Shown: positions 1 to 64,000 of the stretch, one piece after another
How the letters are laid out: every line of letters starts with the position of its first letter
Position numbering within the stretch: the stretch's first letter is position 1
DNA from: an uncultured Gammaproteobacteria bacterium
GTDB lineage: Bacteria; Patescibacteriota; Microgenomatia; UBA10105; UBA927
Length of the DNA stretch: 64,000 nt
Assembly: GCA_964573695.1 (NCBI GenBank)
Contig: CAZNKB010000002.1
Coordinates: forward strand, 44,302 to 108,301
Direction of reading: 5' to 3'
Program-made: the position numbers and the translations under genes
Notes under the pieces: model-generated
Seen by the model: only the letters and a program-made list of their open reading frames with translations
What the model was told of the DNA's origin: nothing
Databases searched by the model: none

Positions 1-1100
1 TCCCAGGGGAAACCAGTTCGCCCGAAGTGGCCGTACCGTGCGGTTTCCCGATAGATCGGGCGTCGCAAACGTAGCCCCGTGATAATCCCCGGCACGGAAA
101 GATCCAGAAGCGACCAGGCAAACGCTTCAATAGACGAAAGGGATTTTTTTTCTGTCCCGAACGTCTCGATGCCGCGCGCGAGCGGTTCCCGTTGTCCGAT
201 GACGTATGCGACCCGCACCTCCGCCCGGTCAGCTAACCCGTGAGCTACGATATTTTTGGCTATGTAGCGCGCAGCATATGCCCCGCTTCTGTCCACTTTG
301 GTAGGATCTTTGCCACTAAAGGCTCCTCCGCCGTGACGGGCAAACGCTCCGTAGGTATCCACGATAATTTTCCGTCCCGTCACTCCGGTATCCGAGGCTG
401 GGCCGCCTATTTCCCAGCGCCCCTTGCTGCCATTAACGATGACATCGTCTTCTTTGGGAGGCGTCATCTTATACTTTTTCATCACTGGCTTGATCACCTT
501 GTCATAGAGTGCCTTTTTAAGATGCGCATGCGTTATCCTGGGATCGTGGGGAACGGCGAGCACTATACGGTCTACAGCGGTGGGCTTCCCGTCTTCGTAA
601 ATCACCTTCACTTCGCTCTTGCCGTCCGGACGCAAAAACGGAAGAATTTTTTTCTCCCGTGCCTCATCCATGCGCTCAACTAACCGGTGCGCCAGCACAA
701 GCGGCATGGGCATGTATTCCGGCGTTTCGTTGGTAGCGTAACCAAACATCATCCCCTGGTCACCCGCTCCCCCGTCATCGACGCCGACGGCAATATCCGG
801 TGATTGCTCATGAATATATACGGAAATCGGTGATTTATAGGAAAAATTATATTTGGCGTTGTCGTAGCCCAAAGACTTGATCGTTTTTCGGGCAATACTC
901 TCATAATCCAGTTTTTTCTTACAGGTCACTTCTCCCGCCAGCACCACTCGATTGGTCGTCACGAGTGTTTCGACCGCGACACGCGCCTTGGGATCGGCTT
1001 TGAGAGCCGCGTCTACGATTGCGTCAGAAATCTGATCGCAAATTTTATCCGGATGTCCGCTGGCAACCGATTCCGATGTGAAGTGCGTTGTTTTTTTCAT
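1..1100 (-). CDS. metK: S-adenosylmethionine synthetase; the C-terminus runs off the window start
   Basis: Reverse-complement translation from ATG (cat at 1098-1100) gives MKKTTHFTSESVASGHPDKICDQISDAIVDAALKADP... and the GAGDQGMMFGYA MetK signature. AAAGG SD 6-8 nt upstream. Absent from the ORF track only because no stop falls inside the window. The plus-strand ORF 240-683 is antisense to it. Confidence 0.9.
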   Translation of the reverse strand, partial: MKKTTHFTSESVASGHPDKICDQISDAIVDAALKADPKARVAVETLVTTNRVVLAGEVTCKKKLDYESIARKTIKSLGYDNAKYNFSYKSPISVYIHEQSPDIAVGVDDGGAGDQGMMFGYATNETPEYMPMPLVLAHRLVERMDEAREKKILPFLRPDGKSEVKVIYEDGKPTAVDRIVLAVPHDPRITHAHLKKALYDKVIKPVMKKYKMTPPKEDDVIVNGSKGRWEIGGPASDTGVTGRKIIVDTYGAFARHGGGAFSGKDPTKVDRSGAYAARYIAKNIVAHGLADRAEVRVAYVIGQREPLARGIETFGTEKKSLSSIEAFAWSLLDLSVPGIITGLRLRRPIYRETARYGHFGRTGFPW

Positions 1101-1318
1101 GTATGCCTTTCTTCGCCCGAATAAGTAAAAAATAACCCCGCCAAGCGGGGTATATTTTTTCCCTACTCTAGGCAAATCATCCCGCCTCATTGGCGGACTC
1201 GTTGGGGCACCGCGGTCTCATTGACTCGGTTGCCGGGTGGATCATAAAGCGAGAGCTTTCCCCACCACTCTTGATTTATTAACTTGTCATCTACAGTACT
1301 CCTGTGCCTTACGTATTG

Positions 1319-2614
1319 TCAAGATGTGATCTCACGGTCCACGACTTCCTGAAACGCCACATCAGGCAGCCCCTGCACACCACCGAAGGAAATACGGTCC
1401 AACACTTTTTGCTCCATGTTTACCATTCGCCCCGAGTGGATAACAAAATCTCCGAAACGGTTCCGGATCGTATCCATGGCATACGTCAGGTCCCGTTTTC
1501 TGTTCTCTTCGGGAAACAGTGACGACTGCATCGACTGCTCCCGGTGTAACGCATAACAATACACCGCCAATAGTTTCACTCTTTTTTCGGGAGCATGAGT
1601 AAGCATAAATCTCATCGCGGTATAAAAATCCGCATCGCTAAACATCGGCGAAAGCTTTTTCTCCTGCGTGTGCCAGTGCGTGTGATCTTCAAACATCAAT
1701 GAGATACCCACGCCATAGGCGACAAACCCGTCTATCCGCAAGCGCCTGCCCATTTTCATGACCAGCTGCGCGAGTATCTGCCAGAGGCGCGGATCATTTG
1801 GTCCGTGACCAGAACCCAGGACATACGACTGACCGAAACTTTTTTGGTCTTCCTGTGTGTCATGCTCAAATTCTTTGTACATACTGCCGTCTTCGTACCC
1901 GTGAAGCCGAAGCCACCAGTGATATCCGGTAATGGAGTGAAATGCGCGTTTAAGGTCGGAGGCGCTCGAGTGAAAAAACGCCACGGGGGTCATGATGCCT
2001 GCGGCCCTGAGCCTGCCCGCATTTCCTTCTTTGATGCCGCAAAAGTCTTCCAATTTCATGGAAGCAAAGGTGTCCAGGATGTTTTCTTTTGTAATACAGA
2101 CTAACCCGTCAGGTTTTATGCGACCGGAGGCGACCTTGGCAAGGTAGCGATTGGGGGCGATGCCGCAAGAAACCGTAATCCACTCTCCGATTTCCGCTTT
2201 GATCCGCATCTTGATCTCTTTGGCTACGTCACTCATCGAAGCTCTCGTAAGGATCGGTGTGTTGCGAAGATTCATAACCATTTCGTCGATCGACTCAACG
2301 CTGATATGTGCGGTATAAGACTTGAGAATGGCAAAGAGTTGGCGATTTACCACCCGGTATTTCGGCGGATCCGACGGCAATACGACCAACCGGGGAGCCA
2401 AGCGCTTGCCTTCTTTTACCCTCATACCTGTTTTGACCCCCAATGTTTTCGCCTCGCGGGAGGCAGCCAGAATACAACCGTAATCCGCAACATACGCCGC
2501 TACCGCTACCGGCTTACCTCGCAGTAGTGGATTGGCCTGCTGTTCCACGGTCGCGAAACAGGAGTTGATGTCCACATGCATCGTCGTGGGCGCAATCGGG
2601 TTAAAGTTATCCAT
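1319..2614 (-). CDS. Y-family DNA polymerase (DinB/Pol IV or UmuC-like), 431 aa
   Basis: N-terminal MHVDINSCFATVEQ plus the SIDE catalytic acidic residues of Y-family polymerases; catalytic D/E are conserved. Confidence 0.85.
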   Translation of the reverse strand: MDNFNPIAPTTMHVDINSCFATVEQQANPLLRGKPVAVAAYVADYGCILAASREAKTLGVKTGMRVKEGKRLAPRLVVLPSDPPKYRVVNRQLFAILKSYTAHISVESIDEMVMNLRNTPILTRASMSDVAKEIKMRIKAEIGEWITVSCGIAPNRYLAKVASGRIKPDGLVCITKENILDTFASMKLEDFCGIKEGNAGRLRAAGIMTPVAFFHSSASDLKRAFHSITGYHWWLRLHGYEDGSMYKEFEHDTQEDQKSFGQSYVLGSGHGPNDPRLWQILAQLVMKMGRRLRIDGFVAYGVGISLMFEDHTHWHTQEKKLSPMFSDADFYTAMRFMLTHAPEKRVKLLAVYCYALHREQSMQSSLFPEENRKRDLTYAMDTIRNRFGDFVIHSGRMVNMEQKVLDRISFGGVQGLPDVAFQEVVDREITS

Positions 2615-2617
2615 ATG

Positions 2618-2875
2618 TTAGTCAGATTGGCTATCTACTTCTATCAGTTTCCAGGCAAGGGTTTCACTGTCCATGATCAGCTTAAAAAACGTGTTGCCGT
2701 CGCTTACCGAAAAGATGTGAAACAGCCGCCGCCCTTCCCATATGGTATGGTGCATGCCTACCGTCGTAATCTGATACTTCCTCCCGTGCCAATAAAGACT
2801 ATACGGAAGCACTTTCCGTGTCGCGTGATTACTCCAAAGTGTGACGGAAACCGGTTCGTTGATCGTTTCTGACAT
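2618..2875 (-). CDS. Hypothetical 85-aa protein, translationally coupled upstream of the Y-family polymerase
   Basis: ORF ends 4 nt before the polymerase start. No recognisable motif. Confidence 0.45.
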   Translation of the reverse strand: MSETINEPVSVTLWSNHATRKVLPYSLYWHGRKYQITTVGMHHTIWEGRRLFHIFSVSDGNTFFKLIMDSETLAWKLIEVDSQSD

Positions 2876-3052
2876 ATCGTAAAACCATAATAAACCCGAA
2901 AATAATAGTCGTCAACTAGGTGTAAATATATCAAATAGTACGAAATTCAACCGAAACCTGGTCAGTTTGCACTTCTATCCGTTTGGAAGATATTTTCTTT
3001 TCGTCTGCCCGCTATTTGAGTTTTAATTAGTCCTATAGTATAATATCTGCTC

Positions 3053-3496
3053 ATGTCTGCATCACCCGAAGGCTATCTGTTACGGCCATATATCCCCAGC
3101 GACCGCAAACCACTCATGGATTTTTTCATGAACTTACAACGCGGGAACCGTGGCTGGTCGGAACATCTGATCCAGTGCGTCCTTACCCGAAATGTCCGAG
3201 TGCTGGTTGCAGAATGCGAAGCAGGGATTGTCGGTTATGGGGAAACCCACAGAAACAACTTCCGTTCGGTATATTTTCACCGCGCAGCAGTATTGAAAGA
3301 GCACCGTTTACAGGGAATATTCACCGCTATCCTCGAATCCGTAGTAAAGGATGCCGGCAGAGCAGAAATTACCGCCGAAGTAAGTCGGGATGCCAAACAT
3401 CTGCCTGCCATGAAGCGCGCGGGATTTGAAATAACGGACACGCTTTCCGGATACCGCTATCAGCTCGTCCGGCCACGCCAACGGTATTTTCGCTAA
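3053..3496 (+). CDS. GNAT-family N-acetyltransferase (147 aa)
   Basis: Acetyl-CoA-binding-like segment ...HRLQGIFTAILESVVKDAGRAEI.... TATAAT at 3036-3041, 11 nt before the ATG. Confidence 0.6.
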   Translation: MSASPEGYLLRPYIPSDRKPLMDFFMNLQRGNRGWSEHLIQCVLTRNVRVLVAECEAGIVGYGETHRNNFRSVYFHRAAVLKEHRLQGIFTAILESVVKDAGRAEITAEVSRDAKHLPAMKRAGFEITDTLSGYRYQLVRPRQRYFR

Positions 3497-3701
3497 CAGA
3501 ATATTCACCGTTCATTTGCTATTACCCGGATAGTCTGCTATACTCTCTTTTGCACTTGTATTGAAACAATACATCTGCTTATCGTTAACAGTTTGAGAAG
3601 TTTAGAGAAAAAACGCCCCAAGATTTATTCTTTATTTACCTGCGTCTTTTCCCCTTTTCAGGTTTTTTCCACATAAGCAGTTCTATTGTTTCAACAATCC
3701 C

Positions 3702-4925
3702 GTGTACGAGACTATGTATCAACACAACAACCGTTCATTTCGTCGTCCCAGGCCGTCTTTCGGCAATTCCCGTCCTGCTTTCGGCAGGAATCGGGCGATC
3801 AAAACGGTCCCAAAAAGCGTGATACTTGCTACCATTGCCCGGAGCCAGGACAATCACGCGGGAGACGCAGAAATCGCTCCCATGCCCGTCACACACCAGT
3901 TTACGGATTTTGGGCTGGATACCGCGCTTACCGATACCATTAAGGCAAAAGGATTTACGACTCCCACGCCCATTCAGGACATGGCGATTCCGGCAATCCT
4001 CTCCGGACGAGATATCATAGGGACCGCCAACACAGGAACGGGCAAAACCGCTGCATTTCTCATACCGCTATTGCAAAAAGTGACAAACGACCGGGCACAA
4101 CGGGTGCTCGTGGTGGCCCCCACCCGCGAACTCGCTGTCCAGATACACAAGGAACTCCGGGATTTCTCCCGCGGATTATCGATAAAAAGCGCCATGCTTA
4201 TCGGCGGAGCTAACGAATGGCGGCAGCGGGCAGACCTCAAACTCGACCCGCATTTCGTGATAGCCACTCCGGGCCGACTCAAGGATTTTATCGAGTCCCG
4301 CTACATTCGGCTTTCGGCGTTTCGTAACGTCGTCTTGGACGAAGCGGACCGCATGGTGGACATAGGGTTTATCAACGACATCAAATACTTTATCTCTCTG
4401 CTGCCCAAAGAACGGCAGTCATTGTTTTTTTCTGCGACGATTTCCGGCAAAGTCGGCGAAATACTGACTGAGTTTGTCAAAGATCCGGTGCGGGTTTCCG
4501 TCAAGACAGAAGATGTCGCCACGACCATACGCCAGGAAGTCATCCGGGTACCCAATAGCAACGCCAAAATAGAAGCGCTTCACGACCTTTTGATTCAGAA
4601 GGAATTCGGCAAAGTGCTCATCTTCGGCCGCACCAAATGGGGAGTGCAGCGCCTGTCCGATGAATTGGTAAAACGCGGATTCCGTTCGGGGGCCATACAC
4701 GGCAACAAACGCCAAAATCAACGCCAATATGTGCTGGAGCAATTTAAGCGGAGCGAAATCCAGATTTTGCTCGCTACCGATGTCGCCAGCCGAGGACTAG
4801 ACATCCCGGACGTTTCCCATGTCATAAACTATGACTTACCGGAAACGCTCGATGACTACATTCATCGTATCGGACGCACTGGCAGGGCCAACAAACGCGG
4901 CATCGCGCTCACCTTCGTAGACTAA
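3702..4925 (+). CDS. DEAD-box ATP-dependent RNA helicase
   Basis: Q-motif/TPIQ, GTGKTAAF (motif I), VLDEADRM (DEAD), SAT, HRIGRTGRA motifs. About 200 nt AT-rich untranslated leader upstream. Confidence 0.9.
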   Translation: MYETMYQHNNRSFRRPRPSFGNSRPAFGRNRAIKTVPKSVILATIARSQDNHAGDAEIAPMPVTHQFTDFGLDTALTDTIKAKGFTTPTPIQDMAIPAILSGRDIIGTANTGTGKTAAFLIPLLQKVTNDRAQRVLVVAPTRELAVQIHKELRDFSRGLSIKSAMLIGGANEWRQRADLKLDPHFVIATPGRLKDFIESRYIRLSAFRNVVLDEADRMVDIGFINDIKYFISLLPKERQSLFFSATISGKVGEILTEFVKDPVRVSVKTEDVATTIRQEVIRVPNSNAKIEALHDLLIQKEFGKVLIFGRTKWGVQRLSDELVKRGFRSGAIHGNKRQNQRQYVLEQFKRSEIQILLATDVASRGLDIPDVSHVINYDLPETLDDYIHRIGRTGRANKRGIALTFVD

Positions 4926-4966
4926 TCCTTTCCCCTTGAGACACTGTTATAATTGGCTTACCCTAT

Positions 4967-5626
4967 ATGATCAAACTCGTGGCTATTGACGTCGACGACA
5001 CGCTTTGCATGACCGAGGAAGCGTGCTTTCACATGGAAAATGAAGCAGCAGCGCAATTAGGGTACCCACCCATGGAGCGCGCAGTCCACCGGCACAACTG
5101 GGGGCATCCTCTGGAGGAAGCTATCACGAAACGATTTCCTGGCATTCACGTAGGTCGTTTTATGAGAGAGTTAACTAAACTTGTACCTCAGTATGTCAGC
5201 CAAGGAAAACTCGATGACATCCAAGCCACCACGCTAAACGCTTTGGATACACTGCGAAATCAGGGGGTCTCCCTTGCGATTCTTACGTCCCGAAGCAGCA
5301 AAGAAGTCACACACTTCCTGGAAAAAAATCACCCGCTCCAAAAAAGGATCCAAGGGTTCTATCACAAAGATAATTCAGAATTTGGCAAGCCGGATCCGAG
5401 AGTTTTCATCCAAATATTGAAGCAATTCGAAGTCCTTCCCCACGAGTCTGTCTATATTGGAGATACCGTAACGGACGCGCAATGCGCGAAGTCAGCCGGA
5501 CTTTATTTTATCGCCACCCTCGAAAACAACCTCCGCTCCCAAAGCGACTTCGCACATACGTCTGTGGATGCGTTTATCCGTAATTTTACCGAAGTGCCCC
5601 AAGTCATCACTGCACTGGGGGAATAA
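4967..5626 (+). CDS. HAD-superfamily hydrolase
   Basis: N-terminal AIDVDDTL (DxD motif I), later GDTVTDA. Confidence 0.8.
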   Translation: MIKLVAIDVDDTLCMTEEACFHMENEAAAQLGYPPMERAVHRHNWGHPLEEAITKRFPGIHVGRFMRELTKLVPQYVSQGKLDDIQATTLNALDTLRNQGVSLAILTSRSSKEVTHFLEKNHPLQKRIQGFYHKDNSEFGKPDPRVFIQILKQFEVLPHESVYIGDTVTDAQCAKSAGLYFIATLENNLRSQSDFAHTSVDAFIRNFTEVPQVITALGE

Positions 5627-5642
5627 GGCCTGACAAGCTTAT

Positions 5643-5849
5643 TTATCGCAGCGTGGATGAGGAACCAAACCTTGCATCCCGGCGCAGGTGATGCACATGT
5701 TCTGCATCAGACTGCAAAAGATTTGTCAGGCGAAGGCCCCGCAAATCAAGGTAGACATCACCCATAGCTGCCCACGCCCTTCGCAAAGAAAAATGTTTGG
5801 GCAAAGACCTTGGCTTTTCTTTTTCCGGAGTGGTGGCTTTTGCCGCCAT
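5643..5849 (-). CDS. Small hypothetical protein (68 aa)
   Basis: Internal ATG at 5847-5849 is preceded by a strong GGAGGTG SD with 7-nt spacing. The track ORF 5643-5933 starts further upstream. Confidence 0.4.
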   Translation of the reverse strand: MAAKATTPEKEKPRSLPKHFSLRRAWAAMGDVYLDLRGLRLTNLLQSDAEHVHHLRRDARFGSSSTLR

Positions 5850-6026
5850 ACGTTTCACCTCCTTCCGCTTTTTCCAAAAAGAGTATGGCGCGATATCAAT
5901 AGATACACAATGCATAAAGGATATGTACAGCATAAACAGACGGCCAAAACATCGTACATATGCCCCAAAGTCAGGCTATCTCCCCCGGAGTACTGAGCCG
6001 TAAATCGATATGCTATAGTAGAACGT

Positions 6027-6377
6027 ATGAATGACACGAAAAACGAGCATGTGCCGCCATTTGTACAATCCGATGATTTACCGGGTCCGCACGAGTTCCC
6101 CGAAGGAGACGTCGGCGACCAGCTCAGGGTAGCCAAAGTAGCAGAGCATCGGCGAAAAGAACTCCTCAAGCAACACGAGCGGAAAGAAAACCCGGGTGAC
6201 ACAATGCGGCGTATCATGAAGGAATCCGCACGAATAGAGGAATTGCGTCCAAAGCCCTCCGTCCAGACCGTCTTTGTGGCAGAAGCCAAACCGGATCCGG
6301 TACATCACGAGTTTGACCGCAGAGAAGATCCTTCTGCCACTCTCCGCAAAATTTTATCCACTGCTAAACCCAAGTAG
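6027..6377 (+). CDS. Hypothetical protein (116 aa, charged)
   Basis: ORF followed by a hairpin terminator. No motif recognised. Confidence 0.5.
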   Translation: MNDTKNEHVPPFVQSDDLPGPHEFPEGDVGDQLRVAKVAEHRRKELLKQHERKENPGDTMRRIMKESARIEELRPKPSVQTVFVAEAKPDPVHHEFDRREDPSATLRKILSTAKPK

Positions 6378-6402
6378 GAATTCGTTTGTCCATATCGCCT
6401 TA

Positions 6403-6438
6403 CATAAAAAAAGCCCCACACGAAGTGGAGCTTTTTTA
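6403..6438. terminator. Bidirectional rho-independent terminator between the hypothetical gene and cspA
   Basis: A-tract, AGCCCCA...TGGAGCT stem (6/7 bp), T-tract. Reads as hairpin plus U-run on both strands. Confidence 0.5.
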
Positions 6439-6464
6439 GGCGATATTTCTATCACCGTGAGTTT

Positions 6465-6662
6465 TTATGCTCGTTTTACATTTTTTGCGCTTGGGCCTTT
6501 CGGACCGTCTACGACTTCAAACGTAACCGTTTCGCCCACTTGAAGTTCATCAAATGTGACGCCAACTAAGTCTTTGGAATGAAAGAACAAGTCTTTTGAC
6601 TCGCCTTCCCGTGCTATAAAACCAAAGCCTCTATCTGTTTTTGTTTTAATTGTGCCGTTCAT
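6465..6662 (-). CDS. cspA: Cold-shock protein (CspA family)
   Basis: MNGTIKTKTDRGFGFIAREG...KDLFFHSKDL...GETVTFEVVDGPKGPSA; RNP motifs of the CSD. Confidence 0.92.
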   Translation of the reverse strand: MNGTIKTKTDRGFGFIAREGESKDLFFHSKDLVGVTFDELQVGETVTFEVVDGPKGPSAKNVKRA

Positions 6663-6711
6663 AGGTATCTCCTTTCTGAACTCCTAGTATACCATATCTT
6701 TGGGGAAAGTA

Positions 6712-7686
6712 TCAGATCTGGGATGCGTTGAAGAACTCAATGAGGATTTTTTTAAAAGCCTTTACGCTTTGTTCGTCGTGGACCGAACCCGCAAATACCT
6801 TTTTACCCTGGGCCGTGAATATTTGGGCTGCCTCTTGGGCCTCCTTTTTGGTCACGAGATCCGTTTTGTTGAGGAAAACAATCTCGGGTTTCTCAAGGAG
6901 CGCCGGGTTAAACTCCCTAAATTCGTTACGCACGGTCTCATATGCCCGCAGGGGATTTTCCACGGTTATATCGATACAATGGACAAGTATTTTGGTCTTT
7001 TCTATGTGCTTGAGGAACTTGATCCCCAGGCCTATCCCACGCGAAGCTCCCTCGATAAGGCCGGGTATATCGGCGATTGGATAGGTACCAAACATCCCGA
7101 TCATCGGCTCGAGTGTGGTAAATGGATATGCACCGATTGCAGGGGTGGCATTGGTGAGTCTAGAGAGCAAGCTGCTTTTCCCGGCGTTGGGAAGTCCGAT
7201 AAGACCGATTTGTGCTATCAACCGCAGTTCCAGAAGGACGGTTTTTACTTCGCCTGCACCGCCAAGTTCCCGGTTTGTAGGAGCCTGATTGGTCGCCGAT
7301 TTGAATTTGAAGTTTCCGAAACCCCCCTTGCCCCCACGTGCTATGATTACGGGTTTATCTACCGACGAGATTTCCATGACACTGCCGCTATCCGCATCCG
7401 TCACGCGAGTGCCCAAAGGAACCTCAATGGTTATGTGTTGGGCGTTCTTCCCGAAGCCGTTATGTTTGGTACCGTGCCCACCGTTTTGCCCGACTACCTT
7501 TTTCTTGTACCGGAAATGCCGCAGGTCATTGACGTTTGTGGACCCCTGTATGAGGATGTCGCCGCCGTTGCCCCCATTACCACCGTCCGGGCCGCCGCGC
7601 GCTTTCATGGAGGTATGGGCAAACGTAGCCGCGCCATTGCCCCCGTCTCCCGCCTTTAAGATGATCGTCACGTTGTCTATGAGCAT
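6712..7686 (-). CDS. obg: GTPase Obg/CgtA
   Basis: Glycine-rich Obg fold (KAGDGGNGAATF, GGPDGGNGGNGGDI) plus G-domain GLIGLPNAGKSSLL. Confidence 0.93.
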   Translation of the reverse strand: MLIDNVTIILKAGDGGNGAATFAHTSMKARGGPDGGNGGNGGDILIQGSTNVNDLRHFRYKKKVVGQNGGHGTKHNGFGKNAQHITIEVPLGTRVTDADSGSVMEISSVDKPVIIARGGKGGFGNFKFKSATNQAPTNRELGGAGEVKTVLLELRLIAQIGLIGLPNAGKSSLLSRLTNATPAIGAYPFTTLEPMIGMFGTYPIADIPGLIEGASRGIGLGIKFLKHIEKTKILVHCIDITVENPLRAYETVRNEFREFNPALLEKPEIVFLNKTDLVTKKEAQEAAQIFTAQGKKVFAGSVHDEQSVKAFKKILIEFFNASQI

Positions 7687-7762
7687 TATGCGTATTGTAC
7701 CATTGTGACCACCCGTTTAGTGCTTGTCGAAAAATCCGGAGTGCAATACGGGGTATCGAGGG

Positions 7763-9025
7763 TTATTTGGTCTCGTGTACAGTCGGAAGCTTCTTGCCTT
7801 TAAACAGCACGCCCCAATCGTTAATTTTCCCGTTCTCGCCCGCCGGGGGATTGATCCGTGAGGCCTGTAGGACATAGACGACCGGATCGGGTACCTTGTT
7901 CTTTTCGCGGATTTTGTCTTCCCAAAGCTCCAACATGGCCAAGCCGCCACCCAAATAGATACGGGTTTCATTTTTCCCCGACCCGTACATCCGGACATGA
8001 GGATTGATCCTTCCTTCGCGGCCTGTGGATAGCTTGTCCCCCATGTCGCCAACGGTAAATAATCCGAAGTCTACCATTTCGGGCTGTGTGTTGATGAGAT
8101 AATTGGAGCCGATGGCTTTGGTACCCAACCCGTAAGAGAGCGCCCCCACACGCACGAGTAGCGGCACTTTGCGATCCAGCGCACGTTTGATCGCGATTGT
8201 AATACCCTGTGTGGATGCCACTGCCACGCGTATTTCCTCCAGCGTGTGCTTGTGTGGCTTACCCATAGCGTCGTCGACCTCCTGATCTCCGATTATGGTG
8301 GCCCCTGATGCCAGACAGTCGTCAAAACGCGTGAGTCGCGCGTATTCATAAAGCCCCAGGCGTTTGCGTACCGCTGTGGCTCCCTTGGCAGAAAATCCTC
8401 CGAGACAATCGCTTACTGCCTGACGGTATCGCTGTTTCTTTTCGGCAGTCATGTCGGAATCATTGCCAAGAGTCGTAAGCTCACGCATCACCGGCGACAG
8501 GGAGCCGTTTCTGATTTCGATGATAATCTTACCTTCGTCGTCATTTTTGATCGCCCGCATAACGGGAATCTCTTCCTGGGGAGACACAATTTGGGCCGAA
8601 TCCTGTGAAGATATCGCCAGTACCGCCTCACGGTCGGTGTACAACCTACCGTTACCGTCTTCGCAGACGAAATTCAGACTTCTCAGGCCTTCGATAAACT
8701 TTTCGGCTGACAACCGTGTCCCTTCAATCGTCTCGACAAGCAGCGGCCCAAATAATACCTCTGCGTCTCCCGTATTGGGTTTGCCGTATTTTTGGGCTCC
8801 GTGCCACTGCTCCGGGATGCGTATGGTTTCTCCGTCTCCCGCAACTCTGATACGCACGTTTGCCGGTTTCCACTGGTCGTTAAAGTGGGCAAATATCTCC
8901 GGCACGGATATGTCCCGAAGGGATTTGCTCAGCTCTCGTGCCGTAGGCGGCTCCGGTGGGCGTGTAAAAATTTCGGTGAGATGTGAGGCTACATGAGGAG
9001 CGCGGCGTGGTGATTCTATACCCAT
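7763..9025 (-). CDS. Conserved hypothetical protein, 420 aa, family not identified
   Basis: Long ORF of native composition. Tested mentally against RuBisCO-like, thymidine/AMP phosphorylase, HMG-CoA reductase and TldD/PmbA with no convincing match. Confidence 0.7.
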   Translation of the reverse strand: MGIESPRRAPHVASHLTEIFTRPPEPPTARELSKSLRDISVPEIFAHFNDQWKPANVRIRVAGDGETIRIPEQWHGAQKYGKPNTGDAEVLFGPLLVETIEGTRLSAEKFIEGLRSLNFVCEDGNGRLYTDREAVLAISSQDSAQIVSPQEEIPVMRAIKNDDEGKIIIEIRNGSLSPVMRELTTLGNDSDMTAEKKQRYRQAVSDCLGGFSAKGATAVRKRLGLYEYARLTRFDDCLASGATIIGDQEVDDAMGKPHKHTLEEIRVAVASTQGITIAIKRALDRKVPLLVRVGALSYGLGTKAIGSNYLINTQPEMVDFGLFTVGDMGDKLSTGREGRINPHVRMYGSGKNETRIYLGGGLAMLELWEDKIREKNKVPDPVVYVLQASRINPPAGENGKINDWGVLFKGKKLPTVHETK

Positions 9026-9169
9026 AATTATGGGGATAGTAATATGCCGAAAAGAAAATTACAAGATTGGACGCTCTGTTTGTACGGTATCGCACTTTTT
9101 GGCACTACCCCATAACGCTGGGCAAGTTTGAATTTACCCCAACAATGTCCTATAATATTTAGCTCGTAG

Positions 9170-9772
9170 ATGCGAATCCTGGGAAACGCGCAGAAAATAC
9201 AATGCATTATGTTAGGAGAAATACCATTTCACACGCAAGAAACCCGTCGCAGCCGCAAATCCAGAAGTGCTTCCCAATACCGGGATGTCTTGCCTGAATA
9301 CGGCAAGCTGCTAGGACGGCTTTCCCGACACCTCATGTGGCATCACGGTGACGGCGTACTGACGCTGGGCAATTCGGCGGAAAACATGTGGAAAGACATG
9401 CGCTCGATGTCTCCGCTACAATCATTTGCCATACTGCCGCCTGCAGGGCATATCACCGGAGAAATTGCCTATGAACTCTATACCGGAAACCTTTTCGATA
9501 TGGAGTCCGCAGTCCGCCGATCCGGCATACTGTTTCCTGGTAGGGTGATTGTCGAAGATTATGCAAGAAGAGCTAGTAAAATCATCAAATTAGACGGGCT
9601 CTTTAAACACTTGGGATTTGCCGTGCGATTTGCCGTTCTCTATGCGTCACCTCATGCGTTATGGGAATTTGCCGATTATGGTATCCCCGTCCACGTAGTG
9701 GCGACCAAAACGAACCAAAGGCTTCAGGATTTGCTTGCTACACGGAAAACTGACCGTTGGCACAAGGAGTAG
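9170..9772 (+). CDS. Hypothetical protein (200 aa; alternative start at 9209)
   Basis: ORF with TATAAT 15 nt upstream. No motif recognised. Confidence 0.5.
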   Translation: MRILGNAQKIQCIMLGEIPFHTQETRRSRKSRSASQYRDVLPEYGKLLGRLSRHLMWHHGDGVLTLGNSAENMWKDMRSMSPLQSFAILPPAGHITGEIAYELYTGNLFDMESAVRRSGILFPGRVIVEDYARRASKIIKLDGLFKHLGFAVRFAVLYASPHALWEFADYGIPVHVVATKTNQRLQDLLATRKTDRWHKE

Positions 9773-9798
9773 CGCGCCACCCGGTCCGCACAGGAGAT

Positions 9799-10068
9799 CT
9801 ACGTACGGTAATAATGCGACTTCCAGTAATTTTTAAAAAACGGCAGCGTCAGCGTAGACAGAAAGAATCCTACCGTAGGGATGACCGCATTGATCCACGG
9901 CTTATCAACCTCAATGACGTACATATAGAGGCTTATGGACACGTACGTAAAAACCATAAGGATCACTTTCCGAAACAAGCTCGTTTCCCATGATTTGTCG
10001 AGCTCGACAGAGGCGTTTCGTTTTTCGATTGCGCCAATTCGCTGCTCCAACTCCGTTATAGAAGACAT
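9799..10068 (-). CDS. Small putative 2-TM membrane protein (89 aa)
   Basis: C-terminal part of a long track ORF, starting at ATG 10066-10068 (MSSITELEQRIGAIEKR...). Two hydrophobic helices. The upstream part of the track ORF is antisense to the DUF1801 gene. Confidence 0.4.
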   Translation of the reverse strand: MSSITELEQRIGAIEKRNASVELDKSWETSLFRKVILMVFTYVSISLYMYVIEVDKPWINAVIPTVGFFLSTLTLPFFKNYWKSHYYRT

Positions 10069-10186
10069 GATGAGATTATAACAATCGGAAAACGCGTGTA
10101 CAAACGCATGAAGGTGATCGCTGATATTTGACAACGACACACATTCACACTGTAATATTACGTACAATAGAAGAAAGGACGTACGT

Positions 10187-10618
10187 ATGAAAACCACCAG
10201 CAAAAAGATCACAGGATTTACCGACGACGAACGCGCTGCGATGAAGGAGCACATCCTGGAACTCCGGGCGGCCGCACCAGGCCAGGACGGGGAAAAAGCC
10301 GTACTTGGCAAAATCGCCCAAATGCCGGAACCGGACCGGGCTATGGCCAAACGTCTCCACACGATAATAAGAACAAATGCACCGTCACTTACGCCAAGAC
10401 TCTGGTACGGGATGCCAGCGTATGCCAACAAAGACGGCAAGGTCGTTTGTTTCTTCCAGGGAGCGAGCAAATTTAAGGCGCGGTACTCCACACTGGGATT
10501 CAATGACTCGGCGATGCTCGATGAAGGCGCCCTGTGGCCGACAGCCTTTGCGCTCAAGGAGCTAACGAGCTCCGTAGAGACCACTATCGCCAAGCTCGTG
10601 AAAAAAGCAGTGAGCTAA
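10187..10618 (+). CDS. DUF1801 (YdhG-like) family protein, 143 aa
   Basis: AAAGGA SD 9 nt upstream. Sequence resembles YdhG/DUF1801 small proteins (…[16 protein letters not shown]…[10 protein letters not shown]…). Confidence 0.55.
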
Positions 10619-10737
10619 AAGACGAGACAGTTACACTCCTGAAGTACAACAACTTCGCACATGGGAAAAATACATAGCAATGCGCGTGATTTGGTAGAGC
10701 GTAGATACGAAATTCGTACGCTTTATAAATAAGGGTA

Positions 10738-12087
10738 TTATTCGTATCTTCGACTGTCCTCAATAATATGTTTAATTATCTCAATCTTGTCTTTTGTTAA
10801 ATCGATTGTTTCCTTCATGCTTTCCCACCACATTGCTAATGATATGGCGCTATATATTGACGTCAACGTTTCGTATGATCCAATTCGTATTCTAGATTTA
10901 TGAGATACTAGATTTCTATATTTTCTAAGTTCTTTAAGGTTCTCGTTTATTATTTTTGGGAAAATTAGGTTTGCCCCAGAACTGTTGAGGTTCGAAATGC
11001 TGATGTCTAACATAGATTTTTGGTGGTTAGTATAGTTAATTGATTCTCGGATAAGATCAAATATTTGATTATGTTCATGTGCACTTTTTATCTTTGTTTT
11101 TTTGGCTTCTTCAAGTTTTTTGTATAAATCCTCTAAATTGTATTTTTTGAATGAGTTAGTTTTTAGTATGCTGCTGGTTTCACGACCTAATAAGCTATAC
11201 AAATCTCCGAATGATGCCTCTCTTGAACAAGCCTTTCTAAATAAGGTTTCGTAAATTTGGGTGAGGTATTCTTCTGCAATAATTCCCGAGTCGGATATAG
11301 AGTATTTATATTCCCTATCGAAGTAGTTTTTGATAGATGCTTCGATTAACTTATTTAGCCTTTTATCTTCGAGAATATGCTTATGTAAATAATTTAGTAC
11401 CTTAAAATAAGGAAGAAGGATTTTGTTGTCAGGTGAAAATACTAGCTGTAGTTTGAAGTTGGTAATTTTGCCAATTTTGATTAAAAACTTTGCAAAATTT
11501 TCAAGACCTTCCTTTTCAGCCGAAAAAAATATAATTTTTTGATTTTCACTGCCAGGGATAGGGAATAGTTCTAAAAATATTACATAGCTCTCTTTAAGTT
11601 TAAAAACGCCCCCTTTTCTGCTAATGTAATCAGAAAAATTATTATAATAAAGGTTGTCTTTGAATAGTTGGAAAGCTTCTGAGTAGTTCTTTTTAATATA
11701 CTTCTTGTTGATTCTTTTTAAATTCTGTCGAGCGACAAATTCCTCAACTGGAGAAATTTTCTCTTCGTTTACATCTTTAAGAATCGAGTCTTCAGATGAT
11801 TCACAACTAATCTTTCCGTTCACAAGATATCTGAATAGGATAAAAATTGACTCAATATCCCAAAATGCTCGAGATAAATACTTTTCATTAACTGGATCAG
11901 ATTTTATACGTCCTCGTTTTTCGGTTTTTGAAAACCTCTTTAATTGTGTTGTTAAATCGTTTTGTAAGTACTCTGTTATTCCTTCTTTCTTCAAGTAAGT
12001 AATATCCAAAAACCACATTCCTTGTTTTGTTGGATATTTTAGATAATTAATTAACTTTTCTTGTTGTTCTTTATTAAGTGTATTCAT
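10738..12087 (-). CDS. Hypothetical 449-aa protein with a C-terminal HEPN-like Rx4H motif (possible Abi-type RNase toxin)
   Basis: AT-rich ORF. The C-terminal helix ...NLKELRKYRNLVSHKSRIRIG... fits the HEPN Rx4-6H consensus. The N-terminal 380 aa is unrecognised. Confidence 0.65.
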   Translation of the reverse strand: MNTLNKEQQEKLINYLKYPTKQGMWFLDITYLKKEGITEYLQNDLTTQLKRFSKTEKRGRIKSDPVNEKYLSRAFWDIESIFILFRYLVNGKISCESSEDSILKDVNEEKISPVEEFVARQNLKRINKKYIKKNYSEAFQLFKDNLYYNNFSDYISRKGGVFKLKESYVIFLELFPIPGSENQKIIFFSAEKEGLENFAKFLIKIGKITNFKLQLVFSPDNKILLPYFKVLNYLHKHILEDKRLNKLIEASIKNYFDREYKYSISDSGIIAEEYLTQIYETLFRKACSREASFGDLYSLLGRETSSILKTNSFKKYNLEDLYKKLEEAKKTKIKSAHEHNQIFDLIRESINYTNHQKSMLDISISNLNSSGANLIFPKIINENLKELRKYRNLVSHKSRIRIGSYETLTSIYSAISLAMWWESMKETIDLTKDKIEIIKHIIEDSRRYE

Positions 12088-12202
12088 ATTAACTTACAAA
12101 AAAACTGCCCGTGAGGGCAGCTCGTGTAGTATACATCAAAACAATTATTTAACAAACTAATCATGTCATGTTTGGCGTGGCAGCTCTACAGAATCTACTT
12201 AT

Positions 12203-12247
12203 GTACTCCTGCCGGATGAATAGCAGCGCTAAGAAGCGCTCCGAACC
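12203..12247. repeat. att-like direct repeat copy 1: tRNA-Glu 3'-end fragment plus extension
   Basis: GTACTCCTGCCGGATGAATAGCAGCGCTAAGAAGCGCTCCGAACC is about 90% identical to 14585-14631. Followed at 12268-12296 by a palindromic hairpin flanked by A- and T-tracts. Confidence 0.6.
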
Positions 12248-12352
12248 CGCCTTAAAGCGAGGTTCATCGTCGTGAGGTACTAAAAACCGGCACCGGGCCG
12301 GTTTTCTTAGTACAGGTGTTGGGACGAAATTGGAACGACTCTTACTAGTCTC

Positions 12353-12949
12353 TTATAACGAATTGACTAGCATTTTTAATTTTGTAATATTTCTACAATA
12401 ACTGAAATAGTTTAATTCTGTCACCCTAAATGTGTCTGAGGATATTTTTGCATTTCTATTTCTAAAATTTAATGTTAAATCGTCATTATATGAATATTGC
12501 TTCTTTACTAGAATATCAATGATTTCATGAAATTTTCTATTGCGACTATATTCTGATATTTTATCTTTTAATATCGAAAGTAAGTTACTTTGAGCTCTCA
12601 GCTTTAGGATAATTTTGTTCGCCACTAATTTTGTTAGAATTTTATCTTTTAAGAAAACCTCTTCGACACCACGATGCAATTCACTAAGATCTGACTCAAA
12701 TTTCACACAGTCAGCTATTAAAATATCCTTCTCCATGCGTTTATTATTAATTTTTTTATCAAGATAAAAGGGAATATAAATAGCTATAAAAAATGTTAGA
12801 AGGAAGCTGGCTATATCACCAACAGCTAATTTAGTATCAAAAGTTAAATAAGGGAAGTCTCTTATTACAACTCCGAGCGCAATCCCTATTAGAAGAAAAA
12901 GAAGGGTTATTAAAACTTCAGCACTAATAAATCCTGTACCACTTTTCAC
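12353..12949 (-). CDS. Membrane protein, 198 aa, with two N-terminal TM helices and a helical cytoplasmic C-domain. Third gene of the cassette.
   Basis: GTG start overlaps the stop of the upstream gene (GTGA). Hydrophobic segments ISAEVLITLLFLLIGIALGVVI and IASFLLTFFIAIYIPFYL. Confidence 0.6.
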   Translation of the reverse strand: MKSGTGFISAEVLITLLFLLIGIALGVVIRDFPYLTFDTKLAVGDIASFLLTFFIAIYIPFYLDKKINNKRMEKDILIADCVKFESDLSELHRGVEEVFLKDKILTKLVANKIILKLRAQSNLLSILKDKISEYSRNRKFHEIIDILVKKQYSYNDDLTLNFRNRNAKISSDTFRVTELNYFSYCRNITKLKMLVNSL

Positions 12950-13290
12950 TGTGTATTAGTTTCGTCAATTATGCTTAATATAGAAGTGATCAAAAGAGGC
13001 TCATCATTACTTATTAATTTAATTTTTTCTTTAATTTTATTCTTGTCTTTATACTCTTTTGTTAATCTAGTAAAAACTTCTGAGGTGAACGAGGAAGCAT
13101 AACCAAAAGTTCCATCCAAATCTAGATTTAATATCTTAAATTCATCATTCCATACCAAATCAACTTTTGGTTTAAGAACGTCTATAAAGAAAGCCTCTCC
13201 AGAATTAGGTCCATCAGACCTATATCTTGCTCCAGGGTATTTACTAAAATCAGTTGCAATTTTAACCGTAATTTCTTCAATCGAAGTCAT
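12946..13290 (-). CDS. Small STAS-like (DUF4325-type, anti-sigma-antagonist-like) protein, 114 aa
   Basis: ATG at 13288-13290 lies 1 nt after the TAA of the upstream gene. ...ILNLDLDGTFGYASSFTSEVF... parallels the SpoIIAA DLSGVxFMDSSG phospho-Ser loop and matches the DUF4325 pattern. The track ORF adds 31 spurious N-terminal residues. Confidence 0.6.
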   Translation of the reverse strand: MTSIEEITVKIATDFSKYPGARYRSDGPNSGEAFFIDVLKPKVDLVWNDEFKILNLDLDGTFGYASSFTSEVFTRLTKEYKDKNKIKEKIKLISNDEPLLITSILSIIDETNTQ

Positions 13291-13291
13291 A

Positions 13292-14365
13292 TTAAGGCAC
13301 CAACTCCCAATAGTACATTGTGCCATTAAACATAGCACCAAGGGACTCAACTGTATCAGGCATATTATACCCGATCTTAGCAATTACATCATTACTCAGC
13401 ATAGTAAAGTGTTTTATTTGTTGATCTGATTTAACCCACTTGTATATGTTATATAAACCATTTCCTCTCTCCTCCAATTTTGTTGATGATCTATTAACTC
13501 CTGAAAATATTTTAACTAATGTAGCGCGATTGTCGGTAAGATTAATGACTGACTTAAAAAATGCGCTAAGGAGATTACGCTTGTATTTTTCTTCAAGGGA
13601 GTCAAAAATCCCAATACCTAAATCTAAAAAGCAAAACTTAGTTATTTTTGTTTCAGGCTCTTTATAAGCTAATAACCACCAGTTATATATTTTAATATTT
13701 TTATCTGGACTAGCATGGTTCCAACTATTAGACATGCACTCGATCAACATTGTGTAACTCTTCTGTCTCATGGGATCAACTTCTCCGAATGTGTGGTGGA
13801 CTGCCGACTCGACAATTTTTCCTGCTAATTCCGACTCAACTTGTTCTTTTGTAATGCGATGGATAAGTTTGTCTACATACTCCTGATCGGGGTTATAGTC
13901 TTTATTTTGAGATTTTACAAAATCAAAAAATCCTGATCTTGCAAAAACCTCTCTGATTTTTGCATCTTTTGGTGAAAAACCTTGCAGTGGTGTGTTACTA
14001 GTACAACTATCATCATTTATGAAAGCACAAAGATATGTAATAGTCTCAGGACCCATCACAACGACGTCTTTTAAGTCAAAAATAACAGGTGTTTTATTGC
14101 GTAAAAGATTTTTTGCATGTTGGAAAAAATTAATAACAATAAGCGGATCATTAAGTAGAGAAAATGTAGTCGGGGCTACACAATTTTCATGATCACTTTT
14201 TTGAGGGTGATCGACAAACTTCTTTACTCTAGCCCTATTAACTTGCTTGCTTAAATTCTCATACCTCAATTTTTTCCTTAATAATTTTCGTTCTCTATTA
14301 TGGTGCGCCTTCCTGATAGGGGAACGTTTAAGAAATTCGCGAAATTTATTTCCTCTTTTTTTCAT
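13292..14365 (-). CDS. STAS-domain / GHKL (HATPase_c) ATPase fusion protein (about 357 aa from ATG 14363-14365), anti-sigma-factor-kinase-like
   Basis: STAS: VIFDLKDVVVMGPETITYLCAF ... FSPKDAKIREVFARSGFFDFV, compare SpoIIAA IVLNLEDLSFMDSSGLGVIL ... ISPAVKRLFDMSGLF. GHKL boxes: N-box ECMSNSWNHA, G1 FLDLGIGIFD, G2 RGNGLYNI. The track start (TTG at 14527) translates GC-rich palindromic att DNA, so ATG 14365 is preferred. Confidence 0.65.
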   Translation of the reverse strand: MKKRGNKFREFLKRSPIRKAHHNRERKLLRKKLRYENLSKQVNRARVKKFVDHPQKSDHENCVAPTTFSLLNDPLIVINFFQHAKNLLRNKTPVIFDLKDVVVMGPETITYLCAFINDDSCTSNTPLQGFSPKDAKIREVFARSGFFDFVKSQNKDYNPDQEYVDKLIHRITKEQVESELAGKIVESAVHHTFGEVDPMRQKSYTMLIECMSNSWNHASPDKNIKIYNWWLLAYKEPETKITKFCFLDLGIGIFDSLEEKYKRNLLSAFFKSVINLTDNRATLVKIFSGVNRSSTKLEERGNGLYNIYKWVKSDQQIKHFTMLSNDVIAKIGYNMPDTVESLGAMFNGTMYYWELVP

Positions 14366-14390
14366 ATTAGCTTTGTAATCTATCAAATGG

Positions 14391-14399
14391 ATTATATCA
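14391..14399 (-). promoter_or_regulatory. Extended -10 element (TGATATAAT) for the cassette operon
   Basis: Reverse complement of 14391-14399 is TGATATAAT, about 26 nt upstream of ATG 14365. Confidence 0.3.
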
Positions 14400-14584
14400 T
14401 CGGGACAAAATACGTTATTAAGGAGCGCCGCCTCTTGATGCGCGTCAGGGGTGAGTCCTCGAACCCGCGACAGCCCTTGACGCGCATCCGTGTTCCATAA
14501 TTGTTCTAGAGGGAGGATGCTTTCCAAGGGAAGCCCGGATTTGGTTTGAATTAGCTTTACACCTCGGAGGTGTAGGTACCAGGA

Positions 14585-14631
14585 GTACCCCCTTGCCGGA
14601 TGAATAACAGCGCAAAGAAGCGCTCCGAACC
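14585..14631. repeat. att-like direct repeat copy 2: tRNA-Glu 3'-end fragment plus extension
   Basis: GTACCCCCTTGCCGGATGAATAACAGCGCAAAGAAGCGCTCCGAACC. The first 17 nt match the 3' end of the intact tRNA-Glu at 14776-14792. Confidence 0.6.
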
Positions 14632-14658
14632 GGATTTGGTTTGACTACAAACCACTCA

Positions 14659-14693
14659 CCAGCACTAATGCTCGAAGACTCGCAAAGTGCTGG
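14659..14693. repeat. Hairpin element H1 (CCAGCACT...AGTGCTGG), paralogous to H2 at 14906-14950
   Basis: 8-bp perfect stem between the shared flanks CACTCA and ACTGCG. H2 has CCAGCAGT...ACTGCTGG, a compensatory C:G to G:C change that preserves pairing. Confidence 0.4.
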
Positions 14694-14736
14694 ACTGCGA
14701 ACCGGTAAACCGGTTCAAATCGCCAAGCGAATATTC

Positions 14737-14771
14737 ACAAAAAAATCCGGCGACATGCCGGATTCTTTTTG
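14737..14771. terminator. Hairpin terminator immediately downstream of tRNA-Glu
   Basis: AAAAAAA-TCCGGC-gacat-GCCGGA-TTCTTTTT. Bidirectional geometry. Confidence 0.5.
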
Positions 14772-14775
14772 TGAG

Positions 14776-14849
14776 TACCCCCTGCCGGATTCGAACCGGC
14801 GATTCACGGGCTGAAAACCCGTTGTCCTAGGCCGCTAGACGAAGGGGGC
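14776..14849 (-). tRNA. tRNA-Glu (anticodon TTC)
   Basis: Reverse complement GCCCCCTTCGTCTAGCGGCCTAGGACAACGGGTTTTCAGCCCGTGAATCGCCGGTTCGAATCCGGCAGGGGGTA. Cloverleaf with G1-U72 and anticodon loop UUUUCAG. Confidence 0.85.
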
Positions 14850-14905
14850 AATATTCACTTGTTAACGAATCCGGCAAGCCGGATTGCCGAGATTATTCGG
14901 CACTC

Positions 14906-14950
14906 ACCAGCAGTAAGTCTCGCTTCGCTTGCTCCACTCATCAACTGCTG
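14906..14950. repeat. Hairpin element H2 plus tRNA-Glu 5'-like fragment (GCGCCCCCTTCGTTGCCGG at 14985-15003 on the minus strand)
   Basis: See H1. An additional partial copy of the tRNA-Glu 5' end lies at about 14980-15003. Confidence 0.35.
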
Positions 14951-15122
14951 GACTGCGCCTCGATTCCGATGTTACCGGGGACCGGCAACGAAGGGGGCGC
15001 TACTACCAAGTATTGTACCAAATATCAGGGACAAAAAAAATAACGCCCGAAATCTGTACCAAACAGCACTCCGCATATTTGCGGACTACGTGTTGGCCCA
15101 AAAAGGGCGTTATACCATATCG

Positions 15123-15539
15123 TCAATTGTCCCCCCGAATAATATTCGCTGACCATTTCATGAGCATACCAAACACTGCAGATATGATGACAGGTTTGAT
15201 AAACTGCATGACGGAAAATTGTATAAACCAGGCATTCCTAGCAGTCTCAGTAACATCTGCCTGGAGCGCTACGGGAACACCGTATAATAAAATCGGCCAT
15301 AGCGCGGCGTTAACACAGACAATAATCCACGACCACACGCCGTAGTCAGCCGCCAAAATAAACGCGGCGATGACTGCGACAATCAATTGCAACAGTATGA
15401 GAAATTGATAGTCCGGTGGCTCTGCTGCTATGTTATACGCAAGTATTCCGACAGGCGGGCCGATGCTGACTATGAACAATAAAAGAAATTGATTTATCTT
15501 TTTCTTGTGTTTCTTTGGTTTCCATTTGTTGACTGGCAT
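15123..15539 (-). CDS. Hypothetical polytopic membrane protein (alternative start at 15581)
   Basis: Lys-rich N-terminus followed by 4 hydrophobic helices. Confidence 0.5.
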   Translation of the reverse strand: MPVNKWKPKKHKKKINQFLLLFIVSIGPPVGILAYNIAAEPPDYQFLILLQLIVAVIAAFILAADYGVWSWIIVCVNAALWPILLYGVPVALQADVTETARNAWFIQFSVMQFIKPVIISAVFGMLMKWSANIIRGDN

Positions 15540-15819
15540 AGGGGTATCCTCCGGTGAAAAAATTTGAATGAAGCTATCCAAAGCGATTTAGGTACTTCGC
15601 TCCAGGTAGCCTCATCCAATCCGAAGGAGGGCAAAACGACATGTCAAAGAACCACCTGCCGCACCCGCTTACCACTCCGGCGTGTCGGAGCGTGCCAATG
15701 CGATAGGTAATGTGCGATTATATCGCACCAAAGCCAAAAACTCATCTTCTCACCCATATCCGTTACCATTCCTAACCTTTCGATTTGCTTATCTTTTGGG
15801 CACCCACTAGACTACACTC

Positions 15820-17085
15820 ATGGAACGAAGCCCGGAACCCCTACCGAAACGGCGATACGAATCCCCACTTCACCTCACCTGGGAAGTCAAAGACCCGGTC
15901 AAATTTACCGAGCTTGAGGACGTCGTCACAAAGCAACATAAACTCATGACGAACCCTCCCGCCGTATTTCGGGGCGGAGGTGTATTCTCCCCGACTTCAA
16001 AGGATTTGGCGCTTCCCTATCGTCATTTTCTCGCTTCGGAGCGCCCTTTTGTCGTCATGCCGGTAACGACGGAAGCAGGCGGCAAGCTTACGGACGTCAT
16101 CCACTTCCCGACGTCTACGGAAGAATTGAGATTCGATGCCAATCTAGCGGCGTATAAGCAGCACCTCGGAGACTATGTTTCGGGTCACTGGAACAAAGAA
16201 GGTATGTCACCTATCCCGAAGACGACTGATATCACCACGCTTCCTGACGGACGCTATGTGACGACGGAGGAATACCGCGGCTATACCAAAGGCATCGGCA
16301 AAGGCCCGGGAGCTCTTGGTATCCATGAGCTGGATATCCAGCATGTTACACCCGACGATATGCGCCATATCGTACGGACACTCAGCAGCGCCACTCCTAG
16401 CTCCAGAGACTTCTACAGTTGGATAAGAGAAAACAACCGCGTATTGCCGGAGGAAAGTTTACTCAATCCCGCTAACCCCAAGACGGCACTGCGCGGACAG
16501 GAATGGTGGTCTTCGCCCGGAGCCCCGCAGGAAACGAGATCCCAGGAACTCGCCAAACAGCTCAAACCCCTGGAAAAGGATTTCCATGCGGTCGATCCGG
16601 CTATGGATCCATACCAAAAAATTGTGACCCTCATCGAGAACAATATGCAGATATTTCTTCATCAGAACGGACAGGCGGATCACCCTGAGCTCGTCGCAGA
16701 GCCGGTCGTCGTCCACGGCGCGCTCTATCCGGATAACATACAATTGTCGCGCCAGAGAGGCACCCAGGTTCCCGACGTTACGATACTTGGCGGAGATCGC
16801 GCACACATCGGCGTACGGGGAGAAATGATCGACTGGCTAGTGACTGCCGCTGCAGAATCTCCCGCGCATCAAAAGGCCATGATTGAGGAATTCATCGCTC
16901 TTCACCCTTCCGAATCAGACAGGCGTGGGCTGGCGATGCACGTGCTGTACCGCTCACTCAAAGAAGCGCCCTGGTTTGCCAAACACCGGCCCTCGGCTTA
17001 CCGAAACCTCATCCGACTCAGTTACGATATCCTGGAAGGAAATGGTATCTGGAAGGACGTCAATACCCCATACAACGCCAAATAA
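15820..17085 (+). CDS. Protein-kinase-like / aminoglycoside-phosphotransferase-fold protein (421 aa) with a non-canonical catalytic loop
   Basis: VVVHGALYPDNI aligns to the APH/CHK catalytic loop HGDLHPGN, with D replaced by A. ...GEMIDWL... aligns to the IDWE metal-binding motif. Confidence 0.55.
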   Translation: MERSPEPLPKRRYESPLHLTWEVKDPVKFTELEDVVTKQHKLMTNPPAVFRGGGVFSPTSKDLALPYRHFLASERPFVVMPVTTEAGGKLTDVIHFPTSTEELRFDANLAAYKQHLGDYVSGHWNKEGMSPIPKTTDITTLPDGRYVTTEEYRGYTKGIGKGPGALGIHELDIQHVTPDDMRHIVRTLSSATPSSRDFYSWIRENNRVLPEESLLNPANPKTALRGQEWWSSPGAPQETRSQELAKQLKPLEKDFHAVDPAMDPYQKIVTLIENNMQIFLHQNGQADHPELVAEPVVVHGALYPDNIQLSRQRGTQVPDVTILGGDRAHIGVRGEMIDWLVTAAAESPAHQKAMIEEFIALHPSESDRRGLAMHVLYRSLKEAPWFAKHRPSAYRNLIRLSYDILEGNGIWKDVNTPYNAK

Positions 17086-17119
17086 CTCTCCTTATCTTGC
17101 ACCTCACTGTGAGTTTGGA

Positions 17120-17524
17120 TTACATGCTCGTCCGCTCGAGGAACTGGACTGCGGGAGAGTGCCTCCGTATACGGTGCAGCGTATCTATAGTCACTTGCTC
17201 ATTCTTTCTGTGAGTATTGATATTGTAGACTTGCACCACCATAGCGGCGATATTCGGGATAATGCCGCGAATTGCGTCCGGCCGCGGGCCCTTCAGTTTT
17301 TCTTCTATTTCGTCAAGCATGCCGTTCCACAAATCCTCCAGCCTCACGCGTCTTCGGAGCGCCCCGTAGGTAAATCCGGTCAGACTATCCCACTCCCCCC
17401 GTGTGATTCCGTGGTTTACGTTATCCTTCGGCATAGTTTCGTCGGATATCGCAAAAATGAGCCTATCCCGCTTATCGATGTATTCCAAAGACATAATCCG
17501 TAATTGTATCATACTATAGGTCAT
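17120..17524 (-). CDS. Hypothetical protein (134 aa from ATG 17522-17524; the track start at 17581 is a TTG)
   Basis: ORF only. Confidence 0.45.
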   Translation of the reverse strand: MTYSMIQLRIMSLEYIDKRDRLIFAISDETMPKDNVNHGITRGEWDSLTGFTYGALRRRVRLEDLWNGMLDEIEEKLKGPRPDAIRGIIPNIAAMVVQVYNINTHRKNEQVTIDTLHRIRRHSPAVQFLERTSM

Positions 17525-17601
17525 AATACAACACTCCCTACGTTCTTCATGAAGCGGGATAACTATTGCTACAATAACCAAAATACCCTATAATTTCCCA
17601 A

Positions 17602-18165
17602 ATGCGCTCGCACGAACATCCTGTACTCCCACTTCTTCGCCAGGCAGAAGCCGCATGGCGCCGAAAAACGACTACCTCTTCGGTATCTGCCCGCCTACAA
17701 AGAAACGTCACCAGACTATTTGAATTGGCGAAAGATCAGCCCGACGTCCTGAGCGTACGAGCGCAGGATCTCGATAGCGCTGTACGGCTGTTTAACCACC
17801 TGCGTCGAAGCAATAGCCTTACTGGCGCCGAATCACGCACACTTGCCCAGATACTCCCCGGAGAATTCCGTCTTCCTACATTTGGCCAATTATCCCGAAA
17901 CACAAGGCAATCCAGATCGTTTTTTGACATGATGATTTCCCGGCTGCAACGGGGCGATTACGGATTTACCCAAAATATCGCCCAACCGGAAACACTGGGT
18001 ACCCTGACCATACTTTCCGGCTATAGCCTGGCGACACATCGGCAATTAGCGTTTCGCAGGCACGCCGTGGGTTCGGGATTTGATAATATCCTCGTAAGCG
18101 GCCTCAGTACCATGCTCAACCCCGAAAGCGCACTCTATCGCGATATTTTCCGCGCCGCGGCCTAA
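17602..18165 (+). CDS. Hypothetical protein (187 aa)
   Basis: ORF. TATAAT at 17588-17593, only 8 nt before the ATG, so possibly leaderless. Confidence 0.5.
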   Translation: MRSHEHPVLPLLRQAEAAWRRKTTTSSVSARLQRNVTRLFELAKDQPDVLSVRAQDLDSAVRLFNHLRRSNSLTGAESRTLAQILPGEFRLPTFGQLSRNTRQSRSFFDMMISRLQRGDYGFTQNIAQPETLGTLTILSGYSLATHRQLAFRRHAVGSGFDNILVSGLSTMLNPESALYRDIFRAAA

Positions 18166-18232
18166 TCCTATGCTTATTTACTGATAATGTAAGTTGTATT
18201 ACAATACCGGCTTCCGAAAGAAAGACCGTCTT

Positions 18233-18604
18233 ATGCCGTCAGCCCGTTGTGAAAATACAGATTGCCGAGCAGTCCTTACCGCTGCAACCGCGGAGGAATT
18301 ATTCGAAAAGGCGCTCGCCCACCACCGTGGCAGGAAAACCGAAGGCCTCATCATATCCCTATTGGGTGCCCGCGGCACCAAAGACAGTCACCATGCGTGC
18401 CGGGACTTCGAGATCTTTGACGACGCTGAAATAAGCCTGGGGAAATGGCACTTTGCCAATGACCAGTATTCGGATATGTGGTCAACCGCCACGCTACTTA
18501 CCGGAAGAGCCAATACGCATCACCGCTATGACCGCAGGGATCGCGGAGACCGCACGGAAAACAGGCAATATTACGAGCGCCCCAAGCGTCCACGACGAGG
18601 TTAA
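18233..18604 (+). CDS. Hypothetical protein (123 aa) with an Arg/Asp-rich C-terminus
   Basis: ATG at 18233 with a purine-rich tract upstream. The track start at 18194 is a TTG. Confidence 0.4.
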   Translation: MPSARCENTDCRAVLTAATAEELFEKALAHHRGRKTEGLIISLLGARGTKDSHHACRDFEIFDDAEISLGKWHFANDQYSDMWSTATLLTGRANTHHRYDRRDRGDRTENRQYYERPKRPRRG

Positions 18605-19031
18605 GGAGCCACAAAGCACACTGCGTGCTGTGTAATCGTTAGTTTTTTGTGATGCACCGCATTGGTCGAAGCGTTCATACTTCCGGACAGATCCAGGCCG
18701 TTTAAGGGACTGTTGGGATTGGTACACCTTCCTGTGACGAAGTAGTTGTTCCCGTCGGCAAACGGCTTTAGGCCGCGTGCGCTGGCACGAGCGTAGAACT
18801 TACATCCCTCACACGGAGGCTCTGACTCTTGTCGTTGGGCTCTCATAATCTATTTCCTGGAATCTTATTCGTCTTTCCTGCCAAAGAATCATAGTATAGT
18901 AGATTTTTGCCCATACCTCAAATGAAATGGCGCTAATACAAGGCAAACTACTACTTTTCCTCGCAAAAATTCTGCGGATCTACTACTTACCCCTTGCATC
19001 TGGTAGGGGTTTTGCATTTAAATAGTCCAAT

Positions 19032-19475
19032 ATGAATGACCAACTCTCAAGTGAGCCAACACAAACTTCCGACACAGCAAGTGCCGACACAGTACTGGAA
19101 TTAGAGTCAATGATCAAAAATTCCGTTGCGACGATAGACCGCAACAAAACCGAGCTCAAAAAACTCAAAGAGATGCTCGAAAGCGCTCTTTTAAACGACG
19201 AGCCCTACCGCCTAGCGAGCGAAAAAACCAAAGAAGCCGCCAAGGAAAAAGGCAAAGCGAAAATGAACGTCATGCAAAACCCGGCAACCAAACAAATCGC
19301 AGACAAAGTCAAAGACATGACCCAGGAAAACAAAGATCTCGTTTCCGCACAATCCGAATACCTTCGCGAATACGCGAGGCTTTCGGGAACGAACGAGATC
19401 GAAGGCGAAGACGGCGAAGTAAGAGAAATTATCTACGTCGCTAAATTGGTCAAAAAGGCCAAACGAAATTCATGA
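19032..19475 (+). CDS. Hypothetical acidic coiled-coil protein (147 aa), translationally coupled (ATGA) to the downstream glycosyltransferase
   Basis: ORF; the stop overlaps the start of 19472. Confidence 0.55.
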   Translation: MNDQLSSEPTQTSDTASADTVLELESMIKNSVATIDRNKTELKKLKEMLESALLNDEPYRLASEKTKEAAKEKGKAKMNVMQNPATKQIADKVKDMTQENKDLVSAQSEYLREYARLSGTNEIEGEDGEVREIIYVAKLVKKAKRNS

Positions 19476-21307
19476 AACCCAATCGGCCCACAGTGGGCAA
19501 ACCGCCAAACTCACCGAGACTACCTTGGTGGTATTTTGCATTCGCGGCGGCTTTTCTCATACTCGCGACTTTTTTCCGGATTTGGCTTCTCGATCGGATC
19601 CCCACGGGTATCGTCGGGGATGAACTGGATTATGTGCTGAATGCCAAGGCGATCTATCACACCGGCGGCAGCATCATTACGAAAGACTGGTCCCCTCTCT
19701 CTCTTACTACCGTTCCCGATGAAATTCCCAAAGCGGAATTTCCCTATGTCATAAGTCTGCCGTTTGTAGGCCCGTTTGGCCTTTCGCTATTTACCGCACG
19801 CGTAGGATACGCCATAGTGAGCGTCCTCTATGTCCTTCTCGTCGCTTTTTGCGCTGCTGTATTTTTTTCTCCCTGGGTGGGGCTTACTGCCGGATTTATG
19901 GCAGCCATAAATCCGTGGAGTATTTATTACGGCAGGACGGCCTACGATGTCCCGATCGCCATAACCGGCTACATTGCAGCTCTTGTTATCCTCGCCAAAT
20001 GGAAAGGTCCCAAGCTGCTCCTGGCTCTTATCCCGCTCTTTATCGCGTTTTATAGCTACATAGGCACCAAAGTACTGTTCCTTCCGTTCGTGATCGTGTC
20101 GGTAGCCGGCGTGTGGCTCACCATACAAAAGCGGCGGGAGACTATATGGCTTGCCATTGTGGGAATCGTAGCGACGTGCATGTTCGGATATTTCGTCGTG
20201 CAGTTGCGTACCCTCGATGCCAACGAACGGGTCAACCAGCTGTTTACGCCATTTAACCAAACGGTGGTGAACGACGTAGACGGTCAGCGCCGTATGACTC
20301 TTGCGTCACCGCTTACCCGGATTTTTGCCAATAAACCCGTCGTGTATACCAAGACCGCACTTATCAAATTTTTTGGAGCATTTTCCCCCTCGATATTATT
20401 TACCAACGGGGAGGGAATCGCGACATTTTCACTCTGGGAACACGGACTGTTTTATCCCGTAGACGCGTTGTTTTTACTCATCGGCATCGGCGTATTGTTT
20501 GGTTCCTCACCCTCGCTGCTTGTATTTTTTGGCATCCTTATCGCCCTCTCTACGCTTCCTTCTGTGCTCTCTACCGAAGGCACGACCTACGTACACCGCT
20601 CGTCGCTTATGTATCCCTTGCTCACGATACTTATAAGCTACGGCATCGTATCTTCGGCAGAGCGTATCAGGAGTTCCTGGCGCAAGTGGTTTGTAGGAAT
20701 TACCATAATCATATACCTTGTCGCGGTCATCAACTTTTCGTATCTGTATTATTTCCGGTTCCCCTATTACAACTCCGAAGCATTTGGTCTGAGTCAGCGC
20801 ATCTATAGCCGGTATATGACCCTCGCCAACGAAAAAGGGATCCCCGTCATAAATATTTCCAGTTCTTCGGTCGGATATTTCCGGAATTTTATTTTCTACA
20901 ACAATATCCCGTCTCAGGAGACTATTTCTGCTATCCGCAAGGCGTTCGAAGACAAATCCTTTACCTGGGGGCTGTCGTCTTTTTCGGACAGCTGCCCGAC
21001 GACTGCCGATATACGTTCCGGCGACACCTCCTATATCCTTTCCGATACATCGCCCTGCAAAGAATTTTTCATCAAAAAACCCATGCTCGCGATCCCGACA
21101 CTCGCCGACGGGGGTTCGCTCTATATGATTTTTAACGACCGCGTCTGCGGACAATACGCACTGTCCAACTACCCTTCGGGATTTACGATAGGCGATTTCG
21201 ACGTGGAAAAGCTTTCGGAGAAACAATTTTGCGAGCGATTTATCATCCGCTACAGCCAGCCGCTCTACATGCCTCAGGACAAAAACGGCACCTGGGTCAC
21301 CCCGTAA
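19472..21307 (+). CDS. PMT/ArnT-family (GT-C, GT39/GT83-like) membrane glycosyltransferase, 611 aa
   Basis: About 11 TM helices. Periplasmic-loop DE motif (IVGDELDYVLNAKAI) typical of dolichyl/undecaprenyl-phosphate-sugar transferases. Confidence 0.8.
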   Translation: MKPNRPTVGKPPNSPRLPWWYFAFAAAFLILATFFRIWLLDRIPTGIVGDELDYVLNAKAIYHTGGSIITKDWSPLSLTTVPDEIPKAEFPYVISLPFVGPFGLSLFTARVGYAIVSVLYVLLVAFCAAVFFSPWVGLTAGFMAAINPWSIYYGRTAYDVPIAITGYIAALVILAKWKGPKLLLALIPLFIAFYSYIGTKVLFLPFVIVSVAGVWLTIQKRRETIWLAIVGIVATCMFGYFVVQLRTLDANERVNQLFTPFNQTVVNDVDGQRRMTLASPLTRIFANKPVVYTKTALIKFFGAFSPSILFTNGEGIATFSLWEHGLFYPVDALFLLIGIGVLFGSSPSLLVFFGILIALSTLPSVLSTEGTTYVHRSSLMYPLLTILISYGIVSSAERIRSSWRKWFVGITIIIYLVAVINFSYLYYFRFPYYNSEAFGLSQRIYSRYMTLANEKGIPVINISSSSVGYFRNFIFYNNIPSQETISAIRKAFEDKSFTWGLSSFSDSCPTTADIRSGDTSYILSDTSPCKEFFIKKPMLAIPTLADGGSLYMIFNDRVCGQYALSNYPSGFTIGDFDVEKLSEKQFCERFIIRYSQPLYMPQDKNGTWVTP

Positions 21308-21311
21308 ATTT

Positions 21312-21992
21312 CTACACAATCTCTATGGACTTTCGTCGCTTCGTGACGAAAAACCATTCTTCCTTGGGGCTTATGAGCCAGCGGGCGATTACCCGAAGCG
21401 CATCCTTATACTGCGTTTTGTGACATTTGGCTGCCGCTACCTTTTTGGCAAATGTGCGCCCGACCCTAACGACCATATCCACGTCAGCGCGCTTGAATCC
21501 GGGCGGAAAAAATACGAAATAATCTTTCATCATGCTGCTTACAAACTCGCTCACGCAGTTGTACCAAATCGAGTCGATACTGCGATTCTCACGGTAAACA
21601 TAACTTGTGATCATCGCCACAGCCACATGATCCAAATGTCCGGAAACGCCGCGGAGTTCGGTGGTAATGAGAAGCGAAGGCTTATACTCCTTCACCAATT
21701 CGGTCAGCTTGGCCGCTACTTCGTGATATACGTTATTGTTGAGCGTCCCGTCCTGAAAATGCAAAAGGTGCACGTGCTGCACACCGAGCGCTTTAGCCGA
21801 TGCGCGAAGTTCCTCTATGCGCAGGTCAGAAAGCTTTTTGCCCCCAATCGGATGAAACCGGGGATCGCTTGCCCCGTCGGTCACGCAGATGACGTGGACA
21901 TCGTGTACTTTCGCTAGCAGCGCCAGCGTACCCGAAGGACCAAACGCTTCATCGTCTGGGTGAGCTATTACGCAAAATACCGTTTTTTTCAT
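21312..21992 (-). CDS. PIG-L/LmbE-family N-acetylglucosaminyl deacetylase
   Basis: AHPDDEAFG zinc-binding motif near the N-terminus, HxxH further along. Confidence 0.85.
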   Translation of the reverse strand: MKKTVFCVIAHPDDEAFGPSGTLALLAKVHDVHVICVTDGASDPRFHPIGGKKLSDLRIEELRASAKALGVQHVHLLHFQDGTLNNNVYHEVAAKLTELVKEYKPSLLITTELRGVSGHLDHVAVAMITSYVYRENRSIDSIWYNCVSEFVSSMMKDYFVFFPPGFKRADVDMVVRVGRTFAKKVAAAKCHKTQYKDALRVIARWLISPKEEWFFVTKRRKSIEIV

Positions 21993-22014
21993 TGATGTAG
22001 ATTATAATACACCC

Positions 22015-22935
22015 ATGAAGGTATTTACACAGTTTGGTGAGGATCTCCGCACTGTCTGGGCTACGGCTTATGAGGCAAACCGGGACCCATGGCCCTTCCT
22101 TACGTTTGCCTGGCACGAAGCCTGGTACACGCATCTTGCCTCAAAGGTGCGGCTTATGATCTTTTCTGACGACGAAAAAAAAGTACTCCTCCCCCTGGCA
22201 TTATCCGCAAACACCGCACATTTTACCGGAGGAGAAGAAATCGCCGACTATCTGGATATGATAGGAAACGAGGAAAACAAACAGTCGCTGTGGCAGGAAG
22301 TATTGGCGGCGCTGAAAACCCAAAACATTACACGCCTCTCACTTCGCAACATACCGGCTTTTTCAGAAAGCCTGGCCTTTTTCCGCAACCTAGGTACTAC
22401 CCATGTGGAAGAAGAGGATTCCACGCCGATACTTCGGCTTCCCGAATCTTTTGAGGCTTACGTATCATCCCTCGACCGCAAAAGGCGTCACGAGATGCGT
22501 CGGAAACTTCGTAAGTTCGAAGAAAACAATCCTCAGTCAGTGTTTGCGCCTCTTTCTCGCCCGGACATGGATTTACTCATTCGGCTCATGCGCCTCAATC
22601 CGGAAAAGAATACCTTCCTGACTCCAAACATGGAAAAATTCTTCCGTCACCTCCCGTCTTTCTGTACTACCGGGCTCAAGCAGTTCGTCCTCACCGGGAA
22701 TAACCAGCCCATTGCGACCACACTCGCATTTACTTCCAAAAAGGCGTTGCTCCTCTATAATTCGGGGTATGATCCGTCGATAGAGGGCGCGGGCTGGTAC
22801 CTCAAATCCAAACTTATCGCCTGGGCGGTGGAGCATACATATTCTGAAATAAATTTCCTTCAGGGCAAAGAACGATACAAATACGATATGGGGGCAAAAG
22901 ACGAAATGGTATATCGCGTAGAAATTTTACTTTAG
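22015..22935 (+). CDS. GNAT-fold acyltransferase of the CelD/BcsL (FemAB-like, Acetyltransf_6) type
   Basis: 306 aa. General resemblance to CelD-like GNATs. Sits in the glycosylation cluster. Confidence 0.5.
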   Translation: MKVFTQFGEDLRTVWATAYEANRDPWPFLTFAWHEAWYTHLASKVRLMIFSDDEKKVLLPLALSANTAHFTGGEEIADYLDMIGNEENKQSLWQEVLAALKTQNITRLSLRNIPAFSESLAFFRNLGTTHVEEEDSTPILRLPESFEAYVSSLDRKRRHEMRRKLRKFEENNPQSVFAPLSRPDMDLLIRLMRLNPEKNTFLTPNMEKFFRHLPSFCTTGLKQFVLTGNNQPIATTLAFTSKKALLLYNSGYDPSIEGAGWYLKSKLIAWAVEHTYSEINFLQGKERYKYDMGAKDEMVYRVEILL

Positions 22936-22963
22936 GAATATATTTGATATACTAGATTGATTA

Positions 22964-25513
22964 GTGATACGTATTCCTCATCTTTCGCAGGCAAAAGCAG
23001 AATCTCTGCTTCGCACATACGGGCCGAACGCCTTGAGTGAGCAATCCTCGCACTCTCCTCTTACGATATTTATCGATCAGTTCAAGAATATCCTCGTCGT
23101 CATGCTTATGGGGGCCGCAGGTCTTTCATTTTTTCTCGGTGACGCATTGGACGGAGCCCTCATCCTGACGATTCTTGTGCTCAACGCGCTGTTAGGGTTC
23201 GCCCAGGAATTCAAAGCAGAGAAAGCCCTCTCTGCACTCAAACGCATGACCGTCGGCATGGTAAAAGTTCTGCGGGACAATAAAATGATTGAACTCCCGA
23301 GTACGGATATCGTCCCGGGAGATATTATCTTTTTGGATGAAGGAGATAAAGTTCCGGCAGACGCAACACTGGTTGAAGCGATCCATATTGAACTAAACGA
23401 GGCAGCGCTTACCGGCGAATCGCTCCCCGTCGAGAAAAATACCACAACAGATCCTGAAATATTCATGGGTACAATAGTTTCGAGAGGGCGTGGTACTGCC
23501 AAAATCACAAAAACAGGCATGCGCACAAAATTTGGCTCCATTGCGACCAAATTGGGAGAAATCACCGACGAAGAAACCCCACTCGAGAAAAAAATGGCGA
23601 CACTAGGCAAACAACTCGGGATGGTCGCACTGGCATGTTCGAGTATTATTTTCGGATACGGGTTTATTCGCCATGATCCGCTATTTGAGTCACTCCTTAC
23701 CGCAATAAGCTTGGCTGTCGCTGCCGTTCCTGAGGGATTACCTGCAGTCGTCACCATTGCTCTTGCTGTGGGAACACAACGTATGGCCCGTCAAAAATCC
23801 ATACTTCGCAAGCTCTCGGCTATTGAATCGTTAGGAAGTGTCACCGTTATTGCCACAGATAAGACTGGCACGCTTACACAAAATGATATGCGCGTGACAG
23901 ACGTATGGGCTGCCGGCAAAGCCTACAAATTAGAAGGCCTCAAGAAAAAAGTCCCTCCGATTCTTAAGAATCTTATTATCACAGGAGTACACTGCAACAA
24001 TGCAAGTTTGTCTCATTCGTATCAGGACGAAAAACCGACAGTCGTCGGAGACAAAACCGAGGGATCGCTTTTGCTGTTTGCCCACGATCTTCATGTATCG
24101 ACGGACGAAATACGTAGCGAAGGATCGCTTGTCGAAGAATTTGCGTTTACTTCCCTGCTTAAAATGATGACCGTCGTCATCAGAAAGGGAAAAAAGTCAT
24201 TCGTATACTCAAAAGGCGCACCAGAGGCAATATTGAATATATCCACTCACTATCAAAAAGGAAATGACGTATATCCACTCACCTCTGCCGCGCGGAAAGA
24301 AATAGAATCAGAGTTCCGGGCGTTCGCCGCAAAAGGCCTACGCATGATCGCACTCGCCAAACGGGATGTGATATGGAAAAAACAATCCCGAGAAGAAATA
24401 GAATCGAACCTTACATTTCTCGGATTTGTTGGAATTGCTGACCCGCCGCGCCCCCAGATTGCCGATGCCGTACACCTCGCTCAAAAAGCCGGGATCACAA
24501 CCGTTATGATTACCGGAGACAATGAATTGACTGCACAAGCCATTGGTGAAGAAATTGGGCTACTCAAATCCGGCGATCAGGTACTCACCGGAGCCCAGTT
24601 TGCTTCCCTTTCAGATGCAGAGGCGACTCAATCACTTGCGAAAACTCGTATTTTTGCCCGGACGACACCGGAGCAAAAACACAGAATTGTGCAGCTGCTT
24701 CAGCGCATGGGACACGTTGTCGCAGTCACGGGAGACGGGGTAAACGACGCCCTGGCACTCAAACAAGCAGATGTCGGAGTAGCTATGGGCATCACAGGAA
24801 CCGACGTCGCCAAAGAAGCCTCGGACATGATTATCACGGACGATAACTATGCGTCGCTCGTAGTAGCTATCGAAGAGGGTAGAACGATTTTTGACAATAT
24901 CAAATCCACCACGAAATATCTGATCGGGTGTAATTTGGGTGAAATAGGAGCTATCACTGGCGGAGTTCTTCTCGGGTGGCCGTTTATCTTAAGCCCGCTT
25001 CATATTCTGTATGTAAACCTCGTGACAGACGGCTTGCCCGCTATCGGGCTCTCCCTTACTCCAAAGCAGGGGGACATCATGGCCCAAAAGCCGCGTATGG
25101 AAAAAACGATATTCAATAACCACGACGTCTTTTGGTTTATAGAAGTCGGCATCATAACGACTCTTGCTACGCTTATTTCCTTTACGATTGGATCGGAAAC
25201 GAGCGTCACATTAGGCAGGACACTGGCGTTTCTGGCGATAATACTCGCGCAGCAGTATATTTTTTATGATATAGCAAGCCGAAACAAAACTATTCTCCAA
25301 CTCTCTGTACGCCGTTTCCCTTGGATCGTATTGCCCGTCATCATTATGATCGGGCAGGTGCTCCTTTTGGAAGTTCCCGCATTTGAACACATCTTCCAAA
25401 CCGTTGCACCGCCGATCATATTTTCCGTACTGAGTGTCGGGATCACAAGCACCTTGCTGATCGTTTCCGAGCTGAGGAAAAAATACGGCAAGCATTTGTA
25501 CTATCATCACTAA
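22964..25513 (+). CDS. P-type cation-transporting ATPase (type IIA Ca2+/Mg2+-ATPase-like), 849 aa, GTG start
   Basis: DKTGTLT phosphorylation motif, TGES actuator, [20 protein letters not shown] hinge. N-terminal [19 protein letters not shown]. Confidence 0.92.
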
Positions 25514-25586
25514 GAACGTCCGAAATTGAACCCATGATGTATAATACAGGCAACGATAATACCGGGACGGTTTTGTACGAATAATT

Positions 25587-26165
25587 ATGGATAAGAAAAA
25601 AGTACTCTTAATCGCAGGCGTCATCTTGATCATATTGGTCATTGCTGGGGCTGCGTATATGTTCGGCAAACGACAATCTTTTCCGGGAACGACAGAAATA
25701 ACCCCGACGCCCACCATAGAACTATCCGTAAGCCCGACCGACGGAACGACGCCCACTCCTTCGCTCACGCCGACCAAATCGCCAACCACCACCCCCACCA
25801 AAAAACCGACACTCACTCCCACCACAAGCCCGACTCCGTCTCCAACCACGACGCCGGGAGTCGTCAACATAGAAGCAAGCGTCACACCTACTACAAGTGC
25901 GGCGTGCAGCCAAAAATTCACCTTCAGCGCAAAAATCTATACTAACGGTGCCGCCACAGTAAAATACAAGTGGCTCCGAAGCGACAACGCAAGCGCGGCG
26001 GAACAAACACTCACCTATACCGAGGCGGGTATGCAAACCGTTACGACAGAATGGACACTCGGACAAGCATCCGGCTCTACCTATAACGGCTGGGAGCGAA
26101 TAGAAATAACAAGTCCGGGATCTGCTTTGGGAAACAAAGCGGAATTTACCCTCTCCTGTCCGTAA
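25587..26165 (+). CDS. Membrane-anchored Thr/Pro-rich repeat protein (192 aa)
   Basis: N-terminal TM helix, about 70-aa TPTPS/PTTTP low-complexity linker, C-terminal globular domain. Confidence 0.6.
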   Translation: MDKKKVLLIAGVILIILVIAGAAYMFGKRQSFPGTTEITPTPTIELSVSPTDGTTPTPSLTPTKSPTTTPTKKPTLTPTTSPTPSPTTTPGVVNIEASVTPTTSAACSQKFTFSAKIYTNGAATVKYKWLRSDNASAAEQTLTYTEAGMQTVTTEWTLGQASGSTYNGWERIEITSPGSALGNKAEFTLSCP

Positions 26166-26200
26166 GCTGACCCTAATGACGGTCAACGGCACCTGTCTTT

Positions 26201-26953
26201 ATGCTCGAACGGTTGCAGGCAACGGTTGCGCGCAGATTACCACAATGGATGTTTGACATCCGCATCTCCCCAAGTTCTCACGAAAGAATCCGAAGTGTTA
26301 GACAAACGCTAAACGAACATCCGTCATGGAACGCCATATTGTACTTTAACCATTTGGCGTACGGAGATCCGGGTATCTGGGGATATATCGCACGGACCGT
26401 AGATCCGGACGCGAGTCGTATCGCGGCCGTACTGGCTTCGAAATATCATACGACGTTTCGCAATAATCCGGCTTTCGCGCTTGCCGCACGCGCCGGGGAC
26501 ATCTTAGGCGGGATCCATGTCATTCCGACTATTCAGGCATATATGGTAGAAGACCCTCACTATGGTTTTACCCAGTCCGACGCAAGGAGAAATCAAAAGG
26601 AAATACTGCAAACCATACACGCATTTAGAAAACGAAAGCCGCTCATGTTACTCATATCGCCCGAAGGCCATAGAAGCGACGACCAAACGCTCGGCCAACC
26701 CGAAAAAGGCGTCGCGTCATTTGGTGCTATGCTCGCTCCCGCGCTTCTGATTCCGACCGGCATTTATTACGAAGGGAACTTCCGAAGGAACGGCATCAAC
26801 ACGCGTTCCCGAAAACACCCCGTCATCGCAATAGCCGAAGTCGGTGAGCCTCTCGTCCAAGAAAACCGCCACCACCGCGTACCGCTCGAAACAATGATGC
26901 ATCACCTTGCGCGGACGCTACCGAGAGAACTTCGCGGAGCCTGGAGAGAATGA
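26201..26953 (+). CDS. PlsC-family lysophospholipid acyltransferase
   Basis: NHLAYGD (NHxxxxD) and SPEGHRS (PEGTR-like) acyltransferase motifs. Confidence 0.7.
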   Translation: MLERLQATVARRLPQWMFDIRISPSSHERIRSVRQTLNEHPSWNAILYFNHLAYGDPGIWGYIARTVDPDASRIAAVLASKYHTTFRNNPAFALAARAGDILGGIHVIPTIQAYMVEDPHYGFTQSDARRNQKEILQTIHAFRKRKPLMLLISPEGHRSDDQTLGQPEKGVASFGAMLAPALLIPTGIYYEGNFRRNGINTRSRKHPVIAIAEVGEPLVQENRHHRVPLETMMHHLARTLPRELRGAWRE

Positions 26954-26988
26954 CATTGCCGCCCAATGTAGATCAGGCCGCTCTTCTT

Positions 26989-26997
26989 TGATATAAT
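26989..26997 (+). promoter_or_regulatory. Extended -10 (TGATATAAT) directly upstream of the tRNA-Lys 5' fragment. Likely the ancestral tRNA promoter, now driving the GIY-YIG/tRNA co-transcript.
   Basis: TGATATAAT at 26989-26997. The tRNA-like fragment begins 7 nt downstream. Confidence 0.35.
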
Positions 26998-27003
26998 TCC
27001 GTT

Positions 27004-27048
27004 ACGGGCCTGTAGCTGAACCCCGATAAGATCGGGGCAGGCGGTAGA
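27004..27048 (+). repeat. Duplicate of tRNA-Lys positions 1-26, interrupted in the D-loop by a 21-nt perfect hairpin (CCCCGATaagATCGGGG)
   Basis: ACGGGCCTGTAGCTGAA[CCCCGATAAGATCGGGGCAGG]CGGTAGAGCAG compared with tRNA-Lys ACGGGCCTGTAGCTCAA-CGGTAGAGCAG, 28/29 identities outside the insert. Confidence 0.6.
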
Positions 27049-27058
27049 GCAGGACAAT

Positions 27059-27316
27059 ATGGCTTGGGTATATATCCTACGTAATACGATAACTAATCGT
27101 TATTATGTTGGATCAACTATTGACCTAAAGAGAAGACTAAAACAGCATAAAAGCGGCAATACGAGAACAACAAAAATATTAGGAACAAAGGACTTGGTTT
27201 ATACGGAAGAATACGCAACGGAAATTGAAGCGAGGAGCAGAGAAAAACAAATAAAGTCGTATAAAAGTAAAGCGTATATAGAAAATTTAATACACGGGCC
27301 TGTAGCTCAACGGTAG
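27059..27316 (+). CDS. Mini GIY-YIG nuclease-domain protein (YhbQ/YazA UPF0213-like), 85 aa. The stop codon is U8-A9-G10 of tRNA-Lys.
   Basis: WVYILRN...YYVGSTIDLKRRLKQHKSG matches GIY...YIG plus the R/H catalytic core. AGGA SD. The last 7 codons are encoded by the tRNA 5' end. AT-rich relative to flanks. Confidence 0.8.
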   Translation: MAWVYILRNTITNRYYVGSTIDLKRRLKQHKSGNTRTTKILGTKDLVYTEEYATEIEARSREKQIKSYKSKAYIENLIHGPVAQR

Positions 27317-27367
27317 AGCAGTAGCCTTTTAAGCTATTGGTTCTGGGTTCGAATCCCAGCGGGCTCA
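27296..27367 (+). tRNA. tRNA-Lys (anticodon TTT)
   Basis: GGGCCTGTAGCTCAACGGTAGAGCAGTAGCCTTTTAAGCTATTGGTTCTGGGTTCGAATCCCAGCGGGCTCA. Canonical D/T arms, anticodon loop CUUUUAA. Confidence 0.85.
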
Positions 27368-27448
27368 CAATTTTGGAAATCGAAACATGGTTGAGGTGAT
27401 AGCTGAATGCTAATGCCATGAGGGCCTAGTCCATTATCACGAATATCT

Positions 27449-27667
27449 TCAATACCTTCCTTCTTTTTCCCATTTACGCCTAAACGCCTCGAAAGATATA
27501 CCTCTTTTGCCGTACGAATTTCTGCGCATCACTTCGGCATCATAGGCGTTTCGAAGCCTGGTAAGACGCTCATGATATGCGTTAAATACTCGCATTTTCT
27601 CCTGAGCCGAACGCGATATCGGTTCTACCGATGAAAACCCACGCAGACCTCTCACAGTATGGTACAT
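27449..27667 (-). CDS. Possible small basic protein (72 aa)
   Basis: ORF only, no SD. Confidence 0.3.
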   Translation of the reverse strand: MYHTVRGLRGFSSVEPISRSAQEKMRVFNAYHERLTRLRNAYDAEVMRRNSYGKRGISFEAFRRKWEKEGRY

Positions 27668-27736
27668 AGTATATCATGGGAACTCAAAGAATCACACAAT
27701 TCTGAAGATTTCTTATCGATATAGCAATAATGTGTA

Positions 27737-28585
27737 TCACGTAGCCCCAGGATAAAGTGTGATCAGTATCTCCCTTATCCTTGTTACCGAAACCAAATGA
27801 CCGTCAGACGGGTACACAATAAGCTTCGATCGAGGCAGCTTGTCGGAGTAAAAATATCCCATGTGTACAATATCAGGATAGTCATCGGCGCCGTACCATA
27901 GGTATATAAATTTTTTGATCTTCTTGAGTTGAAATCCCCAATCTTTTGCCATGATAGCGAGCTCATGCGATGGCCCTTGCGAACCATTTCGAAACGCTTC
28001 TTTCATAGTTTCATGCCCACGCTTAAGCAAAGCTGCGTTTTGATAGAGCCTTCTATCTGCTCTCCCCCATATAAATCTGTACGCGCGGATAGAAAATCCA
28101 TAGTACGTGTTTATGTACTGAATCCTGACCAGGATATTTTGAACCCAACGAATTGTTCCTAACCATAGACGCCAGTCAAATGATCTTCCTTTTGCATACT
28201 CCTTCACTGGCGCAGGACCCACAACTATACCTATATGGGAAATCCGCCTAGGTATTTTATACGCACAGGCAAGGGCATACGGACTTCCTCCAGATACGCC
28301 CAAAATGGAAAATCTCTTAAGCCCCAAGTGATCTGCTATTGCCACGACATCATCTGGCCAATCCAGCAAAACTCTTCCTTCCTGATAATCAGACGCGCCA
28401 AATCCCGGTCTGTCTGGAGCGATAATACGAATACCCCTACGTTTTGCTATCTTGTCGTATATGGCTGCGCTCACATGGCTCGCTGGCCAGCCATGAAAAT
28501 ACAACACCGGCGTGCCCAGGGAATCTCCATATTCAAAAACAGATATTTTACGCTGATTGGGTCGCACCACAATAAATTGTCGCAT
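27737..28585 (-). CDS. Alpha/beta-fold hydrolase
   Basis: HGWPAS oxyanion region. GVSGGS nucleophile elbow (GxSxG). Confidence 0.8.
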   Translation of the reverse strand: MRQFIVVRPNQRKISVFEYGDSLGTPVLYFHGWPASHVSAAIYDKIAKRRGIRIIAPDRPGFGASDYQEGRVLLDWPDDVVAIADHLGLKRFSILGVSGGSPYALACAYKIPRRISHIGIVVGPAPVKEYAKGRSFDWRLWLGTIRWVQNILVRIQYINTYYGFSIRAYRFIWGRADRRLYQNAALLKRGHETMKEAFRNGSQGPSHELAIMAKDWGFQLKKIKKFIYLWYGADDYPDIVHMGYFYSDKLPRSKLIVYPSDGHLVSVTRIREILITLYPGAT

Positions 28586-28650
28586 AGGCTTGAAATACGT
28601 ATATTTTTATAGTGTTTTATAAAGGCATACGTGTATAATACACAAGATAC

Positions 28651-29301
28651 ATGATGACCACACAAGACAAAGCGCTCGAAATATATAAGCGGCTCGCCAA
28701 AGCGACACCGAACCCCAAAGTGGAACTCAATTTTTCCAATCCTTTTGAACTGCTGGTCGCCACCATGCTGGCCGCCCAATGTACGGACAAACTGGTAAAC
28801 TCAGTCACCCCTGCGTTATTTTCCAAATACAAAACAATAAAAAGTTTTGCCGACGCAACACCGGACCAAATTGATCTCATGATTACCAAAATCAATTTCC
28901 ACGCAAACAAGGCAAAAAACATCCACGTTGCGGCTTGTATGATCATGGATACATACGGTGGCGCGGTTCCCAAAACCATGGAGGAACTGGACGCGCTCCC
29001 CGGCGTAGCCAGAAAAACAGCAAACGTGGTATTGGGAAGTGCGTTCGGGATCACCTCGGGCATCGTCATCGACACCCACGGCATACGGCTCTCAAACAAA
29101 CTCGGGTTAACCACCCAAAAAGATCCGGTAAAAATCGAGCAAGACCTAATGAAGCTTCTGCCCCGAGACACATGGATCAAATTCGGGCATTTGCTGACCC
29201 TTCACGGAAGATACGTATGCACCGCTCGCCCGCACACGTGTGAGGGATGTCCGCTTAATGACCTGTGTCCGGAATATCCAAGCTGGCACCGTTCCCGCTA
29301 A
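28651..29301 (+). CDS. nth: Endonuclease III (HhH-GPD with 4Fe-4S)
   Basis: HhH-GPD region (LPGVARKTANVVL, D in VIDTHGIR) and C-terminal CTARPHTCEGCPLNDLC cluster. Confidence 0.9.
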   Translation: MMTTQDKALEIYKRLAKATPNPKVELNFSNPFELLVATMLAAQCTDKLVNSVTPALFSKYKTIKSFADATPDQIDLMITKINFHANKAKNIHVAACMIMDTYGGAVPKTMEELDALPGVARKTANVVLGSAFGITSGIVIDTHGIRLSNKLGLTTQKDPVKIEQDLMKLLPRDTWIKFGHLLTLHGRYVCTARPHTCEGCPLNDLCPEYPSWHRSR

Positions 29302-29342
29302 ATTCTTGGGCAGAAATTTTCCGAACTTGTTATAATGGCCTC

Positions 29343-29651
29343 ATGAAGGGATTTATCGATTTCGTGCGGGAACAGGGAGTCGTCGGGCTTGCCGTCGGAT
29401 TTATCCTTGGGGGAGCGGTCTCCGCGCTGGTAAAGGCATTTATCGAAGATATCATCAGTCCCCTTCTTGCCCTGGGCATGAGCAATCTAAGCAGCCTGCA
29501 GGACGCGTACCTTCAAATTGGCTCCGCAAAAATCATGTGGGGAAGTTTCCTAAACGACATCATCAACTTTCTCGTCATTGCCTTTGTCGTGTACTTCGGA
29601 GTAAAGATCCTCAAACTCGACAAACTGGACAAGAAAAAAGCAGACAAGTAA
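29343..29651 (+). CDS. mscL: Large-conductance mechanosensitive channel
   Basis: MKGFIDFVREQGVVGLAVGFILGGA... is the canonical MscL N-terminus. TATAAT 8 nt upstream. The track ORF starts 26 codons earlier. Confidence 0.85.
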   Translation: MKGFIDFVREQGVVGLAVGFILGGAVSALVKAFIEDIISPLLALGMSNLSSLQDAYLQIGSAKIMWGSFLNDIINFLVIAFVVYFGVKILKLDKLDKKKADK

Positions 29652-29672
29652 GCTGCCCGGTACATTATTTAT

Positions 29673-30362
29673 ATGCTCTTTAGGAAGCGGTTCAACAAAT
29701 TTGCCGATAAACGCGGCACATGGTTTCTCAAACGGCTCGAGGATTCCCTTGTCACTAAAATTCTTCCCTACCTACCTCCGTGGCTTGAGACATACCACCT
29801 GACGCTCGCGACGTTTTTTTGGATCGTACTCATCATCCTGGGAGGATACCTTGCCACCGAAAATATGAATTACCTCTGGATCATGTCTGTCGGCGTCATG
29901 GGTCAGTACATCACCGACCGTCTGGACGGTGAGGTGGGAAGGGCGCGCAACACAGGGCTTATTAAGTGGGGATTTTATATGGATCATTTCCTGGACTACC
30001 TGTTCCTTTGCTCTATCGTCATCAGTTATTGGTTCCTCACGCCATACGAGTACAAATATATTCTCTTTGTAGTACTCGCTATAAGTGCCGCGTATTTCGT
30101 CCACACGATACTTTATTTCGGCGTAACCGGACAGTTTGAAATCTCCAGCGAAGGATTCGGCCCGTCGGAATTTCGTGTTATGGTGATTGCAATCAATACC
30201 ATGCTTATCTACCTTGATCGCATCATTTTTGTGCCGCTCATGATTACGTTCCTGTGCGGCAACATCATATATCTCATTGTGAGCATATACCGTTCCCAAC
30301 ACAAAATCTGGGACATGGATATGACCTTCAAACACAAACAGGACAGGTTCCGATCCAACTGA
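29673..30362 (+). CDS. CDP-alcohol phosphatidyltransferase family protein
   Basis: DRLDGEVGRARN ... D (DG-x2-AR-x8-G-x3-D motif), polytopic. Confidence 0.8.
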   Translation: MLFRKRFNKFADKRGTWFLKRLEDSLVTKILPYLPPWLETYHLTLATFFWIVLIILGGYLATENMNYLWIMSVGVMGQYITDRLDGEVGRARNTGLIKWGFYMDHFLDYLFLCSIVISYWFLTPYEYKYILFVVLAISAAYFVHTILYFGVTGQFEISSEGFGPSEFRVMVIAINTMLIYLDRIIFVPLMITFLCGNIIYLIVSIYRSQHKIWDMDMTFKHKQDRFRSN

Positions 30363-30746
30363 TTACGAGACATTCTTAAGATGCCGAAGACCGGAAATCC
30401 GAAGCGTAAGCGGGTCCAGTACGACCGCGATCACGTCTATGCGAACGCTCACCGTTTCCCAAGGATGTATATGAAGATAATACTGAGCGGTCTTTACCAC
30501 TTCCTGCAATTTCTTCGGGGTCACGGACTCCTCCGGCGTGCCAAAAGCGTTATTGCTTCTGGTTTTGACCTCCACAAATACCAGTGTTTCGTTTTCACGC
30601 GCAATGATATCTATTTCGCCGTAACGGGCTTTGAAGTTACGCGTGACAATGGTGAAACCATTCGAGAGGAGATAACCTACTGCGGCGTCTTCGCCGATGT
30701 TGCCGATATTACTTGATTGGCTTGGCTTGAACTGCTTCGGCAACAC
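30363..30746 (-). CDS. YraN-family (UPF0102) endonuclease
   Basis: GEDAAVGYL...RNFKARYGEIDIIA...LVFVEVKTR...VRIDVIAV. Confidence 0.8.
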   Translation of the reverse strand: MLPKQFKPSQSSNIGNIGEDAAVGYLLSNGFTIVTRNFKARYGEIDIIARENETLVFVEVKTRSNNAFGTPEESVTPKKLQEVVKTAQYYLHIHPWETVSVRIDVIAVVLDPLTLRISGLRHLKNVS

Positions 30747-31119
30747 GGTTTGCCTCTTTTCCTAATTTACCGCGCAGATAATATAATTTGGCGCGCTTGA
30801 CGCTTCCGTGTTTCTTAACGTCCACTTTTCTGATCCATGGGGAGATAAGTGGGAAAATACGCTCGATCCCTATGGCGGCCGCGCCGATTTTGCGTACCGT
30901 AAACATGGCGTTTGCTTTACTTCCCTTGATCGCAATCACGATACCTTCAAAGATTTGGATACGCTCGCGGGTTTCTTCTTTGACTTCACGCTTTGTTTTG
31001 CCGGCTACCTTTTCCTTTTCGATCAGTTTGTAGTGCACGCGTACCGTATCGCCGACGTGGATGTCGACCTGTAAATCTTTCTCACCGTCTTTGCCATTCC
31101 AAACAATGTGGTTTGCCAT
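30709..31119 (-). CDS. rplS: 50S ribosomal protein L19
   Basis: ...DIHVGDTVRVHYKLIEKEK...ERIQIFEGIVIAIKGSKANAMFTVRKI...GIERIFPLISPWI.... Start taken at MANHIV. The track ORF extends 16 codons. Confidence 0.9.
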   Translation of the reverse strand: MANHIVWNGKDGEKDLQVDIHVGDTVRVHYKLIEKEKVAGKTKREVKEETRERIQIFEGIVIAIKGSKANAMFTVRKIGAAAIGIERIFPLISPWIRKVDVKKHGSVKRAKLYYLRGKLGKEANRVAEAVQAKPIK

Positions 31120-31170
31120 ATAATCGTGTAAGAGGCTTATTTTACCATTCCCGCGAGCTTGACACAAGCT

Positions 31171-32838
31171 CTACCTGCCGAGACAGGCGCGGATGTAGGT
31201 AACAAACAACGGATGGGGTACGAGCGGGCTCGACCGGTACTCCGGGTGATATTGGGTACCCAGGAAAAACGGATGTACGGACTGAGGCAACTCCACGATT
31301 TCCGCAAGGTTCTCGACGATAGAACGCCCGGAAAACACGAGCCCCTTGTCCTCTAACTGTTTGGTAAATTCATCGTTGAATTCATAGCGGTGGCGGTGAC
31401 GCTCCCATACGGTTCTTTTTTCCGGGTTGGCGTAGCCATTGTGAGACCGATAACTTTGATCCGCGATCGAGCCTTCCTTGACCTCGCACTCCCAACGACC
31501 GAGCCTCATGGTGCCACCGTAGGCGCGGCGCTTCTGATTTTCCTCCTGCATCGGATTCATGTGAATGACCGGATACGGGGTTTTCTCATCGCATTCTGTC
31601 GTATTGGCATTGGTAAGTCCCAAGACATTACGCGCGTACTCCACGACAGCCAGCTGCATCCCGTAGCACAGGCCTAAATAGGGAATTTTCTGCTCACGGG
31701 CGTATCGTATGGCCTCCAGCATACCTTCTACTCCTCTGGGTCCCCAGCCGATCGGTACGATAACACCGGACACTCCGGAAAGGAGTGACTCGGCAGTTGC
31801 TCCTTTTTCGATTTTCTCGGAATTTACCCAACGGGTTTTGACCGTCACCCCTTCGTTCCAACCGGCATGATCAATCGCATCCATAAGTGCCGCATATGAA
31901 TCCCGTAGTTCATAATCCCCGGTACCGAAATATTTACCTACGATAGCTACTTCGATCGTTTTTTTCTTGCTCGCCTTGACACGGTCAAGCATCGCGGACC
32001 ATTGCGTCAGGTCTGCTGATCGGTCCGGAAGGTTAAATAAGGCCAGTATCTTTTGGGCGAACCCCTGTTCTTCGAACGTCTGCGGCACGGCATACGGAGT
32101 GGATTCGTCGGGATTATTGATGACGTTTTCGGGGGCGACATTACAAAACATGGCCAGTCGCTCGCGTCGCCGGATATCTATGGCCTTTTCTCCCCGACAC
32201 ACGATGAAGTCAGGCTGAATACCCATAGACAAGAGGAATTTGACCGAAAGCTGTGTGGGTTTGGTTTTGGGTTCCCCGAGATGATGCGGAGTCGGCAGAT
32301 AGCTCACGTGGACGTGGACAACCGGTGCTTTTTTGACTGTTTTTAGAATTCGCGAGGCTTCGTAGTAGAGCATATTCTGATATTCACCGGCGGTTCCCCC
32401 CAGCTCAACCACGACGATTTCCGCACCGTCTTTTTTGGCCGCAGTCTCTATGCGCCCCAATATCTCATCGGTGATATGCGGAATTGCCTCAACATCCTCC
32501 CCCTTGTATTCGAAGTTACGCTCCCGCCCGATAACGGCCGAATAGATCTGGCCCATGGTTACGAAATTGTGGCGGTGGACGTTTTTGCCCAGGAATTTCT
32601 CGTAGGTTCCCATATCCATATCGGCCTCGGTACCGTCATCACAAAGGAACGGATCGCCGTGCTCGATCGGATTGATGAGTCCGGAGTCCACGTTTAAGTA
32701 GTTTTCAAACTTTATGGGGGTGACCTTATAGCCTCTTGCCTGAAGGAGTAATCCTATGGAGGCGGTCGTGATGCCCTTCCCTAATCCGGAGAGTACGCCT
32801 CCCGAAACGAAAATATATTTAGGTTCAGTAAGGTGCAT
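31171..32838 (-). CDS. pyrG: CTP synthase
   Basis: KYIFVSGGVLSGLGKGITTASIG N-terminus. C-terminal GATase domain with GLCYGMQ. Confidence 0.95.
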   Translation of the reverse strand: MHLTEPKYIFVSGGVLSGLGKGITTASIGLLLQARGYKVTPIKFENYLNVDSGLINPIEHGDPFLCDDGTEADMDMGTYEKFLGKNVHRHNFVTMGQIYSAVIGRERNFEYKGEDVEAIPHITDEILGRIETAAKKDGAEIVVVELGGTAGEYQNMLYYEASRILKTVKKAPVVHVHVSYLPTPHHLGEPKTKPTQLSVKFLLSMGIQPDFIVCRGEKAIDIRRRERLAMFCNVAPENVINNPDESTPYAVPQTFEEQGFAQKILALFNLPDRSADLTQWSAMLDRVKASKKKTIEVAIVGKYFGTGDYELRDSYAALMDAIDHAGWNEGVTVKTRWVNSEKIEKGATAESLLSGVSGVIVPIGWGPRGVEGMLEAIRYAREQKIPYLGLCYGMQLAVVEYARNVLGLTNANTTECDEKTPYPVIHMNPMQEENQKRRAYGGTMRLGRWECEVKEGSIADQSYRSHNGYANPEKRTVWERHRHRYEFNDEFTKQLEDKGLVFSGRSIVENLAEIVELPQSVHPFFLGTQYHPEYRSSPLVPHPLFVTYIRACLGR

Positions 32839-32905
32839 GGTTTAAGATACCAAAAAATACCCACCCCGTCAACTCTCCCCCCGTTTGGAAGTGGAGTAAT
32901 CAGGG

Positions 32906-33418
32906 CTATTTTTTCTCTGTCTTGCGGCTCTTTTTTGCGGTGAGGTTTGATGTTTTGGACTTACCTTTGTCGCCAAAATTCTTCCGAAACAATGAATAAA
33001 AAATATCCCCCTTGGTAATCACACCCACGACCTGATCCTCGTCGTTTAAAACCGGCAACTGATCCACATGGCGCACGATCATCCGGGACAACGCCCGCAT
33101 CACAAGGGTTGACTCCCGGGAAAAAATAACGGTCCTGCACATGATATCTTTTGCCTTGATAGGTGCCATTTCGCGTATACGCTCTTCCATAGCCTCAAAA
33201 TCCTGAGGAGTCTCCAAATAGTCCATGACATCCTGATATTTAGGATACAGGCGCTCCAAAATATCTTTGCGGGTCACGATACCTACGAGTTTTCCGGTAC
33301 TGTTTACTACGGGCATCGTATGGATATGGGTGGAAAAAATTTTCTTACAGAGGTCACGATACGTCGTTTCTGGGGTAACCGTCATCACCGCTCTAGACAT
33401 GATTTCTGATACTGTCAT
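32906..33418 (-). CDS. CBS-domain pair protein
   Basis: Two CBS repeats (...HTMPVVNSTGKLVGIVTRKDIL..., ...LPVLNDEDQVVGVITKGDIF...). Confidence 0.75.
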   Translation of the reverse strand: MTVSEIMSRAVMTVTPETTYRDLCKKIFSTHIHTMPVVNSTGKLVGIVTRKDILERLYPKYQDVMDYLETPQDFEAMEERIREMAPIKAKDIMCRTVIFSRESTLVMRALSRMIVRHVDQLPVLNDEDQVVGVITKGDIFYSLFRKNFGDKGKSKTSNLTAKKSRKTEKK

Positions 33419-33483
33419 AGATCGTGTTTTACAAAGTATACCACAGATCAAAATATTCTTGTCAAATACGAGAAAAATGACAG

Positions 33484-33918
33484 TTACTGCATGCGGAACG
33501 GCGAGGCTTTGCGCTTACGCTTACTTACCTTGAGCTCTAGAAGTGACCTGTGAAGTATGGCAACCGCCTGCGCGAGCTCTTCGCCCTTGGCTTTGCGGGC
33601 GATCAGCAATTTGGCCGATTCCATAGCCTTGTGGATCTCTGATTCGTTCACCTCATCGGCATGGACCGCGCGCGAGACCAATATGGACACTTCGCCCTTT
33701 TTCCGTACCTCCATGAATCCTCCGCCGATAGCAAGATAAAATTCCTTGCCGCCGGACATGATCTTCACCTCTCCCGGGGCTAGTTGGGAAAACAGCGGCT
33801 CGTGGTTTGCAAGCACCTCTATCGTCCCGTCGGGTGTGGGCACGGATACGGCGTCAACTTTTTCCGAAAACGCTTTCCGCTGTGGTGTGATGACATCAAG
33901 AAGAAATTGATTATTCAT
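33484..33918 (-). CDS. atpC: ATP synthase F1 epsilon subunit
   Basis: Position at the end of the atp operon. LLDVITPQ...VPTPDGTIEVLANHEPL. Confidence 0.88.
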   Translation of the reverse strand: MNNQFLLDVITPQRKAFSEKVDAVSVPTPDGTIEVLANHEPLFSQLAPGEVKIMSGGKEFYLAIGGGFMEVRKKGEVSILVSRAVHADEVNESEIHKAMESAKLLIARKAKGEELAQAVAILHRSLLELKVSKRKRKASPFRMQ

Positions 33919-33977
33919 AATCCTGCTATGTACTTATGAAGCATCTGGCAAGGTCAACGGGATGAATGAGTATATAC

Positions 33978-35399
<1,422 letters not shown>

Positions 35400-36254
35400 T
35401 TATTCAACTGCCAATCTGGCGGTGACCATATCGGTAATTTCGTACGTGATTTTTTCCTGTCGTGCTTTGTTGTATTGGAGCGTCAGGTCGTCCTGAAGCG
35501 AGTTGGCATTGTCTGTTGCGTTGTGCATGGCGATCATCCGTGCGGAATGCTCAGCCGCCTCAGCCTGAAGCACGGCATCGCGGATCTGGTTTTCTACGTA
35601 GTGCGGCAAAAGCGCGGCAAACACTTCTTCGACACTCGGCTCGATCAAAAATTCATACGTCCCTTCGTCATCCTGGGCTGCCTCCCCGGTTATGGTTAAG
35701 GGCAATATGGTCTTCATCCTTGGAATCTGCTTAGAAACGGACAAAAACTCATTTGACACCAAATCAACCGCATCGTACGACTCGGTCAAAAACTGCTCAG
35801 TCAGATACGCAACCAGCGCGGGTACCACGCGCTCCCAAGGTGTTGTGTCAGAAAAATCCGCTTTTACCCCATGACCAAGCCGGGTAACGAAATCGGCACC
35901 CTTTTTGCCTATCGAGACGACATCATAAGAAGCATTGTGCGGGTACTGTTTCATAAAAAAACGAAACAGCGAGGTATTGAGCCCTCCGCACAGTCCTTTG
36001 TTGGTGGAAAGGAGTACGACGAGACGTTTTCCGGTCAACGGCGGAGTCTGAAGCAATTTATGATTGCGAAAGTCGGTGCGTTTGGCCAGTCGCATCACCA
36101 TTTCGTAAATTTTCTGGGCGTAAAGTTTGCCGGATAGTGCGGCAGCCTGTGCCTTTTTCATTTTGGCAGCGGCAACGAGTTCCATGGCTTTGGTGATCTG
36201 TGCGATGTTTTTCGCACTTTTGATTCTTCTTTTGATAAGACGGATGTTTGCCAT
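35400..36254 (-). CDS. atpG: ATP synthase F1 gamma subunit
   Basis: MANIRLIKRRIKSAKNIAQITKAMELVAAAKMKKAQ. Confidence 0.93.
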   Translation of the reverse strand: MANIRLIKRRIKSAKNIAQITKAMELVAAAKMKKAQAAALSGKLYAQKIYEMVMRLAKRTDFRNHKLLQTPPLTGKRLVVLLSTNKGLCGGLNTSLFRFFMKQYPHNASYDVVSIGKKGADFVTRLGHGVKADFSDTTPWERVVPALVAYLTEQFLTESYDAVDLVSNEFLSVSKQIPRMKTILPLTITGEAAQDDEGTYEFLIEPSVEEVFAALLPHYVENQIRDAVLQAEAAEHSARMIAMHNATDNANSLQDDLTLQYNKARQEKITYEITDMVTARLAVE

Positions 36255-36256
36255 AC

Positions 36257-37765
36257 TTACTTAAATGACTTTTTGAATTCCGAAATCGCCGTTTCGAGAC
36301 CTTTTTCTATTTCAGGGGACAGCATCTTTTCTTTGGCGATGGCTCCCAGTACTTTACGATGCCTCGCGTGCATAAAACTTAAAAATTGGCTCTCAAAATC
36401 CGTCACGCGGTTGACGGGAATCTCATCGAGATATCCTTTGCTCCCTGCCCACATAATCGCGACTTGTAACGAAACGGAAACCGGCTGGAACTGCCCCTGT
36501 TTCAAAAGCTCCATCATGCGGGATCCGCGGGCGATTTGTTTTTTGGTTATATCGTCGACATCCGAGGCAAATTGGGCAAATGCCGCCAAATCCCTAAATT
36601 GTGCCAAATCGAGACGCAAATTCCCCGAGACTTTTTTCATCGCCTTTATCTGTGCGCTGCCTCCGACGCGCGATACGGACAATCCGACGTTGACTGCGGG
36701 GCGCTGCCCGCTGTTAAACAGGTCGCTCTCAAGGTAAATTTGCCCGTCGGTAATGGAAATAACGTTTGTCGGAATATAGGCGGACATATCTCCTGCCTGT
36801 GTTTCGATGATCGGAAGTGCGGTAATGGAACCTCCTCCGCGAGCCTCGGAAAGTCGGCATGCACGCTCGAGTAACCGGCTATGGAGATAAAACACGTCTC
36901 CCGGATATGCCTCACGCCCGGAAGGCCTGCGGAGCGTTAAGGATATCTGTCGGTAGGCCCAGGCATGTTTGGACAAATCATCGTAGATCACAAGCACGTC
37001 TTTACCTTTGTCCATGAAATATTCGCCGAGTGCGCACCCTGCATAAGGCGCCAAATATTGGTACGGCACCGGGTCGCTTGCCGTAGCTGCCACGATAATC
37101 GTGTGCTCCATGGCATTGTGCTTTTCCAAATCGGCGATGACCTGCGCTACTCTGCTGGTTTTTTGGCCAATCGCGACATAAATACAGATCACGTTTTCCC
37201 CTTTTTGGTTGATAATCGTATCCACGGCAATCGCTGTCTTTCCCGTGCTTCGATCCCCGATGATAAGCTCGCGCTGACCGCGCCCTATGGGAATCATCGC
37301 GTCGATTGCCTTGATGCCCGTCTGAAGCGGCGTCGTAACCGGCTGCCGGTGTACGACCCCCGATGCGATCTGTTCCATGGGATAACGGGTCTTGGAGGGA
37401 ATTGTTCCTTTGGCATCGATTGGCTCTCCCAGCGGGTTTATGACGCGACCTATGTACGCCTCCCCGACGGGAACAGAAAGCAGCGTACCGGTGCTTCGCA
37501 CTTCGTCGCCTTCCTTAAGCTTGAGGTAATCCCCAAGCACCATAATACCGACCTCTTCTTCCTCGAGGTTGACGACCACGCCCTGTATACCATTTGCAAA
37601 CGTCACGAGTTCAAGATATTTCGCTCCCGGTAATCCGGAAGCCTTGGCGACGCCGTCTGCCAGGGTGGTAAGGTATCCTACGCGTCTGGCCTTGGCGCCA
37701 GTTTCGAAGCTTTCTAATTTTTTGACAAGTTCTTTCGCAATGAGGGATGCTGTATTTGTTTTCAT
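36257..37765 (-). CDS. atpA: ATP synthase F1 alpha subunit
   Basis: [21 protein letters not shown]-loop. Confidence 0.97.
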
Positions 37766-37772
37766 ACGTTAC

Positions 37773-38129
37773 TTAAGAAACGGTTACTACCGTGGCCATT
37801 TCCCGAAGCTCATTTCGGATACTTGAATCCATAACCCAGTCTGCCATGATGACCCGAAGTCCTCCGATAAGGGACGGGTTGACGACACTCGTCAAGCTCA
37901 CCTCGTGTCCTGCTATACGGGAAAGGGCCCGGGCTATGCTTTGGGTCTCACCAAGCGTCAATTTGACGGCGGATTCCACTTTGGCCTGATGCTCATGCTT
38001 GGCTGAAGCCGACATTTTCCTAAGCAGTGACTCCACCTTTGGCGAGACGTCATTTGCTTTGCCGCCACGCTTGAGATGACTTATAACCCCGTCTACAAAT
38101 CCGCGGGCGTCTTTGGAAACAGATTTCAT
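37773..38129 (-). CDS. atpH: ATP synthase F1 delta subunit, unusually short (118 aa)
   Basis: C-terminal ...VVNPSLIGGLRVIMADWVMDSSIRNELREM matches the OSCP/delta C-domain. Only 22 nt separate it from atpF, leaving no room for a longer N-terminus. Confidence 0.8.
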   Translation of the reverse strand: MKSVSKDARGFVDGVISHLKRGGKANDVSPKVESLLRKMSASAKHEHQAKVESAVKLTLGETQSIARALSRIAGHEVSLTSVVNPSLIGGLRVIMADWVMDSSIRNELREMATVVTVS

Positions 38130-38151
38130 ACGCGTCGAAATAGCCCTTATG

Positions 38152-38667
38152 TCAGGACGATTTCCCCTCCCGATCTGCCCATACTTCCAAGTCTTTTATC
38201 CTTTTGGAAATAAGCGCGTGCTGTTCTTTGGCGCTCATAACAGACGAAAGCAACCGCTTGGCCATAACGACCGCGAGATTGACCGCTTCCGCGGCTATCG
38301 CCTTCTTTTGGGATTTATGCGTTTCCTCCGCTTCCTGCTTGGCTCTCGTGATGATTGCCGCCGCCTGCGTATGTGCTTCCGCAACCAGCTCTTTTTCTAC
38401 CTCTTTTGCCTGTTTTTTGGCGTCTTCGATGATGAGGAGGGCGTCTTCCCGTGCCTTGGCGAGAGCCTTTTCCTGTTTCACTCTGAGCTTTTCTTCCTCA
38501 TCTTTGAGCTTGGCAGTCAGCTCAACGCCGTCTGCGATCTCCTTTTTCCGTTTCTCAAGCATCGTAAGGATCGGCTTGTAGAGCAGTTTCTGCAGCACAA
38601 AGATGATAACCAAAAAGTTAACAACCTGGGCTGCCAGTAATGATGGTTCAATACCTAATTTGTCCAT
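38152..38667 (-). CDS. atpF: ATP synthase Fo b subunit
   Basis: N-terminal TM followed by a long charged coiled coil. Operon position. Confidence 0.88.
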   Translation of the reverse strand: MDKLGIEPSLLAAQVVNFLVIIFVLQKLLYKPILTMLEKRKKEIADGVELTAKLKDEEEKLRVKQEKALAKAREDALLIIEDAKKQAKEVEKELVAEAHTQAAAIITRAKQEAEETHKSQKKAIAAEAVNLAVVMAKRLLSSVMSAKEQHALISKRIKDLEVWADREGKSS

Positions 38668-38681
38668 GAGTTACCAATGCT

Positions 38682-38909
38682 TTATACAAATTTAATGATA
38701 AGACCTACCACGAGCGAGTAAATAGCAATAGCTTCTGCGAATGCGATACCCAAAATCATACTCGTGCGAATCTCGTTAGCGGCTTCCGGGTTCCGACCCA
38801 TGGCCTCTAATGCTTTCCCCGTCAACAAACCGATTGCCAACGCCGGCATACCTCCGCCGATCGCGACAGTAAGACCCATCATAATCATACGAACTGATGC
38901 TTCATCCAT
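38682..38909 (-). CDS. atpE: ATP synthase Fo c subunit
   Basis: GLTVAIGGGMPALAIGLL...ARNPEA..., carboxylate E in the second helix (FAEAIAIYSLVV). Confidence 0.93.
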   Translation of the reverse strand: MDEASVRMIMMGLTVAIGGGMPALAIGLLTGKALEAMGRNPEAANEIRTSMILGIAFAEAIAIYSLVVGLIIKFV

Positions 38910-39028
38910 TTTACGCTCACCCCCTTCTATATCCGGAAAAAATTGTTTTTCCGGCTATTTAATGTTTATAAGTATATCGTGCTTTGTCTATAACGCAATA
39001 TGCATCACTTTGATGCATAGGCTCGGTC

Positions 39029-39913
39029 TTAGCTGTGTTCTCCCTCGCCGTGAGACACCGCCACGGAAAAAAACGCGGTCGACAACATGGAAAACACCAA
39101 TGCCTGGATAAGTCCGACGAACAGCTCCATCATAAGGAACGGCAATGGGACGATAAACGGCATAAGGAACGCAATCACCGCGAGAAGTACTTCTCCCGCA
39201 AAGATATTTCCGAATAACCGGAATGCGAATGAAATAACTTTGGATATGTCAGAAATAATTTCCAGAATACCCACGCTAAAGAGTATGGGGTCCTTGAAAT
39301 TGATAAACCTCCCTATATAATGGCCACCCAAATTCCGGAAGCCGAAATACTGCATGGCGATAACGGCAACGAGCGCTAACGCAAGCGTCATATTCAGGTC
39401 AGCAGTAGCCGCCCGAAGCAAAGGTACAAATTCCGGTTTCTCTTCGTGTTTTTCTTCAGCCGGCGGCTCGCTCGCTACCGGAGGTATTGCCTCAGGAGCT
39501 TCGGAAGGGGCACTGTTATGGTCTGCCGGTGTTTCCGCCGCGGGTTCCGACACCGGCAAAGATTGTGAAGCCGCTTCCTTGACGGCTTCTGTTCGGTAAA
39601 ATCCGACGGTGCCCACACCAGGGAGCAATCCCACCCAATTTGCCGTGAGAATAAACAGGAATAGCGAAGCGACGATAGGGAAAAACTGCTTGACGTGCCG
39701 GCCTGCGATAGCAGCAAAAAAATCATACAGCCCGCCGACGACCATTTCCGCGATAAGCTGGGCATTTGTGGGAATTATGGAGATTTTGCGACTGGCAAGA
39801 TACGACAAGACGATAAGGATCACCATGACGACCCATGTCGTGATAAACGCGTTTGAAACGGGCAGTCCTCCGACTGTCCACAATGTTTCCGCGGCAAGTG
39901 ATATATGCAACAT
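39029..39913 (-). CDS. atpB: ATP synthase Fo a subunit with an about 60-aa Pro/Glu/Ala-rich loop insertion
   Basis: Conserved R in ...FAFRLFGNIFAGEVLL.... Insert ...SQSLPVSEPAAETPADHNSAPSEAPEAIPPVASEPPAEEKHEEKPEF.... Confidence 0.9.
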   Translation of the reverse strand: MLHISLAAETLWTVGGLPVSNAFITTWVVMVILIVLSYLASRKISIIPTNAQLIAEMVVGGLYDFFAAIAGRHVKQFFPIVASLFLFILTANWVGLLPGVGTVGFYRTEAVKEAASQSLPVSEPAAETPADHNSAPSEAPEAIPPVASEPPAEEKHEEKPEFVPLLRAATADLNMTLALALVAVIAMQYFGFRNLGGHYIGRFINFKDPILFSVGILEIISDISKVISFAFRLFGNIFAGEVLLAVIAFLMPFIVPLPFLMMELFVGLIQALVFSMLSTAFFSVAVSHGEGEHS

Positions 39914-39944
39914 GATTAGCTAATTATATCGTTGTATCCTTCTA

Positions 39945-40271
39945 TTATCGGCGATCAAGCGCATCTTTCACAATACGTATCAGTGATGCACATGAAATCA
40001 CCAATCCAGCGGCAAACAAGATCAATGTGGCATTTGGCCTGGTTCCCCACCGCTCGTCAAGCTTGACGCCGACGACAAGCCCCAACACCATAGGAAGGGC
40101 GATATCAAACCCTATCTGCCCGGCAAGAGAAGCAAACTGCCAGCCGCCGCTTTTGTCTGCAACGGGCTTGTCGGCAGCCTTCATTTTGCGGGGACGAATA
40201 CCTGTTTCGACATCCTCCAAGATAACGTCGAAATATTCACCCTCCGATTGATCGTTGTTATCTGCTGTCAT
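39945..40271 (-). CDS. AtpZ/AtpI-like small membrane protein preceding atpB
   Basis: 108 aa with 2 TM helices at the C-terminus. Operon position. Confidence 0.5.
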   Translation of the reverse strand: MTADNNDQSEGEYFDVILEDVETGIRPRKMKAADKPVADKSGGWQFASLAGQIGFDIALPMVLGLVVGVKLDERWGTRPNATLILFAAGLVISCASLIRIVKDALDRR

Positions 40272-40310
40272 AAATGATTGTATCCCAGACTCCTTTTGGT
40301 CGTCAACATA

Positions 40311-43300
40311 TTATGGCACCATGCGCCCGGTGCCCGGGTCTATGCCCCGCACGTCGTCTGCCAGCATCACCAGACGGTCGTCTTTCTGATCGACTTTGCC
40401 GGTAATCACTACCACGCTGTCGCGCACCCAGTGCCTCACGCTTCTTGCGTAAATCTTGGGAAAAATCACCACCTCAATATTTCCCGTCAAATCCTCAAGG
40501 CGGATAAACGCCATTTCGCTACCGCCGTTTTTGGTGATAATTTTTTTCACTTGGGCGACTAAGCCTATCACCTGGATGCGGTCACCCACGCGCTCCTCCG
40601 TGACTTGCGAAATAGGAGTCATCGCGTCTTTATTGCCGAGCTTTTCTAAGGTTCTCTCCAGAGGGTGCGCGGTCAGGTAAAAACCCAACAGCTCCTTTTC
40701 GAGCGCGAGAAGCTCATGGCTTGCAAGTTCCGGCAATTGCGGCAAATGATCCAACACGGTCGACTGCTTGGCATCACCCGAATCAAAGAGTCCGGTCTGT
40801 CCGATCGAGGCTGCTTTTCGATCCTTGTGTATCTGTTCCAGCGCGGATTCCACAATAGAAAGTAGCGCGGCCCGGGTGCCAAATGCCTCCATAGCCCCGG
40901 CCTGGATAAGACTTTCCAGTGTCTTTTTGTTGACCTTGGACACATCTACCCGGCGCAAAAAATCCGAAAATGTCGCAAATGAGCCGTCTTTTCGTGCACG
41001 CAAAATGCTCTCTATAGCAGCTTCTCCGACGTTTTTGATTGCCGACAATCCAAAACGGATGCGGCCGCTTTCTATGGAAAATTCGATATCAGACATATTG
41101 ATATCCGGCGGCAACAAAAATATCCCGGTCCGCTTGCACTCAGCCACGATCATGGCGATTTTTTCACTTCTCGTATCTCCGGTATTGGCTCTCGACTCGG
41201 CGGTGAGGACTGCCGTCATGTATTCAACCGGATAGTTAGCCTTAAGATATGCGGTCTGGTAAGCGATAACGGCATAACATGCTGCGTGTGCTTTGTTAAA
41301 TCCGTATCCGGCAAACGGCTCGATAAGGTGAAAAATTTCTTCGGCCTTGTTTCTGGTCATGCCGTTTTTGACACATCCTTCCACGAATTTTTCCTGCTGT
41401 TTTTTCATTTCCGAAGGGATTTTTTTACCGACGGCTTTACGAAGCTTGTCCGCATCTCCCCAGGAATATCCGGCCAGTGTAATAGCCGTGAGCAACACGT
41501 CATCCTGATAACAGATAAGCCCGTATGACTGGTTAAGCACGTCTTTGAGTCTCGGATCCGGGAATGTAATACTCTCGGGGTTATTTTTGCGCGAAATATA
41601 CTGCGGAATGACCTGCATTGGCCCCGGACGGAACAATGCCACCATAGCCATAAGATCAAATATCGTCGTCGGCTTGAGCTCCTTGATATATCGGCGCATA
41701 CCGGCCGACTCCAGCTGGAACACTCCGGTGGTTTCCCCCAAAGAAAGCATTTCAAATGTCTTTTTGTCCGTAAGCGGTATATCGTACACGTCAACAACTT
41801 TGCCTTTTACCTCCTCGATAAACCTGGTGGCTGTAGTCATGATCGTTAAGTTCCGAAGTCCCAAAAAATCCATTTTCAGAAGTCCTACCCCGTCCTCTCC
41901 TACGGTATACATATCGTACTGGGTGATAACCCGGTCTCCTTTGCTCTCGCGCTGGAGCGGGGTGTACTCGACCAGCGGCTTATCGGCAATCACGACTCCA
42001 GCCGCATGCACCGACGCGTGCCGGGCTACTCCTTCGAGTTTACGGGCCACGTCGAGCAACCGCTTGGTCTCGGGTTCGGTCCGATACGCCGCAGAAAGTT
42101 CCGGCGTCATATCGATCGCTTTGTCGATCGTCATCCCGAAACCCTGTGCTCCCGGGGGGATGAGCTTGGCTATCCGGTCGGGCTGGATGTAAGGCATACC
42201 CAACGCTCGTCCCGCATCCCGCACTGCTCCCCTGGCCTCCATGGTTCCGAACGTGATGATCTGCGCTACCTTGTCATCCCCGTACTTTTGGGTGACGTAG
42301 GCAATCACCTCGTCCCGCCGGTCATCCGCGAAATCCAGATCGATATCGGGAGGACTCGGCCTGTGGGGATTGAGGAACCGTTCAAACGGCAACCGGAAGA
42401 AAAACGGGTCAATACCGGTAATACCCAATACGTAGGAAATCACGCTGCCCGCAGCTGATCCACGGCCTGGACCAACTCCGATCCGCTGACTTTTGGCCCA
42501 GTTCACGAAATCCGAAACGATCAAAAAATACGTAGAGTATCCCTTTTTGGTGATGATATCGAGCTCATAGTTGATGCGTTCCCTGATCTCATCGGTTACC
42601 TTTTCATACCGATTGCCCACCCGCTCATCGATGAGTAATCGTAAATATTCTTCCGGCGTTTGCCCCTCCGGAACCGGGAACCTTGGCAATATCCACTTGC
42701 CCACAGAAAGCGTGATATTGCACATCGCTGCAATTTTTACCGTGTTTTCGATTGCCTCTGGATATTGGGCAAAGAGTTCGCTCATTTCGTCGGGACTCCG
42801 CAGGTAAAAATCCGGAGAACCCATCATCGACAACGGGCGGTTCTTTTCCACAATGGTTCGCTGGGTCTGTACGCACAGCAATATTTCTTGCGCTTCCGCA
42901 TCATCGGGCCTCACATAATGCACGTCATTGGTCGCGACAAGCGGCAACCCCAACTTGCGGGAAAGCGCCACCAATTTTTCGTTTACTTTCTCAATCTCCG
43001 GTATATTCGGATGCTTCTGAAGTTCTATATAATAATGATCGGGACCAAAAAGCTCTGCGTACTTTTGGGCTACCTCCTCAGCTTCTTTTAGCTTATCCTG
43101 CATGAGGAGTTGCGGCACCTGGCCGGCCAAACACGCGGACAGACAAATAATCCCTTCGTGATGCTTCGTCAGCAAATCCCAATCGATCCGGGGTTTGTAG
43201 TAGTATCCGTCCAAGTGGGCGTACGTTACGAGCTTAAGAAGATTCCTATAGCCTACATCATCTTTGGCAAGCAAGACGAGGTGATAGGGGTCCGTATCGA

Positions 43301-43544
43301 TTTTGCCTTCTTTATCGAGTCTGCTTCTTCGCGCCACATAAGTTTCGACCCCTAAAATGGGCTTGATACCCGCAGCTTTGGCTTTGAGATAAAATTTGAA
43401 GCTGCCGTACATTGAACCATGATCAGTCAGGGCCAGGGTGTCCATACCCATTTCCTTGGTTCGTGCGATAAGCTGATCCAATTTACCCAGTCCGTCGAGA
43501 AGGGAAAATTCGCTATGAACGTGCAAATGTACGAAGTTCGCCAT
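40311..43544 (-). CDS. dnaE: DNA polymerase III alpha subunit (1077 aa)
   Basis: PHP domain HLHVHSEFSLLDG...LTDHGSMYG; polymerase core and OB fold. Confidence 0.95.
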   Translation of the reverse strand: MANFVHLHVHSEFSLLDGLGKLDQLIARTKEMGMDTLALTDHGSMYGSFKFYLKAKAAGIKPILGVETYVARRSRLDKEGKIDTDPYHLVLLAKDDVGYRNLLKLVTYAHLDGYYYKPRIDWDLLTKHHEGIICLSACLAGQVPQLLMQDKLKEAEEVAQKYAELFGPDHYYIELQKHPNIPEIEKVNEKLVALSRKLGLPLVATNDVHYVRPDDAEAQEILLCVQTQRTIVEKNRPLSMMGSPDFYLRSPDEMSELFAQYPEAIENTVKIAAMCNITLSVGKWILPRFPVPEGQTPEEYLRLLIDERVGNRYEKVTDEIRERINYELDIITKKGYSTYFLIVSDFVNWAKSQRIGVGPGRGSAAGSVISYVLGITGIDPFFFRLPFERFLNPHRPSPPDIDLDFADDRRDEVIAYVTQKYGDDKVAQIITFGTMEARGAVRDAGRALGMPYIQPDRIAKLIPPGAQGFGMTIDKAIDMTPELSAAYRTEPETKRLLDVARKLEGVARHASVHAAGVVIADKPLVEYTPLQRESKGDRVITQYDMYTVGEDGVGLLKMDFLGLRNLTIMTTATRFIEEVKGKVVDVYDIPLTDKKTFEMLSLGETTGVFQLESAGMRRYIKELKPTTIFDLMAMVALFRPGPMQVIPQYISRKNNPESITFPDPRLKDVLNQSYGLICYQDDVLLTAITLAGYSWGDADKLRKAVGKKIPSEMKKQQEKFVEGCVKNGMTRNKAEEIFHLIEPFAGYGFNKAHAACYAVIAYQTAYLKANYPVEYMTAVLTAESRANTGDTRSEKIAMIVAECKRTGIFLLPPDINMSDIEFSIESGRIRFGLSAIKNVGEAAIESILRARKDGSFATFSDFLRRVDVSKVNKKTLESLIQAGAMEAFGTRAALLSIVESALEQIHKDRKAASIGQTGLFDSGDAKQSTVLDHLPQLPELASHELLALEKELLGFYLTAHPLERTLEKLGNKDAMTPISQVTEERVGDRIQVIGLVAQVKKIITKNGGSEMAFIRLEDLTGNIEVVIFPKIYARSVRHWVRDSVVVITGKVDQKDDRLVMLADDVRGIDPGTGRMVP

Positions 43545-43546
43545 GA

Positions 43547-44869
43547 TTAAAGTTTACTGACGAGTAAAGACAATACTTTTTGTTTATCCCCTTTTCCCGC
43601 TAGTTTCTTAAGCACCATACCATACAGGAACATTTTTGCCTGTTCCTTCCCTGATTTATAATCCTGCACCGCTTTGGGGTTCTGTGCGACTACCTCGTCA
43701 ATAGTCTCCATGAGGACACTCTCGTCCACCGCCACGATTTGTTTGCTTTGGATAATTTGTTCGGCAAGATGCGTGGGCACGACGCCGGAAGTATCGGTAA
43801 CTTTGTTAATAATCCAATTGGCAACCGTTGGCCCAGAAATATTCGCCTGGCGGACAGAAGGCAATGAAGCCGTCTCCTCAAACAATTTCATTTTTCCGAA
43901 ATCTTCGCTCAACACATTTGCCTGGCTATCATTTAACCCGTATGTTTCTTTGACCGCTTTTTTGTAGGCGTCGGGGAGTTGGGGCATGGCCGCTTGTATC
44001 GCGTCCACATAGGCTTTCGTAAAGCGCATGGGGGGAATATCCGGCTCAGGAAAATACCGGTAGTCAGCCGCACCTTCTTTGGTACGTTGGGATACGGTAG
44101 CCGCTTTTGCTTCATCCCACCCCCGCGTTTCCTGTACGGGAATCTCACCCCGATCCAAAATCGCAGCGTGACGAGCGATTTCATATTCTATGGCAGACAC
44201 CGCAAAACGGAACGAATTGATGTTTTTCACTTCGACTTTATAGGGCGGCAACTCCGTTTCTCCCGCTTTCCGCAAGGAAATATTGGGCTCTAACCTCATG
44301 GATCCTTTTTCCATGTCGGCATCGGAAATTCCCAGGTACCGTACAATCTGATGCAATTTTTTGAGAAATTCCTTCGCTTGTTCGCTACTTGTAATGTCTG
44401 CCTCCGTCACGATCTCAACCAACGGCACCCCCGACCGGTTAAAATCTACCAGGGTTACTTTTTTCCCGTCAATCACGGCATGCTGTAATTTGCCGGTGTC
44501 TTCTTCAAGGTGTACCCGATGAATCCGTACGTCGCCGAACGACGTAGAAATTTTGCCGCCCTGACATAGTGGCTGATCGTATTGGGAAATCTGATAACCT
44601 TTAGGAAGATCGGGATAAAAATAGTGCTTGCGGTCAAACTTGGAAACCTCGGCGATTGTGCTTCCCAACGCCAATCCCAACATGATCGTCCAATCTACTG
44701 CCTGTTTATTGGGGATTGGCAATGCGCCGGGCAACCCCAGACACACGGGACACGTTCCCGTGTTTGGTTTTTTGCCGAAATGGTCGGCCGGGCACCCGCA
44801 GAACATCCCGCTCTTGGTTTTGAGCTCGACATGTATCTCTAACCCGATGACTGGTTCGTACGTATCCAT
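43547..44869 (-). CDS. gatB: Asp/Glu-tRNA amidotransferase subunit B
   Basis: YEPVIGLEIHVELKTKSGMFCGC...GTCPVCLGLPGALP. Start taken at ATG 44867-44869. The track start at 44905 would overlap gatA by 31 nt. Confidence 0.93.
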   Translation of the reverse strand: MDTYEPVIGLEIHVELKTKSGMFCGCPADHFGKKPNTGTCPVCLGLPGALPIPNKQAVDWTIMLGLALGSTIAEVSKFDRKHYFYPDLPKGYQISQYDQPLCQGGKISTSFGDVRIHRVHLEEDTGKLQHAVIDGKKVTLVDFNRSGVPLVEIVTEADITSSEQAKEFLKKLHQIVRYLGISDADMEKGSMRLEPNISLRKAGETELPPYKVEVKNINSFRFAVSAIEYEIARHAAILDRGEIPVQETRGWDEAKAATVSQRTKEGAADYRYFPEPDIPPMRFTKAYVDAIQAAMPQLPDAYKKAVKETYGLNDSQANVLSEDFGKMKLFEETASLPSVRQANISGPTVANWIINKVTDTSGVVPTHLAEQIIQSKQIVAVDESVLMETIDEVVAQNPKAVQDYKSGKEQAKMFLYGMVLKKLAGKGDKQKVLSLLVSKL

Positions 44870-44874
44870 ACGCA

Positions 44875-46287
44875 TTATTTCAAATCCGGAGCCCTTTCGT
44901 GCCACGATGTACCCGACTGGTAAGCATGACCCAATGCAAACAGCGTGCTTTCAGAAAACATATTGCCGACTAATTGCATCCCGATCGGAAGCCCCGTGGA
45001 TCCAAATCCGCATGGCAATGCCAAAGACGGTAATCCAACAATATTAACGGTCACGGTATAAAGATCAGCCATCATGTTTTTGATCGGATCATCCAGAAGT
45101 TCCCCAAACTTCGGCGGCATAATCGGCGTTACCGGGGAAAGGATCGCATCGAAACCGGATAATAATTTTTTGTATTCCCACATTAATATGGAGCGTACTT
45201 TTTGCGCCTTTTTGTAATACGCATCATAATACCCGGAAGAAAGCGCATATGTGCCGGTCATGATGCGACGTTTGTTTTCCTTGGTAAATAAATTTCTCCC
45301 AAATCCAAAACGCACCCCGTCGTAGCGACCCAAGTTGGAGCTCGTTTCACTCGGCGCCAAAATGTAATACACGGGAACACCATATTCCAAAAGCGGAAGC
45401 GATACGTCCTCTACCACCGCCCCCTTCGATTCAAACACGCTACGCGCTTGTAAGATTGCTTCCCGGATTTCCGGATCCAGAGCATTACCGTAAAACTCCG
45501 TGGGAAACGCAATCCTCTTCCCTTGTATATCTTTCCCTATTTCGGCACTGTATTTGGGAACAGGAATCGGGGAACTTGTTGCGTCGTATTCATCTTTTCC
45601 TGCGATTTCCTCGAGAATTACAGCGCAATCCTGCGCAGTTTTGGCAGTCGGACCCATGGTATCGAGACTGGAGGCATACGCAATAGCGCCGTAGCGGCTC
45701 ACTCGACCATAGGTCACTTTCATCGCGGTAATATTATTCCAGGCCGCCGGATTTCGAATCGAACCACCGGTATCCTCTCCTATGGCAAATGAACAAAATC
45801 GTGATGCTACTGCCGCTGCCGGTCCGCCGCCACTACCTCCGGCACTGCGGGTCGCGTCAAAGGGATTTTTGCACACGCCGTAATCGGTGTTTTCGGTGCT
45901 GGCTCCGTGCCCCCAGGAATCCATATTCATCTTCCCTAAAAGGATCGCTCCTGCATTTTCCAGTTTCTGATGAACGGTAGCGCTGTACTGCGGGATAAAA
46001 TTATCCAAAATTTTGCTTGCTGCAGTGGTACGGACACCGCGGGTCACAAACGCATCCTTCATGACGTAAGGTATACCAGCAAGAGGGGACGTATAGGATT
46101 CAAGATTTCGGGCGATATCTTTGGCCTTGGCAAGTGCGGTTTCCTTATCGACAACGGTGATAAACGCGTGCATCTTAGGATCAAATGCTTCGATGCGTCC
46201 GTAACACTCCTCGATAAGCGACGGTAACGAAATTTCTCCGCTTCGTATCTTTGCTGCTATGACAGTAATCGGAAGGTCGACGATCAT
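44875..46287 (-). CDS. gatA: Glu-tRNA(Gln) amidotransferase subunit A (amidase signature family)
   Basis: Amidase signature ...GGSGGGPAAAVAS..., Ser-cisSer-Lys triad context. Confidence 0.93.
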   Translation of the reverse strand: MIVDLPITVIAAKIRSGEISLPSLIEECYGRIEAFDPKMHAFITVVDKETALAKAKDIARNLESYTSPLAGIPYVMKDAFVTRGVRTTAASKILDNFIPQYSATVHQKLENAGAILLGKMNMDSWGHGASTENTDYGVCKNPFDATRSAGGSGGGPAAAVASRFCSFAIGEDTGGSIRNPAAWNNITAMKVTYGRVSRYGAIAYASSLDTMGPTAKTAQDCAVILEEIAGKDEYDATSSPIPVPKYSAEIGKDIQGKRIAFPTEFYGNALDPEIREAILQARSVFESKGAVVEDVSLPLLEYGVPVYYILAPSETSSNLGRYDGVRFGFGRNLFTKENKRRIMTGTYALSSGYYDAYYKKAQKVRSILMWEYKKLLSGFDAILSPVTPIMPPKFGELLDDPIKNMMADLYTVTVNIVGLPSLALPCGFGSTGLPIGMQLVGNMFSESTLFALGHAYQSGTSWHERAPDLK

Positions 46288-46289
46288 GG

Positions 46290-46631
46290 TTATTTTTCCT
46301 CGAGCACCCGGTCAACTACAAAAAACCCGTTGTGTGTGCGTGCCGCATTGGCGAGCGCTTCTTCCTGGGTAAACATACGATGCTCATCTACGACGTCTTC
46401 GCGCAACACGTTTTCCATTCCGGTCACCTGACTCGTTTCTATGACACCGGACGTATCCAGCGACGAAAGATGTGACACGTACGCCACGGTGACACCGACT
46501 TGCTCGGTAAGCTCGACTGCTTGCTCTGTGGTGAGCGGGAGATTGGCAAGTCTTGCGATATGATCTATGTCACTTGCCGTCACCATAGGAGGGGCATTGG
46601 TAGCTTTTGGGGATTTGCGCGCGGGTTTCAT
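46290..46631 (-). CDS. gatC: Glu-tRNA(Gln) amidotransferase subunit C (alternative start at 46586)
   Basis: ...MVTASDIDHIARLANLPLTTEQAVEL... is the GatC N-terminus. TATAAT abuts ATG 46631, suggesting a leaderless transcript. Confidence 0.8.
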   Translation of the reverse strand: MKPARKSPKATNAPPMVTASDIDHIARLANLPLTTEQAVELTEQVGVTVAYVSHLSSLDTSGVIETSQVTGMENVLREDVVDEHRMFTQEEALANAARTHNGFFVVDRVLEEK

Positions 46632-46715
46632 GGGCTCATTATAGCGGAAATAAACGTACTGCAACATAGGTTTAAGTTATTGCGAACATGACCTCCTTCG
46701 GGTACGCTACTATGT

Positions 46716-47003
46716 ATGAGTAAATATCGCGCGGCAGTCCAGCAGATGCTGGAAGAAAACAAAGAATTGTTTGATGAATTTAAACCTATCCATGATGCGT
46801 ATGTAGTAAATCCCGCCGCCAATCAGGCGAAATACAATTCTATCGGAGCTACCGTTATGGATGTCATCCGGGATTACGAACGCAAATTGTGCGCCAAAAT
46901 GGGAGCCGGACAATACAGCAAATTCAGCATGAACCTTTCGGAAAAGTTTATGGAAGAAATAAAAGCAATTTACCCCAAAATCATGTTCATCGGTATCGAA
47001 TGA
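46716..47003 (+). CDS. Hypothetical protein (95 aa)
   Basis: The only plus-strand ORF inside a 23-kb minus-strand run. Native composition. Confidence 0.5.
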   Translation: MSKYRAAVQQMLEENKELFDEFKPIHDAYVVNPAANQAKYNSIGATVMDVIRDYERKLCAKMGAGQYSKFSMNLSEKFMEEIKAIYPKIMFIGIE

Positions 47004-47046
47004 AACGATACCCCCTGTGGCATAGCTACACGTCGGGATATGAAAC

Positions 47047-47808
47047 CTACACCACGCTCATTCTTTCCTGTATGGCTTGTCGCGCGCGTTGGGCGTATTG
47101 GTCATCCAGCGACACCAACGCTATCTCTTTGGCGTATTTTTGCGAGACGGCTTTTGCGATCAGCCAGTCTGCAATCGCCGGGTTTTTCGGCAGGAGCGGT
47201 CCGTGGAAATAGCTGCCGATTGAATTTTTATACACAGCACCCTCCCACGTATCAGTGCCATTGTTGCCGTTTCCGGAAATTACCCGGGCCAACGGTTTCA
47301 TCTTCGGCCCCAGATAGGTCCTGCCGCCATGATTTTCGAACCCCACGATAATTGTGCCGGATAGTTCCGAAGGATACGCTATTTTTGCCGCGACATTCCC
47401 AATCAGGCGCTTGGCCTGGTCTCCGGGATGCACGGTTGTCAGATCAAAAATGCCTGCGCCTGGGATATTGTTTCCTGTGTACGGTTTGTAATAATGTCCG
47501 ACGAACTGATACGCGGCGCAAACAAATAACGCCGGTACACCTTTTTCCACCATTTTTTTGACGACTGGCCCTTTCCGCTTCAAAAAATCTTCGCCGGCCA
47601 GATGCTGCTGCCGATCCTGGGCGCCCCCCATAAAAATGAGATCGCAGGATGCAAGCGACGATATGTTTGTCTCCAGCGTAATAGGAACCACTTCTGCCTG
47701 TATTCCCCGCCACAGGCAACGCTTTTTGAGCACAATCACATTGCCCCTATCCCCATAGGTACTCATAAGGTCAGGGTAAAGCCACGCTATATTGAGACTG
47801 TATTTCAT
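47047..47808 (-). CDS. gatD: Lipid II isoglutaminyl synthase, glutamine amidotransferase subunit GatD (CobB/CobQ-like GATase)
   Basis: ...FMGGAQD...FVCAAYQFVGHYY... GATase core, immediately downstream of and overlapping murT (classic murT-gatD pair). Confidence 0.8.
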   Translation of the reverse strand: MKYSLNIAWLYPDLMSTYGDRGNVIVLKKRCLWRGIQAEVVPITLETNISSLASCDLIFMGGAQDRQQHLAGEDFLKRKGPVVKKMVEKGVPALFVCAAYQFVGHYYKPYTGNNIPGAGIFDLTTVHPGDQAKRLIGNVAAKIAYPSELSGTIIVGFENHGGRTYLGPKMKPLARVISGNGNNGTDTWEGAVYKNSIGSYFHGPLLPKNPAIADWLIAKAVSQKYAKEIALVSLDDQYAQRARQAIQERMSVV

Positions 47809-49124
47809 AATATTTTCCGCCCTTTGAGGATTTTACGCACTTCAAGCATCGCGGAATAGGTCGCCAATACATAGAGCGGCTCTTTGGTCGGAAGCGCTCT
47901 TCTTGCGTGCATAAGCGCCTGATCTAACTCAGGAAACACTTTCGGCACTGCTCCACTGGCGTATTTCATCCGAAGCGCCATGTCATAAACACGGTCGCCG
48001 CTTACCAGCACGGTATATTTATCCGGTATTGTTTCGAAATCTACATCCCATATCCAGCTGACGTCCCTACCGTCGGGGATGCGATCATTGATAACAATCA
48101 AAAACTCTTTCGCGCCCATTTCCAAAACAGTACGAATAGACGCGTTAAACCCGGCCGGATTTTTGGATAGGAAAAGCCGAACTGTTTTATCTCCCATGAG
48201 GATCTCTTCCTGCCGCCCGAACGCGGGAGTAAATGATTTTAGGGATTTTTTGATTTCGGTCTCGGGGATATCCAGCGATTTGGCAAGAGCGACGGCTGCA
48301 AGGGTGTTGTATTGGTTATAAAGTCCAGGCAACGTCATTGGCCAACGGTAGACTGTGGGTGTCGGACGTCGGGCTCCGCATGAGGTACATCGCCACTGAC
48401 CAATGTGGGAATAATACACGCCGTCGTATGTGAGCCGATGCCCGCACGCGGGACAAAATATAGAATCCGTCGCGTGTTCTTTGACTTTCAGGAATTTTGA
48501 CGCCTCTTCCAGTCCGAAGTATATAATCGGTCCTTTTACCTTTGCTCCTATACTCGCGACCCCCGGATCGTCACTATTTATAATATAGGTACAATCTTTG
48601 GAGATTTTTGAAAGTGCCCTGGTCCATTTTTCCACGATGACATCTACCTCACCATACCGGTCCAGCTGATCCCGGAATAAGTTAAGAAGCATAACGCGCT
48701 TGGGAGACAGGAACCTCAAGATTATGGGGAGAGAATTCTCGTCAATTTCGAAAATTCCTACATCCGCCCGTACTCTTCCAAGCCAATCGGCATTACGGAT
48801 AAAAGCAGAGGCAATTCCGTTGACTAAATTTGCACCCGTCGCATTGTGCACGACACTGTCACCGATATGCTCAAGGATAGTTTTGACCATGAGGGAGGTC
48901 GTCGTCTTGCCGTTGGTGCCCGCAACAAGGATCACCCCGTCAGAAAGCTTACTCACAAGTGATGTAATGATATTGGGGCGCAAACGGAGAGCGATTTCTC
49001 CCGGCCATGTTTCTCCCGCCCCCAAGCCCAGCAAGGAACTGGCAAACGACACAAATTTCGTGAGGACAACGACGAGGTGGTCTAACAAACCCATACCCCT
49101 CATTATCGCGCAACATGGGCGCAC
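47805..49124 (-). CDS. murT: Lipid II isoglutaminyl synthase, Mur-ligase-like subunit MurT
   Basis: GTNGKTTTSLMV Mur ligase P-loop. CPACGHRL...CTSCG zinc ribbon. DUF1727-like C-terminus. Confidence 0.85.
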   Translation of the reverse strand: MRPCCAIMRGMGLLDHLVVVLTKFVSFASSLLGLGAGETWPGEIALRLRPNIITSLVSKLSDGVILVAGTNGKTTTSLMVKTILEHIGDSVVHNATGANLVNGIASAFIRNADWLGRVRADVGIFEIDENSLPIILRFLSPKRVMLLNLFRDQLDRYGEVDVIVEKWTRALSKISKDCTYIINSDDPGVASIGAKVKGPIIYFGLEEASKFLKVKEHATDSIFCPACGHRLTYDGVYYSHIGQWRCTSCGARRPTPTVYRWPMTLPGLYNQYNTLAAVALAKSLDIPETEIKKSLKSFTPAFGRQEEILMGDKTVRLFLSKNPAGFNASIRTVLEMGAKEFLIVINDRIPDGRDVSWIWDVDFETIPDKYTVLVSGDRVYDMALRMKYASGAVPKVFPELDQALMHARRALPTKEPLYVLATYSAMLEVRKILKGRKIL

Positions 49125-49133
49125 AAGGCAAAC

Positions 49134-49628
49134 TTACGCCGCTATCGGTACGTTGAGAAACACATGGACAAACACTTCCTGCCCTTTGTAGGTTATGGTC
49201 TCGACGCCGACCGTCAGGGGTATATCGGGGTAATGCTTCGTGATGTGGTAACGATACTGCCAATCACCGTCCGGATCCGGATGTATATCCGAATGTAACC
49301 TCGTCTTATCAGCAAGTGCCGAAAGCTTCTGTTTGTGATAGGCAAGCACCTGATCTTCCGTAACTCGCAAATCGCGTAACTTTTCCTGCCTTACAATTCC
49401 CCCGGCAAACACCCGGGTAGTTATCTCACCTCCCAATCGCGCGATGTCCTGTCCTCCGCCCGTACGCCTGAAAAACCACTGGTCATTATAATCCGCATCC
49501 ATATCAGGGTATGACTCGGCGCTTTCCTTCCCATGAAACGGCCCGCGGGATATCTCTCGGGGCGTTTGGTTCCCGGCATAGCCGTCCTGTAGACCCTTGA
49601 CCAAGATTTTCTCGGCGTTATTTGTCAT
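49134..49628 (-). CDS. Hypothetical protein (164 aa)
   Basis: ORF only. Confidence 0.5.
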   Translation of the reverse strand: MTNNAEKILVKGLQDGYAGNQTPREISRGPFHGKESAESYPDMDADYNDQWFFRRTGGGQDIARLGGEITTRVFAGGIVRQEKLRDLRVTEDQVLAYHKQKLSALADKTRLHSDIHPDPDGDWQYRYHITKHYPDIPLTVGVETITYKGQEVFVHVFLNVPIAA

Positions 49629-49632
49629 ATGG

Positions 49633-50577
49633 TCACAACGCGCGCAGGCGCTTGATACGTTCTTCTATCGGTGGATGTGTATTAAACGCATTCGCAAACC
49701 ATGCACCGAAATTTTTACCCTTAAACGGATTGGTGATATAAAGATGCGCAGTCGCATTGGTAGCCGCTTCCAACACTTCACGGTCTCGGCCGAGTTTTTC
49801 AAGTGCGCGGGCTAGCCCTTCGGGATACCGGGTAAGCTTGGCACCCGACACATCCGCCAGATACTCACGGTTGCGGCTGGCAGCCATCTGGATGAGCATA
49901 GCAAGAATAGGCGAGATAATGGCAAGTACTATCCCTATAATCATAAGGAGACCTCCGAGTCCGCGGTCATCATCGCGGTCGCGCCGACTGCCTCCCCACC
50001 ACAATGAACGGAGGAACATATCCGCCAAATAAGCTACGGTACCGACAAGGACCGCGACCACTGCCATAAGCCGGGTATCAAAGTTTTTGATGTGTGACAG
50101 CTCGTGGGCGATAACGCCTTCCAATTCGCGCCGGTCAAGGCGATCGAGTATGCCCGTGGTAGCTACCACGATCGCGTGCTGTGGATCTCTCCCAGTCGCA
50201 AACGCGTTCATGGCGGTGTCTTCTATAACATAGAGTCTTGGTTTGGGAATCCCAGCGGCAATCGACAAATTTTCTGCTACGGTAAAAAAGTCAAAATCCC
50301 GTTTGCGATCGGCAGGTCTCGCTTGCGACATCGCGATAATAAGAGAATCCCCAAAGTAATAGCTTGCAAAGCTTGAAATGACGGAAAATAATACGGCAAA
50401 CCACATGAAGCTGTTGCCGTACCCCGACGCCTGACCGAATACATAGGCCAAAAGAACGACAAAAACGATAAACGCGACCATGATCACGTACGTTTTGGTG
50501 ACATTCGACTGAATGGCGGAAGACAGTGTCATGTTGTCATTACGAGGGAATACGATGACCGAAGCAAGCTCGGCCAT
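49633..50577 (-). CDS. htpX: Zinc metalloprotease HtpX (M48)
   Basis: HELSHIKNFD HExxH motif, N-terminal TM helices. Alternative start around 50532. Confidence 0.9.
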   Translation of the reverse strand: MAELASVIVFPRNDNMTLSSAIQSNVTKTYVIMVAFIVFVVLLAYVFGQASGYGNSFMWFAVLFSVISSFASYYFGDSLIIAMSQARPADRKRDFDFFTVAENLSIAAGIPKPRLYVIEDTAMNAFATGRDPQHAIVVATTGILDRLDRRELEGVIAHELSHIKNFDTRLMAVVAVLVGTVAYLADMFLRSLWWGGSRRDRDDDRGLGGLLMIIGIVLAIISPILAMLIQMAASRNREYLADVSGAKLTRYPEGLARALEKLGRDREVLEAATNATAHLYITNPFKGKNFGAWFANAFNTHPPIEERIKRLRAL

Positions 50578-50615
50578 ACGGGGATCCCTCGATATAATTC
50601 TCGGGATGTCGTTTA

Positions 50616-51173
50616 TTATTCAAACGACACTTTCACACTCTTTCGTTCTTCCTCATTGGCTGCGAAAAATTCCTTCTCCAGGAATCCGAGCATTTCGTTG
50701 AATAAGGTATTCGGGAACGTCCGGATCCGGATATTGTAGTCGTTTACGACAGAATTGTAATACTGCCTGCTGTAGGCCACCTTGTCCTCGGTATCCGAAA
50801 GTTCCTTTTGGAGCTGAATAAAATTTTCGTTTGCCTTAAGCTGCGGGTAACTCTCCGCCACCGCAAACAGCTTCCCCAAAGCTCCGGTAAGCGCGTCACT
50901 TGCCTCTGCCTTGGCCGGCAATGATTTGGCTCCCATAAGCGCCGTTCGCGCTTTGGTTACCTCGGTAAAGACCGACTTTTCATGCTTGGCATACCCTTTT
51001 ACCGTACTCACGAGATTCGGGATCAAATCTGCACGGCGCTTAAGCTGGATATCTATCTGACTCCATGCCTCCTCAATCTGGGTCTTTAGGGATACCAATC
51101 CGTTGTAGAGTGACCAAAAATACATCACGACGAGGGCTACTGCCCCGAGTCCGATCCAAAGTGTTTGATTCAT
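50616..51173 (-). CDS. lemA: LemA-family protein
   Basis: N-terminal TM plus ...YNGLVSLKTQIEEAWSQIDIQLKRRADLIPNLV... LemA signature. Confidence 0.88.
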   Translation of the reverse strand: MNQTLWIGLGAVALVVMYFWSLYNGLVSLKTQIEEAWSQIDIQLKRRADLIPNLVSTVKGYAKHEKSVFTEVTKARTALMGAKSLPAKAEASDALTGALGKLFAVAESYPQLKANENFIQLQKELSDTEDKVAYSRQYYNSVVNDYNIRIRTFPNTLFNEMLGFLEKEFFAANEEERKSVKVSFE

Positions 51174-51191
51174 AAATATCCTCCTCCTTTT

Positions 51192-51455
51192 TTAGGATGC
51201 TGCTTTTTTTATAACTAATTTGCCCTGCTCTAGTGTAATTTCCCCCCGCCCTATCGCTGCGTAGTGCCTGCTGATTTCGAGACCGCGATTTTTGTGTCCC
51301 ATGCCTATCATGTGATCCGTCCGTACGTGTCGTTCGATCGCCTCTAGCGTCTCGTGCTCGCCGACAAATCCCATTGCTCCTGCACCGAAAAAACGAGCCG
51401 TTCTACAAATTTCGGGTTTACGTGGTTTGTCATACGATGTTATCTCATAAACCAC
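51192..51455 (-). CDS. Hypothetical protein (87 aa)
   Basis: ORF overlapping the polX stop by 16 nt in another frame. Confidence 0.4.
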   Translation of the reverse strand: MVYEITSYDKPRKPEICRTARFFGAGAMGFVGEHETLEAIERHVRTDHMIGMGHKNRGLEISRHYAAIGRGEITLEQGKLVIKKAAS

Positions 51456-53212
51456 GCCCTGAATTTATTATAGTCCAAGCAATTTTGTATGTCACGTTTT
51501 GTCGCCCATCCGCGTCGTGCGACCACCACTCCATAACGCATAAGATCCATGTGTTCTACCGCGTGAGCATCAGTATCGATCGTGAGTTTGACTCCCTGTT
51601 TGATCGCGTCAAATACCAAACTATCCGACAGATCGAGCCGCTCAGGAAACGCATTGATCTCCAAAGCGACATCTCGCAAACGGGCAACATCAAAAACTTT
51701 GGGCCAATCCGCATCCACTCCCTCCCTGCTTCCCAATAATCTTCCCGAAGGATGCCCGAAGATGCGCACTTTGGGGTGCGCACCAAGCGCTGCGATAATC
51801 CGGTTTGTCACCTGCTCCTTGGGCTGGGTAAACGCAGAATGAATAGACACAATCACTCCGTCGACATACTCCATAGCGGGCTCGGGTAGTGCAAGTCGCC
51901 CGTCCGGCAGGATGTCGACTTCGCACATGAGAAACATCTCCATATGCTTTTTGTGGGTTCGTTTCCAGGAAGCGACGTGACGCTCGTATGCGTCTTTGCG
52001 CCGCTTCATGATGTCCACGATCTCCCTCGGGGATTGGTTTGCTCTCGGGTTGTGATCCGAAAATCCGATATAGTCATACCCCAGCGCTTCGGCTTTGGTA
52101 AGCAACTCCTCTATGGAATTTTTGCCCAGATCATGAGAGGAATTGAGGTCGAAACTTGAATGCACGTGCAGGTCTCCGCGCATATCCTTGAGAGAGACAA
52201 GCGTGGGCAACGTCCCGCGTGTAGCAGCGTCTATCTCGCCTCTGTCCTCACGGAGCTCCGGGGGAATAAACGACAACCCTACCGCTTTATAAAATCCTTC
52301 TTCCGAACTGTATTTTTTGACCTTACCGGTCTTTACGTCTTTGATCCCGTATTCGTTAAGCGACAAGCCCTGCTCAAGCGCACGCGAACGAAGGGCGATG
52401 TTATGATTTTTGCTCCCGGTGAAATACTGCAGCATGGCCCCATACGCATCCGGCGTCTGCACCCGCAAGTCGGCCTGCCTGCCGTTGGACAAAAGCAACG
52501 TCGCACCACGGGGGCCGTGATCTATCACTTTCTGATGAGGAAATGTCAAAAACTGTTTGAGCACCACTTCCGGCTTACGGGTGGCGACTGCTATATCGAT
52601 ATCGCCGATTGTCGACACTTGGCGCCGCAAACTCCCGAGGACGTCGATATGCTCTACCGATCCGCCCTTTTGTATATGCGCAATCACCTCATTAGCCACC
52701 TGATCAGCGTACGGAAGCGGCATGCGGTTTTCTTTGATCGCTCCCCGCTTATAAATCGCTATCGACTCCAAAATGACAGACTGGGACTTTTCCCCGAAGC
52801 CCTCAATCGGTGCGATTTTGCCGGCTTTTGCCGCCTTTTCCACATCCTCAATGACTGTTTTGGCGTCCGTAAGTTTGAGGGTGTTGACCAAGACAAATGC
52901 TTTTTTGGGACCCAAACCCGGCACCAGAAGAAGCGGAAATATCGCCTGCGGCACGCGGGCAAAAACCGTTTCCCAATGTTTGGATTTACCCAGCCGGAAC
53001 AGTTCATCGAGGTTGCTTGCGATCCCGCCGCCTACCCCCGGGATGTCTTCCAGTTTATGGTCGTCCCAATAGTCCTTCACTTCGCTTGTTAAATGTTCGA
53101 TGCTGTCAGCGGCTCTCTCGTAGGCGATAATACGGAATCTGTTTTCACCCAATATCAAATACGCGGCTGCAACTTTACGAAGCAGTTCGGCAATTTGGGG
53201 GTTTGTCATCAT
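51440..53212 (-). CDS. polX: DNA polymerase X family protein with C-terminal PHP phosphoesterase domain
   Basis: Pol-beta-like HhH/palm N-terminal half (...IPGVGGGIASNLDEL..., GSLRR...GDIDI). PHP C-terminal half (HVHSSFD..., ...SDH...). Confidence 0.9.
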   Translation of the reverse strand: MMTNPQIAELLRKVAAAYLILGENRFRIIAYERAADSIEHLTSEVKDYWDDHKLEDIPGVGGGIASNLDELFRLGKSKHWETVFARVPQAIFPLLLVPGLGPKKAFVLVNTLKLTDAKTVIEDVEKAAKAGKIAPIEGFGEKSQSVILESIAIYKRGAIKENRMPLPYADQVANEVIAHIQKGGSVEHIDVLGSLRRQVSTIGDIDIAVATRKPEVVLKQFLTFPHQKVIDHGPRGATLLLSNGRQADLRVQTPDAYGAMLQYFTGSKNHNIALRSRALEQGLSLNEYGIKDVKTGKVKKYSSEEGFYKAVGLSFIPPELREDRGEIDAATRGTLPTLVSLKDMRGDLHVHSSFDLNSSHDLGKNSIEELLTKAEALGYDYIGFSDHNPRANQSPREIVDIMKRRKDAYERHVASWKRTHKKHMEMFLMCEVDILPDGRLALPEPAMEYVDGVIVSIHSAFTQPKEQVTNRIIAALGAHPKVRIFGHPSGRLLGSREGVDADWPKVFDVARLRDVALEINAFPERLDLSDSLVFDAIKQGVKLTIDTDAHAVEHMDLMRYGVVVARRGWATKRDIQNCLDYNKFRAWFMR

Positions 53213-53320
53213 AATTACGGCCTCTCAATCATAACAAATCGCTTGAACGGCCTCAATTATCATGATAAGATCAAAGTCGTCTGGGATCGGAGGCTTTTTG
53301 AAAAATCGAATATAACCAAC

Positions 53321-53395
53321 GGGATCGTAGCTCAGCCTGGTTAGAGCGCCTCCCTGTCAAGGAGGAGGTCGCCGGTTCGAGTCCGGTCGGTCCCG
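53321..53395 (+). tRNA. tRNA-Asp (anticodon GTC)
   Basis: GGGATCGTAGCTCAGCCTGGTTAGAGCGCCTCCCTGTCAAGGAGGAGGTCGCCGGTTCGAGTCCGGTCGGTCCCG. Confidence 0.88.
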
Positions 53396-53434
53396 CAAGT
53401 TCCTATCTCTGCCTGGAACGGAGGAAATGAATAG

Positions 53435-53980
53435 ATGGTAGAACAACTCAAAAAGAAATTAAGCAATCCAGATTCTTTGGTTTCACTCTTTTTAGGCATT
53501 GCTGTCGTTGCAGTTATCGTCGTCATGATTTTTAACTACATCAAAGAGAAAAAGGCGACCGACAACACGCAAGCAGACGCAAAGACAGAGCAAAATGCTA
53601 CCGCCTCGGCCACAGCCACGACGCATACCGTCGCAGTTGGAGACACACTTTGGAGTATAGCAACAGCAAAAATAGGCAGTGGGTACAACTGGGTCGATAT
53701 CAGAGACGCAAACAAACTTACAAATGCCGACCGGATAGAAGTCGGACAACAGTTGATAATTCCGGCCGTAGCCAAACGTGAGCCAGGACAAATAGAGGCA
53801 GCGACAGTCGAAGTCAAACGTCCGGCAGACGGAAAATATACAGTCGTCAAAGGCGATACGTTATGGAAAATCGCCACGGCAGTATATGGCACCGGTTTCC
53901 GCTGGTCAGAAATCGCCAAGGCAAATAATTTATCGAATCCGAATCTGATCTTTAGCGGCAACGTCCTGACGCTGCCCTAA
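53435..53980 (+). CDS. LysM-domain protein (TM anchor plus 2 LysM repeats)
   Basis: Two HTV(A/V)xGDTLWxIA...NxxxI..GQxLxIP LysM repeats. Confidence 0.85.
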   Translation: MVEQLKKKLSNPDSLVSLFLGIAVVAVIVVMIFNYIKEKKATDNTQADAKTEQNATASATATTHTVAVGDTLWSIATAKIGSGYNWVDIRDANKLTNADRIEVGQQLIIPAVAKREPGQIEAATVEVKRPADGKYTVVKGDTLWKIATAVYGTGFRWSEIAKANNLSNPNLIFSGNVLTLP

Positions 53981-54035
53981 AAGTGTTTTTTTGATACACT
54001 GGAAAAAGGGAATCCTACACATGGGAATCCCTTGT

Positions 54036-54085
54036 CGCGGGATTAGTCGCCTCTTCGGCGACCCGCCGATGAGGCGGGTACACTC
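54036..54085 (+). repeat. Scrambled duplicate of the tRNA-Gly 5' end interrupted by two hairpins
   Basis: GTCGCGGGATTAGT (compare tRNA GTGCGGGCGTAGT), then hairpins GTCGCCtcttcGGCGAC and CCCGCCgatgaGGCGGG, then GTACACTCA (compare tRNA D-arm GTACACTGG). A further TACACTGG copy lies at 53995-54002. Confidence 0.45.
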
Positions 54086-54087
54086 AT

Positions 54088-54354
54088 ATGTATTATGTTT
54101 ACGTATTGGTAAGCAAGATAAATAAGAGTAAATACATAGGCTCAACAAGTAATCTTAAACAACGAATCAGTGATCATAACGAAAAACAAGGGGGCACGTA
54201 TACCAAAAAATATGCCCCCTTTGATTTAGTTTTCTATGAGGCCTATCTTGCAAAGAAAGATGCGATGAAACAAGAATTATTTTATAAGAGCGGGTACGGA
54301 CGAGAAGTATTACATGGTAAAATTGAATGGAGTCTAAAGTTAGTGCGGGCGTAG
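54088..54354 (+). CDS. Mini GIY-YIG nuclease-domain protein (YhbQ/UPF0213-like), 88 aa, paralogue of 27059-27316. The stop codon is U8-A9-G10 of tRNA-Gly.
   Basis: YYVYVLVSKINKSKYIGSTSNLKQRISDHNEKQGG.... The last 3 codons plus TAG are encoded by tRNA-Gly positions 1-10. AT-rich. Confidence 0.8.
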   Translation: MYYVYVLVSKINKSKYIGSTSNLKQRISDHNEKQGGTYTKKYAPFDLVFYEAYLAKKDAMKQELFYKSGYGREVLHGKIEWSLKLVRA

Positions 54355-54415
54355 TACACTGGTAGTATATATCCTTCCCAAGGATAGGAAGAGGGTTCGA
54401 TTCCCTTCGCCCGCT
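54345..54415 (+). tRNA. tRNA-Gly (anticodon CCC)
   Basis: GCGGGCGTAGTACACTGGTAGTATATATCCTTCCCAAGGATAGGAAGAGGGTTCGATTCCCTTCGCCCGCT. Confidence 0.85.
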
Positions 54416-54420
54416 CAAAT

Positions 54421-55383
54421 TTGCTACACTGGTTCTCTATGCTCCAGCATATCCTACTTTATATCGTATCGTTTGTCGGTATATGGATAGGGGCGGGACT
54501 TGCGATATCGTCAGTCGTTAAACTCTCGCACCGACTTCGATTATCTTCTTTTATCGTTTCATTTCTCATCCTTGGCTTTTTTACGTCTATCAGCGAATTT
54601 TCGGTAGGCATCAATGCGGTTCTCGATAACGACCCCGAAATATTTGTCGGCAATTTAATCGGGGCTTCAATCGTACTTTTTATGTTGGTTATACCTCTGC
54701 TCGCTATCACAGGGAAACAAATCCGAATAAGTAAAGAACTGCAGGGCGTCAATCTTGTATTACCCCTTATCGTCGTAGCCGTTCCCGTACTCTTATCACT
54801 GGACGGTTCCGTAAACCGGATAGATGCGGCAATATCACTCATTCTATACGGTATTTCCGCGTTCATTATCGAACAAAAACGCGGATTCACCAGCAATCCA
54901 GCACTATTTAAACAATTTGCGAAGGCAAAAGTCAGTGTTGAGTTTGGAAAAATAATTGCCGGCGTTGCCGTAATTTTCGCTTCCAGTCATTTGGTGGTTA
55001 CAGAAACTCTCTATTTTTCCGAATACTTCGGACTCTCGCCATTTCTTATCAGCTTACTTCTTGTAGCTATTGGCACCAACCTGCCGGAACTGTCGTTTAT
55101 CGTCCGGTCATTGTTTATGAAAAGCAACCAAGTGGCATTCGGGGATTATCTGGGATCTGCTGCATTCAATACGTTTCTGTACGGATTTCTAACACTATGT
55201 TTTGGGAGGACAATCCTGCTTACCAACAACTATGTCGTGAGTCTTACGTTTCTTATTGTCGGGCTTGTACTATTTTATATATTCGCCCGCAGTAAACACA
55301 CGATCTCCAAAAGCGAAGCGGCGGGATTATTTGCTATCTACGTCCTTTTCCTATTCACCGAATACTATCTGCACAAAGGCTAA
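54421..55383 (+). CDS. Na+/Ca2+-exchanger (CaCA/YrbG-like) membrane protein
   Basis: Two alpha-repeat regions with ...IGTNLPELSF... (GTSLPE-type) motif. About 10 TM helices. Probable start at M7 (54439). Confidence 0.85.
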   Translation: MLHWFSMLQHILLYIVSFVGIWIGAGLAISSVVKLSHRLRLSSFIVSFLILGFFTSISEFSVGINAVLDNDPEIFVGNLIGASIVLFMLVIPLLAITGKQIRISKELQGVNLVLPLIVVAVPVLLSLDGSVNRIDAAISLILYGISAFIIEQKRGFTSNPALFKQFAKAKVSVEFGKIIAGVAVIFASSHLVVTETLYFSEYFGLSPFLISLLLVAIGTNLPELSFIVRSLFMKSNQVAFGDYLGSAAFNTFLYGFLTLCFGRTILLTNNYVVSLTFLIVGLVLFYIFARSKHTISKSEAAGLFAIYVLFLFTEYYLHKG

Positions 55384-55391
55384 CGAAAGAA

Positions 55392-56375
55392 TTAGTTGAG
55401 GAACGTGCGGATGTTCTCCACATGCTCTTCATACGTTACTGCACAGTGAATCTGCCGATCTGGCGAATGCAGATAAAAAATACAATCGGTTTCCTCGGGA
55501 TTAAGAACCGCTTCAATGGCCGCTAGTCCCGGATTGCTGATAGGACCCGGAGGTAAGCCTTTGTTGCGGTAGGTGTTGTAAGGCGAATCCCGATATTTGT
55601 CCGCCGGCACCACTCTCGACCACCAGCCGTCGTTTGCATTACCTTTGACATATTGGAGCGTCGCGTCGATTTCGAGCTTCATATCCTTGTCGAGCCGGTT
55701 CCAAATCACACCGGCAATGAGCGCCTTATCACTATCGCCGCCGGATTCGCGCTCTATAAGCGATGCGATTTTTATCGCGGTCGTCCATTTGATGTTTTTG
55801 GCCGTAAATTTATCGAGGTACGGTGCGAATTTTTCGTTGAATCGATCGATAAACCGCTTCGCAACAGCCGACACCGGCTCGTCGGTCGGGAGCAAATACG
55901 TATCGGGAAAATATACGCCTTCGGAATACTCAGGTGAATCTTTGTTGTACATGTTCCACTGAGCTTCCTCTTCAAGGGTCCACCCGAGTATAGTAGCGAG
56001 ATATTCGCCGACCTGCTCTTTGCGGATCCCTTCTCGGATACTTACCCACACCAACTGAGGCGGGCTGGTTAACGCCGTCACCAATGACCAGGCAGTCATG
56101 GACGGATTAAGGCGGTAGCCGCCGGGAACTGTAGATTTACCAGGGCCAAATAACATCATGAACCAACGAAATGCCGTCTCATTCCGTATAAGACGCTGAG
56201 CATACAACTCCTTCGGCACATCAAAATCAGCCGAAAGTTGGGGAACCACAAACACGATGTCATCCGCTGTCTTCCCCCCGACCGGACCTAACAGCTTCCA
56301 CATCCCAATGGAAATAAGGCTTAATGAAACGACAAATGCTATAACGAACGGGAGAATATGCTTCATCGGGAACAA
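55392..56375 (-). CDS. mltG: Endolytic murein transglycosylase MltG (YceG family)
   Basis: N-terminal TM anchor. YceG-like core with conserved E in ...LIERESGGDSDKALIAGVIWNRL.... Confidence 0.88.
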   Translation of the reverse strand: MFPMKHILPFVIAFVVSLSLISIGMWKLLGPVGGKTADDIVFVVPQLSADFDVPKELYAQRLIRNETAFRWFMMLFGPGKSTVPGGYRLNPSMTAWSLVTALTSPPQLVWVSIREGIRKEQVGEYLATILGWTLEEEAQWNMYNKDSPEYSEGVYFPDTYLLPTDEPVSAVAKRFIDRFNEKFAPYLDKFTAKNIKWTTAIKIASLIERESGGDSDKALIAGVIWNRLDKDMKLEIDATLQYVKGNANDGWWSRVVPADKYRDSPYNTYRNKGLPPGPISNPGLAAIEAVLNPEETDCIFYLHSPDRQIHCAVTYEEHVENIRTFLN

Positions 56376-56405
56376 AAAGTGTTTTCCTCATGATACAATC
56401 AACGC

Positions 56406-57281
56406 GTGGAAAACTCCATGACGATACTCACTCCCGACGACTGGAAAGACTACGAACTTATCGACAGCGGCAACGGCGCTAAATTGGAACGTTTTGGGAC
56501 GTACATTATTGCCCGGCCCGATCCGCGGGCGATCTGGCTCCGCAGGGCGCCCGTCGCCGTATGGAACCAGGCCCATGCCGTATATGTACGCGGAACAAAA
56601 GACGAAGGACATTGGGATATCCGCGTCAAACCTCCCTCAGACTGGTCTATCCGATACCATAATATGGTTTTTACCCTTAAACCGACATCATTTAAACATG
56701 TCGGTGTGTTTCCCGAACAAGCCGTTAACTGGCAGTGGATGAAGCACATTATCACCGGCAAAAAAAGCCGAATCCTCAATCTTTTCGCTTATACCGGAGG
56801 AGCCACTATGGCGGCAGCCGAAGCAGGAAGCGACGTGACACACGTAGACAGCGCCAAAAGTGCGATCGAATGGGCAAAAGCGAACGTACAAGCATCAGGG
56901 CTCGCTTCCAAGCCGATCCGCTGGATTACCGATGACGCATATAAATTCGTGCAACGCGAAGCACGAAGAGGCAACACCTACGACGGATTCGTACTCGATC
57001 CTCCGCGGTTCGGCCGTGGCACCAAAGGCGAAGTCTGGAAAATAGAAGACGATCTCCCGAAATTACTAAATGCACTTCGCCCGCTTCTCTCACCCAACGT
57101 GCGATTTATTTTGATCAATGCCTATACCGCCGATTTATCCAGTACCGTCATTTCTCGATTATTAAGCGACCTCACGGACCTGTTGGGCGGGACACATACA
57201 AGCGGTGAATTGGCACTTCGGGATTCCTCGGGTAATCAGCTCCTGCCAAATGGTATTTTTGCCCGGTGGTCAGCTTTGTGA
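56406..57281 (+). CDS. Class I SAM-dependent (rRNA large subunit RlmI/RlmK-like) methyltransferase
   Basis: LNLFAYTGGATMAAA SAM-binding motif I. VLDPPRF motif IV (DPP). Confidence 0.8.
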   Translation: MENSMTILTPDDWKDYELIDSGNGAKLERFGTYIIARPDPRAIWLRRAPVAVWNQAHAVYVRGTKDEGHWDIRVKPPSDWSIRYHNMVFTLKPTSFKHVGVFPEQAVNWQWMKHIITGKKSRILNLFAYTGGATMAAAEAGSDVTHVDSAKSAIEWAKANVQASGLASKPIRWITDDAYKFVQREARRGNTYDGFVLDPPRFGRGTKGEVWKIEDDLPKLLNALRPLLSPNVRFILINAYTADLSSTVISRLLSDLTDLLGGTHTSGELALRDSSGNQLLPNGIFARWSAL

Positions 57282-57321
57282 CCTATCGATAATTTGATAC
57301 AATAGAGTACGTTTCTGTAGT

Positions 57322-57395
57322 GCCCCTTTAGCTCAACGGCAGAGCAGCGGTATCGTAAACCGTAGATGTCAGTCCAATTCTGACAAGGGGCTCCA
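57322..57395 (+). tRNA. tRNA-Thr (anticodon CGT) with encoded CCA and an atypical T-loop (UCCAAUU)
   Basis: GCCCCTTTAGCTCAACGGCAGAGCAGCGGTATCGTAAACCGTAGATGTCAGTCCAATTCTGACAAGGGGCTCCA. Confidence 0.75.
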
Positions 57396-58105
57396 TGGTT
57401 CATTCACGACTCCGCCGGTTTGAAGAAAAAAACGCCTCGCGACGTATAGCGGTAGCATTGATCGGCACTATAGCACTGCTCGTGTTTTTCGCGTTGTTTG
57501 GTCTTCGGATGCTCATTGGGTTTAGTTTGCTTATCGACCGCATTCGCGGCGGATCAGCGTCTCCACAACCACAACAATCCGTCATTCTTCCGCCGGTATT
57601 GGATCCTCTGCCGGAAGCGACCAGCAGCGCGACGATAACAGTCCATGGGAAGGCGACACCCAAAGCCGGACTTATCCTATATCTCAATAATACGGAATAC
57701 AAAAAGCTACAAGTTGGAGATAACGGCCTGTTTGAAGAACAAAATATTCCCGTGGAAGAAGGATCCGTCACCATAAGCGCCAAAACCGTAGATGAAAAAA
57801 ATGCGGTCAGCGAACTTTCCAATGTCCTCACGTCGACCGTCGACCGGACAGCCCCCAAGCTCACGGTCGACAAACCGGAAGACCGGTCAACTATCAATGA
57901 CGGCACACACAAAGTGACGGTAAACGGACTCACGGACGAAGATATGAAAGTTACGATTAACGGCCGCATTGTCGTCGTCAAATCCGACGGGTCATTTAGT
58001 TACAGCATGCCGCTTAATGACGGAGAAAACAAACTGACTATTCTCTCTCACGACCCCGCAGGAAACGAAACGAAAGTGGAACGCACCGTCATGTATCAGC
58101 CGTAA
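57395..58105 (+). CDS. Membrane-anchored protein with Ig-like (Big-type) beta-sandwich repeats, 236 aa
   Basis: Signal-anchor helix. Repeated ...VTVNGLTDEDMKVTINGRIVVVKSDGSFSYSMPLNDGENKLTI... bacterial-Ig-like pattern. The ATG overlaps the last base of the tRNA CCA. Confidence 0.6.
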   Translation: MVHSRLRRFEEKNASRRIAVALIGTIALLVFFALFGLRMLIGFSLLIDRIRGGSASPQPQQSVILPPVLDPLPEATSSATITVHGKATPKAGLILYLNNTEYKKLQVGDNGLFEEQNIPVEEGSVTISAKTVDEKNAVSELSNVLTSTVDRTAPKLTVDKPEDRSTINDGTHKVTVNGLTDEDMKVTINGRIVVVKSDGSFSYSMPLNDGENKLTILSHDPAGNETKVERTVMYQP

Positions 58106-59267
58106 GACGCTCAGTTACTCCTGTCCCCACCCACATCCACACAAGTACCCAAGGATAAAACAGACTATTGATAAATATACTATGGACGACGAGTGCGGAG
58201 AGCGTACTTATGTATCCTGCCGCAACGAGGCGCTGTTTGGTATTTCCCCGTAATCCGGGAATGGCCATACGGAATAAACGAACGATAAGCCACAGATAAA
58301 CCGCCATGCCGATTATCCCCGTCGTCGCTCCGACAAATAGCATGCTCGTATCGAGTCCCGAGCCGCTACGCGACGGGATGAGGCTCTCGTCGATCCAGCT
58401 ATGATCGGTCGCCACAAACCGCAACAGATTATATCCGTGTCCGAACACCGGTTTTTCCCGGATGAGTGTGAGGGCACGCTCGGCGTTCCCTATTCTCGCA
58501 TACGAAGAAACAGTGCGAAAAAGACTTCTCCCCTCACCCGTATGCGGAAGCACAAGGAGTAATGCGATAACCGCCGCAAGAATCCCGCCCATAAGCGCCT
58601 TGCGCTTTGTCAGTATGCCGAATATCAAAAATCCTACCCCTGCGGCAAGCAGGCTGCTTCGTGAATAGGTAAGGATCAGCGCGGCCAACACAACGAGAAG
58701 ACCGCCCACATGAACAGCCGATACCTTTTTCTGTACGGCGCTAAGCAAAGCTATAGCAGTCATGACGAAGATAATCCCGCTAAAATTCGGATCCAATAAC
58801 GTGCTAAAAAGCCGCTGATAGTGCGGATCCCACCCCAGGTAATACAGGTTCCGCAGATCCGGATACCACAGATACTGCACAAACCCTATTCCCGAAATTC
58901 CAAGCCCCGAATACACAAGCAAGGTAACCCAAGTCCCCGGAGCGATGAGGTTGCTGGAAGCGACCCAATACAATGCCGCGTAGGACACCCAACGAAGAAC
59001 ATAGAGAAGTCCTCCTCCGATCACATAGGTCGGCACGTTTCCGTACGTCAGTGCAAGAGAAACAATAGTCACTGCCCCAAATGCCAAAATCGGACCCCAA
59101 AGTGGAGGGATATATCGCTTCTTCCCCTGTTTGGTAGCGGAGTAAAGTAAAACAAGTACCACGGAAACATCCAGAAACATGAAGCGAGCACCCGCTGTAA
59201 ACGGCAGCGACAACACCTGACCACCGATGAGCCCGATCCACAACAAAGCAAGAATTATCGTTTGCAT
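58089..59267 (-). CDS. O-antigen ligase/polymerase-like (Wzy_C) polytopic membrane protein
   Basis: About 10 TM helices plus a large periplasmic loop ...LILTYSRSSLLAAGVGFL... typical of Wzy_C. Start taken at ATG 59265-59267. Confidence 0.65.
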   Translation of the reverse strand: MQTIILALLWIGLIGGQVLSLPFTAGARFMFLDVSVVLVLLYSATKQGKKRYIPPLWGPILAFGAVTIVSLALTYGNVPTYVIGGGLLYVLRWVSYAALYWVASSNLIAPGTWVTLLVYSGLGISGIGFVQYLWYPDLRNLYYLGWDPHYQRLFSTLLDPNFSGIIFVMTAIALLSAVQKKVSAVHVGGLLVVLAALILTYSRSSLLAAGVGFLIFGILTKRKALMGGILAAVIALLLVLPHTGEGRSLFRTVSSYARIGNAERALTLIREKPVFGHGYNLLRFVATDHSWIDESLIPSRSGSGLDTSMLFVGATTGIIGMAVYLWLIVRLFRMAIPGLRGNTKQRLVAAGYISTLSALVVHSIFINSLFYPWVLVWMWVGTGVTERLTADT

Positions 59268-59268
59268 A

Positions 59269-60351
59269 TTACAATGTCTGCCACCACACCAAAAGAGTAC
59301 CGATCCCAACATGCGAGGCGATAAGCCACCCCAATGGCATGGTATCAAGAAATCCGCTCGAGGCAAAATTCCAACTGACGAGGAAATAACTTACAGCCAA
59401 TGTCGCTCGTTGGTGCCACCTTTGCCTGATAGTCCAGAGCGTAATAAACGTAGGGATAAGCACGACGAAGTGGTGCTGCCACGCGATAGGCTCCATAAGA
59501 AGCAAAGCCGGAAAAAACATCCACACGCTATGGGCAAACGTCTGCTGTTTTTTCCTTATGAGGAGCATACATGCAAATAGCATGAGGAGAACTCCGACTG
59601 CGACAGGCAGCACCGGGGATACAAGCCCGGCGCGTGTAAGTAACCCGGTAAGGCTCTGGTTATAATAGATACCTGCATCGCGAAATCCCGAAGCGGCCGG
59701 CATCATCCGATTTGCATACTCGATATACGACTCTACCTTCCAATACAAAAGAGAAACACCCACCGCAACCCCAAGCGTGCCTAAGCTCCCCCACAGCATC
59801 TTCCAGCGCCGCCGAAGCAGAATAACCGGCAACAGCAGGATAAATTCGGGCTTAAATAGCCAGGAAATTCCCATGAGTATCCCGCTCAGCATCGGATAGC
59901 GCCGCTCTTCTAACGCGACAGACGCGACGATCAAGAAAAGCGCGATGAAGTTCACTTGCCCCATACCGAGAGTGAACTGCGTCGGAAATGAAAGATACGA
60001 AAAAGCAAGAATCACGCCGATATCGAGAGCTTTATACATACCCGCCGATCGGGCAAGATATATCCCTATCATGATAAGACACCCGAAAGAAACCAGTACC
60101 CATATGGCTTGGCTTACCGCAAAAGGAATGAGCTGCAACGGAGCAAAAAGTAAAAGTGACGCCGGCGGCAATAAATGAATCGGTGAAATGACCTGCTGCG
60201 TCGCTTCCTGGGCCGCCTGATAATAATATGCGAAATCAGGCGCGCTGGAACTGACAATACGCCAGAGCGAATACGTAGCTTTGAGAGCGGCGAGGGCGAC
60301 AAACAACGCCAGTAAGATGCGGATTATTCGGCGTGTTGCTGGAGCTGCCAT
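59269..60351 (-). CDS. GT87/DUF2029-like membrane glycosyl(mannosyl)transferase
   Basis: Polytopic. General GT87 pattern. Start at ATG 60349-60351 avoids overlap with the GT2 gene. Confidence 0.55.
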   Translation of the reverse strand: MAAPATRRIIRILLALFVALAALKATYSLWRIVSSSAPDFAYYYQAAQEATQQVISPIHLLPPASLLLFAPLQLIPFAVSQAIWVLVSFGCLIMIGIYLARSAGMYKALDIGVILAFSYLSFPTQFTLGMGQVNFIALFLIVASVALEERRYPMLSGILMGISWLFKPEFILLLPVILLRRRWKMLWGSLGTLGVAVGVSLLYWKVESYIEYANRMMPAASGFRDAGIYYNQSLTGLLTRAGLVSPVLPVAVGVLLMLFACMLLIRKKQQTFAHSVWMFFPALLLMEPIAWQHHFVVLIPTFITLWTIRQRWHQRATLAVSYFLVSWNFASSGFLDTMPLGWLIASHVGIGTLLVWWQTL

Positions 60352-61082
60352 AATTTTGCCCGAGTCAGAAAAGAATGAAAGCTCATCATAAGGGCGACGA
60401 TGATTCCCGGCATACCGTCGCGAAATCCTAAACGCCATAAATAATTCTGGATAAACTTTCCGGTAGGATACGCTACGATATGCCACCAGGAAACGCGTTT
60501 GCCGATTTCGAAGAAGTGCAAAGCGTTTATCGTCGAATACGTATTTATATCATCCAAAAAATGTGCGACGTCAGGGTGAGGGGTATGTAAAAGCGGATTT
60601 TCCAGTGTCCCCACCACGCCCCGGACATTCCAGGTTTCGTGCACAGGCCGCTGCCATGTGCCACTTTCCTTTTTGGCCAAACGAATGAGTCTTACCCGCT
60701 GCGTTTCTCCGTGCTGCATGGACTTACCCCACATTACATCCTGCCGCTTGAGAAAAAATCCCTGCACATCTACTTTTTGCACCGCTTCTTCTATTTCCTT
60801 CGCAAGTACCGGCGTCACCACTTCATCGGAATCTACAAATAACACCCACTCCTGACGTACTTGTGCCAGACCGAAATTGCGCTGTTTGGCAAAATCCCCT
60901 TTTAGCGGATGCGGTATGACGCGGGCACCGAATTTTTTGGCGATGTCGCAGGTTTCATCGGTCGACTCATCATCAATCACCACAATTTCATCGCAGAACC
61001 CAAGGCTTTTGAGGGAGACCTGTAGCGTAGCCTGGTTATTATGTGTCAGAACGACCGCAGATATACCCATACCGTGATTCAT
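60324..61082 (-). CDS. Family 2 glycosyltransferase
   Basis: SAVVLTHNN...IVVIDDESTD...FVDSDE (DxD) motifs. Confidence 0.85.
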   Translation of the reverse strand: MNHGMGISAVVLTHNNQATLQVSLKSLGFCDEIVVIDDESTDETCDIAKKFGARVIPHPLKGDFAKQRNFGLAQVRQEWVLFVDSDEVVTPVLAKEIEEAVQKVDVQGFFLKRQDVMWGKSMQHGETQRVRLIRLAKKESGTWQRPVHETWNVRGVVGTLENPLLHTPHPDVAHFLDDINTYSTINALHFFEIGKRVSWWHIVAYPTGKFIQNYLWRLGFRDGMPGIIVALMMSFHSFLTRAKLWQLQQHAE

Positions 61083-61096
61083 TGTATCATACGGCT

Positions 61097-62230
61097 ATGA
61101 CACTCCGAAGGACCCTAAGCCTTATCGCAATCGCCTATCTTCTCGCGTTTGTCTCTCATGCCTGGCACCTCAAAAAAACAGTGTACGGAGACGGAATTTT
61201 TTACTATTCCTGGCTTCGGTCCGTCGTCATAGATCGGGATATCAACTTTGCAAACGAATACGCACATTTTCAGGTGCGCCAACCTCTGACAACACGAGGT
61301 ACCTACGGCAACAAATATAGCATAGGACCTGCCATATTCTGGTCACCGCCGTATGTGATGCTTCATACGGCTCTTCGCGGAGACGGCTGGGGACTACCCT
61401 ATCAGTTAGCGGTGGGAGCAACCTCCGTACTGGCGGCTATATCAGGACTCGCCTTACTCACAAGACTTATCGGCCAACCATTACCCGTGGTGTCACTCAC
61501 CATACTCCTTATCGCAGGCGCCACGAATCTGCTTTTTTACGGAAGCATAGACGCGGTCAATTCTCATGCCCTATCCTTTTTTGCTGCCGTCGTGTTTCTC
61601 AATCTTTTGGCTGCCACAAAGCGACATTGGCTTGCCATAGGAATAGCACTTGCGATCCTTGCCTCCGTACGGCTGCAGGATCTGGTGTATGTCATTGCCC
61701 TTGTCCCGATACAAAAACATATTCATTGGAAGCAACTTTTACTGGGATTTCTTCTGGGATTTATGCCACAACTGACGTCCTGGTGGACGCTCTATGGTAC
61801 GCTTGCCAATCCGTATTTGTCGGGCGGCGAGTACTTTGACCTGCTCCGGCCGCATATACTGGGCGTTCTCTTTAGTCCTCAAAGCGGGCTTTTCCTCTGG
61901 ACACCCATTGTGGCAGTCGGAGTGTATGGACTCGTATATCCCTACGTGAGAAAGACGCAAACCGAAATGCAGGTGAAAAATCGACACATCTACCTCATTA
62001 TCTTTGGACTGCAGCTCTACTTTATCGCCAGCTGGAACACATGGTGGCAGGGGGCAAGTATCAGCGGCCGGATGTTTGTCAGCACATTGCCGCTGGTGGC
62101 CATTGGACTGGGGGATATAATTGCTCGTATTTATACGCACCGGTTGCTTCGCTCTGTACTCCCGCTTATGGTCGCAGGGATCAGTGTAGTGAATGCAATG
62201 GGAATCTTTTATTACCTGTTTACGAACTGA
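61097..62230 (+). CDS. Polytopic membrane protein, probable GT-C-type glycosyltransferase (alternative start 61043)
   Basis: About 11 hydrophobic helices. No soluble domains. Confidence 0.5.
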   Translation: MTLRRTLSLIAIAYLLAFVSHAWHLKKTVYGDGIFYYSWLRSVVIDRDINFANEYAHFQVRQPLTTRGTYGNKYSIGPAIFWSPPYVMLHTALRGDGWGLPYQLAVGATSVLAAISGLALLTRLIGQPLPVVSLTILLIAGATNLLFYGSIDAVNSHALSFFAAVVFLNLLAATKRHWLAIGIALAILASVRLQDLVYVIALVPIQKHIHWKQLLLGFLLGFMPQLTSWWTLYGTLANPYLSGGEYFDLLRPHILGVLFSPQSGLFLWTPIVAVGVYGLVYPYVRKTQTEMQVKNRHIYLIIFGLQLYFIASWNTWWQGASISGRMFVSTLPLVAIGLGDIIARIYTHRLLRSVLPLMVAGISVVNAMGIFYYLFTN

Positions 62231-63371
62231 GGACGCGCCTATATACACTATCCAGCAGCTTGGCCCCGATGCCGACATCGTGAACCCGGAGTGCGCGCTG
62301 ACGGGCCCTTCGCGCAAATACTTCTCGCTTTGCGGGGGTAAGGATAAACTCCCGAAGTGCATCGGCAATCGCGCCGGGTGAACTGGGAGGAACGAGCACC
62401 GCAGCGTCTTTGACGTTTTCCTCGATGCCGCCGCAGCGGGTAGTGATTATGGGCAGTCCGGACGATTGCGCCTCGAGTAACGCCATACCGTACTGCTCTT
62501 CCCACGTATTCGTCGGCTTACTCGGAGCGACGAATAAGTCTGCAGCTTGATAGATACCGGGCATTTGATCATACGTAGCACTCTCTATAGTAGAGTGCCA
62601 ATTTTTCCGGATATTCCGGTGGTGATGTAAGATGACCTGTCGCAGCGGCCCGTCACCCACAAATCGAAATTGTAATCTATACCCGGACAATCCCGGATCC
62701 TGTGCCAAAATCTGTGCTGATCTCAACAGATCCTCCACTCCCTTTTCCCAAACCAGCCGCCCACAAAAAAGAACAGTAAATGCACGCTTTTTGGGGTCGG
62801 CTACCAGCCGAAATGACGGATCAAACGGAACAAACCGATTCGTGTCTATATGTGCACCTATCACCGAGATTTTTTCGGCATCTGCACCCTCAATAACGAG
62901 TGCTCGCTTCGCTTTTTGGGTAACGGCGATAATGTGATCAAGTTCGCGCAGTGCACGTTTCTTGTACGCGAGCCTGCCATGTATCCCTTCGTTGTTGTGC
63001 GCGATCGTCTCCCATACCGTCGCAACTACTTTGCGGACTCGACCATGTTTTTTGGCATCCAGACACTGCTTCGTATACCGAAAATATGTTTCCGCCGTAT
63101 GAGCAAGATCAAATCCCTGCAGCGATTGCTCCAACCCCAGCAGGTACTGCGCATCCGTAAATATCCGGTTAAGGATTGGCATTTTGTACGGGAAATCCGG
63201 TATATCCATAGGACTCATCAGTTTGACGACCGGAAAGGGAAACTGATCATGCAAAGGGGAGAGCGATGCAAAGGCCGCGAGTCGGTATCGGCTCACAAGC
63301 GGCACGAAACTCTGCATATCATACCAATTGAGGAACTTCCCGCGGACTATGGCAACAGACGGGTTTTTCAT
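62220..63371 (-). CDS. Family 4 (GT-B) glycosyltransferase
   Basis: EEQYGMALLEAQSSGLPII (E-x7-E motif). Confidence 0.88.
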   Translation of the reverse strand: MKNPSVAIVRGKFLNWYDMQSFVPLVSRYRLAAFASLSPLHDQFPFPVVKLMSPMDIPDFPYKMPILNRIFTDAQYLLGLEQSLQGFDLAHTAETYFRYTKQCLDAKKHGRVRKVVATVWETIAHNNEGIHGRLAYKKRALRELDHIIAVTQKAKRALVIEGADAEKISVIGAHIDTNRFVPFDPSFRLVADPKKRAFTVLFCGRLVWEKGVEDLLRSAQILAQDPGLSGYRLQFRFVGDGPLRQVILHHHRNIRKNWHSTIESATYDQMPGIYQAADLFVAPSKPTNTWEEQYGMALLEAQSSGLPIITTRCGGIEENVKDAAVLVPPSSPGAIADALREFILTPAKREVFARRARQRALRVHDVGIGAKLLDSVYRRVLSS

Positions 63372-64000
63372 GAGTGAGGCTCGAAACGTGCCATGACCTC
63401 CGTAACCGTACGGGCAAATGAACGCCAGGAGAATTGCTTCGCCCGTTGCCGGCCTTTCTCGCTCAGTTTATTGCGAAAGCCCGAATCCGTTGTCATGGTG
63501 ACAAGCGCCCGAACGGCGGCTTGTTCATCTTGCGGGTCGACAAGCAAGCCCGCATCACCGACGACTTCGGGGTATGCGCCGGCCGTCGATCCGATTACCG
63601 GACAACCCGAGGCCATAGCTTCTACCACCGGAAGACCGAAGCCTTCGATCAGTGACACAGTCAGCAATACCCGGGCCCCACGATAATACTGTGCCAGCGT
63701 TTCATCGTCGACAAATCCGACAATCGATACCCGGTTCTGAAGTCCGAGTGAATTTATGGTCGCGGAGATTCCCGGATCCAGCCAGTAGTCACTGCCCACA
63801 AGCAAAAAATCATAGACCACCTCGCTCGTATGCAAAAAAGCAGCAAATGCCCGAAGCATCATGGGCACGTTCTTCCCGGGCTTAAGAGACCCGACGAAGA
63901 GAATGTAAGGATTATCACGCTTATGTTTGGTGCCTAAGGGGTGGAAATATTTTTCCACACCAAGATAGGCGACAGTCAGCTTCTCTTTCGGTACATGATA
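63368..64000 (-). CDS. Family 4 (GT-B) glycosyltransferase; N-terminus beyond the window end
   Basis: C-terminal ...SLIEGFGLPVVEAMASGCPVIGS... E-x7-E motif. The ORF remains open to the window edge. Confidence 0.8.
   Translation of the reverse strand, partial: YHVPKEKLTVAYLGVEKYFHPLGTKHKRDNPYILFVGSLKPGKNVPMMLRAFAAFLHTSEVVYDFLLVGSDYWLDPGISATINSLGLQNRVSIVGFVDDETLAQYYRGARVLLTVSLIEGFGLPVVEAMASGCPVIGSTAGAYPEVVGDAGLLVDPQDEQAAVRALVTMTTDSGFRNKLSEKGRQRAKQFSWRSFARTVTEVMARFEPHS

Follow-up and report, generated by a model that had tools for sequence, protein, structure and literature searches.

A minimal GIY-YIG nuclease gene nested between a broken and an intact copy of a tRNA-Lys gene: a probable selfish element of bacterial tRNA genes

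The window analyzed here is a 64,000-nucleotide stretch of a metagenomic contig from an uncultured bacterium of GTDB lineage Patescibacteriota, and all features described below lie on its plus strand. An intact tRNA-Lys(UUU) gene occupies positions 27296-27368 (ARAGORN; Rfam tRNA model, 73.4 bits). Overlapping its 5' end is an 85-codon open reading frame (27059-27316) that encodes a stand-alone GIY-YIG nuclease. As an earlier note on this DNA had proposed, the ORF has no stop codon of its own and reads into the tRNA, which is seen directly in the sequence. The position at which it ends is not the one given there. The note placed the stop at U8-A9-G10, with seven codons drawn from tRNA nt 1-10; read directly, the frame enters the tRNA as GGG CCT GTA GCT CAA CGG TAG, in which the TAG at nt 8-10 is out of frame and the stop is instead the TAG at nt 19-21 (27314-27316; GG-UAG, D-loop/stem, linear numbering). 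The tRNA, through nt 1-21, contributes the final six codons (GPVAQR) and the stop. The ORF is also AT-rich, as had been stated, at approximately 35% GC versus 50-58% in its flanks.

Upstream of the ORF lies a broken second copy of the tRNA 5' end, hereafter the relic. Its first part (27006-27020) copies tRNA-Lys nt 1-15 with 14/15 identities, C13 being replaced by G, and its second part (27042-27052) copies nt 16-26 without mismatch (11/11). The two blocks stand 21 nt apart, separated by an insertion in the D-loop (27021-27041) that comprises a perfect 17-nt hairpin (CCCCGAT-AAG-ATCGGGG, 27021-27037) and the tetranucleotide CAGG. The duplicate and the hairpin reported in the earlier note are thus both present, although the identities number 27/28, counting an AC shared before nt 1, rather than the 28/29 given there. 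The claim that the duplicate exceeds chance is borne out by the occurrence of GGGCCTGTAGCT: allowing up to one mismatch, it is found in the 64 kb only at the relic and tRNA sites, compared with 0.12 matches expected by chance, and in both copies an exact, collinear 11-mer comes after it. Homology between the window and a relative that also carries the unit (locus L001) begins exactly at 27006. At its 3' end, GCAGGA, the relic provides a Shine-Dalgarno-like AGGA (27051-27054) 4 nt 5' of the ATG, a putative ribosome-binding site.

The relic is preceded, at a distance of 8 nt, by the extended -10 promoter TGATATAAT (26989-26997). The earlier note suspected that this was the original tRNA promoter. 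Its extended -10 form, together with the presence of the same box directly before the intact tRNA in an insert-free ortholog (L110, described below), indicates that TGATATAAT is in all probability the native tRNA-Lys promoter, and it would now drive the relic, the ORF and presumably the tRNA. Across related loci, TATAAT (at most one mismatch) occurs within 35 nt 5' of the relic in 24/42 cases versus 9/42 in a control region. A sigma-70 and terminator scan of 26700-27700 returned zero sites, there being no -35 match, and an Rfam E-value scan of 26000-28500 detected the contiguous tRNA alone, plus a chance snoRNA-like match below threshold. When the leader (27004-27075) was folded as RNA the hairpin formed, the total energy was ordinary (z -1.09), and there was no sign of a larger structured RNA.

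The ORF product matches Pfam GIY-YIG family PF01541 over residues 1-70 (59.6 bits against a cut-off of 22.6; E 3.8e-16), in keeping with its original assignment. The 85-residue protein is the GIY-YIG domain alone, terminating 6 residues after it. Residues Y5, Y16, R26, H30 and E62 are invariant in an alignment of 26 sequences; we take the conserved Tyr, Arg and Glu to be catalytic, on general knowledge and alignment to 1zg2 and the I-TevI domain. In a profile search of the PDB, the best sequence matches were 1zg2 (BH0048; E 4e-9) and 1ywl (EF2693; E 6e-7). The AF2 model (pLDDT 86.7) is predicted to have the three-stranded sheet plus helices of a GIY-YIG fold (E2-9, E14-20, H23-32, H36-41, E45-52, H55-68, H71-79), with a disordered tRNA-encoded tail, and Foldseek aligned it to 1zg2, Slx1, HIGLE, the I-TevI domain and the UvrC N-terminal domain. 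Matches to other nuclease families were partial: TIGR01453 scored 31 bits against a cut-off of 56 and covered residues 2-39 only, PHROGs matches were confined to the N-terminal 30-40 residues of phage homing endonucleases, and a PADLOC search for defense systems gave only weak GIY-motif matches. A two-domain homing endonuclease of the I-TevI or Seg type was considered and rejected, as the protein lacks a C-terminal DNA-binding domain. We found 143 homologs, and the wider family comprises 2,387 clusters at 50% identity with E <=1e-10, or 16,503 with E <=1e-3. Values of dN/dS of 0.08-0.3, with pN far below pS, denote purifying selection. The protein is therefore a conserved, selected, minimal stand-alone GIY-YIG domain of the UPF0213/Slx1-like type.

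The earlier note had proposed an insertion into the tRNA gene, to be checked against insert-free alleles in relatives, and such alleles exist. In a related metagenome, locus L110 has the same flanking genes but no ORF, hairpin or 5' copy, and is thus an empty site. Common to it and the window are the gene upstream, the promoter cttctttgatataattcc, the tRNA-Lys gene and, on the downstream side, an nth-like gene (ORF from 28651), with 70% identity over 25406-27021 and 75% over 28654-29279. Because L110 has promoter and tRNA without the insert, the upstream copy in the window is the displaced 5' end of the native tRNA gene. The insert amounts to approximately 290 bp relative to this ortholog, made up of the 17-bp palindrome, a 237-bp core of nuclease ORF and the second copy of tRNA nt 1-26. 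A second pair consists of L001 (filled) and L084 (empty); L001 is nearer to L084 (79%) than to the window (72%), and either gain or loss of the unit may underlie the difference. An otherwise conserved site is thus polymorphic for presence of the unit in both the window/L110 and the L001/L084 comparison. At L001 and L105 the copy is decaying, with a TGA at codon 3 and a degenerate relic. We also considered the downstream flank as part of the element and rejected it, since the approximately 28 nt after the tRNA are common to the window and L138 only. In the one filled/empty pair at hand in which it can be read (window versus L110), the replacement tRNA part matches the native one, the window tRNA-Lys being 100% identical to that of the empty allele. 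Given this identity, a nuclease target lying wholly within the tRNA would remain cuttable in the filled allele.

The hairpin, described earlier as merely splitting the tRNA copy, proved to be a separate insertion of a 17-bp palindrome with its own target duplication. Among 40 non-redundant hairpins, 21 are flanked by a perfect 4-nt duplication of the local D-loop, compared with approximately 0.16 expected; the duplicated 4-mers are TCAA, TCAG, TAAA, TAGA, TTAA and TTGA. Such target-site duplication is a feature of miniature palindromic insertion elements, and the CAGG that follows the window hairpin is the degenerate remnant of one. The hairpin family of the window recurs at the same D-loop position in clade-A relatives, within CA(A/G)(C/T)G, and hairpin type appears to follow nuclease clade. 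Hairpins are enriched 13-fold upstream of the ORFs and most lie in relics, with a few solitary examples elsewhere (L010 at 1805; L043 at 442-476; L166, with TTGA flanks).

A second unit of the same design is present in the window. Its ORF (54088-54354) encodes an 88-residue GIY-YIG protein, 36% identical to the first (Pfam E 9e-19, 68 bits), and here the stop is U8-A9-G10 of an intact tRNA-Gly(CCC) at 54345-54416 (ARAGORN). Upstream, at 54037-54087, we read by eye a relic composed of tRNA-Gly nt 1-11 (9/11), two hairpins (CGCC-TCTTC-GGCG, 54048-54060; CCCGCC-GATGA-GGCGGG, 54062-54078) and TACACT (nt 11-16); automatic alignment of this relic to the tRNA was not significant (p 0.2). The window's five tRNAs include these two units plus a possible relic that has no ORF.

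Units of this layout occupy dozens of tRNA genes across several phyla. An intact tRNA on the same strand, of 20 anticodon species overall, stands immediately 3' of the ORF in 63 of 94 relatives, a tRNA being counted as adjacent when it starts between approximately -60 and +90 nt relative to the point where the protein match ends; from tRNA gene density, we estimate chance adjacency at well below 1%. The 5' duplicate noted in the window proves general, with a partial copy of the same tRNA upstream in 51/63 of these pairs. Twenty more relatives display a mirror form in which the intact tRNA is upstream, and 13 of the 20 have a second, downstream tRNA copy that is disrupted by a hairpin in those inspected. 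The stop codon falls inside the tRNA in 48/61 pairs, most commonly at U8-A9-G10 (20/61). Relic and local tRNA agree at 15/15 positions in 31/56 loci. Mismatches between them number 30 in nt 1-7 and 8 in nt 8-12, a count biased by how relics were found; the pattern hints at allelic replacement over decay, and we do not rely on it. Only some tRNAs in each genome carry a unit, and different tRNAs do so in different genomes. Viral contigs yielded one full-length relative and two hairpin matches, with no sign in those searched that phages are the main carriers.

All of these data derive from metagenome assemblies, in which short repeats can cause errors, and the arrangement could in principle be mimicked by a wrong join at a repeated tRNA or by an ORF that lies beside a tRNA by chance. 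More than 60 independent assemblies, made in different projects, show the same architecture; together with a conserved protein family of confident fold and the strong repeat statistics, they leave this explanation next to no weight.

Taken together, these observations make it probable (roughly 0.6) that a tiny selfish endonuclease element, which would spread by break and repair, has invaded the tRNA-Lys gene at 27006-27368. The signs of a selfish life cycle are an AT-rich insert, decaying copies, double or serial invasions (L005, L008), tandem arrays (L073, L052) and tRNA species that are interspersed along the nuclease tree (a short NJ tree). In the process we envisage, the nuclease would nick or cut a loop region of a tRNA gene that is still uninterrupted. 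In the clade of the window, the putative cut site is the D-loop CAACG, the position that the palindrome occupies in the relic. The I-TevI nuclease domain prefers CNNNG, with CAACG as its cognate motif (PMC12774661). The break would be repaired by copying the filled allele, with the relic serving as left homology arm and the intact tRNA as right arm, and the ORF and the duplicated tRNA part would be copied in together. Mobile ORFs (mORFs) of fungal mitochondria bring in a replacement gene end in this manner. The palindrome would render the relic uncuttable and would interrupt a direct repeat otherwise able to delete the element.

Once established, the ORF would use the strong tRNA promoter, with the relic as its 5' UTR, and maturation of the tRNA from the nuclease mRNA is plausible from the arrangement of the genes. 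AT-rich, -10-like hexamers inside the 3' end of the ORF may constitute a second promoter. Because the stop lies inside the tRNA, cleavage by RNase P at tRNA nt 1 would turn the message into a non-stop mRNA, and each transcript would be contested between translation into nuclease and maturation of the tRNA.

Some of the same evidence could be accommodated by a domesticated host gene, in which the mini GIY-YIG protein acts on tRNAs or tRNA genes (in processing, repair or quality control), the hairpin relic is a regulatory leader and nothing is now mobile. Synonymous sites are saturated, and the copies are therefore old, which a retained host function would fit too; the long-term purifying selection and the maintenance of the arrangement across phyla agree with it. 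So does the dearth of recent copies: no near-identical elements occur at different loci among the 137 examined, and one exact protein (P0005) found on 24 contigs is always at the same single locus. In one prokaryotic protein an Slx1-like GIY-YIG domain is joined to a TrmH-type tRNA G18 methyltransferase, a fusion that has been taken as a hint of RNA metabolism (PMC1564403). However, orthologous loci with an identical tRNA manage without the unit, its distribution among and within genomes is patchy, and the relics are broken pieces of the local tRNA rather than a conserved leader. Pseudogenized copies, nested invasions and AT-rich composition also point away from a host gene, and we regard this explanation as quite improbable.

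Other rivals concern the route of insertion. In every class the ORF is flanked by direct repeats of 15-64 nt. A cassette could recombine at the relic and the tRNA 5' end, leave as a circle and re-enter tRNA genes by host homologous (Campbell-type) recombination; the nuclease would then do no more than promote recombination, or would be an addiction or competition factor. One crossover within nt 1-15 gives precisely the observed order of hairpin-bearing relic, ORF and intact tRNA. The duplicated tRNA part varies widely in length between and within classes, extending to anywhere from nt 22 up to nt 64, and this suits homology better than a fixed staggered cut. The homology blocks are nevertheless very short for RecA (15 + 11 nt in the window), no circle junctions were observed, and the apparent tracking of nuclease clade by hairpin type is left unexplained. 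We judge this route unlikely. The variable repeat length likewise weighs against a transposon-like cut-and-paste event, in which the nuclease would cut nt 1 and nt 26 of the tRNA in staggered fashion and the 26-nt repeat would be a true target-site duplication. Such cuts would explain why every locus has a repeat that begins at tRNA nt 1 (+/-2) and carries the local tRNA sequence, and the 17-bp palindromes do produce 4-bp target duplications. The two relics of L005 have one and the same sequence, in line with cut-and-paste, but its intact tRNA departs from the relic in both acceptor strands, an outcome beyond the reach of a simple target duplication. GIY-YIG enzymes, moreover, typically leave 2-nt 3' overhangs, SegB being an example (PMC2330249). 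Cut-and-paste is for these reasons very unlikely.

Building on the break-and-repair reading, we speculate that the bare GIY-YIG domain and the 17-bp palindromes are the two parts of one mobile system, the nuclease of which recognizes tRNA-gene loops; this idea is tentative, and we hold it to be possible rather than probable. The cue would be either loop structure or a motif of CNNNG type, the relic RNA or the hairpin may act as cofactor, and the nuclease would mobilize both its own gene and what would perhaps rank as an unusually small, target-duplicating DNA insertion. If nuclease and palindrome do belong together in this manner, much of the uncharacterized bacterial UPF0213 family would be parasites of tRNA genes, and expression of the parasite, with its stop inside the tRNA, would be gated by RNase P.

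The selfish-element interpretation offers a concrete role for a large group of proteins annotated as "GIY-YIG nuclease family protein" and of unknown function. It implies that essential tRNA genes can be colonized by 0.3-kb parasites that keep the tRNA alive through partial duplication, in hosts that include small-genome Patescibacteria, Bacteroidota, Ignavibacteriota, Omnitrophota and others. Use of a tRNA promoter, processing by RNase P and non-stop translation would all meet in one transcript. Two questions follow: how an 80-residue catalytic domain without a DNA-binding domain chooses its site and spares its own tRNA, and how the element switches tRNA species while a matching acceptor stem is kept. 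Genome annotation is affected too: relics represent fragments of tRNA pseudogenes, ORFs and tRNA genes overlap, and a gene finder may report a tRNA copy disrupted by a hairpin as a tRNA (e.g., L072). By analogy with Tev fusions, a motif-directed, domain-only nuclease could interest enzyme engineers.

Several known systems share features with this unit. A literature search, with subscription journals mostly outside its reach, turned up no account of mini GIY-YIG elements nested in bacterial tRNA genes. Integrase-borne islands and prophages insert in tRNA genes, carry a replacement piece and leave a partial direct repeat; they differ in using a tyrosine or serine recombinase, in duplicating the 3' end and in being kilobases long. 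An integrase-mediated island was accordingly rejected for the window, where the 290-bp insert has one ORF, no recombinase and a 5'-end repeat. Group I introns with homing endonuclease genes also place a nuclease gene inside a bacterial tRNA gene. That candidate was set aside as well, since the Rfam scan of 26000-28500 finds no ribozyme and the functional tRNA is contiguous, with no splicing needed.

Among proteins, the UPF0213/YhbQ and prokaryotic Slx1-like families resemble the ORF product most, providing its best sequence and fold matches (1zg2 BH0048, 1ywl EF2693). UPF0213-type proteins have been described as a minimal GIY-YIG domain with no auxiliary domains (PMC1564403), and in the literature searched the UPF0213/YhbQ family had no reported function, mobility or linkage to tRNA. 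Enzymes of the T4 Seg/I-TevI type, of which I-TevI is the biochemical prototype, share the GIY-YIG chemistry, and the tRNA D-loop carries a CAACG like the I-TevI cognate at its hairpin site. SegB is a free-standing GIY-YIG homing endonuclease among the T4 tRNA genes (PMC2330249), and Seg genes propagate when a conserved site nearby is cut and the gene is copied across together with flanking markers. Unlike the ORF product, Seg and Tev enzymes have two domains, approximately 200-250 residues and a DNA-binding domain; their genes lie between genes or in introns, and no target is duplicated.

A further parallel is with the mORFs of fungal mitochondria, endonuclease ORFs that enter a gene along with a duplicate of its end, in some cases lacking their own stop codon and in phase with the gene (PMC3630166). 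They are LAGLIDADG or GIY-YIG ORFs in atp6 of Allomyces macrogynus and in atp6, atp9, cox2 and nad3 of Glomus. The present unit differs in its bacterial chromosome, its tRNA target and its bare catalytic domain of approximately 80 residues. The duplicated end is the 5' end in the clade of the window and the 3' end in the mirror forms of Bacteroidota and Ignavibacteria, and in the window/L110 pair the replacement part is identical to the native one. G+C-rich "double-hairpin elements" were reportedly noted near such insertions in Allomyces mtDNA by Paquin et al. in 2000. As in mORFs, an endonuclease ORF stands between a functional gene copy and a displaced partial copy, the displaced native part being kept alongside as a relic; the gene that receives a mORF works on as a hybrid.

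The intact tRNA-Lys(UUU) gene of the window (27296-27368, + strand; ARAGORN and Rfam) overlaps the end of an 85-residue, ATG-initiated GIY-YIG open reading frame (ORF; 27059-27316, + strand; Pfam), and a partial copy of the same tRNA, termed the relic, lies upstream of the ORF. On this strand, the extended -10 box TGATATAAT (26989-26997) is followed after an 8-base spacer by GGGCCTGTAGCTgAA (27006-27020), which matches tRNA nt 1-15 with one change. A perfect hairpin, CCCCGAT-AAG-ATCGGGG (27021-27037), and CAGG then lead to the second part of the relic, CGGTAGAGCAG (27042-27052; tRNA nt 16-26), which GACAAT joins to the ATG. The ORF is read through the tRNA as GGG CCT GTA GCT CAA CGG TAG, such that its final six codons (GPVAQR) and its stop are tRNA-Lys sequence. 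The earlier note had correctly placed the ORF end and stop codon within the tRNA; its assignment of the stop to U8-A9-G10 does not hold, as the frame gives linear nt 19-21, in the D-loop. GC content is ~35% in the ORF versus 50-58% in its surroundings, and the 12-mer GGGCCTGTAGCT has no further site within the 64-kb window (0.12 expected).

The core of this tRNA-Lys, scanned against metagenome contigs, yielded 57 loci, and insert-free alleles were found among relatives of the window. One such locus, L110, aligns with 25406-27021 at 70% identity and with 28654-29279 at 75%, the latter match taking in an nth-like ORF (start 28651), and its tRNA is 100% identical to that of the window. L110 and the window have the promoter 'cttctttgatataattcc' in common; in L110 the intact tRNA starts 5-6 bases after it, with no ORF, hairpin or partial tRNA copy in between. 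Because the same box directly precedes the intact tRNA in this empty allele, we take TGATATAAT to be the native tRNA promoter. The filled locus L001/L105 likewise has an empty counterpart, L084 (79% identity over 3.9 kb upstream). Insert-free alleles in relatives were the check suggested by the earlier note, and they support its proposal, made from the window sequence, that the element inserted into a tRNA gene. The window, L001, L084, L094 and L110 appear to represent one ancestral locus (ATPase gene upstream, then tRNA-Lys), and the filled/empty pattern can be read as either two gains, or one gain and several losses.

The same comparison revealed a second indel, adjoining the tRNA 3' end: a stretch of ~1.28 kb (27369-28650) that separates tRNA-Lys from the nth-like gene and contains an alpha/beta hydrolase (27737-28585, minus strand) and a 72-aa ORF (27449-27667) is missing in L110. 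In a separate pair of loci, L138 and L140, identity is 96% through the final base of tRNA-Lys (position 1810) and the sequences are unrelated past it, marking the tRNA 3' end precisely as the breakpoint of a rearrangement or an integration.

The tRNA-nested GIY-YIG arrangement is a family and not a one-off. We found 143 close homologs of the window protein, those with names being Patescibacteria proteins, and many terminate in translated tRNA 5' ends (GPVAQR, GSVAQR, ...GR, ...GEVA or RATSSIGRA). A census of 80 fetched genomic loci plus the window gave 94 near-full-length matches. For 63 of these, an intact same-strand tRNA begins between about -60 and +90 nt from the end of the protein match, and in 51 of the 63 pairs a partial duplicate of the tRNA 5' end lies no more than ~160 nt upstream of the ORF. 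A mirror form, with the intact tRNA upstream of the ORF, accounts for 20 of the 94; a second tRNA copy was detected downstream in 13 of these, hairpin-disrupted in those inspected. The remaining 11 show neither arrangement, some of them lying at contig ends. The units span twenty anticodon species. Among 61 pairs, the stop codon lies within the tRNA in 48, its last base falling at nt 10 (20 pairs), nt 15 (14) or nt 21 (4). When 1.84 billion representative proteins were searched with a profile, 2,387 clusters matched at E <= 1e-10.

The window itself holds a second unit, at tRNA-Gly(CCC) (54037-54416). Its 88-aa GIY-YIG ORF (54088-54354, + strand; Pfam E 9e-19) shares 36% identity with the first and takes its stop from U8-A9-G10 of the intact tRNA; the relic upstream comprises nt 1-11 and two GC hairpins. 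Around tRNA-Glu (14775-14849, minus strand; region 14590-15020), a copy of the first 11 nt, GCGCCCCCTTCGT, lies ~130 nt upstream, directly preceded by the extended -10 box TGGTACAAT and followed by hairpins without an ORF; this site is a possible relic of such an element, lacking the ORF. In addition, ~240 nt downstream of tRNA-Glu, TCCGGCAAGGGGGTAC forms an att-like repeat of the tRNA 3' end, and a ~50-nt hairpin (GCAGTCCAGCA...TGCTGGTGAGTG) occurs on either side of the gene.

In the window protein's clade (clade A; >= 55% identity, Microgenomates-type genomes), the order is a -10 box, tRNA nt 1-15, the hairpin CCCCGAT-NNN-ATCGGGG, a duplicate of the 4-mer in the local D-loop (TCAA, TCAG or TAAA), tRNA nt 16 to ~24-31, a few bases and the ATG. 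Both relic halves agree with the local tRNA down to bases of the acceptor stem and even of the anticodon stem, whereas the hairpin sequence is common to different tRNAs and genomes. Among all 40 hairpins of the clade-A type (ten redundant loci removed), 21 have an identical 4-mer on both flanks versus 0.16 expected, and we therefore regard these hairpins as 17-bp insertions in their own right, which duplicate 4 bp of the target. Tandem hairpins occur, as do hairpins placed inside the loop of another (L004, L013, L043), and a few lie alone at other sites (L010, L043 and the viral contig L166). In L166, a 94-kb IMG/VR contig, a lone CCCCGATTTAATCGGGG palindrome (7887-7907) is flanked on either side by TTGA; it lies between genes in AT-rich sequence, and no GIY-YIG gene is near. 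GC-rich perfect hairpins are 13x denser in the 150 nt before the GIY-YIG ORFs than in the rest of the loci, and in 24/42 loci a TATAAT-like box lies in front of the relic, versus 9/42 for a control region.

Other nuclease clades have other hairpins and positions at the loci inspected, the hairpin-clade pairing being judged by eye. In tRNA-Ser relics the anticodon loop holds a double hairpin (CCACCGCC..GGCGGGG + TCCCGCC..GGCGGGA), CCCCGCC..GGCGGGG stands in place of the anticodon arm in relics of tRNA-Gly and tRNA-Glu and of the D-arm in the downstream tRNA copy of Bacteroidota, and TCCGGC-TGA-GCCGGA occurs in a second class whose target is the identical tRNA-Lys and whose relic extends to nt 43. 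In Bacteroidota tRNA-Pro copies downstream of the ORF (L072 4234-4309, L044 ~295-390, L057, L064), the D-arm is swapped for a GC hairpin of nearly equal length, CCCCGC-ATTT-GCGGGG. ARAGORN nonetheless reports a tRNA at the L072 copy, making such disrupted copies a possible source of false tRNA annotations. Downstream of tRNA-Ser(UGA), ~160-nt tandem repeats (L058 4340-4720, L041 4340-4410) consist of tRNA-Ser fragments broken by CCACCGC../TCCCGCC.. double hairpins.

The Pfam GIY-YIG match covers residues 1-70 of 85 (E 3.8e-16), with no second domain and no DNA-binding domain in the protein. Y5, Y16, R26, H30 and E62 are invariant across 26 sequences. The AlphaFold model (mean pLDDT 86.7) is disordered solely at residues 82-85 (<50), within the tRNA-encoded tail. 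The closest solved relatives are the UPF0213 proteins BH0048 (1zg2) and EF2693 (1ywl), then the I-TevI catalytic domain and Slx1; Foldseek recovered these again, plus UvrC and HIGLE. Pairwise pN (0.11-0.30) is well under pS (0.5-0.86), and the protein has therefore long been kept functional; dN/dS is 0.08-0.3 in pairs with measurable dS. An exception is L001/L105, in which codon 3 reads TGA and the relic has degenerated further.

Several loci point to a selfish element. L005 (3930-4620) reads relic1-ORF1-relic2-ORF2-tRNA-Arg(UCG); its relics are identical to each other (GCGCCTATAGCTCAACGGATAG), and the intact tRNA has GCACCCG...CGGGTGC, both acceptor strands differing, implying successive invasions in which the tRNA was replaced, or co-converted, over its full length. 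In L008 (3900-4700), two different GIY-YIG elements flank tRNA-His: upstream, a clade-A ORF whose relic acceptor strand mismatches the tRNA, and downstream, a 39%-identical ORF followed by a 3' fragment of tRNA-His. L073 and L052 contain ORF-tRNA-Pro tandem arrays. In a neighbor-joining tree of clade A, elements targeting Lys, Arg, His, Gly and Ile tRNAs are intermingled; at 78 residues the tree is suggestive only.

The insertion/deletion polymorphism, three-part architecture, selection on the nuclease and palindrome insertions with target duplications are observed directly, and we infer that the unit behaves like a homing or mobile-ORF element. The nuclease would break an uninterrupted tRNA gene and the filled allele would template repair, with the relic (nt 1-15) and intact tRNA (nt 16-73) as homology arms between which the hairpin, nt 16-26, the ORF and a fresh nt 1-15 would be copied. 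The palindrome would render the relic uncuttable and break up a direct repeat able to delete the element. Based on textbook RNase P and tmRNA biology, we propose that the ORF may be expressed from the tRNA promoter and that RNase P cleavage at 27296 would yield a non-stop nuclease mRNA. Within C13-A-A-C-G17, the hairpin separates A15 from C16, and the I-TevI nuclease domain cuts CNNNG, with CAACG as its cognate (PMC12774661); the D-loop CAACG is a candidate I-TevI-type motif, as a lead only. The tRNA beside the ORF is identical to that of the empty allele, so a target wholly within the tRNA leaves self-immunity of the filled allele without explanation. The proposed mechanism also does not explain changes of tRNA species in which the acceptor stem is still paired. 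Because self-immunity, site choice and species switching are unaccounted for, and no recent copies were found at different loci, two other explanations keep a low probability: a nuclease serving the host, co-transcribed with tRNAs, and, about as unlikely, a cassette that excises as a circle and re-enters via the relic-tRNA repeats.

Among known systems, an intron-borne nuclease was ruled out by an Rfam scan of 26000-28500, and an integrase island was rejected for the tRNA-Lys unit. By membership, the nuclease is a UPF0213/Slx1-like stand-alone GIY-YIG protein; lacking the two-domain feature, it is not an I-TevI/Seg-type enzyme. The group I intron endonuclease model matches residues 2-39 only, with a score under cut-off. 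A 2006 superfamily survey describes prokaryotic Slx1-like proteins as minimal stand-alone domains, nothing further (PMC1564403), and our full-text literature search returned no description of a bacterial tRNA-nested mini GIY-YIG element. The pairing of nuclease and palindrome could conceivably represent a new mechanism, though this is doubtful. In fungal mitochondria, mobile ORFs supply their target gene with a new end, the original end persists as a relic, and the ORF sometimes has no stop codon of its own (PMC3630166), and the break-repair logic proposed for the tRNA unit would be theirs.

What the first reader, a model, noticed from the sequence alone, without database searches (positions are those of the whole stretch)
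53985..54415. Second, paralogous GIY-YIG/tRNA unit at tRNA-Gly shows the architecture is recurrent
An 88-aa paralogue of the first GIY-YIG ORF again terminates on the TAG formed by U8-A9-G10 of the downstream tRNA, here tRNA-Gly(CCC). It is again preceded by fragments of that tRNA's 5' end (GTCGCGGGATTAGT…GTACACTCA, plus TACACTGG further upstream), interrupted by two short hairpins. Two independent tRNAs with the same ORF-in-frame-to-tRNA fusion, the same broken-5'-copy-with-hairpin arrangement and the same AT-rich composition point to a family of small tRNA-5'-targeting GIY-YIG cassettes. Alternatively they point to a conserved co-transcription design, rather than coincidence. In-frame termination at tRNA position 8-10 twice has a chance of about 1 in 9.
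Basis: partly seen in the sequence, partly recalled or inferred. Interest (0 to 1): 0.65.

Follow-up and report, generated by a model that had tools for sequence, protein, structure and literature searches.

The report
Selfish nuclease cassette invading tRNA genes
A ~300-base insert carrying a tiny nuclease gene and a conserved double hairpin sits in the front end of a glycine tRNA gene, which is rebuilt intact behind it; the same design recurs at many tRNA genes in hundreds of ultra-small (CPR) bacterial species and I found no description of it.

Summary
An 88-aa GIY-YIG ORF (54088-54354) runs into tRNA-Gly(CCC) (54345-54416) and stops on U8-A9-G10. Upstream lies a broken copy of the tRNA 5' end (nt 1-10, then nt 11-16), split by a 32-nt GC-rich twin hairpin.

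Two details are wrong. The tRNA-Lys unit stops at tRNA positions 19-21, not 8-10. The upstream TACACTGG is native flank, not tRNA debris.

Comparative data turn this into a family:
- In 58 of 80 CPR genome loci, relatives of this ORF abut or overlap a same-strand tRNA (Gln, Ser, Gly, Pro, Ile).
- 59 of 80 carry the same twin hairpin inside a displaced tRNA 5' copy.
- Syntenic relatives (L151, L086) have the same tRNA-Gly with no cassette, so this is an insertion.
- The hairpin shows covariation, has no Rfam family, and occurs only with this ORF type.
- The protein is an intact minimal GIY-YIG domain of the Slx1/UPF0213 lineage, under purifying selection.

Best reading: a selfish, homing-type cassette that invades tRNA genes and regenerates them, resembling fungal mitochondrial mobile ORFs. 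The mobility mechanism, the hairpin's role and the immunity of filled alleles remain inferred. I rate it a new variant of a known kind, apparently undescribed.

The parts
53981..54036 (+). Native 5' flank of tRNA-Gly (presumably holding the promoter), including TACACTGG at 53996. Not part of the insert.
   Evidence: Collinear with the cassette-free syntenic locus L151, where the same flank ('gggaatcctacacatgggaatccctt..') runs straight into tRNA nt 1. Also conserved in L003 and L159.
54037..54046 (+). Displaced pseudo-copy of tRNA-Gly nt 1-10 (GCGGGATTAG). It differs at nt 6-7 from the functional tRNA (GCGGGCGTAG) and equals the allele of L004, L028 and L043.
   Evidence: Relatives L003 and L159 have GCGGGCGTAG at this position. 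The BLAST alignment to the empty locus L151 ends at 54047.
54047..54078 (+). 32-nt GC-rich twin hairpin (TCGCC-TCTTC-GGCGA C CCGCC-GATGA-GGCGG G), inserted exactly between tRNA nt 10 and 11 of the pseudo-copy. It is palindromic as a whole.
   Evidence: Covariance model R1 scores 59.9 bits, E 6.5e-14, and this is the only strong hit in the window. The motif is present upstream of the ORF in 59/80 family loci. Covariation is shown. No Rfam family matches.
54079..54084 (+). Relic of tRNA-Gly nt 11-16 (TACACT), continuing the pseudo-copy after the hairpins.
   Evidence: The relic is longer in relatives: TACACTGGTA in L159 and TACACTGGTAGTA in L139.
54088..54354 (+). GIY-YIG nuclease gene, 88 aa, a minimal single domain of the Slx1/UPF0213 lineage. 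Its last 10 nt are tRNA nt 1-10, and the stop is U8-A9-G10.
   Evidence: Pfam PF01541, E 9e-19. PDB sequence hits: UPF0213 1ZG2 (E 7e-12), 1YWL, then SLX1. AF2 pLDDT 93.9, and Foldseek places Slx1 at TMq 0.61-0.68, above I-TevI and UvrC. dN is 0.14 with dS saturated against L004.
54345..54416 (+). Functional tRNA-Gly(CCC), regenerated intact downstream of the cassette.
   Evidence: ARAGORN. Rfam tRNA 60.4 bits. Identical sequence in cassette-free loci L109 and L151.
27006..27368 (+). Second cassette of a different subfamily at tRNA-Lys(TTT): pseudo nt 1-12 (27006-27017), single hairpin CCCCGAT-AAG-ATCGGGG (27021-27037), pseudo nt 16-26 (27042-27052), 85-aa GIY-YIG ORF (27059-27316, stop at tRNA nt 19-21), tRNA-Lys (27296-27368).
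   Evidence: Relatives of this ORF abut tRNA-Gly and tRNA-Asn in other CPR contigs.

Best explanation
The region is a roughly 300-bp selfish cassette inserted into the 5' part of the tRNA-Gly(CCC) gene of a CPR (Patescibacteria) bacterium.

Anatomy (shown): native flank; displaced tRNA nt 1-10; 32-nt twin hairpin; tRNA nt 11-16 relic; minimal Slx1/UPF0213-type GIY-YIG nuclease gene; then a complete tRNA whose first 10 nt double as the ORF's last codons and stop.

Also shown:
- It is an insertion relative to cassette-free orthologous sites.
- The same design, with a subfamily-specific hairpin module, occupies Gln, Ser, Gly, Pro, Ile, Lys and Asn tRNA 5' ends. Mirror-image versions occupy tRNA 3' ends.
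- Cassettes can stack.
- The ORF is kept by purifying selection.

How it most likely works (inferred): it behaves like a free-standing homing-endonuclease gene, or mobile ORF, that carries a replacement for the piece of the target gene it displaces.
1. The nuclease breaks a cassette-free tRNA allele in its 5' half.
2. The break is repaired from a cassette-bearing allele. The left end pairs with the pseudo-copy and native flank; the right end pairs with the tRNA.
3. The cassette is copied in, the tRNA stays functional, and the old 5' piece is left behind, interrupted by the hairpin module.

The cassette has only 9 nt between the hairpins and the ATG, so it is probably transcribed from the tRNA's own upstream promoter with the tRNA. 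RNase P cleavage at tRNA +1 would then remove the ORF's stop codon, which may keep nuclease levels low.

The twin hairpin is a cis element of the cassette. Candidate roles, none tested, are splitting the target in the leftover copy or serving as a branched or cruciform substrate for an Slx1-like enzyme.
For: - Recurrence. 406 tblastn-confirmed loci were found in species-representative genomes, and the kept loci whose records name a lineage are CPR/Patescibacteria (one Omnitrophota; several carry generic MAG labels). In 58/80 a same-strand tRNA starts within 45 nt of the stop, against about 1% expected.
- Displaced copy. An exact copy of tRNA nt 1-21 (Gln, Pro), 1-13 (Ser) or 1-10 (Gly, Ile) lies 40-100 nt upstream of the ATG, z up to 16.
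- Empty sites. Of 76 metagenome loci with this tRNA-Gly, 59 have no GIY ORF upstream, 10 are filled and 7 are too short. L151 and L086 are syntenic with the window (74-76% nt upstream of the tRNA, 75-82% downstream) and cassette-free. L003, L159, L004 and L145 are filled.
- Hairpin module. It is conserved with compensatory changes: 39 both-side changes against 8.7 +/- 2.2 in shuffles; the sixth pair, which my filter did not require, is paired in 46/46 and 44/46 cores. It is strictly linked to the type-1 ORF: in 392 kb of unselected CPR sequence it occurs only in the two loci that have that ORF. The other subfamily has a different hairpin that replaces the anticodon arm.
- Different alleles. 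In about a third of Gln/Pro loci, and in the window, the pseudo-copy carries a different genuine tRNA acceptor-stem allele from the functional tRNA. Fungal mORFs show the same foreign-versus-native pattern for gene termini (PMC3630166).
- Stacked and serial cassettes occur in L160-L162, L078 and L046.
- Protein. GIY and YIG motifs are present, and Y5, Y16, G18, R26, H30 and E63 are invariant. The fold is confident. dN is far below dS.
Against: - No cleavage data exist.
- The protein is only the 88-aa catalytic domain of the Slx1 lineage. It lacks the DNA-binding domains that give I-TevI or Seg enzymes their site specificity.
- The filled allele retains an intact tRNA, so a purely tRNA-internal target would still be present. 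Immunity of the filled allele is unexplained.
- I found no near-identical cassettes in divergent genomes. dS is saturated between the window and L004, and within the window's clade the cassette is collinear with its flanks (L003 74%, L159 81%). Recent transfer is therefore not demonstrated, and part of the patchiness could be loss.
- The cassette is not found in viral contigs.
- The exactness of the pre-hairpin copy (86% identity, 16/31 exact) against the decayed post-hairpin relic (52%, 1/31 exact) fits homing but also fits other models.
Confidence: 0.6

Rival explanations
1. Recombinase- or host-mediated integration. The cassette circularises or enters as foreign DNA and integrates Campbell-style, by recombination between its own tRNA-fragment 'att' site (the pseudo-copy with hairpins) and the chromosomal tRNA. 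The GIY-YIG protein is a passenger or accessory, not the engine.
For: The final structure is formally what single-crossover integration gives: direct repeats of a tRNA end flanking the insert, 5' or 3' versions, and a 13-nt 3'-end repeat in L066. The palindromic hairpin module resembles a recombination or binding site. tRNA genes are classic integration targets (established knowledge).
Against: The 300-bp unit contains no integrase or recombinase gene, and the GIY-YIG ORF is the only ORF. GIY-YIG enzymes are hydrolytic nucleases, not recombinases (established knowledge). The ORF is under strong purifying selection and co-varies with the hairpin type. The cassette was not found on viral contigs.
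Confidence: 0.12
2. Domesticated or host-serving tRNA-linked function. The small nuclease is co-transcribed with the tRNA because it acts in tRNA or RNA metabolism, or in protecting or repairing heavily transcribed tRNA genes. The pseudo-tRNA-plus-hairpin leader is then a regulatory or processing element.
For: The ORF is long-lived and under purifying selection. In the window's clade it is inherited collinearly with its flanks. It is obligatorily downstream of the native tRNA upstream region. A prokaryotic Slx1-like domain fused to the tRNA Gm18 methyltransferase TrmH has been reported, and that paper took it to suggest an RNA role (PMC1564403).
Against: Most orthologous tRNA-Gly genes lack it: 59 of 69 informative loci. 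Close syntenic relatives do without it. It sits at many different tRNAs, on either end, in stacks and as ORF-less remnants. L003 carries a nonsense codon. The composition is AT-rich compared with the host.
Confidence: 0.12
3. Nucleic-acid-directed targeting. The leader (tRNA nt 1-x fused to the twin-hairpin scaffold), as RNA or as extruded cruciform DNA, supplies the target specificity that the 88-aa domain lacks. It would direct the Slx1-like nuclease to the matching tRNA gene, and a new tRNA fragment would retarget the cassette.
For: - The protein has no DNA-binding domain, and its nearest characterised relatives are structure-specific nucleases.
- The only tRNA-specific information in the cassette is the pre-hairpin copy. 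It is kept far better than the post-hairpin relic: 16/31 exact against 1/31.
- Hairpin type co-varies with nuclease subfamily.
- In the window and about a third of loci the copy matches a different allele from the linked functional tRNA. That would give self-immunity.
Against: No GIY-YIG nuclease is known to be guided this way (my own knowledge). In half of the loci the copy equals the linked tRNA, which would be self-targeting. G-T and A-C mismatches are equally rare in the stems, so nothing points to an RNA-strand-specific structure. The hairpin lies downstream of the ORF in mirror versions. Co-inheritance alone explains the co-variation.
Confidence: 0.06
4. Coincidence or annotation artefact: an ordinary small ORF that happens to lie upstream of a tRNA, with chance similarity in the spacer.
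For: Taken alone, the window's upstream match to its own tRNA is not significant (z 0.7, 25/100 shuffles).
Against: 58/80 loci share the arrangement against about 1% expected. Relatives carry exact 21-nt copies. The hairpin motif scores E 6.5e-14. Empty and filled orthologous sites both exist.
Confidence: 0.01

Closest known systems
Mobile ORFs (mORFs) of fungal mitochondria that carry a replacement gene terminus (Allomyces atp6; Glomus atp6, atp9, cox2, nad3)
   Same: A free-standing endonuclease ORF (LAGLIDADG or GIY-YIG) is inserted in a gene together with a copy of the gene part it displaces. A functional hybrid gene results, and a displaced native fragment lies on the far side of the ORF. 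The displaced and functional parts are often different alleles, and the ORF can be in phase with the gene (PMC3630166).
   Different: Here the target is a tRNA gene on a bacterial chromosome, and the replaced part is 10-57 nt at either end. The nuclease is an 88-aa Slx1/UPF0213-type domain rather than a multi-domain homing enzyme. A conserved hairpin module always interrupts the displaced copy.
Phage T4 SegB (free-standing GIY-YIG homing endonuclease in the tRNA gene cluster)
   Same: A GIY-YIG gene sits among tRNA genes. It cleaves the tRNA gene region of a related genome and drives preferential inheritance of its own tRNA region without an intron (PMC2330249).
   Different: SegB belongs to a phage, not a bacterial chromosome. 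By my own knowledge it is a larger multi-domain protein (not checked in PMC2330249). I know of no partial tRNA duplication, hairpin module or overlap with a tRNA for SegB (not checked in that paper). No relatives of the present ORF were found in viral contigs.
GIY-YIG-encoding non-intron insertion sequences in rRNA genes of CPR bacteria
   Same: The same group of organisms is involved. GIY-YIG ORFs lie in insertions within structural RNA genes, and these insertions are neither group I nor group II introns (PMC11270868).
   Different: Those insertions lie inside rRNA genes. That paper does not mention tRNA genes, duplicated gene ends or a twin hairpin, and I did not test relatedness of the proteins.
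Prokaryotic stand-alone Slx1-like / UPF0213 (YhbQ) proteins
   Same: These are the closest sequence and fold relatives: 1ZG2 and 1YWL, then the Slx1 nuclease domain. They are described as the minimal GIY-YIG domain without auxiliary domains (PMC1564403).
   Different: The function of UPF0213 proteins is unknown, and I found no reported link to tRNA-gene insertion. Eukaryotic Slx1 needs Slx4 and cuts branched DNA.
Integrase-borne genomic islands and prophages inserted in tRNA genes
   Same: The target is a tRNA gene, the gene is regenerated by an element-borne copy of the displaced part, and direct repeats of tRNA sequence flank the insert (established knowledge).
   Different: Those elements are kilobases long, encode a tyrosine or serine recombinase, and typically regenerate the 3' part of the tRNA gene. 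This cassette is 300 bp, has no recombinase and mostly targets the 5' end.
[quoted passage not shown]
   Same: The same organisms and the same class of target gene. Some of these introns carry homing endonuclease genes (PMC13011429).
   Different: Those are ribozyme introns in the anticodon loop (position 35/36), with HNH enzymes where an endonuclease is present, and no duplication of tRNA parts. Here there is no Rfam intron hit, a complete uninterrupted tRNA follows, and nothing needs splicing.
GC-rich palindromic clusters of yeast mitochondria and double-hairpin elements of Allomyces mitochondria (recalled from memory; not found in the searchable library)
   Same: These are short GC-rich hairpin or double-hairpin modules in AT-rich genomes. 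They are inserted at preferred short sites, sometimes nested or in arrays, and are reported near mobile endonuclease ORFs.
   Different: No sequence relation was tested. This is a lead only.

Membership tests
GIY-YIG nuclease superfamily (Pfam PF01541) | Significant match to the domain model across its full length | tested here: met
   E 9.1e-19, 68 bits against a cut-off of 22.6, model positions 1-73 of 78.
GIY-YIG nuclease superfamily (Pfam PF01541) | Conserved motif and catalytic residues (GIY-type Tyr, YIG Tyr-x-Gly, Arg, His/Tyr, Glu) | tested here: met
   Y5, Y16, G18, R26, H30 and E63 are invariant in 25 family members.
GIY-YIG nuclease superfamily (Pfam PF01541) | Three-stranded sheet flanked by helices (GIY-YIG fold) | tested here: met
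   AF2 pLDDT 93.9, with element order E-E-H-H-E-H-H-H. Foldseek hits are 1ZG2, Slx1, I-TevI and UvrC.
Slx1 / UPF0213 (YhbQ) lineage, stand-alone minimal domain | Closer to UPF0213 and Slx1 than to the UvrC / homing-endonuclease lineage, with no auxiliary domain | tested here: met
   PDB profile search: 1ZG2 E 7e-12, 1YWL 2.7e-10, SLX1 7e-6, and no I-TevI or UvrC hit at E<=0.01. Fold search: Slx1 TMq 0.61-0.68 against I-TevI and UvrC 0.40-0.53. The 88 aa consist of the domain only.
Free-standing homing endonuclease gene / mobile ORF with replaced gene terminus | Presence/absence polymorphism at the same site in related genomes | tested here: met
   L151 and L086 are empty; the window, L003, L159, L004 and L145 are filled, all in the same synteny. 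Overall, 59 loci are empty and 10 filled.
Free-standing homing endonuclease gene / mobile ORF with replaced gene terminus | Partial duplication of the target gene: a functional copy beside the ORF and a displaced fragment beyond it | tested here: met
   In the window the displaced fragment is 54037-54046 plus 54079-54084.
Free-standing homing endonuclease gene / mobile ORF with replaced gene terminus | The encoded enzyme cleaves the ORF-less allele site-specifically and the ORF-bearing allele is immune | not testable with these tools
   This needs biochemistry. On sequence logic, immunity is unexplained because the intact tRNA persists in the filled allele.
Free-standing homing endonuclease gene / mobile ORF with replaced gene terminus | Nuclease domain joined to a DNA-binding module that gives a long recognition site (as in I-TevI and Seg enzymes) | tested here: not met
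   Only the catalytic domain is present. NCBIfam 'group I intron endonuclease' is matched at 24 bits against a cut-off of 56, covering model positions 4-75 of 215, i.e. the catalytic domain only.
Integrase-type tRNA-inserted genomic element | Encodes a tyrosine or serine recombinase | tested here: not met
   The only ORF in the insert is the GIY-YIG gene.
Group I (or II) intron in a tRNA gene | Ribozyme core detectable, and the tRNA split into two exons that need splicing | tested here: not met
   No Rfam intron family matches, even at E<=10, in 53900-54450. A complete tRNA lies at 54345-54416.
Known structured RNA or DNA motif (Rfam 15) for the twin hairpin | Match to a curated covariance model | tested here: not met
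   Nothing overlaps the whole of 54047-54078. The only overlap is a 19-nt hit to one hairpin (RF00624 P9, 54061-54079) at 14.4 bits against a gathering score of 43.

The most novel reading that the evidence does not exclude
The displaced tRNA fragment fused to the subfamily-specific hairpin module is a specificity module, not debris. As leader RNA or as extruded branched DNA, it would tell a minimal 88-aa Slx1-like GIY-YIG nuclease which tRNA gene to attack. Capturing a new tRNA fragment would then retarget the cassette. Cassettes whose fragment differs from the linked tRNA allele, as in this window, would attack rival alleles while sparing their own.
Probability: 0.06. Interest if true: 0.92.

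Novelty: new variant of a known kind. Interest (0 to 1): 0.7.

Why it matters
- Unknown proteins. Stand-alone Slx1-like (UPF0213/YhbQ) GIY-YIG proteins are widespread and have no assigned function. Here one clade has a concrete, testable biology: cassettes that invade tRNA genes.
- CPR genome annotation. The finding explains a recurrent oddity of CPR genomes: many tiny 'GIY-YIG nuclease family protein' genes, pseudo-tRNA fragments and GC-rich hairpins around tRNA genes. These features can mislead tRNA and gene annotation.
- A compact mobile unit. A ~300-bp element (an 88-aa enzyme plus a 32-nt palindrome) inserts into essential genes without killing them. How a domain with no DNA-binding module finds one tRNA gene is an open question. 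The answer could be structure-specific or nucleic-acid-assisted targeting.
- tRNA allele exchange. Mismatches between displaced and functional tRNA alleles suggest that the cassettes drive exchange of tRNA alleles between lineages.

Tried and rejected
- Known RNA family or intron for the hairpins or insert. The Rfam gathering and E<=10 scans found only the tRNA.
- Promoter and terminator scan of 53900-54480. Nothing was found, not even a promoter for the tRNA, so the scan is uninformative for this organism.
- Upstream and downstream TACACTGG as tRNA debris or as direct repeats bounding a larger unit. Rejected: both are native flank, also present in the empty locus L151.
- Phage carriage. No relatives of the ORF and no twin-hairpin pattern were found in IMG/VR contigs.
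- Twin hairpin as a free-living MITE. Rejected: in 392 kb of CPR contigs chosen only for tRNA-Gly it occurs solely next to the type-1 ORF.
- RNA-strand-specific structure. G-T (10) and A-C (11) mismatches are equal, so there is no strand signal.
- One long hairpin. This is the MFE fold of the window copy (-28 kcal/mol, z -2.5). Covariation in relatives favours two separate hairpins instead.
- Within-population polymorphism. L160 (filled) and L151 (empty) come from the same sample, but their flanks are only 72-75% identical, so they are different species.
- Window pseudo-copy as a fossil of an older allele. This is weakened because the two closest relatives (L159, L003) have the CG form. The origin of the AT at nt 6-7 stays open.
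- The first, broader protein alignment A1 was too diverse for the locus search; A2 was used instead.
- Literature. Seven full-text searches found no description of GIY-YIG cassettes at tRNA genes in CPR. The library is limited to open-access papers.
Full report
**1. What is in the window**

The ORF 54088-54354 encodes 88 aa that match the GIY-YIG domain over its whole length (Pfam PF01541, E 9e-19). ARAGORN and Rfam place tRNA-Gly(CCC) at 54345-54416. The ORF therefore overlaps the tRNA by 10 nt, and its TAG (54352-54354) is tRNA U8-A9-G10.

Upstream, the sequence reads as follows:
- native flank;
- GCGGGATTAG (54037-54046);
- TCGCC-TCTTC-GGCGA-C-CCGCC-GATGA-GGCGG-G (54047-54078);
- TACACT (54079-54084);
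- CAT-ATG.

In other words, this is tRNA nt 1-10 (8 of 10 identical), a 32-nt pair of GC-rich hairpins, then tRNA nt 11-16. GC falls to 0.36-0.39 inside the ORF, against about 0.5 around it.

A second unit lies at tRNA-Lys(TTT). It consists of:
- pseudo nt 1-12 (27006-27017);
- one hairpin (27021-27037);
- pseudo nt 16-26 (27042-27052);
- an 85-aa GIY-YIG ORF (27059-27316), 36% identical to the first;
- the tRNA (27296-27368).

**2. It is a family**

The protein's relatives whose sources name an organism come from CPR/Patescibacteria. A pattern scan of one genome per species found 406 tblastn-confirmed loci, and I kept the best 80.

- In 58 of 80, a tRNA on the same strand begins within 45 nt of the stop (Gln 34, Ser 12, Gly 5, Pro 4, Ile 3). 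About 1% is expected even at the high tRNA density of these loci.
- Stops fall at tRNA nt 8-10 in 11 loci, nt 13-15 or 14-16 in 17, nt 21-23 in 1, and up to 31 nt upstream of the tRNA in 27 (one overlapping it by 1 nt). Two ORFs read through.
- Ending inside the tRNA is therefore a frequent result of tight packing against conserved T-A-G or T-A-A triplets of the D region. It is not a rule.

**3. The displaced tRNA copy and the twin hairpin**

In most loci an exact copy of the downstream tRNA's first 21 nt (Gln, Pro), 13 nt (Ser) or 10-11 nt (Gly, Ile) lies 40-100 nt upstream of the ATG, with z up to 16 against shuffles.

Directly after it comes the same 32-34-nt motif as in the window. After the motif, the tRNA sequence resumes for a few nucleotides.

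A covariance model built from 55 copies gave these results:
- It finds one strong hit in the window (54040-54084, 59.9 bits, E 6.5e-14).
- It finds a hit within 160 nt upstream of the ORF in 59 of 80 loci.
- In 18 of 80 loci there is a second copy just after the tRNA, followed there by a copy of tRNA nt 22-76 or of the T-loop-to-3'-end part.

The stems show compensatory changes:
- The sixth base pair of each hairpin, which my search filter did not require, is Watson-Crick or G-T in 46/46 and 44/46 distinct cores, with three pair types.
- The pair-count tool gives 39 both-side changes against 8.7 +/- 2.2 in shuffles, 0 of 500 reaching the observed value. The caveat is that five pairs per stem were preselected.

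As a whole the motif is a palindrome. Its two loops are TCNTC and GANGA, so it reads alike on both strands. G-T and A-C mismatches are equally rare. This leans towards a DNA-level element but proves nothing.

The minimum-energy fold of the window copy is one long hairpin. Variants such as CTGCC/GGCAG keep the two small hairpins and break the long one.

No Rfam family matches the motif.

**4. It is an insertion**

I scanned metagenomes for the tRNA-Gly(CCC) sequence itself and obtained 76 loci. Of these, 59 have no GIY-YIG ORF in the 700 nt upstream, 10 have one and 7 are too short to judge.

- L151 and L086 share the window's gene order (PolX/PHP gene, tRNA-Asp, LysM gene, tRNA-Gly). Flank identity is 74-76% nt upstream of the tRNA and 75-82% downstream. 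They have no cassette.
- In L151 the flank '...gggaatcctacacatgggaatcccttata' runs straight into GCGGGCGTAGTACACTGG.
- L003 (74% identity) and L159 (81%) have the cassette at the same place, with an exact GCGGGCGTAG copy before the hairpins.
- L004 and L145, with 65% identical flanks, have the cassette too.

In these 392 kb, chosen only for the tRNA, the twin hairpin occurs exactly twice. Both copies are in the only two loci that carry this ORF type.

**5. Variants**

- A second subfamily, to which the window's tRNA-Lys ORF is closest, also sits 5' of tRNA-Gly and tRNA-Asn. Its displaced copy is tRNA nt 1-26, then a single GC hairpin in place of the anticodon arm, then nt 44-57.
- Mirror-image forms exist. 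One is full tRNA, ORF, then a 3' tRNA fragment with the twin hairpin in its T-loop (L032, L061). Another is tRNA, hairpins, ORF, then a 13-nt repeat of the tRNA 3' end (L066, L079, L080).
- Three of 58 tRNA-Gly loci carry a GIY ORF on the 3' side.
- Cassettes pile up. In L160/L161 a type-1 ORF is followed by a type-2-style pseudo-tRNA and then the tRNA. L162 has the end of a type-2 ORF, a pseudo-copy with nested hairpins, a type-1 ORF, a second pseudo-copy with hairpins, and then the tRNA. L078 has three ORFs in a row, and L046 has an array of hairpin-bearing pseudo-tRNAs.
- Two type-1 cassettes (L017, L060) have no tRNA at all. Their hairpins again follow a TAG.

**6. Alleles**

In 31 Gln/Pro loci the pre-hairpin copy is 86% identical to the functional tRNA (16 exact). 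The ten nucleotides after the hairpins are 52% identical (1 exact).

Where the pre-hairpin copy differs, it differs in the acceptor stem. It then matches acceptor stems seen as functional tRNA-Gln genes in other genomes.

The window is such a case. Its copy GCGGGATTAG is the 5' end of the tRNA-Gly allele of L004, L028 and L043, while its functional tRNA is GCGGGCG...CGCCCGC. The displaced and functional parts thus often come from different tRNA alleles, as in fungal mobile ORFs (PMC3630166).

The direction of exchange is unresolved. The window's two closest relatives have the CG form in the copy.

**7. The protein**

- Residues Y5, Y16, G18, R26, H30 and E63 are invariant.
- The nearest solved relatives are the UPF0213 proteins 1ZG2 and 1YWL, then the SLX1 nuclease domain.
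- A confident model (pLDDT 93.9) superposes on Slx1 at about 2 A (TMq 0.61-0.68). It fits I-TevI and UvrC less well.
- The protein has no extra domain. NCBIfam and PHROGs give only weak sub-threshold homing-endonuclease hits to the catalytic domain.
- Against L004, dN is 0.14 while synonymous sites are saturated. Where omega can be computed it is 0.14-0.28.
- One close relative (L003) has a nonsense codon.

**8. Interpretation**

Shown:
- It is an insertion.
- The architecture recurs.
- A cassette-specific hairpin module is conserved.
- The nuclease gene is under selection.
- Several tRNA targets are used, at either end.
- Cassettes stack.
- Displaced and functional tRNA parts can be different alleles.

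Inferred: the nuclease breaks cassette-free tRNA genes, and repair copies the cassette in while regenerating the tRNA (a homing or mORF-like mechanism). The cassette would be transcribed from the tRNA's own upstream promoter, and RNase P would sever the stop codon from the mRNA when the stop lies inside the tRNA.

Open problems:
- How an 88-aa Slx1-like domain finds one tRNA gene.
- Why the intact tRNA of the filled allele is not a target.
- What the hairpins do.

Rivals are recombinase- or host-mediated integration, a domesticated tRNA-linked function (a TrmH fusion of a prokaryotic Slx1-like domain is on record, PMC1564403), and nucleic-acid-directed targeting.

**9. Novelty**

The concept has precedents: mobile endonuclease ORFs that bring a replacement gene segment (PMC3630166), T4 SegB among tRNA genes (PMC2330249), and GIY-YIG ORFs in non-intron insertions of CPR rRNA genes (PMC11270868).

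None of the seven full-text searches turned up the tRNA-gene cassettes, the twin hairpin or a role for UPF0213-type proteins. The paper on tRNA introns of Patescibacteria does not mention them.

I therefore class it as a new variant of a known kind that is widespread in CPR. The caveat is that only open-access literature could be searched.

Noticed in passing
window 27006-27368: The other GIY-YIG/tRNA unit (tRNA-Lys) belongs to a different subfamily. It has a different, single hairpin (CCCCGAT-AAG-ATCGGGG) inserted in the D-loop of the displaced copy. Its stop is at tRNA nt 19-21. Its relatives abut tRNA-Gly and tRNA-Asn elsewhere.
   Followed up: partly
window 54421-55383: The Na+/Ca2+ exchanger gene directly after tRNA-Gly is absent at this position in the syntenic relatives L003 and L086 but present in L151. 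Its GC (0.41-0.45) is below that of the surrounding genes (about 0.5). The 3' side of this tRNA is therefore also a variable spot.
   Followed up: partly
L151 (oriented) about 4885-4940, just after tRNA-Gly: The cassette-free relative has a 41-nt insert with a terminator-like hairpin (agaccccattcggggtct plus a T run). It is followed by a 14-nt repeat of the tRNA 3' end (CCCTTCGCCCGCTC), and then the native flank resumes. This is a miniature 3'-end insertion with target duplication.
   Followed up: no
many loci, e.g. L069 2934-2954, L037 about 1801-1814, L065 about 3016-3034 and 3224-3236: Exact copies of the last 10-21 nt of the tRNA lie 100-400 nt downstream of the tRNA in many CPR loci. This suggests frequent small insertions at tRNA 3' ends whose content I did not examine.
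   Followed up: no
L017 2451-2764; L060 2445-2764: Two type-1 cassettes (twin hairpin plus ORF) have no tRNA nearby. In L060 the hairpins follow ...GCGGTAG at the end of a glycine-rich coding region. These may be ectopic insertions at a TAG site.
   Followed up: no
L046 2779-3220: A tandem array of pseudo-tRNA-Gln units, each with the twin hairpin in the D-loop and a 100% identical copy of nt 21-74, lies downstream of the functional tRNA. The array is interrupted by an assembly gap.
   Followed up: partly
L028, L030, L042, L048, L029, L025, L036 (upstream of the ORF): Hairpin modules are doubled or nested within one displaced tRNA copy. Examples are one at nt 10|11 and another at 21|22 of tRNA-Gly, and a hairpin inserted in the loop of another. 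The module seems able to be added repeatedly.
   Followed up: no
window 1145-1282 (- strand): A SAM-I/IV riboswitch scores just above the Rfam gathering score (41.6 against 41.1 bits). A weak twin-hairpin model hit (16.9 bits) overlaps it and is probably chance.
   Followed up: no
L003, L004, L009 and other TPA MAG records: Several genome records holding these CPR-type loci are titled 'uncultured Gammaproteobacteria' or 'Bdellovibrionales'. Their gene content and closest relatives are Patescibacteria, so the labels look unreliable.
   Followed up: no
L003 2573-2575: In L003, the closest relative among the species-representative genomes (81% aa; the Logan contig L159 is closer, 83%), the GIY-YIG ORF has an in-frame TAA at codon 25 (CAA in the window). 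The record also has a run of N inside the twin hairpin. This is either a decaying copy or a sequencing problem.
   Followed up: no
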